Positions 1 through 64,000 of a stretch of DNA of 64,000 bases are shown one piece after another. Where the stretch lies: assembly GCA_037379345.1 (NCBI GenBank), contig CM074516.1:23560001-23624000 (forward strand), written 5' to 3'. Position 1 is the stretch's first letter; each line of letters begins with the position of its first letter. This DNA is from Perna viridis. Taxonomy: Eukaryota. Position numbers and translations under genes: made by a program. Below the pieces are notes generated by a model. The model did no database searches and was not told the origin of the DNA. It was given only the letters and a program-made list of their open reading frames with translations.

Positions 1-228
1 AGCGCGTAGAAACATTTCAACAAATAGTATAAATAGTACAAACGTTCAAGTGTGTACAGAAATTAATGATGACAATTCGCCGAATTCTGAAAAGGAAGCG
101 AGTGAGGTTGATACTACTGATATTCCTTCTGGCTAACGTTGGATAATAGCAGTGATGCGGTCCAAAGAAGCTCGCGTAGAGATCTGAATGTTGTCGCAAA
201 TACGTCATCTAATATGGCGGCGCCCATG
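1..228. mobile_element. Possible end of a DNA-transposon insertion interrupting the gag 5' region
   Basis: Non-coding sequence ending in aatatggcggcgcccatg, directly before gag-like coding sequence resumes (~229). The other end lies outside the window, so TIR/TSD cannot be checked. Confidence 0.25.
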
Positions 229-256
229 AAAAACAACATTGTGACTGGTAAACTCT

Positions 257-2222
257 ATGCAGACGATGCAACAAACTATGCTAGGTCTTCAGCAGACAGT
301 GATGAAATTAATTCATAATGATAAGAACTCTCAAATCAGTGGAGACCAGAACAATTTGTCCACGGCGTTGGCAGCTTTTAGGAATGGAAATTCCACTGAA
401 ACGACAAACAGTCAGCAGCCTTTCCCACATGGTGGGTATCGCTTTCCAAACTCTGAATTTGAAGTCCCAACCGAATGTATTCCCCACTTAGATGTGGTGC
501 CTGAAATCCTTAAAAAGCGTATTTGGGATGGCAAATACATTAATCTTGCAAGTTTGTTAATCCCCCGTATTGAACATGATAAAACTTGTGTACAGGAACA
601 GGGGTCAATCACACTCAATATGTCAGGTCATGAGGATACAAGATTACATAAAGTGCTTACAATTAGTGAGTTTATCACCGCCTTTGGCAAATTTAAAAGC
701 AATGACGGTCCTAGAACAACAAACCATTTAGAGGGGTGGCATAACAAATTGAAGAAAAAAGTCAACAACGCACATCCAAACATCTTCACCGTTATCCGTA
801 TGTTCAAAGATATTCAGGCTGCAAATGAGATCAAGCAAATCCAACACAACGCCGGCGGAACTATTCGACCAAAAACCAAGAACTACCGTACAATTGACAG
901 CAGATTAGTGCAGCTGAAAGAAAGACTCACACATGGTAACATCACAGTTATTCAATATGCTGACACAGCATCACATCTTCTCCATTTAGAGTGATATGTG
1001 ACATTGACTTTAGATACTATTTGTGACATTTAAGTTCTTGATATATGAAAGTCTAGTGCAGTATGTCTAATTGTATGTTTGTGCTACTTTATTTATTTCA
1101 ATGGTATGCAATTTTGTTTAAATTGTTGGATATGAATACTTTTGTTACCTTGCCTAATTTAATTAATCATAAATGTATGTGCTTTATCAGTGCTTATTTC
1201 AAGTTTAATGTTGTTGAATAAATTATATATATTTCCACAAAGTTTCTTTTTCTCTTTTGACTTGAATTAAATTGATCAGTGGACAACAGGAAGCAGATAC
1301 TTAATACAAAATTATGGAGTAAAAGCACATGAGACCACAATACAGAGTATATAGTTATTTTAACCGACATTTCCAAAAAAACAAAACAGTTATACCAAAC
1401 ATAGCCATTAAGAAAGACAAGAAAATACACATTGAATTGCACTTAGACCACAATACAGGGTGTATACTTATTTCAATGAACTTATTCCAAAAAACAAAAC
1501 AGTTATACTAAACATAACCATTAAAAAGACTAGAAAAAAATCACATTGAATTGCCAACAAACAGTAAAACAGACTATAGGTAATTATCTATTGTTCTCTA
1601 ATTAGTGTCATTACATCTGCATTCCCATTCTGCCCACAATATTTTTACCTGTAAATTTCAAAAGTGGGCAGAACGGGAACACACCTTTAAAAGGGTAATG
1701 TGCATCAAATTTCCACAAAGGCGCATATAATTAGACAGCCAGTATGAAGCCAACATAATTGATATTTTCAATGTGTATGGTCCAAAATTTTATGATTACC
1801 ATTGTCAGTTTTCCGCCCGCGCAGGGGCAGCTTTGAAAGATTTTAACATCAAAGTAGATTGGTCCATCAAGGACACATCACTATTGAGTATGGTCACAGG
1901 CAATGCAAGGGTTAACACATGCTCTTATTGTTCATCTTACATCTTTCTGTCCTCAGCTAGGGACACAAAATCCAACTAATTTCCTCCTAAATTAAAGGCA
2001 AATGTGAGTGTGAAGGATAGTGACCGTTATGGCCGGAAAAGGATAATGTTTAACGATCAAGAAATTTGTAACAATTTCAATGACAATAAATGTAACAGGC
2101 AACAGTGTTCATATTCACATTTATGTTCTGTGTGCTTCTCTAACAATCACGGTTCTTCTTCTTGTACCAAGAGAAAATCACAAAAACAAAACCATACAGA
2201 ATTTGCCACCACCAGCAAGTGA
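257..2222 (+). pseudogene. gag: Ngaro gag (split by MULE insertion; internal stops)
   Basis: IWDGKYINLASLL...LTISEFITAFGKFK up to 699 continues at 1694 as RVMCIKFPQRR*LDSQYEANII..YGPKFYDYHCQFSARA. Ends with CNNFN..C....C...H.CS.C....H....C before TGA at 2220-2222. Confidence 0.8.
700..1685 (+). mobile_element. 5'-deleted Mutator-like (MULE) DNA transposon fragment
   Basis: Transposase C-terminal motif RTTNHLEGWHNKL..HPNIF. Right end ...gtgggcagaacgggaacacacc with a subterminal fold-back (1624-1637 vs 1664-1677). Flanked by direct repeat tttaaaag at 692-699 and 1686-1693. Confidence 0.75.
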
Positions 2223-3864
2223 CTAGCTACATGTACTTCACATACCGAAGTTGATACCCTTGTTCATGTTAGTGTTTTGCAACAGGAACTGCTAAAACAA
2301 CCAGATAGAGAGTTTGGAACTACTTATGTAATGGCCTTGTTTATGGCTTTGACACCTTAATATCGGATGAAGATGTACCTAGTAAAGAGTGTAAAAATCT
2401 ACGTTCAGCAATTACACAACCAGAAATAGTAGATAAACTCATAGAAAGTGAAGTAAACAAAGGTTTTTTACAAGGTTCATTTGTTACTTTGCCTTTTGCC
2501 AAATACAGAGTAAGTCCTATTGGTGTGGCTAAAGGGCAATATTCAGGGAAACATAGACTTATAGTAGACTTATCTTCTCCTCATGAGGACGACACACATC
2601 AGAGTGTAAATGACATGATTGATAAGGAACAATGCTCTTTGTCTTATGTTCGTATAGATGATGCTATTAAAATAATACAAAACTTAGGTAGGAATACATC
2701 AATGTGTAAAACGGACATTTCTGATGCGTTTAAACTTATGCCGATTGTTCCTTCTCAGTGGCATTTGTTTTGTCTTAAATGGAGAGATAGTTATTATTAC
2801 TATACTAAACTTGCCTTTGGCTGTCGCTCATCACCACAATTTTTTGACATGCTTTCACAAGCAATTTGTTGGATAGCTGAGAACAACTATGATATTCAGT
2901 TTATTTTACATCTTCTTGATGATTTTATTACTTTTGAGCATCCTAAAAATGTAGTCAAAGAAACATGGACCTTTTGTATACAATATTTGGTAGACTTAAT
3001 GTTCTTATGGCTAAGCATAAGACAACTGGCCCAGATACTGTTATGGGATATTTAGGCATTATCTTGGATTCTAGTTTAATGCAGGCTAGGCTACCACGTG
3101 AGAAACTACTACGTATTACTGCCTTTTTAACAAAATTTTCGTCCGAGAAATCCTGCACAAAACGGGAACTCTTACAACTGCTTGGTCATCTTAATTTTGC
3201 GTCCCGTGTTGTAATTCCTGGCAGAGCTTTTGTGTCACATTTAATTAAATTGTCAACTACTGTTCGAGCTTTACATCATTAAGTTAAGATAAATAAAGAG
3301 TGCCGAGAAGACATTAGAATGTGGCGTTATTTTTTATGTAATTGGAATAGTGTCAGCATGTTTTACAATGCCGAAAGTATTCCATCTGATGAATTGTGTC
3401 TGTATACAGATGCTTCAGGAACTAAAGGTTTTGGAGGATATTACAATAGTTGTGGTTTTCTGAAGCATGGCCATCAATGTTTCTAGATGTATTAGCGGAG
3501 GACAGTACCTTCTCAATAGCTTTCAAGGAACTGTACCCCATAGTAGTGGCTGCCATCTTGTGGGAGCATTTGTGGCAAACACAAAGAATAGTGTTTATGT
3601 GTGATAATGAGGCTACAGTAGCTATCTTAAAGAAAGGCAGATCAAAATCACAACATATTATGCCCTTAATGAGACGACTCACTTTAGTTGCCGCTCAATA
3701 TAACTACTTTCATGTCTAAACATGTGCCAGGTAAATACAATTCAATAGCAGATGCTTTGTCTCGTTTGCAGATGTACAGATTCCGCCAACTTGCGCCAGA
3801 GGCTCAGAGCCTATCATGCACAGTGCCTCCACCTCAACATATGCTTTGGAACTCTACAATGTAG
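2223..3864 (+). pseudogene. pol: Ngaro pol: reverse transcriptase + RNase H (frameshifted)
   Basis: ORF pieces 2489-3055, 2965-3282 and 3450-3719 carry RLIVDLS, KTDISDAF, LAFGCRSSP, HLLDDF, YLGI.LDS, LLGHLNFAS, YTDASG, KELYPIV and CDNEATV; HVPG..N.IADALSR follows. Confidence 0.9.
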
Positions 3865-4846
3865 TGGATCAATTGTGGTATAAATCTATCTCAAGTAAAA
3901 CTAGACAAGTGTACCAAGCTGGCTTTAAGGCTTATGTGAATTTTTTGCTATTAACGGGGGTTGTAGCTTTTATAGTACCAGAGTATTCTAATGTAAAAGT
4001 TGATGAAGAAACCCTACTACTTTTCGTAGCTTATTGTACTAGTAAACTACTGATAAGTTATAGCACTATAAAGTCTTATTTATGTGGCATTAGGTTTAAG
4101 TGTTTAGAATTAAATATTGGTTATCCTCATGTTCTTGAACTCAGACGCCTTAAGACAATTATCAATGGTGTCAAACGGACTCAATCAATTACTTCTAAGC
4201 CTAGATATCCTATCACTTTTGATATTTTAGAAAAAAGTTTGTCTATGGCTGCGTCAAGAAAGTAGCTATGAAAATTTATTTTGCTTGAAGCCATGTGTAC
4301 AATAGCATTTTTGGGGTTTTTAAGATGTGGCGAGTTTACAGTAGATAGTGCTGAGAATTTTGATCCAGAATTTCATTTATGTGTTTCAGATTTGATGATT
4401 ATGACTGATGATGTGTACATCTTAAACTCAAAATTTCCAAAACAGATCCTTTTAGACAAGGTGTGACAATAAAATTGTTCGAGACAGGCAAGGATATATG
4501 TCCTCATAAAACATGTTGTATGTATATGAAGAAAAGGCTACAAAATAATCCATCTCTAGACACTCCATTGTTTGTAAATATATATGGAAATGCTATTTCA
4601 AGATCTTACTTTTTAAATATGTTGAAACATACCATGGACATTTTAGGCTATGATTCTACATGTTATAATGGTCATTCTTTCCGCATTGGGGCCGCATCAA
4701 CTGCAGGCAGGGTCTGTGTTGAGGACCATCTAATTAAGCTTTTGGGTCGATGGTCCTCAGATACTTATTGTAGATATATCAAAACTTCAGACTCGGCGAT
4801 CAAAAATGCACTAAAAGCTTTAGCTACTTATAATCCTCATGATTGA
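3816..4846 (+). pseudogene. Tyrosine recombinase of the Ngaro element (2 frameshifts)
   Basis: ORFs 3816-4265, 4281-4466 and 4463-4846 join into a YR: TIKSYLCGIR, FLGFLRCGEF, KTDPFRQG (across a frameshift), GHSFRIGAAS, LGRWSSDTYCRY. Confidence 0.9.
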
Positions 4847-5058
4847 GTTTATTTACTGCATCATATACACAAGTGTGTAACAACATCTTCAATTTTTCAG
4901 TATGAATTTAGTATTCACTGGGTTAATTTTAAGTTAGTTTCAAGATTTTCAAGATTTTATTGATACACTCAGACACAATTAAGATAACATGAGGTCAATA
5001 ATAAATATATAAATACACAATGACAGGAAGAATAAGTTGACAGAAAGTAATACAATAA

Positions 5059-8000
5059 TCATAGAAAATATTTGTTAAGTTTGCTTACAAAAGTTGCAAT
5101 ATAAGATAACAATTTTACATGACAAAAAGTTAACATTCCTTTCATCTTATAAACACTGGGATTCACATAATAATACCTTGGTATGTATGTTTGCCTAAGC
5201 TGAACAATAGATTCATTATCACAGATAAATAGATAGTGGTACTCATCTCCTATACCAATCCTACACAGAGGACATATCCTCTCATGTCGAGGGGTCTTAT
5301 TCCATCTACCCGTTTCGATTGGTAGTTTTAGATTACATGTTCTTAATTTCGTAATATATTTTCTTTTTGAGTCCGGCAGCCGTAAGAGGTATTCTCGATG
5401 CCAAAATCTGTTTTAAAATTTTCATAAAAATCCCCTTTAGATGAATTCACTATATTCGAAAACCAACTCTGAATAAACTGATTCCTAAAGCGGTTATACA
5501 AAACAGGCTTTAGAGTATTCCATTCAATGTGTAGTTGATTTGCAAATATGTATCCAAGGCCAGTATTGTCAAATAAGGATCTGATGTGGGCAATCCATCT
5601 AAAGTTCATGCCTTCGTTAATGTTTAAAGCTAGCATCAACTTGTAAAGAATGCTACTAAGTTTTGTCTCATTCTTTAAAAGTCTACACCAGAACGAGACC
5701 ATTCTCATATTTGCTCGAACATGTAATGGGTGACGTCCAAGTTCTCCATACACCATGAAGTCTGGGGTCGAAGGTCTGAGATTGAGTATCCTTTTACAAA
5801 ACTGTAGGTGCACTCTTTCAATTATCTCAAGATTCTCGTAACCCCAGACCTCAGTTCCATAGAGTAAAATAGGTTTAACCAAGGAGTCAAATAGCTTAAG
5901 TTGCACATCTACAGGTATACTATGGTTTCTAATTTTTTTGAATATAGAAAGCAAAGATTTTTGTGATTGCTCGACAAGTTTTTTTCTTGCATCGCTAAAA
6001 TTGCCGTTAAATTTAAAAACAATACCAAGGGATGTCAGCGAATCAACAATATCTAACTCTATACCATTTAGTTAAAATACAGGATTATTTCTGGATTTAC
6101 GTTTGCTAAAAATAATAACTTTAGTTTTTGATACATTTACCGAAAGCTTCCATTTAGTACAAAATTCTTGAAAAATATCAAGTGCTTTCTGCATTCCTTC
6201 TTCAGATTCAGAAAAAATAACTGTATCATCAGCATATAACAATACAAAAATTTTAATTAAATGGTGAAGTTTGTTTTCAATTTTCTCTTTAATGACTGTC
6301 AATGGTAGAACATTAAGATCTTCAAGTACTTTTCTAAGTCATTTAGAAATATTGAGAAAAGAAAAGGTGAAAGGTTTTCACCTTGTCTAACACCATTCAG
6401 ACACAGAAAAAAAATCAGAAGTCTGGTTGTTAAATGACACACAAGATTTAATATTATCTTACATGTTATAGATTATTCGGAAACACTTTCCCTTGATACC
6501 ATAATTTTGTAACTTTTTCCAAAGACCAACTCGCCATACAGTGTCGAAAGCTTTGCGAAAATCGACAAATGTGCAATATAATTTTTTACCATAAGTCAAA
6601 TATAATGAAATCAGGGCATGCATAATAAAAATATTATCTGTGGTTGAGTAACCCTTCCTGAAGCCGGATTGACATTTAGAAATAATATCAAACTCACTAG
6701 AAAGAAAGTTTAATCTACTGTTGATAATTAATGTAAATAATTTACCTAAGCAGCTAATTAGTGTAATAGCTCGGTAATTATCTGGATCATTTGGATCACC
6801 TTTATTCTTGTATATCGGACGAATAATTCCATTTAACCAGGTATCTGGCACAATACCAGAATCAAACACAATATTAAAAAGTTTACAAAAAATAGAGACG
6901 AGATGCGGCGAGGAACATTTAAAATATTCATTTACAAATTCGTCGATACCTGAAGCTTTACCATTCTTTAACCCTTTAATTGCTTCATTTACTTCATCTT
7001 CAGTTATCTCCCCATTAATAATTACATCATAAAGATCATTGTCGCATATGTTATCAAGGAAAGCGTCCGAATCATCTTCATGAACAACATCTTCACTGGT
7101 ATCATTTAATTTCTTAAAGTATTCATATAATTTATCAATATCAGTATTAGCATCGTTCTTATTTGAAAAGTTCATATTATTAAGTATTTTCCACATTTCT
7201 TTGGGATCAGATTCAGAGGTTTGTCTAAGTTTTGTTGCATTCTGCTCTTGAAAAAGTTCAAAACTTTTGTTCATAGCATTTCGAAACTCTTTTGCTTTTA
7301 GATTTAATTCATTTTTGACTTGATCTGATTTATCATGTTTATATTTATCTCTGAGTTTATTAAATTCTTTGCGTTTTTCAGCACAAGTTTTATTAAACCA
7401 TGGTTTTGACTTATTATGATCATTTAATCTCTTTTTAGGAGTGTGTGTCCCAAATGTATTTTTCGCATTATCAACAAAAATATTTTGAAGATCTAAAAAC
7501 AAATCATCTATAACACCTTTGGTAATGGTTTCTATACAAACGGAGTTGACCTTTTCATTTAATTCTTTAATGCAATCATTTTCATCTGAATTAAGATTAT
7601 TCACAAACTCTTGACTCTTCACCTGATTCCATTTAATAATTTTTTTTCCCTTCACTAACTTTAGCACACCATTATCATGCTTGTCATTTTTGGACAAGAT
7701 AGTAAAGTGTATTCTATTGTGTATGTTAGAGAACATGGGATTAAAATCACATATTTCAAACTCTATAATATATTGGATTAACAATGGGAACATAATTAGA
7801 TAATCAACAGTGCTAATGTTTTTGCTAGTTGTTTTACCACAAAGTTTATCAGCATGTAATCTACCATTAACTATAAATAAAGAACACCGTTTACAAAGAT
7901 CTAATAATTTGTGTCCATATGGATTAATTCTACCTTCATCCTTGTTAGATCTTTCAACAGGAATACCTATATTTTCTAAAATTTTGTGAGTATACATGTT

Positions 8001-8490
8001 TTCAGTTAAATCGTCATCTACAATATGGAGTATTTCTTCTAACAAATTTTCATCAGGTGTAACATAATCTGGAAGTCGGGCGGTTCTTGCATTAAAGTCG
8101 CCAACTAGTGACACATACTTCGATTTTTGTGAAAAATTAATGATGTCATTTTCTAGTTCAATAAAGGAATTTTCTACCCATTGAACAACATCTGATTCTG
8201 AATCAATAAACTTAATAAAGTTAGATAAACACTTTTTGTAAATAATAATAATACCCCCAGATTTACGTTTACACCCTCTCCGATTTTTACAATAAAAAAG
8301 ATAATCGTTTGGTAAATCTATAGTATCAAGTTCGTCTAGTTTTGTTTCAACAAAAATAAGTACATCATATTTTAATATGAGTTCTGAAAAGTCAGGATTT
8401 AACAATTTCGATTTTAATCCACATACATTAAGATATGTAACATTTAGTTTTTTATCGTAACAGTTTAATTCATTGGGATTTAAATGTCCA
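5059..8490 (-). pseudogene. LINE ORF2: AP endonuclease + reverse transcriptase (few stops/frameshifts)
   Basis: LNVCGL, ETKL, GDFNAR, VDYLI (APE); NYRAITL, QSGFR, FVDFRKAFD, LYADD (RT); C-terminal IETGRW..R.C.LC...DEYHYLF.C. Confidence 0.9.
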
Positions 8491-8542
8491 GTTTATTGTT
8501 TACAGATGTTTCGTTGGTATTGATTGTGTCCGAGTGACTGTC

Positions 8543-9718
8543 CTATTTACTCAAGTCGACGTGGGGTCCCTCAGGGGTTGCGCTTTCATATGGTTTGCCA
8601 TTTATCAAGATTTTGTCATATACCATTTTAGCGTTTACGCCTTGCCTTTTAAATTGTTTGAGTTCTGGTAATAACGCTCTGCGTCTATTTGCAATTTCTG
8701 TTGGGTACTGCTGATTTACGGTGTAGCCTCTTTTTCCTTTAAGGGCCCTTGGTACAGCTCTTAAAACTCGTTCATGATCACTATATTTTGTAAATCTAGC
8801 TATGATGTTCCTTGGTTTGTCATCGTTTCGCTGACCCAATTGGAATTGTATGCCTTCCACGTTTTCAATATGAAGTTGTCTTTCTAGAAACTCACGAATT
8901 ACCACCTCAGTATTTTCATCTTCATTGGTTTGTCTAATTCCACCAAATATCAGGTTATACTTAATAGAGTGACTTTGAAGTTTCAAAAAGTCTTCTCTCA
9001 AGTTATAGTTTTCAGCCTCAAGATATTGGTTTTGTCGTTCCAGCTCTTGAGTTCTGTCTTCTATTTCATGATGATGCTTTTCCTGTCTTGTAGTAATTTC
9101 ACCTTGATTTTTCTGAGCCTGCTTTATATTGTCAATCTCACCTCTCATGTTGATGATATTTTCTTCCAGTGCATCAAATCTCCTGGAGATTGAGTCTAGA
9201 ACATCAAGCTTCTGTAATTTTTCATGTAGGATAGATTCAATATGTTGCATCTTTTGTGAGATTATATGAATATCTTTAACAATATTTACAGATTGCATAT
9301 TATCTAAAGTTGGTGGTGCACATACAGAGTATGTTTTGTTTGGATTCAATGATGTCATTTGAGGGATCTGCATGTATTCTTTGTTCACAGTGTTTAGAGG
9401 AGGAGGTGGCACTGGCTGTTGAGTATAATTATACTGTGGTGGTTGTATAATGTTTTGATTTGGTACAGGTGTGCTGTGTTGAATATGTGGTTGGACTGGT
9501 GTAGATTGAAACACAAGTTGCTGTGGCTGGACAGGGGATCCTGTTATGTTGAAATTAGGAGCTTTATATAAGGTCTCATGAGCTTGGGCTATAACATTTG
9601 AGGTCTCATTTTGTTGTTGTTGTTGTATGGAGGCCGCCATATTTGACTTGAATGGTGGTGTCTCCCCTGAGTGGCTAAGATCGTTTTTCTTTCGCTTCTG
9701 GTTAGTTTTCGTATTCAT
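8543..9718 (-). CDS. LINE ORF1p (Q/P-rich N-terminus, coiled coil, L1-ORF1-like RRM/CTD)
   Basis: Open 391-aa ORF upstream of ORF2 with a heptad coiled coil and NLIFGGI, PRNIIARF and VNQQYP..I..RR..L motifs. Confidence 0.85.
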   Translation of the reverse strand: MNTKTNQKRKKNDLSHSGETPPFKSNMAASIQQQQQNETSNVIAQAHETLYKAPNFNITGSPVQPQQLVFQSTPVQPHIQHSTPVPNQNIIQPPQYNYTQQPVPPPPLNTVNKEYMQIPQMTSLNPNKTYSVCAPPTLDNMQSVNIVKDIHIISQKMQHIESILHEKLQKLDVLDSISRRFDALEENIINMRGEIDNIKQAQKNQGEITTRQEKHHHEIEDRTQELERQNQYLEAENYNLREDFLKLQSHSIKYNLIFGGIRQTNEDENTEVVIREFLERQLHIENVEGIQFQLGQRNDDKPRNIIARFTKYSDHERVLRAVPRALKGKRGYTVNQQYPTEIANRRRALLPELKQFKRQGVNAKMVYDKILINGKPYESATPEGPHVDLSK

Positions 9719-9929
9719 TTAAATGTTCAGTTGATGTTCAAATGTTTAAAATACATCAATATCACTCTAAGCACTTATAACTCTTCATAAAACACACAAG
9801 AATAGTCTTTTTATGTACAGCGTATACTTCTGTCAACTCACTCATCCGCCATTTTTTTCCTAGTTAGTACTATTTACGTTGTTGTACCTATAGTTAATTA
9901 GTTTTATCTGGATCATCCTTATATTTAAT

Positions 9930-10418
9930 TTTGGGGCACTCAGATTGCATAATTACAACAATGTATACAATCTGATTTTTGGCCGTTTTAATTAATTTTT
10001 AGAGTAAGGGATTACCTAATTAATTAATCCCCAAAATTTTTCATGTTTCTTCATTTAATTTAGTGTAAAATTACATGCTTTAGGGTTCACACTACATGTA
10101 TTTTAGGCATTATCTGGAGGTTATGCTCTTTCTACTATGGTCTTGTACAACACACTTGCTTGTCTTCCGGCTCTTGTAGTTCCAGTTACACCGAGTAGCA
10201 TTTGGCCACGCTTCCGGCTCTTGTAGCTAACTACACCGAGTTGACAAGTAAGCAATTAGTTAGAGCATCATTTCAAGCTGCATTACTAACAATGTTTTTC
10301 CGGCTCTTGTAACCTATGCTGCATCGATACATCTATTCATCGGATCTTGTAGCATGTTCAGCTGTTACACCGAGTTAAGCATTGTTAGTAAGACTTTCAA
10401 TACTGAGTCTGCCCCAAA
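9930..10418 (+). ncRNA. Candidate structured cis-RNA in the Ngaro 3' region (4 copies of CGGCUCU-UGUA-loop-UACA-CCGAG in nested stems)
   Basis: Long-range stem 9930-9947/10398-10418. Enclosing stems 10155-10164/10243-10252 and 10283-10294/10380-10391. Motif copies start at 10168, 10215, 10301 and 10341. Confidence 0.6.
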
Positions 10419-12004
10419 GCCAAACTTGAGTATAAAAATTAATGTTTTGTAATGGTAAGATTATTATTTTTGTGTAACGATATTGTTAAACTTTGTATAT
10501 ATGTTTTGTTTTGAACTAGTAATAGACTTATTAACCTTTAAATTTAGTTGGGTTTTAATTATTTTGACACGAGGAAGTGAATACATGGATATGATAACAG
10601 ATTTCCTACAACAGATCACCTTTTCACTTCTAAGGGCATAGGCGGATAATACAGATCAGACTATTCATATGAACAACACAACAGCCAAAATACTATAAGG
10701 CGGTGATATTCTTAAAGTCATGGCCTAACTGAGGTAGGGGGAAACAATGCAGTCAAGCTATTCGCAGAAGGCCTGCAACTATTTATGCAGCTATTCATTT
10801 AGTTCATTAGTCTTTCATATAGAGGGTCAAGGTAATTAGGTCGAGGAATGTGGATGTAGGATAGGGCTATACAATTCACCGGAACAAATACATTAAACTT
10901 ATTAGGATGATACTTCAGTCTAAGTCACAAGTCATACATTGTACATGTAGGTGTCCTGTAGTTATCATGAGAACTCCCTTTTCATATCATAGATGGCACG
11001 TTAATAACTTAAGGTTACATCTAATTCTGATTTTAACGACATAAACATCATTACGACACAGTAAAACTCATGATTTAGGCAATCATAATTAAGATAATGA
11101 TGTAACAAATCCGATCAATTCAGGAGCTCAGATATATATTTTTTTTTTGGGGGGGGGAGGGGTTACAATTACTATAAAATCGTTAAAGGAGGAACTTTCA
11201 GAATTTCTTCTATATCACCCATTATTGTCTTTTCTTTAATAAAAAAACGTAATTTAAACATGCTTTTGTGTGATACAGTACATTTATATATAGATGTTTT
11301 CATATGAGCCGAAGTAATAAACACTGGAACTTTTCCAAATCAAGAAACGTGAAAATTGCCACACCCACCCATGAAAAAAAAACATCCTCAACATGAACCA
11401 AAATGTTAAATGTTAAGTATTTGGCTTTTAAACGGGTGTACAAAAGACATGTTGGGTAATAATATTTTAATCATCGATATAGCCAACATATCTACTCATG
11501 TTAGGCGCGTATTTTTCTATTTCAATATTGAGTTTTTCCTAAAAAGGAGAATATATTTCTTCCATTTTACCAGTAATAGCCATTTTTTGTCAATTATCGT
11601 ACTTAAAACAAGCACATTCAAGCATTATAAAGTTTTATGTTTCTGTGTTATATATATTAATCTAACAGTTACGCGCTTATAAAGGATGTGTTAGACTTGT
11701 ATCACAGAACGTAAAACCTAGTACGTGTACATTGGAATGGTGCTTCATTGGAAATTCCCGACTCAAAGTGTTAAATTCAGAACAATAAAGTCTCGAAAAT
11801 GCTTTTTCAACGACTTTGGTTGCTATTTTTTAACACTATTCCTCTGATTTTTCACAAATTCGCATTTCTGAGAAAACGGTGGTTTTTTCCTACAGATTCC
11901 AATGTAAATTTCTGACATTTGAACACATTTGAAATTGGCCCTACTCGTCGTCAGAATCCTGGGGAAAAAGTCCTCTCAAATGTATTTATTTATAATCAAC
12001 GTAT

Positions 12005-12545
12005 TGTTGGGACATACAATGTATAGTACACGTAGAGATAAGGCTCGTTCCTGACCCCTTATTCCTAAAGGGTTTAAGTCATAACCCCAATAATCAACCA
12101 CAACCACAGTGCTCCTTTTGAGAAATGACACCCTGTAGAACAAGTTCAAAGAGATCCATATTTTCTGGACATCGTAAAAATGCTAGTTGCTGACTCCTAG
12201 TTCCAGACGTTCATGTCACAACCCAACAAATCAATCAAGGCCTCCCTTTTAATCTGACACTCTGTGGTACATTTACTTATAATGAAGTTATTGTCCGAAC
12301 ATTATAAAATGCTTATTCTGATCCCCAATTCCTAAACGGTTCAAGTCAAAACCCTAAAAATCAATACCAGGCTTCATTTTTGTGGTATGGCATCTTGTGG
12401 TATATATATCTCATATATAATAAAGATCTACATATATACACTTATACTCAAGTTACATTATTGTTCGGACATAACTACGGACGACAACGACATCATGATA
12501 CCATTATAAAACCGCATTTTTACGGCTCCGGATCGTTTAAAGACA
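12005..12545. repeat. Degenerate HINE/Helentron-like non-autonomous repeat with ~130-140 bp internal units
   Basis: Three related units (ctgacccc 12051, ctgactcc 12191, ctgatccc 12319) followed by a ggacgacaacgac...ataccattata..ccgc end motif. Confidence 0.45.
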
Positions 12546-12642
12546 AAAGAAAACTCTTTTTTTTTTCATTTCTTAACAAATAGCACCATTTTATCGTTTC
12601 TGAACACAAAATGTCTACTGAGTCAACACATTGCTAATGCAA

Positions 12643-14808
12643 TTAATAAATTTCTAGAAGATATTCCTTCAAAGATTTAGGCAATGGCAACCGTGGAACT
12701 TTCTCAGCAATTTTTCTGTCGATGGATTTATAAATCTGTAGCCTTGCAATCTGCTTCAGACTCCGCGGATTTTCAGACAAGTTGATAACAATGCGACTAT
12801 TTTCGCAACCCAAATTTCTCGCAGGGTTTAATGTTACCTTTGCAGCGTTTAGATAATTATACAGAGCGTCGTGAGACATAGTATTGTAAAATAACATGAA
12901 AAATTCTACAGCATAGTCCATAAACATGTTTCTATTAGAAACACATGAATTCAGACACTGAGATCCCAATCTTTTTAGATAAATAGAGCTCTGTGAATGA
13001 CAAACGACGAAATTAGAAGGATTGGGTTGTATGTCTGGATCAGCACCCAATTGAAACAAAACTTTTAACCATTTGTGGATTTCCACTAGCTGCTGATTTT
13101 TCCAGGGAAACTTTTCAACTAAAATCATAAAAAAATCCAATGCACTTCTGTTTTGACATCTTGGGAAGCCCATACTATCCTCCCACTTAACAACATCTAT
13201 CTGGTTAGGGTTTTGACCATTTTTCACAGAGACTGTCAATAATCTACAGACTAACGAGGAAAACTCAGATATAATTCGCCTATCCACCATACAGTTAAGA
13301 CCACTGGCAAACTCGGAAACAATGTTAAAATATCCTGGTGCGTTTTCTTGAAGTTTTGCCCCATGGCTTAAAAGTAACTCTACTATTTGAACTACAGAGT
13401 CAGATTGCACAAACAAGTTTGTAGGGTCTTCATTTAGTAAGCACTGGAAATAGACATAAAGTGGAGAAGCACCATTAGGACTAGGCCTGTTTATATTAGA
13501 CCCATAACGTACCAAAACCTCTATAGCCTGATGAAGGTGTCCATGATGTTTATTATAGTTATGGAATGAAGTTCCAAGAAGATTATGAAAGCGTGGCTCA
13601 TGTAACACTGCATTCTCTCCCATGCTTGATTTCAATGAGATGTACATAAGTTTACCAAGAGAATCTATTCCGTAACTGTTGAGTATCCCTGCATCTGCAT
13701 TGAACTGGAGTAATAGCTCTAGAGTTTGAATAACTTGGTCCTGATAGTCATTATGTAATGATTTATAGTTTTCTTCATCAACCACATGTGGTGGAAATTT
13801 AACACTAGGAATATTAGAAACATGTGAAACTAGGAAGTGTAGAGGTGTCTCTCCATTTTTGTCCCTGCAGTTAATCATTTGTTCAACACCAGTTTTTAGC
13901 AGCAGTTCTGAAGTGTCAAATATTGTGAACAAACCACTGAACTCACCACCAAAAAGTTGATGTAGTGCAGTGTTGCCATTACTTGCAATGATTTTAACAT
14001 CAGCCCCATTGTTAATTAATACTGTTGTACATGATATTCCCCATTTTACAGACTTCAATAGAGGGGTAAGCCCATTTGAATCCTTGGAATTAACAATAGA
14101 AGCATTCTGAGATAGTATCATTTGAATACAATCTTTTGCCCCACAGTCACATGAATAGTGAAGAAGGTCAACTAAATCTACTGTGTAACCTCTCTGATTC
14201 ATGTGGGTAAGAAGTAAGGAAAGGCAGCCAGCATTGTTACTATGACAAGCCCAATGGGTTGGCAAATGTTTATTTAAACTGCAACTATAAATAGGATTTG
14301 CAGTTCTCCCTAACCAGTTTGTCCTTCTACCTAATGGTACATGCCACTGAGGATAGCAAATACCAGCTTGACTTCTTACATCCATACCATTCTTAAGTAA
14401 AATTTCCAATATCTCAACATGGCCCAGATGTGCAGCAAGGTGGACAGGGGAACAACAGTCATTCTCCAGCTTGTCATGCGGCCATTTTAAAAACACTTTC
14501 ACAAGAGATTTTGCCCCCTTTGCAATTGCTAATTGTAAAAGGTTATAGGAAGTATTGTGATCACGACAGGATAGTATATTCTCATCTAGTGATAAGGATA
14601 AAGCAAGTGAGCAGCAATTCTTTTCTAACTCATCAATATTGTCAATCTTTCGAAAATATGTAAAAAGTTTCTGTATTGTTGTTTCTGTATCTTTTGATGG
14701 CTGTAGCAATGGTTTTAATCCAAAAACTATCTTAAGTGGCCAATAATTCAACAGATACTGGTTCAGAACATCCAGGCAGTCATATGCATATTGCAGTAGG
14801 TGAGTCAT
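12643..14808 (-). CDS. Ankyrin repeat and SOCS box-containing protein (ASB family), single coding exon
   Basis: Intact 721-aa ORF with ankyrin motifs (SPVHLAAHLGH, TPLLKSV, NTALHQL, ETPLHFL, SPLYVY) and a C-terminal SOCS box PRSLKQIARLQI...LPLPKSLKEYL. A splice acceptor (ttcttgttttttag) sits just upstream at 14851, with a candidate 5'UTR donor at 17266. Confidence 0.92.
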   Translation of the reverse strand: MTHLLQYAYDCLDVLNQYLLNYWPLKIVFGLKPLLQPSKDTETTIQKLFTYFRKIDNIDELEKNCCSLALSLSLDENILSCRDHNTSYNLLQLAIAKGAKSLVKVFLKWPHDKLENDCCSPVHLAAHLGHVEILEILLKNGMDVRSQAGICYPQWHVPLGRRTNWLGRTANPIYSCSLNKHLPTHWACHSNNAGCLSLLLTHMNQRGYTVDLVDLLHYSCDCGAKDCIQMILSQNASIVNSKDSNGLTPLLKSVKWGISCTTVLINNGADVKIIASNGNTALHQLFGGEFSGLFTIFDTSELLLKTGVEQMINCRDKNGETPLHFLVSHVSNIPSVKFPPHVVDEENYKSLHNDYQDQVIQTLELLLQFNADAGILNSYGIDSLGKLMYISLKSSMGENAVLHEPRFHNLLGTSFHNYNKHHGHLHQAIEVLVRYGSNINRPSPNGASPLYVYFQCLLNEDPTNLFVQSDSVVQIVELLLSHGAKLQENAPGYFNIVSEFASGLNCMVDRRIISEFSSLVCRLLTVSVKNGQNPNQIDVVKWEDSMGFPRCQNRSALDFFMILVEKFPWKNQQLVEIHKWLKVLFQLGADPDIQPNPSNFVVCHSQSSIYLKRLGSQCLNSCVSNRNMFMDYAVEFFMLFYNTMSHDALYNYLNAAKVTLNPARNLGCENSRIVINLSENPRSLKQIARLQIYKSIDRKIAEKVPRLPLPKSLKEYLLEIY

Positions 14809-15200
14809 GAGTTTCGTCTGTCAGTTCCATTCAATGGAAACCATCAGAATCTAAAAAACAAGAAAGTTTAATATAAATTAGTATCTTATACTATTCACAT
14901 CTAATGCATTGTGTTTATTACATTTTAGAGCTTGTACATCTACCGGTACATGTATATTACATGTTCAAGCTGCTATGAAAAAAATACATTGTACATACAT
15001 GTACTTGAAAAACTTTCATTAGTAGTGCAATGATGACATAAACTAATTTACATTAGTCAAGTCCATCTAGCGAGAAATTAACCCAAGGTTCATCTAATTG
15101 CAACAGAGGATGTAACAATATTTGTAGTCAGGAAATGTTCAAGGAGTTTTATAGGTATAAATTAAAGATTAGAAATAGATTTTCTCTCTTTAACAACCCC

Positions 15201-15440
15201 CTTTTTATGAGCAACTCGGCTGGTGTTTCTAGAAAAGCAGAGGATGCTTACCCTACTGGTGCACATGCTCCCCGTTTTTAGTGGAGTCCGAGTTGCTCGT
15301 TTACTTTTGTTGCTTTGTATGTGTGATTTTGGTTGCTTTGTGTTCTTTGTTGTGTATGTCTGTTTTCCATGTCTGGTCTTTGTCCCTGGATTGCATTCTT
15401 TTGATTACCGCTATAACCTTGGTTCCCTTGATTACTCTTT
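15201..15440 (+). mobile_element. Short 3'-end copy of the Naiad-like element
   Basis: Closely matches 46953-47199 (atgagcaactcgg...ttgattactcttt). Confidence 0.85.
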
Positions 15441-15644
15441 CCTCCCCAAATTTTATGGCTTAACAATTTAAGGTTGATTTTTGGTGGGAAATATAAATAG
15501 TATTCATGTCTTTTTTGTGGTCTTTAAATACAAAGTACTTTTAAACCCAGAAAATGTACTGACTATACAATGTATAATAAACAGGAATGATCATTTACAC
15601 CATTTTTTTTATTTGTGTAAAAATCACCATAGGGTTCAATATAA

Positions 15645-16290
15645 AACAGCAGAATATGTTGCATGGCCGCCACACAGCTTGATATGATCATAAAGTTTGA
15701 ACCCTGAACAGTTGGAGCAGATACAGACATAGTACAAAAGCTTGATAGTTTTGGAAAATTGTGATTTGAGATTTGACTAAGGATCAGAATTCAACCAGAA
15801 TCCTGCCTGGACCAAATTCCAAGTTGGTTCTATAGTCACCACCTCTAAAAACAACCCGAGCCTTCCTTTGGGAGTTTGGCACCTAGTGACCAGTACAATT
15901 TTTAAGAGATCCATTTACTTATACTAAGATATCATACAGACTGTGGGAGATTAGGAAAATATTTGTTTCTGGATGCTTTTTTGACCCCTAATTCACAAGT
16001 AATCATCTCCAAAATAAATCCCAGTCATCATTTGTTGTAAAGGAACAATATGATGGAGATCTATATGCTTTTACTGGAGTTCTTTAGTTATTTTATTGAA
16101 TGCTGTTTTTGCCCCATGGTCCCTAAAATCAATAACAACCTTCCTTTAGTTATTTTGTGGTTTAAAATCTAAAAAATTATTTATAAATCATTATTTCATT
16201 TAGACCGAATAAAAGTAGAACAAGACCAAATAAACACGTTTGGTTATGTGTCACCATCATATACATGTACTGGTATTTGTTAGCACATAA
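15645..16290. repeat. Degenerate HINE-like repeat
   Basis: Internal degenerate units (cccgagccttcctttg / cccagtcatcatttg / caaccttcctttag) resembling the 12.0-12.5 kb repeat. Confidence 0.35.
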
Positions 16291-17280
16291 ATATCTTTAA
16301 TATGTATGATTACTAACCAAGACTACCTGAATTATGTGTTTATGATAGCAAATATCCAAGTATGACAGGAAGAAATTCATATCAAATATTTGTCAAGTTT
16401 GTCTGTAATAAGAAGTCCATATCTTTTTAACAATGTATGTACATAAACACTTTACAAAATTTGAATAATATAGGCAAAATACTTTTTGAGTTACAAATTC
16501 TACAAATTATATGCTATGTATACACAATATGAAATGATGGAAAATGGCTTGTGTTCAACATGATACTGTAGAGCTGAGTATTGTGAGAAAATTCACAATA
16601 CAGTACACATCATAAATACTTTTTTTAGAACACAGTAATGTCATAATATCTAACTTCATACTATAAAAGCCAGAATTGCCTTGCAATCAACAGCAGACAG
16701 TCTATATTTAGGATGCAGTAAGTACTCTTTATCTTGATTAAAATTGTGTAAGACATACAATGTAACTACTCTTTTGTGCATGTCAATGACTTTCAGATTT
16801 ACAGCACATGTACATGTAAAACAGAAAACTGGATTGGAGTTGGAATAAAAAAAAAATAAACACTATTTTATATCATGATTAGAAGAGACTATATGATACA
16901 GATACATGTACCAACAATCAATAATGACAATGGTTATACATGTACCTCTTCTTAAAATCCTTGAAATTCAGGAAATTTTTCATCAAATTTCTCCATAATG
17001 TGAGGTATATTCACTGATAATTTAGACCAGACTAACACCATGTCAACTATTAAAATCCTTGTTTACATTTTGTATTAACAACAGGAAACTGTGTAACAAG
17101 TTAATGGGCATGTACTTTCTACATGTACATGTAATTGTGAACTGTCAAGAATTCCAAATGCTACAACAGGGGTGCCAAGTTTTCAATAGGCAAATGCTTG
17201 AAAAATCTTTATAGTTCCTTCTTCATTAAAGCACCCAGTATCACACTACATTTTTGTGTTGTTTACCTGAATCGTGTTCT

Positions 17281-17344
17281 CAATCGGAACTACTCAAACT
17301 TTATTATCTTTTTTGTATAGAAATTGTCCGAGTAGTTCCGATTG
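17281..17344. mobile_element. 64-bp micro-MITE (15-bp perfect TIR)
   Basis: caatcggaactactc ... gagtagttccgattg, flanked by gtgttct / gtgttca. Confidence 0.6.
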
Positions 17345-18250
17345 GTGTTCACTTGAGGTTTATCTTATAACCATATCGAAACAGATCACAACTAATTTCG
17401 TCCGTTAGTCAATACTTTGTCAAAGTTGTCGGTTAATACGATAAAGTTAACCCATCCAACGTACACATGAAAATAAATTTAGTATATGTTATATGTGTTT
17501 TTTAACTCTATTTGATAGCGTTTCATCAAACATAAACAGATTGGAGTTCTTTTGTCAAAGTTTTTATTTACACGGTCATTAATCCTGGGCATTAGGCTTT
17601 GTCATAGTAACACTGACTTTAACATGATGGAAACCTTTGATCGTCTAATTGCACGGGCATTAATTCTGTACATGTATGATGACTATCCCACGTATAAGTA
17701 TGATGGGTCTGGCCTGAATAATATTAATTCTAACATTCGGATGAAGTATTTAAAAAAGACTTTTATAATTAATCAGACTTAGCGTTTTCCTATACGAAGT
17801 ATGTATGTGAATTCAAATAAAGATGTTAAGTGTTCATTTGGTTACTATTTAAAAAAATATGCAACTTATATATGACACTATAAGTACATGGAGGCAATAG
17901 AATGGCAATGATCACAATGTAGTACATGTCCGCTCATCTAGGGCAGTAAATTATGATTGATTGATTGAATGATTGATTGACAGATAACTTTAAATCAATA
18001 TCATCTAAATAAAACCAGAAAATACTAGTGTACATATTTGTTATAAGAGGGACCCCAAATGTTAACACTATGGTTCCTGCCCGGGATACTATATACATTA
18101 GAAGTTAAATGACAGTCGATCAGTAATTCATCAAATATCAGAATGTTCACATTATGAGTCCAGGATATTGTAAAGAAAATGTCATTTGAAAAAAGGTCAA
18201 TTGACAATAAAGACAAAAAGGAAGAGAACTAGGTTTGTGTCATTGATGCT

Positions 18251-18272
18251 CACACACACACACACACACACA

Positions 18273-18323
<51 letters not shown>
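18251..18323. repeat. Compound (CA)n(CT)n microsatellite
   Basis: Seen directly in the sequence. Confidence 0.98.
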
Positions 18324-18328
<5 letters not shown>

Positions 18329-18793
18329 ATTGGATAGAAAAGAGAAGGGTTGCAGGGTCAGAGGAAATTGAGACTAATGAAATGTAGATGGAGATGCCTT
18401 CAGGAAATACTAGACATGCATGTCGAGGTTGGATATATGACGATTGCCGCCTGTATGATATATTAAAAATACACAACATCGGAATGATAGGATAACCAGT
18501 GAAGTTGAAATTGATCAGAATATAATCTCGTTGCACATGGGAAATGATGCAGTGACGGGCAAACCCATAAGGGATGATCTTGCGTCAGTGTTTGAAGATA
18601 GACTTGTCAATATGCAACATGCTTCAAAATTTTGTAATTTTGTCCACTAATTGTTTTGTCTTCGAATGGCTAGCATGTTGATCATGTTTAATTTATCCTA
18701 TTTTATGTTTAGGGTATATCTGAACTGGTATATTTGTCACTTCGGAAGCCAGTCGAAGACAAACTTTGGTATGAAAATTAACATATGACCCAT

Positions 18794-18939
18794 CAGTGGC
18801 GAATCCTTTTAGAAAAAAAATGTTGAAAAAATTGTGTGTGTTAAGTCATGAAAAATACTCACTACGTGCTTCTCACTGGTGACCCTGTCAAAAAAAATTT
18901 TTGGGGACCCCCTTACCTAAAACTCTGGATCCGCCACTG
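18794..18939. mobile_element. MITE with CAGTGGCG...CGCCACTG termini
   Basis: TIRs cagtggcgaatcc / ggatccgccactg; 5-bp TSD cccat on both sides. Confidence 0.8.
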
Positions 18940-19617
18940 CCCATTAATATGTCCATTTTCACTTGTATTTTTCATTCTTCTATTCTTGATGATCATTCCT
19001 ATATCCTTTTTCTTAATCATTTATCATGTTTATTATCCCAGTATACATATCTCTGTATGTAACATAACAATTGTCTGTCTGTCCCTTGCTCTCAAGTTAA
19101 ATTACCTGGTTTCATTTCGGTTAATGCATGATTACTTATATCAAAATCGGAACTGGGGAGCACGTCAAAAGACAAACTAATAAAACAAATTTCGAACCTT
19201 TAAAAAGCATACAAATACGGTACATGTTTGCAGATAACTTTATTCGGATACTAAGAATCAAAGTTAATAAACTAATAATAAGAAATAGTATTTTAGAAAT
19301 TGAAAGACATGATGAAGTTAAAGAATTACCATAAGAACAAAAATGAAACCTGCGCAAAGGAAAGGTGAACAAACTGAACAACTTTTTATCAAGAAATGAT
19401 CGAGGGATTAAAAAAATCTAAAATTTATATTTAGCTCTGATGACCTGGACGTCTATAATAATACACAATTGTTTAGGAAAGATATATCAAATAAATAAAT
19501 TAATAACGGAAAAAAGTAACCGAAAGTTTAAGCCCTAGCCCTGGTATCACTTTCTGAACGATCATGCAATGACTAAAAAAAGTTTTAAATTTTGTATTGT
19601 GTGTGTTTATATTGATG

Positions 19618-19704
19618 TAGGCCGAATTTCCCCTGACCCTACAACCCTCCTCTTTTTTATCTGGATATTGATATGTCAGACAGGGCCAGAGGAAATTCGG
19701 ACTA
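19618..19704. mobile_element. Short inverted-repeat element (TAG...CTA family)
   Basis: ~23-bp imperfect IR taggccgaatttcccctgaccct / agggccagaggaaattcggacta; a related end occurs at ~18346-18376. Confidence 0.6.
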
Positions 19705-20230
19705 ATACTGATGATAGTTCTACGTTTTGACTCTCTCTATATAAAATTAATTAAATCGATTTGTATCAAAATAACACAAATTACATAGGAGAAAATGTAA
19801 AACCTCCAAAATGCCTAAGGCATACTTTCCTAATCATATTACTTCGGCTGATTTCCTGCTTTCAAGAAAGATACAGGTACAATTATTTTACATATACGGT
19901 TATACATATAATACATATGTAAATATATGACTCGTGCCAAAATAAAACCCATCTTACTTCCAAACAGGAATATATTTTAACTTACTTTCGAGTTCGAAGT
20001 AAGTAGGTAAGCCGATTTGTCCCCGTTTCATTGCAATTAAGTAACCAAGACAAACAGGAAGAGATGAAAAAGAATGCTATTAATGAATACACCATTGTAC
20101 TTATACCAGGGAATACTTAAGTACACTTGTTATTGCTTTTACAATATTTCCTGAATAAAGGCTATTTTTCCGGATCAAACTACGTCGTTTTACTCCAGTG
20201 ATTCAAGCGCGTGTATCTTAAAGTTCGGAC

Positions 20231-20280
20231 ATGGCTCGGATTGGATTGCTTACATCACTTTGCCTTGTTGTTTATCTCAG
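20231..20280 (+). CDS. Gene A exon 1 (signal peptide [16 protein letters not shown])
   Basis: ATG, hydrophobic core, AG|GTAAGT donor, phase 2. Confidence 0.8.
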
Positions 20281-23200
20281 GTAAGTTTTATTACTGACCT
20301 TCGGCCATACCTGTTAAGCCTTCTTTAAAATTGTTCGTTCTTCAATTTGCATGTGGCATTAACGCCGATGGAGAAAACGCAGACTCGTCTATATGATTTT
20401 TCCAAGACCGAATCGATAGTTTAACCAAACAAATAGAAACATGAAACACATATTTTTCGTTTTTTATGCTTTATAAATGCTATGGCCGAAAGCTTACAAT
20501 TTACTTATTCATTCATAATGTGACTGTAATTATATTTTATGATTCAATTATATACATGTAAGGATCGGAAAAGTTCCCAACGATGTCAAAACTGTCAAAT
20601 TTGCAAAGGAAGTTTTTGGTTGTTCCCTCGTTCGGACTAGAACTCGTACCACTATGACATCTATGGCAACACCAGCTGCACTAAGACTACTTGGTCAACT
20701 AGGCTGTATAAATACATAGCTTTCACTTGCTCGGTGGCTTTTACTGTAATCCAAAAACAGTAAAAAGTGTATTCGAGTAAAAAATTGTTCGATCTAAGAA
20801 AAATTCAATAGAAAAATGAACTGCTTACTCCTAGTCAGCGTTACGAAAGAATAATGGAAAAGAGCCACTTCACGTTTTCCGTATAACTGACGAGAGGAGC
20901 TTGAACTATAAGATTTTTAGCTCATGCATCCAGTCTAGCTGTTGTTTAACGTATAATTAAAATAATTGAATAAGATGACAGTATTTTATATTTCTTACAG
21001 TGTTTCTGAGGCAGGGTATTGTTATCAGTCCTATTCCTGTGGTTATACTGCTTATAGTACACACAGATACAGTACAAGATGTGGGAAACTGGGATGGAGA
21101 AGATGTACACGGTATAGGTAAGGATACAGCACAAGGTATAAGAAACTGGGATGGAGAAGATATACATGGTATAGGTAAGGATATAGCACAAGGTGTTGGA
21201 AACTGGAATGGAGAAGATGTACACGGTATAGGTAAGGATACAGCACAAGGTGTGGGAAACTGGGATGGAGAAGATGTACACTGTATAGGTAAGGATACAG
21301 CACAAGGTGTAGGAAACTGGGACGGAGAATATGTGCACGGTATAGGTAAGGATACAGCACAAGGTGCAGGAAACTGGTATGGAGAAGATGTACACGGTAT
21401 AGGTAAGAATACAGTACAAGATGTGGGAAACTGGGATGGAGAAGGTGTACACGGTATAGGTAAGGATACAGCACAAGGTGTAGGAAACTGGGATGGAGAA
21501 GATGTACACGGTATAGGTAAGAATACAACTCGAAGTGTGGATAACCGGATGGAGAAGATGTAAGTATAGGTAACGATATGGCATAGGGTAGAAGAAACTT
21601 TATCAGAGAAGATGTACACACTATAGGTAAAGATACAGTACGATGTGTTGGAAACTAGCACGGAACTGGATGGAAAAGATGTATACGGTAGGGGCAAGGA
21701 TATAGCATGGGGTGTGGGTAACTAGAGTAGAGGGGATGTACAGAGGGTTAGGCAAAATAAAGGGATGCATGTGTAGGAAACTACGTTGGAGATGAAATGC
21801 ACGTTATATATGGTAAATGATAAGATAGATGGTGGACCACTGATAGAGCCGAAGCAGGCCATTCAATATGAAGACCATGTACAAATCTGAAGCTGTAAAC
21901 AAATGTATACTTATTTTAACACTTAATAAGTAAACCAAAAGTGTGACGAATTTCCAATTAAACATTTATAATTTTGTTCTTATTTTTCAGGCAAGTCAGC
22001 AGTACAGCCTATAAAGTATGCCAACGGTCGTTTTGCTGCTCAGGATTTACTGGCTCCTCATGTTCACAACGTAAGTCAAAGAAAGAAATTGGACAACTGA
22101 AAAGGGAGCTTTGAAAAGAGGCGATAAGAGAAAAGAGATCGAGTGCTCCATACAAACCACTAAAAAGAGTACCTCAGTTGTTATAAAAATGGGTGATTCA
22201 TTTTCCGAGTCCGAGATTACTGTAAATAAGAATTTAAAATAGTACAATTATCCGAAAGCGTCTGACCGAAAATGTTTGTTGGAAAAATATTTTTCTTTAA
22301 TTTGGCAAAATCTTGTTTTTAGTATTACTCAAGATAGATTCAAAAGTTATCATTCAATCAAGTTCTTTTCAGTTTTGAGATTGCTTGCATACTAAAAGAA
22401 AGTACCCTTATTTTTCAGCCATATGCTATGGGTCAACATCTTGCCCAAATGGTGGTACTTGTTCAACACCTAACCGGTGTGTATGTAGGACTGGCTTTAG
22501 TGGAGCTCGATGTGCAGGTATCAAAATGTTATGCTGTGAACTGGTCTTTTCATGGGATGTAATCGATTTTCCGTGTTCCTTTTTTGTGGGGAAACTCGCT
22601 TGATTTTAATTGTACGATTTTTGCGGGACTAGGCAGACACACATATTAGCGGGACATTAAAATAGACGAGGTTCAACCTAATGTTACTTTTTAAAATTTT
22701 GTAGAAGCATTATGTACAGGCTTTCAATTTTCCCCTATTTTTTCTACTTTTTTGAGGCAGCCTTTTTTTTCCTAATTTATATTGAAAATCCTGAAATTGC
22801 CATTATTATCCATTCAAATTCCTACTTTTTTAAAATAATATATTTTTGGTCAATTGCAGATAATCGCTTTAAATCAGATATCAATAACATTAATGTATTT
22901 TAGCTTTAGTACTTTTAGATACTTATAACGATCTACCGGAAGTTGGTTACACAGTGATGGGGGTATACATTCAGCTGATGAATTGGACCTAAATCAATAA
23001 AGTGTGTGAAACTGCTGAATGTGTTTATTATTGATTGTGAAACTAAATCCTAATGATCTATTTTTCGTTTTTTTGATAAGATTACAGGGTAGTTTTATTT
23101 CAATTTATGAGTTAAATTTTGAAAAAAATATTACTTTTTTTCACAAAAGCCGTAGTTAATATTCCGTATATTTTTTTTTAAATGTGTTCCTAAAATGACT

Positions 23201-48918: not shown

Positions 48919-49984
48919 ACACATAATCTAGTTTAATAATAATTGTCAGTCTGTGATCGAAATTCGTGTTGAATACAGAGAAGTGCAAAATTAAGGTTTT
49001 TATTGGTTTCCAATTGAACAGCATTTGTACTAAAAAGCATTTTATTTATCTAAAACACACAGATAATGCATAGATCTCAGAGCCACTGAAACAGACGTCC
49101 CCATCCATGACATAGAAAACTGCTCCAAATTTTATGTATAGCTTCACATTTTTATTTCTGTCCTTTATTGTAAAACAAAAAACTTTGTTCGATAGAGATT
49201 CGTGAGATTCTTCCTTTCTGAGCAAGTGACTGAATGGACACGTAATATTTTGGGAATTGATGTTAATAAAAATGAATGAGCAGTTCCGATATTACATATT
49301 TTTGGCGTATATTTATTGACAAAACAACATTCTAGACAATAATAATATATTTTACCTTTTTGATAGCAAAGTTTACTTTTTTTGCACACCTTAACCAGAT
49401 GTTAAAGTTAGGGTATGCAACACTAATGCATGTATCATGCATCGTATTTGTCCTCTTCGGGTGGCCACAGTCGCCCAAAGCTCAAAAACATTGTAGGGGA
49501 AACACAGTTTATCTCATGTTTATGCTTATGTCTCTACCAAGTTTGAAAATCTTGGCGAGAATGATGTAAGCAAGGGCTTATTTAACTATTTTTCTTTTTT
49601 TTTCTACTTCATCATATAAGACCATATGGTTGCTTTTTTTTATTAACAAATAGCATCAGTTATAGCCACTTGTCAGTGTAAAGATTAGGCGCAAAACACT
49701 CATTGCTAAAATGAAAAGTTTACATTTTTATTTAGCTGTCGAGAAATCACGTTCAGTTTTAAATTATTCATTTTGTTTTTAAATTTAAAACTGTTATGTA
49801 ACTTTTCACAATATGTGTATCTTGTAACTTATTTTCCCACTTTAAAATGTCGATTTATAAGAAGCTTGAATTAGGTAAAACACCGAAAATTTAAATTAAT
49901 ATGATGTGATGTACTTGGGGAAATAATCGAATCGTACCATATATTCGAATCAAAATTACATATTACTTATAAACCTGCAAAATG

Positions 49985-50136
49985 CAGATTACGTGCGCGT
50001 GCCTGGGCAAACAGGAACAACGCTTCTTCCGGGTGTTCGCTTACAAACACCATGCTGGTGTTACTGAGATGTACAATTTAATTGTCAGCATAATGACGGT
50101 ATAAACAGAAACATGCAAGAGTTAACTGGACTGAGT
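49985..50136 (+). promoter_or_regulatory. Candidate promoter/first exon (possibly of the gene A paralog)
   Basis: Local CpG-rich patch (tgcgcgtgc, cttccggg ETS-like) followed by a strong gtaagt donor at 50137. No transcript evidence. Confidence 0.3.
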
Positions 50137-51426
50137 GTAAGTTTGTCTGTTTTTCCATTGAAAGAAATACATGCGTTTGTTACATTAGTTAATTGTAACT
50201 TGCGTGTTTTTTCATGCATTGCAATCTTCCATATAGATAATTAATTTTTGTACTACTTTTTAAAATGTACTTGTCATTTTTCCATGTGTACAATCTTCTA
50301 CTACTTTAAGTTATTCAGCTTTATTTATGAATAAGGCAACAAACAGCGATCGAAGAATATTTTCAACTTCCAGGCACCTTTATCGGAATTTTTTGTTTTT
50401 TTAAATTACCTCAGAACACACAGTTTTGTTATATATATCTTGTTATCACAATTGAGTGTGATGGAATGCGTTTTGAATACGATCTACAGCATCATATTGG
50501 TTCAAAGTTGTTGGAACACTATTGATGGAGTTATTGTTGATTTGTTGATTGTTGTGCATTTTTCGATTACCTTCAAAAACATGATCGAGAAAGAACCTTG
50601 CAATTGACAAGTTGATCATCATTATTATTCATTATTATCCCTACAAAAGATTCAGCTAAGAGAATTAAAGAAGACTAATATTATAATTTAGCAATTATAC
50701 AAAAAGATTCAGGAATGTTTGTATTCCTGATATGCAATATCTATTAAGTGAAGATTCTTCGTAAGCTTAAAGTTTAACTGGTACCAAGACAAGTTAAGGT
50801 TGCGTTCCAAGTAAATTGTTGACCGAACAGCTACTGATATTACAATGAATAAATTGACATTTGTGTGATAATCATGTTTATAATACAAGTAACTTTCATA
50901 TTCATTTATAAGTTTTTATCATTAGAAATCAAGAAATAAATTCCGTTGTTTCTCTTTTGAGAGTGTAAAGACTTACGGTATTTGTTTTCAATAATTCTCA
51001 AAAGAAATAAACTTCACCCTTTAAGATCGAATTAATTTTCATATCTGAATGAATAAATAGAAATATGTTATATTATGTTGAACATTTTTATTTCAGTAAA
51101 TTATTATTTTAACTTTAAATGAAAATGAATTTGTAATTCGATTTCCCAAATATCTCATTGCGAGTGCAAGATATGAAAATCTGCAGAGCCTCGTTGGAGA
51201 ACGACCAAATCTTACCCTTTGGTATATGAGATTTCCAATTTTTGCTTGAGTGTTCGATTCTTTTTTCTCACGTCAAGTGTGCTTTCCCGTTAATTGTTTT
51301 GAATTAAATTGAACCATATTGAACAGCTGACCATTACGCATCAAAGTGGCTAGTGATACGTCACGACCAGGTGTAAATTATATGTTGCTTCAAAATGTAA
51401 TCCAGTAAAAGTAAAATACTTTATAA

Positions 51427-51568
51427 TAGACCCTTTTTAATTAACTGCGGGATCGCTGATGGTCATGCGTAGAGCATGCTCAACATACACTTCCGTGTAC
51501 ACTACCCAAGCTCTACCGCGCGAAAGTATATATTGGGCATGCTCATTAACTTACCACAAAAGGGTCTA
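51427..51568. mobile_element. MITE (tagaccctttt...aaaagggtcta)
   Basis: Terminal IR plus inner IR gagcatgctcaa / ttgggcatgctc. Confidence 0.65.
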
Positions 51569-52699
51569 GTAAGTAAAATTAAAAATAAATAAAATAGCAT
51601 TTTAGCTTTAGTAGATTGATGAAGTCTTGACATATTTGTAAATTTAAACGAAAGAAAGAAACATCTGTGATAATAAATAAAATTTAATCTTTAACAAGAG
51701 ACTAAGTACGTTTGAATTATTTAGTACTTGATTAATTGTCTTTCCAATAATTTATGTAAACAACTGATATATTATTGAAAGTGGAAAAATGTATTTTACT
51801 ACTTTTGGTAATTATTTCTATTTTTAAGGATAAATGATTTGAAACCGTATTAGACAAAAAAGGTAAAGTAAGTTTGAGTAATCTTAAATGACCAAAAGTC
51901 TCATTAATTGATTAAATAAAATAAAAAGATGAAAATATAAATAATATTCAACAGAAATGATTAGGAAATATATTTGATCACTGTGTATATTTGGACAAAT
52001 AAAGTGTAAAACTTAAAGGAGACATGGCACAAAAATTTCATTTTTTAAACGTTTATTTTTATAAAAACTCTAGTTTAGATACGAATATAACAAACGTTTT
52101 CTCGTCAGGTTAGCGCTAAATAGATTTAGAATGATTTATTTGTGTTTGGTTCTCAATCTCCATTAAGGTGCATGGAAAATGTATATACGTGCCTGAAGAA
52201 ATTAATGAATCTTCAAAAATAGCTTGTATATGTAATGCAGAGTGGTCCATTGACTTGTGATTGAGTCCGATAATCATGTTTAGAAAGTAAGAAGACTAAA
52301 AGTTATTCTCGTTTTCTGTCAGCTTTTCATTTTCGTTCGACATACATCCCCGCGTGGCGAAAACACAACTTCTTTGCAGACATAGTAAGAAAACAGGACC
52401 ACTCTGCCAAGGTTCTTTCATGAGCAAATTTTCCCCAAGCAACAAAAAATATATATATATAAACGATTTTTATATTGAACGTTTCGGACGGATAGGGAGC
52501 CAACATCTCGAAGAGCTGTATGCCATGCCCTTGGCCTCACCAGTCCGACCGTACATTAAAAAAACCACTGAATAATCAATCTACATGAAATAATCAATGA
52601 ATAGGTATTCTCGTTAAAATTAGTAACTTAATTAAATTTTCAAACACACGTCGTTCACAATCTCTTTATTTACTATTGTGATGAGATAAGGAAATCTTG

Positions 52700-53900
52700 C
52701 ACAGCTAAAGATAGTAATTTTTTTGTCTCTTTAGTGAGAAAATTCATAGAAAATGCTATAATTGATTGAATGATTGATTGTCTTTATTTCCATCATATCT
52801 AATAAATCATCTATTGCATAAATAGTTCTGAGTCGTTCTTCCAGTAGATATTTACAGTACTGTAGTAGGTACTTTATAATGTCTTTTGTATGTATGCTAC
52901 ATAATGTACATTGCACCTCCTTGATTGCAGTAGCTCTCAATAGAATTAACATTTTTCGTTCATTTGCGGATTCGTTGACGCTAGCCGAAGAAGTTGATGT
53001 TCAGTTAGGCTGTTGTGGATGGTATAGTAACAACTGGGTTCTCTGCGTGTACTAGCAAACTGCTTCCATTGTATTGAAAGAGTTTTATGTAGAAAGTAAG
53101 AATCCTCAATAAAGCACTCCAGGCGTCGATTTCACAAAAAGTGTAAAGTTGATCGTAAGCAATGACGTCACAACCTAAACTAGCATTGTGACGTCATAAT
53201 TTACGATTAATTTCATGCTTCATTTTTTTTAATTCGACGCCAGGAACGCTTATATGCAATCTTTTGCGAGAGTTTTTTTCAGATCACAAGTCAATGAAGA
53301 ATTCACAAAAATCACCGGTTACAATTTGGCTTAAACGTATATAAAATAGTTGTTAATGTGTGGAAGTGTGATTTGCTCTGCAAAACCGACGTGTATAACG
53401 TTGTATCGTCCACGAATAGTATTGAAGGTATATGTAAGGATGCTATTTTACTAGTAATACCACAACAAATTTCCAGAAAATGATCTTTGAGATCGTTTAT
53501 AAACGCGGGCATGACCCGACCTTGACCAACACTTTATTGAATTCGGAAGATTTGACTTGTGCGCATATTTAACTGAACATGTGCCGTTCCGGTTTTGATG
53601 GATCGATGGACTACTTTCCAAAATTTGCCGACAATTCCAGAATACCAAAGTTTGAATAAGAGACCATCCTGCCATACACGGTCAAATGTCTTTTCTTTGT
53701 TCAAGAAAATCATATATACTGTTGAATTCTGTGTTATGTGCTATTGATTTCTTTAGTGTATATATAGCAGGGATAAACCCGTGCTCATTCACGAATCCCA
53801 ACTTTAGACGTTGAGGTATACCATTATCTATTTGTTCCATATATTTTTGATACGATTCAATGGTAATTTGTTCAAGAGAAACGGAAAAGAATCAACAACT
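52700..53900 (-). mobile_element. Highly decayed LINE RT fragment
   Basis: Minus-strand VWQDGLLFKLWYSGI, FINDL and ILFVDD, with a C-terminal CTLC; boundaries approximate. Confidence 0.6.
53123..53240. mobile_element. Palindromic PIF/Harbinger-like MITE
   Basis: gcgtcga / tcgacgc ends, inner IR atgacgtcacaa / ttgtgacgtcat, 3-bp TSD CAG. Confidence 0.75.
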
Positions 53901-53990
53901 TAATAATAACGCCATCAAATATGAATCTATATTGTTTGTTTGATTTTCTCTTTGAGAAAACCATAATTTTTGTTTTATCCAAGTTTACAG

Positions 53991-56900
53991 ACAGCCTCCA
54001 CTGCTTACAATACCCAGATTGTCGGATACGAAATGGCTAGAATAGAACAAAAATTTGGACTGATGCTTAAGAAAATACAAGAAAAGATAATGTTATTGCT
54101 TAAACAACTAACTGGCATTGGGTTTCGGTTTTCCTCTCACATAACTATATTTGGGTTAGAATTTTCAGTGTGGGAGGTCGAATTAGTCTATTCCGTTAAC
54201 GCTCTTGGTCAATGCAATAAGTTCAAAAAGGTTTACTCACTTATGCAAGGTGAAAATGCGATCAGAATGAGCCTACACAATGCATTTCCAATACGACTTT
54301 ATCAATTCCTGTACATCAATACGAATACATTTATGAGCCTTGCGGTCGGAACTGGTGATAAATTTGTTTTACATTGTCAGGCACGGGCAAATTTTCTTGG
54401 ACTGGCTACAGCAACAGCAGATATGTTAATCAACAATATAGGACTTTATTTATCAGTGGAAGGAAATATTTGGAATGTCTTTCTCGCAAAAATAGAAGCT
54501 TCTGCAGAGATTAGAGAACAATGGTAAAAATTAGTGTTCAAACTTCGAGGACGACTGTTGGCAGCATCCGAGAATAGTAAAATAGAACAACATTCAGATT
54601 TCAACGGTAGTTACCTAGATGGATTGCGTTTATTGCTGCGGAAAATCGGGACAAGCGCTAATGAGAGATTGACTGTCGCACAAGATGGACTATCAGCAGC
54701 ACAACATGTTCTAACAAAAGCACAGGATAAGCTAACTGATGCACAGGAATATTTAAGAGGATGTAACTCTAAGTTTGACCGCGCAATTGAAAATCTAGAG
54801 CAAGCGAAAGATAAACTCGAGGAGGCCAAGGGTCCTTTTGAGCATGCTTTAGACAAATTACGGAAAGCACAGAAAGACGTTGATAAATTGTGTCGATTAA
54901 GAAATTGCTCACCGAAATGTATTCCTGGCATAAGGTGTCGAAAGTGTAAATCGGGATGGTTTGGATTTTTTCCTTGTTGTCGTTTCAAAAGATGCATGTT
55001 CAAAATACCAGATATATTATGTTTGGCCGCAAATGTTCTGTGTCGTGTTATACGAGCCATTACCTATGCAGCTCTTGAAGCAGTCAAAATATTTGTTCGT
55101 ATTCCCATGCTTATATTTGATGCTGCCAAAGTAACTCTGACATTAGCACAGACAGTTGTAGAAGCAGCAAGGGTAATTCTAAAAGTCGCCGAAGGATTAA
55201 TTGAAGTTGCGAAAACTGGACTAGAGGTTATAAAGATTGGATTTGAAATCGCAAAAGGTGCAATTGAACTTGTCAAGAAAACCTTAGAAATAGCGCTTTA
55301 CGTATTTGGTTTGATCCTAAAATATGGTTTACAAAGTCTTATTGATGTTAGAAATTGTGGATTTGAAGTTGAAATTTCTGTTCATGATAAAGCAATGATA
55401 GAAGTATTTTGTGATGTACAAGCTTTCAGTCTAGGATGGACAACAATACGGTTCTGGTTTGATTTTCGCCATCCATTAACGAGTATGTGGAACATTGCAA
55501 AATCAACCGTGAAAAGTCTTTTGAATGCAGTAAAGAATATATTTGGAAAGCGCAAAAGACGGGATATTTCATTTATTGCTTTGCACCAGTTGCACAATAT
55601 CTTTGGTGTTTATAAAAGAGACATTGACGCTGTTTCTACTAATTCTTCTATGTACTTGGATGATTCAGTATTTACGAAAACAGATCAAACAAACGGTGAT
55701 GATCCAGAAACTGTCGAATACGAAAACCGTGTATTGTTGTTTCGTCAAAATTGTGAAATGTTTCAAAATGTACATTCCTTCTTAATGACGTCTATTCAAG
55801 TTCTACTCGATATGACAAACGGTACAGTTGAGATGTTAAATCATCTACACCAAAACAATGAAAATGAAAATACAACGGCAAATTTCAATGTGAGTAATAT
55901 GACCCTTGAAAATGCTGGGGTTAGCTTGGAATATGCCTTTAATGAGTTCAACATTTCTGAAGAGGAACTCAATTCAATTCTTGAAGGAGTCAAAGATACA
56001 TTCACTAGTGATCCCATGTACATTGAAATTGAAACTGTTGAAAAAGAAGCCAGTGAAGCTTCTAACAGGAGTTTAAATCAGGCTGAACACCTGCCTCTTA
56101 TAGTACATTGGTTCAATGCAATGGAAAATGAAACTTCAGTTTATTTTAATCGATCACAATGTTTTGCGTTTTCTGATTGTATACTTTACTCGTTTTTTGT
56201 CATGAATGATTTGTTGTCTGACGACTCACTAGATAATTCTGAGTCCAACAGGAATCTCACAAAACCATTGAGGACAGATATCTTCAGCTAAACCTGAACT
56301 CATCTTACACTGTAACAGAAATTCACCAGACATGACATGTCATGGCATTATAGAGGATCTCAGTAATTTTGGAAATAAAACAATGTTTTGTTCAACTGCA
56401 CCTACCTTCACAACACTACTGCAAATGTCACTGCTTTTGCTGGTTCTGATTTGTTGTTGGTTTGTAACGTGACAGGTGACCCTCCTCCTGGTATAATATG
56501 GTTTTGCAATGATACGAAAATGAAAAATGAAACGGACAGGGAGCTTTTCTTGTCTAAAAAAAAAGAATCAACGGGGCTTATAAATGTGCAGCTGAGAACT
56601 TAGTAGCAAGGCTAACCTCTTCTGTCACCACTGTTGATATCATAGGTAATTGAGTACGAAGTCAGTAACAGAATATAACCAGAGTTAACGTAATATTGAA
56701 AGACTTAAAACACAGTAAACAGCGAAACATCGATTAAACACAAAGGATTTTAAAACACGCAAGGGCAATTAGGTCGGTCAGATTCTCAGATTGGCCCTAA
56801 TTTTAGTTTCGACCGACCTTTAAAGTATTGCAGTGTAGTCTTACACATATTCAAATGTTGAAATATGACTGCATTGTCTTTGAAAGAGTAATCAAGGGAA

Positions 56901-58405
56901 CCAGGAATATAGCGGTAATCAAAAGAATGCAATATAGTGTGTTTCTCAGGCGAATGTTTATTAAAATCACCTTTCATATTTTTGTAAAAAACTGTTTATC
57001 GGTACTAACGAACTTGCCTTAATCTTACATTGACTTTTATGAAATGTATTTCTTATTCAGCAGTAATAAGTTTTCTCGGAGTTTGCAATGCTTGTGTAAA
57101 ATTAACTATATAATAGATGCTTATGTATGATCCAATCTTTTTTATATTTGCAATTCCCTTTCATAGAATGTGAACCTGGGACAGTACAAGATCTAGATGG
57201 ATTGACCTGTATGTCATGTCCAATAGGGAGTTATCAAGAACTGTGGAACCGGAAGCATTGCGTTAGTTGTCCTCGTGGATTCACCACAAATAATTCCGGT
57301 ACTGAACATATGTCTGCCTGTGTCGGTAAGACCTTCTTTTCTTTTTAACTTACGTTAGAACTATTACCATTTGCGATTCATAAAGAAAACACAGTTGAAG
57401 TTTCTGAATGTCTGATGTTTTTATTTCTATAATACACAATGTACTAATCTTCTAAAGTTTATCTTTGTAAGTACCAACTCCTCAAATTTCAAGTTTTATC
57501 TGAAATATCAAATTTGTTGATTCAATTCCGTTTAATTTTTAATTTTCTCGTTTTCCTTATTTGAAAAAAAACTGGTGTTGTCTGGTACTTGTTTTATAAA
57601 TGCATTTGGTTTTCAGATATTGACGAGTGCTTTCAGAGCTTAAATGGATGTGAACATGTCTGCAAAAATACCGAGGGTTCGTTCGTTTGTGAGTGTCATG
57701 ATTACTTCGAACTAGCGACGAATGGATTAACATGTAAAGGTACAGTAGATGTTTTATTCTGAATGAAGAAACTGTATAAAGATTTGTTTGGAAATTGTAA
57801 ACTTAACAAACGAAGAGAAACACATTTGAACAAACAAACAAACGCATTTTGCTGGTTGACCCGACACAATTACTTAGAGATTTATTGCAACTGAATAGAC
57901 ATCAAAACAAAATGTTTTTAGTTCATGAAAAAAAAAAAATAAAGCAAATTTAACAGGGCATGATGAACATCATATAAAATACTTACAAAAAAGCTTCGGT
58001 CATTCATTTGACCTCATTTTTGAGTACCAATAGTGGTAAGTTGAAAAAATGTGGTACATAGAGTTTATTCTAACTTCAGTTGTTATTTTTTCAAGCAAGA
58101 ATACCAGTGTTTGCAAGCTCATAAAGACAAAAGTTTTGTCATCACGTTTTGGAAGGTATCATCGACGAAGACATAATGAACAACATTGTGAAAACGGAAG
58201 TATGAAACATCACTTTAAAATGTCTGCGCATTGTTTATTTTTCATTCTAGATAAATGGCTCACTTTGAAGATTATTGTTGGAATCTTAGGATGCATAGCA
58301 TGTATTCTCGCAGTTGGCATACTTCTGGCGTATTTTGTACCAAGGAGGTTCGGACGAAAGTCCTCGAACACAGAACCCCAGGCGTTTGAATTGAACGTCA
58401 AGTAA
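53991..58405 (+). pseudogene. Truncated tandem paralog of gene A ('gene B'), pseudogenised
   Basis: Exons ~53991-56645, 57167-57325, 57617-57739 and 58251-58405 are collinear with gene A exons 15-18. Nonsense TAC>TAA at 54525-54527 and frameshifts near 56260, 56335 and 56560. No upstream EGF exons found. Confidence 0.85.
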
Positions 58406-58919
58406 AATTGTAGTTTAGAGAGGGAAAATGCAGTGTTTTTACACTATGTAACATACTTTATTAGCTTTTACCACTGGACGATATTGAGGCATATAACGTT
58501 TATAGCTTTTCATGTAATATGTATACTATCATAATCATAATGCATAATCTTTCACGTTTATATTCATTTACTCTGAATATTATTTTTAATTTTCTTTTAT
58601 TAATCCAGTCGTTGTAATTGTAATGCATTTAATGCTTTATCAAGAGGTGTAGGAGATCCTCAATAAAATTTGGGTGAAATTTAAAGACAATACATACTTC
58701 AGGATTTTATAATCGTACGAAGCGCAAATGTAGCCGCGGTTTTTAAATTGATTTAAGAAACACAAACGAAAGGCCGTGAAAGAATGAAAGAAAGGGATAG
58801 TAAGTCATAAATAATTAGCAACGCAAACCATTTCTTCTTGGCTGATACTGGGTATTGTGTTAAATAACATTTACTACATAAACTCGCGATTGTTTTCTGT
58901 CAAGAATACGAAAACTTCG

Positions 58920-59356
58920 ACCCAATTGAGACAAACAACTCCACATAGCCGAATCTGCAAAATGAACCACCAAAACACTTAAAAAAATATTTAACATCTA
59001 TACGCACAGCTGTAAAAGAGGCTCTCCAGTCTTACCACGACACTTGCTACTTCCTTCCGTAGTGGTATGTGGATCCTAAAAAATGCGAAAAATCTTCAGG
59101 AATCCCTCAATTCAAGATTATTATAATAATATAAAATCATTTAAACCTATAATTTTTCAACTCTTTATACTTCTATTCCCATACTCAAAATCCCGACGCA
59201 AAAAGCATTACAAATCGTTGTTACCCTAAAAAAGACAGTTCACCTAAATACAGTTATGTATAGGTTCTTCGTATTTAGTAGAAAAAACGTTTCAAAATCA
59301 TCTTTAATATCTTTATCCCTGGATTTCCGCTAGAATCTTGGATTCCTTGATTATTC
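58920..59356 (+). mobile_element. Internally deleted Naiad-like RT fragment joined to the 3' tail
   Basis: Matches ~45860-46220, then jumps to the ccctggatt...ccttgattattc tail. Confidence 0.65.
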
Positions 59357-61334
59357 GTTGTCTGATTATAAAGGTTTGTTTCATTAACCAAAATAGAAAA
59401 AAATAACGATGATTAATTGAGGACTTTCAGTGCTTCTGAAGTTGGATTTTAAAAGCCTCATATATATTTATCTATGTTTCTTGTAGTCATACAGAAATAA
59501 GTTGACATATGCATCATAACTCCTGCATTATTGAAATCGCAATTTCTGATTCATGTTGAGTATAATTAGCACAGCGCATTTTAACAGTAAATACCAAAAG
59601 AATGCGTGACATGAATTTTGTGCTTGATCATTGTACTCAACTTGTCAACAGAAAGCTTATTGATGATAAGAAAGGATGATACTGAAAGAAAGGGCAAGAT
59701 ATTTGGTACAAGTTGGCTGAAAAATTTCCTTACTGTGCATTCCGTTAGTTTTATTTATTTTTTTTTACTTTAGAATCACATATTACACAATATTTAGAAC
59801 TAAGATATCATCCCATTAATCCATTAAAATTAATCTACTATGTTATATGTGGTAAAATGTACTTGATAAATAGCACGGCACCACAAGTACTGGATAAAAT
59901 ATGTTTTTATTTGAGGCACTTTACCAAAGAAGAAATACAAAAAAACCTATCTATCCTTGTATAAAAAGAAATTCGAGACAAAATGGAAGATAACCAAAAT
60001 TTAAAATATGATCGAAAATAATAGTTAAATTTTTATGTTGAAAACCGAAGCTTAGGATACCTTTTTTTCTCATAAGAGCGCATTGAGTAAATACATATCG
60101 TAAAATTCAATGTTTAAAGATTGGCATATGAAACTAATTATAAATCACCTATTATAATAAAGTTCTTTTTAAATTCACTGACGTACATGATTATATGTAC
60201 TATTATTCGTGCGGTATCAATTTTCGTGTTTTCGTGGGTAGTCCACGAAATGTGGTTCATAACAAACAGAAGAATCCAAATGATGCGTATATTGAAAACC
60301 TTAAAACCACGAATTCAAGAATCCACGAAATTGTGTTTCGTCACTAATTCACATACAACAACACTCGATATTCCTTCTTTTTGAAAGTAAAGTGCACTTC
60401 TCAAATTTCCTTAGAGAACACTTTGTGTATTAAATCTAATTATCGTAAATGGTTTACAAAACATTATCGAGGTTAAACATTGCGCATTTGGAGTTCTTGC
60501 ATCCTTAAGGATTTTGGAAAGGGGAGAAAGAGAGTTATGTAAAATCAATAAATTGATGTCCTTGATAGACAACAAATCGATTTAGTTAGACATTCGTCAT
60601 CCAAAAACAAGAAGTGGACGATTGCAACAAATCAAATGTTATAAGGGTTAGAAATATTTACAGAATAGATTGGAAAAAGTACAAATTGGTAAAAAAAATA
60701 CCGACCACATAAACAGAACGACCAATTCAGGGGAATCCGTATCAGGAAGGCAATAATCAACATTTACAATCTACAAAACAGAACAAAATATAATCTATAA
60801 AACCCGAAGATGGAAAAAAACACGAATGCATACCAATAGAACACTGGCAAGATGAACTCGTACAGCGAGTAACCTTCGAAAAACGTCAAGTCATTGGGTT
60901 GTTAATCCGGTAAGATAGGAAAATGTCTGGTCTCATCTGTGAGAAAGAAACTTCATATTTGTCAATCAAATTGTGATCACGACCATAAAATTTCTGTTGT
61001 GGTGTAAGCAGCAAAGATTGAATGTGCCAGTGTCTTTAAAATATATTTGACAATATATCCGATATACGAAAACAAGACACAGTGTAAAAATCAAATGCAT
61101 CATAGTTTCGTACAAATTTGTAAAATTGTTAAATATATACTCAACAGACTGCAGCTGTGGGCATATTGTCACTGGGAAACCGGAAGTTTACAAATTCTCA
61201 TTTTTGAACATTCTATGTGTTTGTTGTGTCAGTTCATTTTTTACCCATATAAATGGGGATTGTAATGGCCTTATAAAATTAGTTTAATCCCACGGTTGAT
61301 TTTATCTGCCTATTTACAGTCATAAATGTATCTT

Positions 61335-61487
61335 TGTTCGAGTTTGCTGTTGTTCCTTTGTATGTATGATTTTAGTTACTTGCCTCATTTGCTTTGTTGT
61401 GTGTGACTGTTTTCCATGTCTGGTCTTTGTCCCTGGATTACATTCTTTTGATTACCGCTATTACCTTGGTTGCCTTGATTATTCTTT
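61335..61487 (+). mobile_element. Naiad-like 3'-end copy
   Basis: Matches 47045-47199. Confidence 0.75.
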
Positions 61488-62462
61488 CGCTATGTTACTT
61501 TGCTTTTGAAGAATTGGCATCGTTTTATTACAGTGTTTTTTTTATTACAGGGGTCTTTTAGAGCTTGCTTATAAGTGTGTTTAAAGTTGTTGACGGCATT
61601 TTCGTGATCTCTGAATATATTTACTATTTTGTATTTTTGTTATACGCTGGTGCATTTGTTTCGTTTTACCATATCCGTTCTTTTTTCCACTGTGTATAGG
61701 TTAAGGGTTAGATTTTATTTTTTTTTTTATAAAAGGTGCATCAGTTGTCTCTTTAAGTTCATAACCTATTTCAATATGTATTGTAGTAAATATAGAAATA
61801 GAAAAAATCCAGCAAAGAGACTTTTATTTTTTTCCCAAATAAACTGGTAGTATTTTGATTAAACATCGTGAGCGATCATGATTATTTCTTTTCGCATGGA
61901 CATATTATATCGGATTTAAATCTTGATCAACTGGAGGACTTCGAGAAAATGTTAATAAAAAAGAATAACAAAAAAAAAGAAAAGAAAAGAGATGGAGAAA
62001 TACTGAAAAGAAAACAAAATATTACGCGGAATACATGTACGGTAGAGTATAATTTTTACAAAAAAGATTTATGGAAGATCTGCATGTATAACATTTGATA
62101 TAAAATAAGATATGTCTAAACTCTTGTCTTTTCATTTGAAGGCTACTTAGTCAAGGACTTATTTCAAATGTTCTATTTTAAGTTTATTTGTAAATACGTA
62201 CGCACAAGACAACGTCAAGATAAACTGTATATTTCTTTTAAAGGAAAGTCTTTATTTCAACCCCAATGTTTCATTAATCATTATAGTCAGTTAAGTAACT
62301 ATACCCCAAACACGGATGACGACAAAAAACTAGGTTAAATCGATTTTTGTCTTAATTTCTTTCTTTATAACATTTCATTGCAACCTTTATATTAGCGTAA
62401 TTCAGGTTTAAGTATATACATATACATTGTGTCTGTGAAGTTTCTCCATAACGCTCTTCAGT

Positions 62463-62667
62463 GACGCTTACCCTACCGGTGCACCTGGTCCATGCTCCCA
62501 GTTTTTGGTGGAGTCCGAGTTGCTCATTTGCTTTTGTCGCTTTGTATGTGTGATTTTAGTTACTCTGTGTTCTTTGTTGCGTATGTCTGTTTTCCATGTC
62601 TGCTTTATTTCCCTTAGATTACATTCTTTTGATTACCGCTATAACCTTGATTCTCTTGATTACTCTT
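62463..62667 (+). mobile_element. Naiad-like 3'-end copy
   Basis: gacgcttaccctaccggtgcacctggtccatgctccc...ttgattactctt matches 46996-47198. Confidence 0.85.
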
Positions 62668-64000
62668 CCATAAAATAGTGGTCCGATGTCGAAAGTTACA
62701 AAAAATATCAACCGAGTTTTTCGTTCTGTTGATATTATGATAATTTCAGTTATGGTAGTCAGTATGTAAACTATGTTGTAGTGTTAATATAAAACAAAGG
62801 CATCAAATATGATTACCAAAATTATTTTTTTTCAAACGGAGGAAAAAGATGTTTAGACGAATTATCCTTGTTCCAATGTAGGTACAAGTAAGTGAGGTGC
62901 TTGAAACGTATCAATCCATGCGAAAGTCTGTATAACTGCTTCCTGGTGTAAATTTTCTTTACTTGAAACAAAATTAAAAAAAAATATATTTGTTTAAAAA
63001 GGTGTTTTCAATACGCTTAGACGTGTTTTCGTTGACTCTCAATTTAAGATAAAAAATATAGAAGATAGGGTCTTTTGTTCCGATACAAAAACCCATGACA
63101 AGCCGGAGGAATATGAAATGCCTAGATTTCATTCAAGCCCAAACCATTTATATTATCAAGGACATTCAAATTTATTTATTCCTGATTGATTTTTAGTCAA
63201 AGCCCAGTCTAAGACGGGTTACGTCAAGTTCAGATATGATTTTGATAGGGATGATTTCAACTATTTTTCTCCTTGGCTTTTTCAGGTAAGAATCATGTCA
63301 AGATATTATGTATATTGTACAATCTGCTAAATTTTAAAAGTCTCCATCGCCCAATCGTATGATTGTTTGTGTAATTCGAACATCTCCTCTTTTACAATTT
63401 ACTTTTATTGTATATAATAATGCATGTTGAAATGTTTAACAGTTTGATGTTTATGAAGTAAATGATATTCAACTTATTTCAAAAATATGATTTGTAAAAC
63501 AAAACAATGAATTATATAATTCCAAAAAAAATTGCATCGCCTTATGTTGTCTTGAATTTGACAACAGTGGTCATCTCAGCACTAAGATTTAAGATAAAAC
63601 AGACGACTTCAATCTAAATATAAATTTTCCTTACCTATGCAGCAATATCCCTTCATTTCCTGCTTATGGTGATTATATTTCACAATTGAATCGCTACGCT
63701 AGAGCAAGTACTAACTACTCTCATTCCCTTTAATGTCATAAATATCTGCGCAACAGACTCCTGAATCAAGAATAAGAGGAAATGCGTTTTAAAAGGTCTC
63801 TTACCAAATTCTTTTTTCAGATATCCGTCCTTGGTTGAAAAATACTCAGTTTCTTCTAAAACAATGATTAATCTTTTTTTTTTTGGGTAAAATGTTCTTT
63901 GTGTTGATGTGATCACTTATTTACCAATTATGACAATAGCATGCAAAAGTTTTAAATCACCACTGGTATAGTCATGCCGCTATGGAAGAGGGGGTTTAGC

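Follow-up and report, generated by a model that had tools for sequence, protein, structure and literature searches.

Synthesis of Gag-Pol by stop-codon readthrough is already well known in LTR elements and elsewhere. In fission yeast, the gag-pol junctions of Tj1, Tosmo1-3 and Tcry1 have been read as sites of programmed readthrough, and the stop is described as essential for Tj1 transposition in the accessible part of that report (10.1101/2022.12.06.519325). Readthrough at UGA-CUAG has been described for OPRL1, OPRK1, AQP4, MAPK10 and alphaviruses in the available sections of PMC4132726, where CUA(G), CAA-UU and CARYYA appear as tested contexts and CGG is listed alongside for animal viruses; this agrees with the sequence-only reading of the present locus, which had called UGA-CUAG a leaky context in animals and alphaviruses.

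Little has been written on how tyrosine-recombinase (YR) retrotransposons express their enzymes. The layout of Ngaro elements, including the missing methyltransferase, is given in the portions consulted of PMC3266345 and PMC9210276. The sequence-only reading had held that DIRS and Ngaro ORFs usually overlap, which is contested between the same portions of these sources: all Xenopus Ngaro elements overlap according to PMC9210276, whereas PMC3266345 reports that there is usually no overlap. No description of gag-pol readthrough in Ngaro or DIRS elements was found in the literature searched, to which neither the founding Goodwin and Poulter papers and reviews nor Repbase belonged. It is not mentioned in the accessible parts of PMC3783388, PMC6681497, PMC3266345, PMC9210276, PMC8547959, PMC7192593, PMC12440569 and 10.1101/2021.04.08.439009, nor are DIRS or Ngaro mentioned in the part available of a large recoding review.

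A decayed Ngaro-type element and its gag/pol junction

Bases 1-4846 of the window (the whole 64,000-nucleotide stretch of DNA that was analyzed) carry on the + strand a decayed retroelement, which is a Ngaro-type tyrosine-recombinase retrotransposon. The Ngaro ORF order of gag, RT/RNase H and YR was found by tblastn with the proteins of an intact relative, L001, whose Gag aligns at 257-697 and 1686-2192 (257-2192 overall), its Pol at 2318-3855 and its tyrosine recombinase at 3735-4825. The Pol of L001 (535 aa) has Pfam matches to RVT_1 and RVT_3 only, without a methyltransferase, and its third ORF matches Phage_integrase; in the window, pol aligns as far as L001 residue 534, so that a methyltransferase is absent after RNase H here as well. 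The closest protein to the window RT was P0062, a predicted protein of Mytilus galloprovincialis (79% over 208 columns). In a tree with DIRS1-like rows as the outgroup, the window RT fell within a 100/100 clade together with fish relatives and the Danio rerio TPA polyprotein P0136, which we take to be DrNgaro1.

All parts of the element lie on the + strand. The 5′ part of gag (248-700) was recognized by tblastn matches to the Gag proteins of L001, L010 and L008 and, at its N-terminus, by likeness to P0062 as judged by eye. A foreign insertion of about 1 kb (701-1685), seen as a gap between the Gag matches and by its repeats, splits the gene; within it are an ORF remnant (701-994), an inverted repeat (1611-1690) and, at 1332-1554, a duplication of 113 nt. 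The remnant, which had no Pfam match, may be MULE transposase-like. The 3′ part of gag (1686-2219) encodes Cys/His knuckles and has frame breaks near 1932 and 1982, while pol (2318-3855), comprising RT and RNase H, is broken near 2950, 3280 (a stop), 3455 and 3700. The tyrosine recombinase ORF (3735-4846), with HSFR and GRW motifs, is in pieces and overlaps the end of pol. Neither a second copy of the element nor split direct repeats of the form A1 ... B1 A2 B2 were found within the window; the 5′ end of the element is probably upstream of base 1, and its 3′ neighbor is a LINE at 5059. Direct repeats of 1206 nt and 100 nt in this arrangement were present in the relative L008, and L001 showed none.

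Several other features of the window were recorded. The LINE directly after the Ngaro element (5059-9718, - strand) has an endonuclease and an RT. Uninterrupted ORFs were found at 12646-14820 (- strand, 725 aa, ankyrin and SOCS box), at 38061-41444 (+ strand, 1128 aa, C-terminal Ig domain) and at 54528-56288 (+ strand, 587 aa, no Pfam match).

At the junction, a TGA at 2220-2222 ends an ORF (1980-2222) whose product holds the Cys/His knuckle end of Gag, and together with the CTAG that follows it forms a candidate readthrough site (2220-2226). Beyond the stop the same frame reads LATCTSHTEVDTLVHVSVLQQELLKQPDREF, an in-frame linker that leads into a decayed Pol N-terminal motif, TP..L..EL..HPD. 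This stretch (2223-2316) contains no in-frame ATG; the frame breaks near 2316, RT is carried on in an ORF at 2309-3055, and the first ATG past the break, at 2615, already lies within the RVT_1 match. Rereading of the letters and the frame thus confirmed three points of the sequence-only reading, namely the gag stop with CTAG next to it, the in-frame continuation into pol, and the lack of a pol-frame ATG before about 2615. Of the 2592 TGA sites that the window has on its two strands, 2 are part of the heptamer TGACTAG.

The window's own copy is unable to make a fusion protein because both its gag and its pol are broken. For active members of the family, the same reading had proposed that Pol is made as a Gag-Pol readthrough fusion, and the in-frame TGA-C and start-less pol support this as the best explanation: the locus joins gag to pol in a decayed Ngaro-type retrotransposon, and active members probably make Gag-Pol by UGA readthrough. 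A single RNA would be translated from the gag start, with the majority of ribosomes halting at the UGA and releasing Gag, and a small fraction inserting an amino acid there to give a Gag-RT-RNase H fusion. The weak 3′ context (CUAG in the window, CUAU or CAAUU in close relatives) may aid decoding, and readthrough of this kind would hold Pol scarce relative to Gag. That readthrough happens, how often and to what end are inferred by analogy with MuLV and Tj1/Tosmo.

Stop context in the family and in Ngaro relatives

Contigs and reads from samples of organism A and organism B, plus a raw RNA run, were aligned over 1900-2750. In each of two samples of organism A, the junction is spanned by one contig (1900-2392 at depth 54; 1900-2664 at depth 313); these contigs appear to be collapsed multi-copy sequence, and the depths are not copy numbers. 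They differ from the window by 8 and 12 substitutions, none of them at 2220-2226, and TGACTAG is kept in both. The indels of both contigs fall at the three places where the frames of the window copy break, in line with the earlier view that the frameshift near 2315 reflects decay. Since the spanning contigs keep TGACTAG and differ at the frame breaks, the stop and its context belong to a less decayed form of the family. None of 11 contig substitutions in the 5′ region of pol (G2317 not among them) makes a pol-frame ATG or stop. The organism B contigs gave no cover at the junction, and a contig in X4 that was 85% alike and aligned up to 2227, with letters below the listing threshold, was left out of the count. 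With 8 reads, the raw RNA run was too shallow to inform on strand, level or splicing. Separately, contigs in three runs skip 565 bases (window 2072-2638, including the junction); they represent an internally deleted relative existing as DNA, and the ends of the deletion are not intron-like.

Beyond the family, we classed 37 junctions in addition to the window's, from metagenome contigs and eukaryote-type contigs in prokaryote genome bins. Loci dropped before this count of 38 were L003-L005 (weak matches), L007 (running off the contig end, with contig and sequence the same as L006), L012, L013, L020, L087 and L089 (decayed, partial or not classed), duplicate fetches, and L066-L085 (DIRS1-like or other). 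Genome samples gave matches in 3/301, 1/401 and 2/45 genomes, and two scans of viral contigs returned no relative. Two of the prokaryote bins, G001 and G002, had 72 and 7 retrotransposon profile matches, respectively; the contigs concerned are most likely residual host DNA.

Gag and pol are in frame across one stop in 8 of the 38 junctions (including the window), in a -1 overlap in 10, in a long +1 overlap in 19 and in a single ORF in 1. All eight in-frame junctions have TGA-C. The bases after TGA are CTAG in the window, CAATTC in L001 and L002, CTATTC in L010, CAACCG in L052, CGGTCA in L028, CGTCTA in L055 and CCTTTA in L056, so that TGA-C is what all of them share, with TA, AA, GG, GT or CT next, and CTAG is confined to the window family. 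The expectation that the CTAG context is conserved therefore holds within the family (2/2 contigs) and fails across relatives, where only TGA-C is common (8/8). Among control stops of the same loci, TGA-C was found at 0/25 overlap-type gag stops, 1/28 pol stops and 5/23 YR stops (6/76 in total). The raw Fisher value for in-frame against control stops, 7e-8, overstates the case because the rows are related; the in-frame label needs four changes on the tree, and counting each lineage once (4/4 vs 6/76) gives p ~1e-4. The layout and the stop context of the family and its relatives are direct observations, as is the missing pol ATG of the near-clade elements described below.

These comparisons bear on whether the stop could be a nonsense mutation in a former single Gag-Pol ORF, its context having arisen by chance. 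Heavy decay of the window copy and the single ORFs of fish relatives would fit such an origin. However, the less decayed family contigs retain the stop, L001 and L010, which are otherwise intact, share the position of the TGA-C with the window, and TGA-C is infrequent among the control stops; this explanation is largely refuted and we give it almost no weight.

Removal of the stop by splicing, or splicing that joins an upstream start codon to pol, is also very improbable. Formally, the TAG at 2224-2226 could serve as an acceptor, and a same-phase TAG lies 6 bases further on in L001, but the sequence before these AGs is 44% pyrimidines with no pyrimidine-rich tract, and L002 and L010 were without an AG at the matching place and phase in a crude scan. 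Thus of two findings that could have spoken against readthrough, a pol ATG of its own and a splice acceptor, the family contigs gained no ATG and the scan found no conserved acceptor at the junction. Counting against readthrough, some classes of which have a stimulatory 3′ RNA structure, local and pseudoknot-free folding of 7 elements gave nothing stable downstream of the stop (11 folds, z -1.6 to +1.2).

The ten -1 overlap elements (L006, L008, L009 and L015; L053, L054, L057, L058, L061 and L088), one of them with a broken gag, have an A_AAA_AAC slippery site, read by eye in L006 and L088, and they fall in two separate Ngaro clades. Four of the -1 elements, with A_AAA_AAC in the gag frame, belong to the 100/100 clade of the window, as do the fish single-ORF Gag-Pol proteins. 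In the 19 +1 elements (L011, L024, L031, L034, L037, L040, L042, L044, L046-L051, L059, L060, L064, L065 and L086), pol overlaps gag by 65-557 bases in the 18 measured, with no conserved start. Because these 19 of 38 junctions are unexplained by readthrough or -1 slippage, Ngaro elements may have a way of making Pol other than as a fusion, which is a point against the readthrough model. The one single-ORF locus, L045, groups as sister with a +1 element and could be a mutated copy.

Two observations concern the recombinase frames. In ten DIRS1-like elements (L067, L069-L075, L078 and L084), a recombinase frame of ~990 codons starts right after a TAG in 10/10, and this TAG is the gag stop wherever the contig includes gag; it may be a second readthrough site or reflect constraint from the overlapping RT frame. 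In the YR ORFs of 23 loci, the first Met lies between codons 4 and 176, and a quick look at these ORFs, including window 3735-3900, found no clear conserved acceptor.

Pol starts and fusion proteins

A third alternative is that Pol is made separately, by reinitiation past the gag stop, from a non-AUG start or from a shorter RNA with an internal promoter, the in-frame layout being a relic of a fused ancestor. In its favor, all four distant-clade in-frame elements have a Met 6-13 codons past the stop, and Tca2 has a minor junction promoter according to the part of PMC2194720 consulted. However, these distant-clade Met codons do not share one position but fall at three, and none of the four near-clade in-frame elements read as DNA (of which L001 and L002 are close kin) has a pol-frame ATG ahead of the conserved motif: the first Met is at codon 131 in L001, codon 40 in L002, codon 73 in L010 and position 2615 in the window, always past TP..HPD. 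Among 120 Pol homologues, the called start lies before the TP motif in 57, which would suit separate synthesis, and within it in 31 or after it in 32 (together 63/120), which would not. This scatter indicates that there is no conserved Pol start. The called start coincides with codon 2 of the L001 frame in 19/120, again a point for separate synthesis, and this shared position could be ATG or TTG. Separate synthesis also leaves the TGA-C of all eight in-frame junctions unaccounted for, and we consider it unlikely.

Fused proteins in the databases point toward Gag-Pol. A search for longer proteins returned 55. In the 20 fish proteins examined, the Gag knuckle runs unbroken into the Pol motif, with a linker Trp in 0/20; the Danio protein reads KSK-QYLSTP where L001 has *-QFLATSP. 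Two of the 20 come from contigs of 4-6 kb, making gene-model splicing an unlikely source of the fish fusions, and since Gag is joined to Pol without a break, the window clade naturally produces full Gag-Pol fusions. A sense codon at the junction, which the sequence-only reading had counted against readthrough, is present in these fish relatives, yet it argues for a fusion protein and not against one.

By comparison, of 10 long proteins from ENA, 2 lack the Gag knuckle and 8 carry a single Trp in the variable linker; the next residue is Leu in 7 of these and Gln in 1. Three further Trp-Leu cases bring the database fusions with one linker Trp to 11 in all (Leu in 10, Gln in 1). The eight that were placed in the tree form one subclade. 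P0130 has an additional Trp at the usual end of Pol, and Asn is the last residue, at the corresponding place, in 4 of 5 Gag-only proteins. These patterns, which are indirect evidence from protein sequences, fit a gene caller having rendered TGA as Trp, in which case they would mark more TGA-CTN/CAR junctions; a true TGG is an alternative.

The in-frame stop, the -1 slippery site and the single ORF can each give a fusion, as all three occur in one clade. Judging from these layouts, animal Ngaro elements probably make Pol as a Gag-Pol fusion while switching repeatedly, within one clade, among UGA readthrough (CUA, CAA, CGG), -1 frameshifting at A_AAA_AAC and a single ORF. The switch between readthrough and frameshifting is directly testable in such a clade, which, if the proposal is true, would provide a natural series on how recoding modes replace each other and would bear on how a protease-less element tolerates a fully fused Gag-Pol. 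A conserved leaky stop, if true, would also account for the start-less pol, mean that gene models spliced over the junction need correcting, and add molluscan-type hosts to those in which UGA-CUAG is read through.

Comparison with known recoding systems

Among the nearest described systems, Ngaro (order DIRS) as represented by Danio P0136 is like the window element in its gag - RT/RNase H - YR order, in lacking a methyltransferase and in its 100/100 RT clade; the fish Ngaro proteins, however, have a continuous Gag-Pol ORF, whereas the window has a TGA-C stop at the junction. In Candida albicans Tca2, gag-UGA-pol is in frame as in the window, and the consulted part of PMC2194720 reports that the Tca2 junction alone gave no readthrough in yeast reporters, which is a caution for the window element. 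The gammaretrovirus MuLV makes Gag-Pol by readthrough of an in-frame stop (PMC5009743, in the part available), as proposed for the window element, but with UAG and a 3′ pseudoknot in place of UGA and no 3′ structure found. The window family has the same 7-letter context as OPRL1/AQP4-type readthrough, and L001 and L002 have CAATT, also represented in the accessible sections of PMC4132726; UGA-CUAG readthrough was measured there in mammalian cells, whereas the window junction is known from its sequence alone. The layout is also matched by the fission-yeast Ty3/Gypsy elements Tj1, Tosmo1-3 and Tcry1, in which an in-frame gag-TGA-CT(A/G)-pol is described in the available part of 10.1101/2022.12.06.519325. 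Those are LTR elements with a protease and a DDE integrase, whereas the window holds a YR element. Beyond these systems, the locus brings in a clade from animals, CUAG as the textbook context, and a single tree on which three layouts can each give a fusion.
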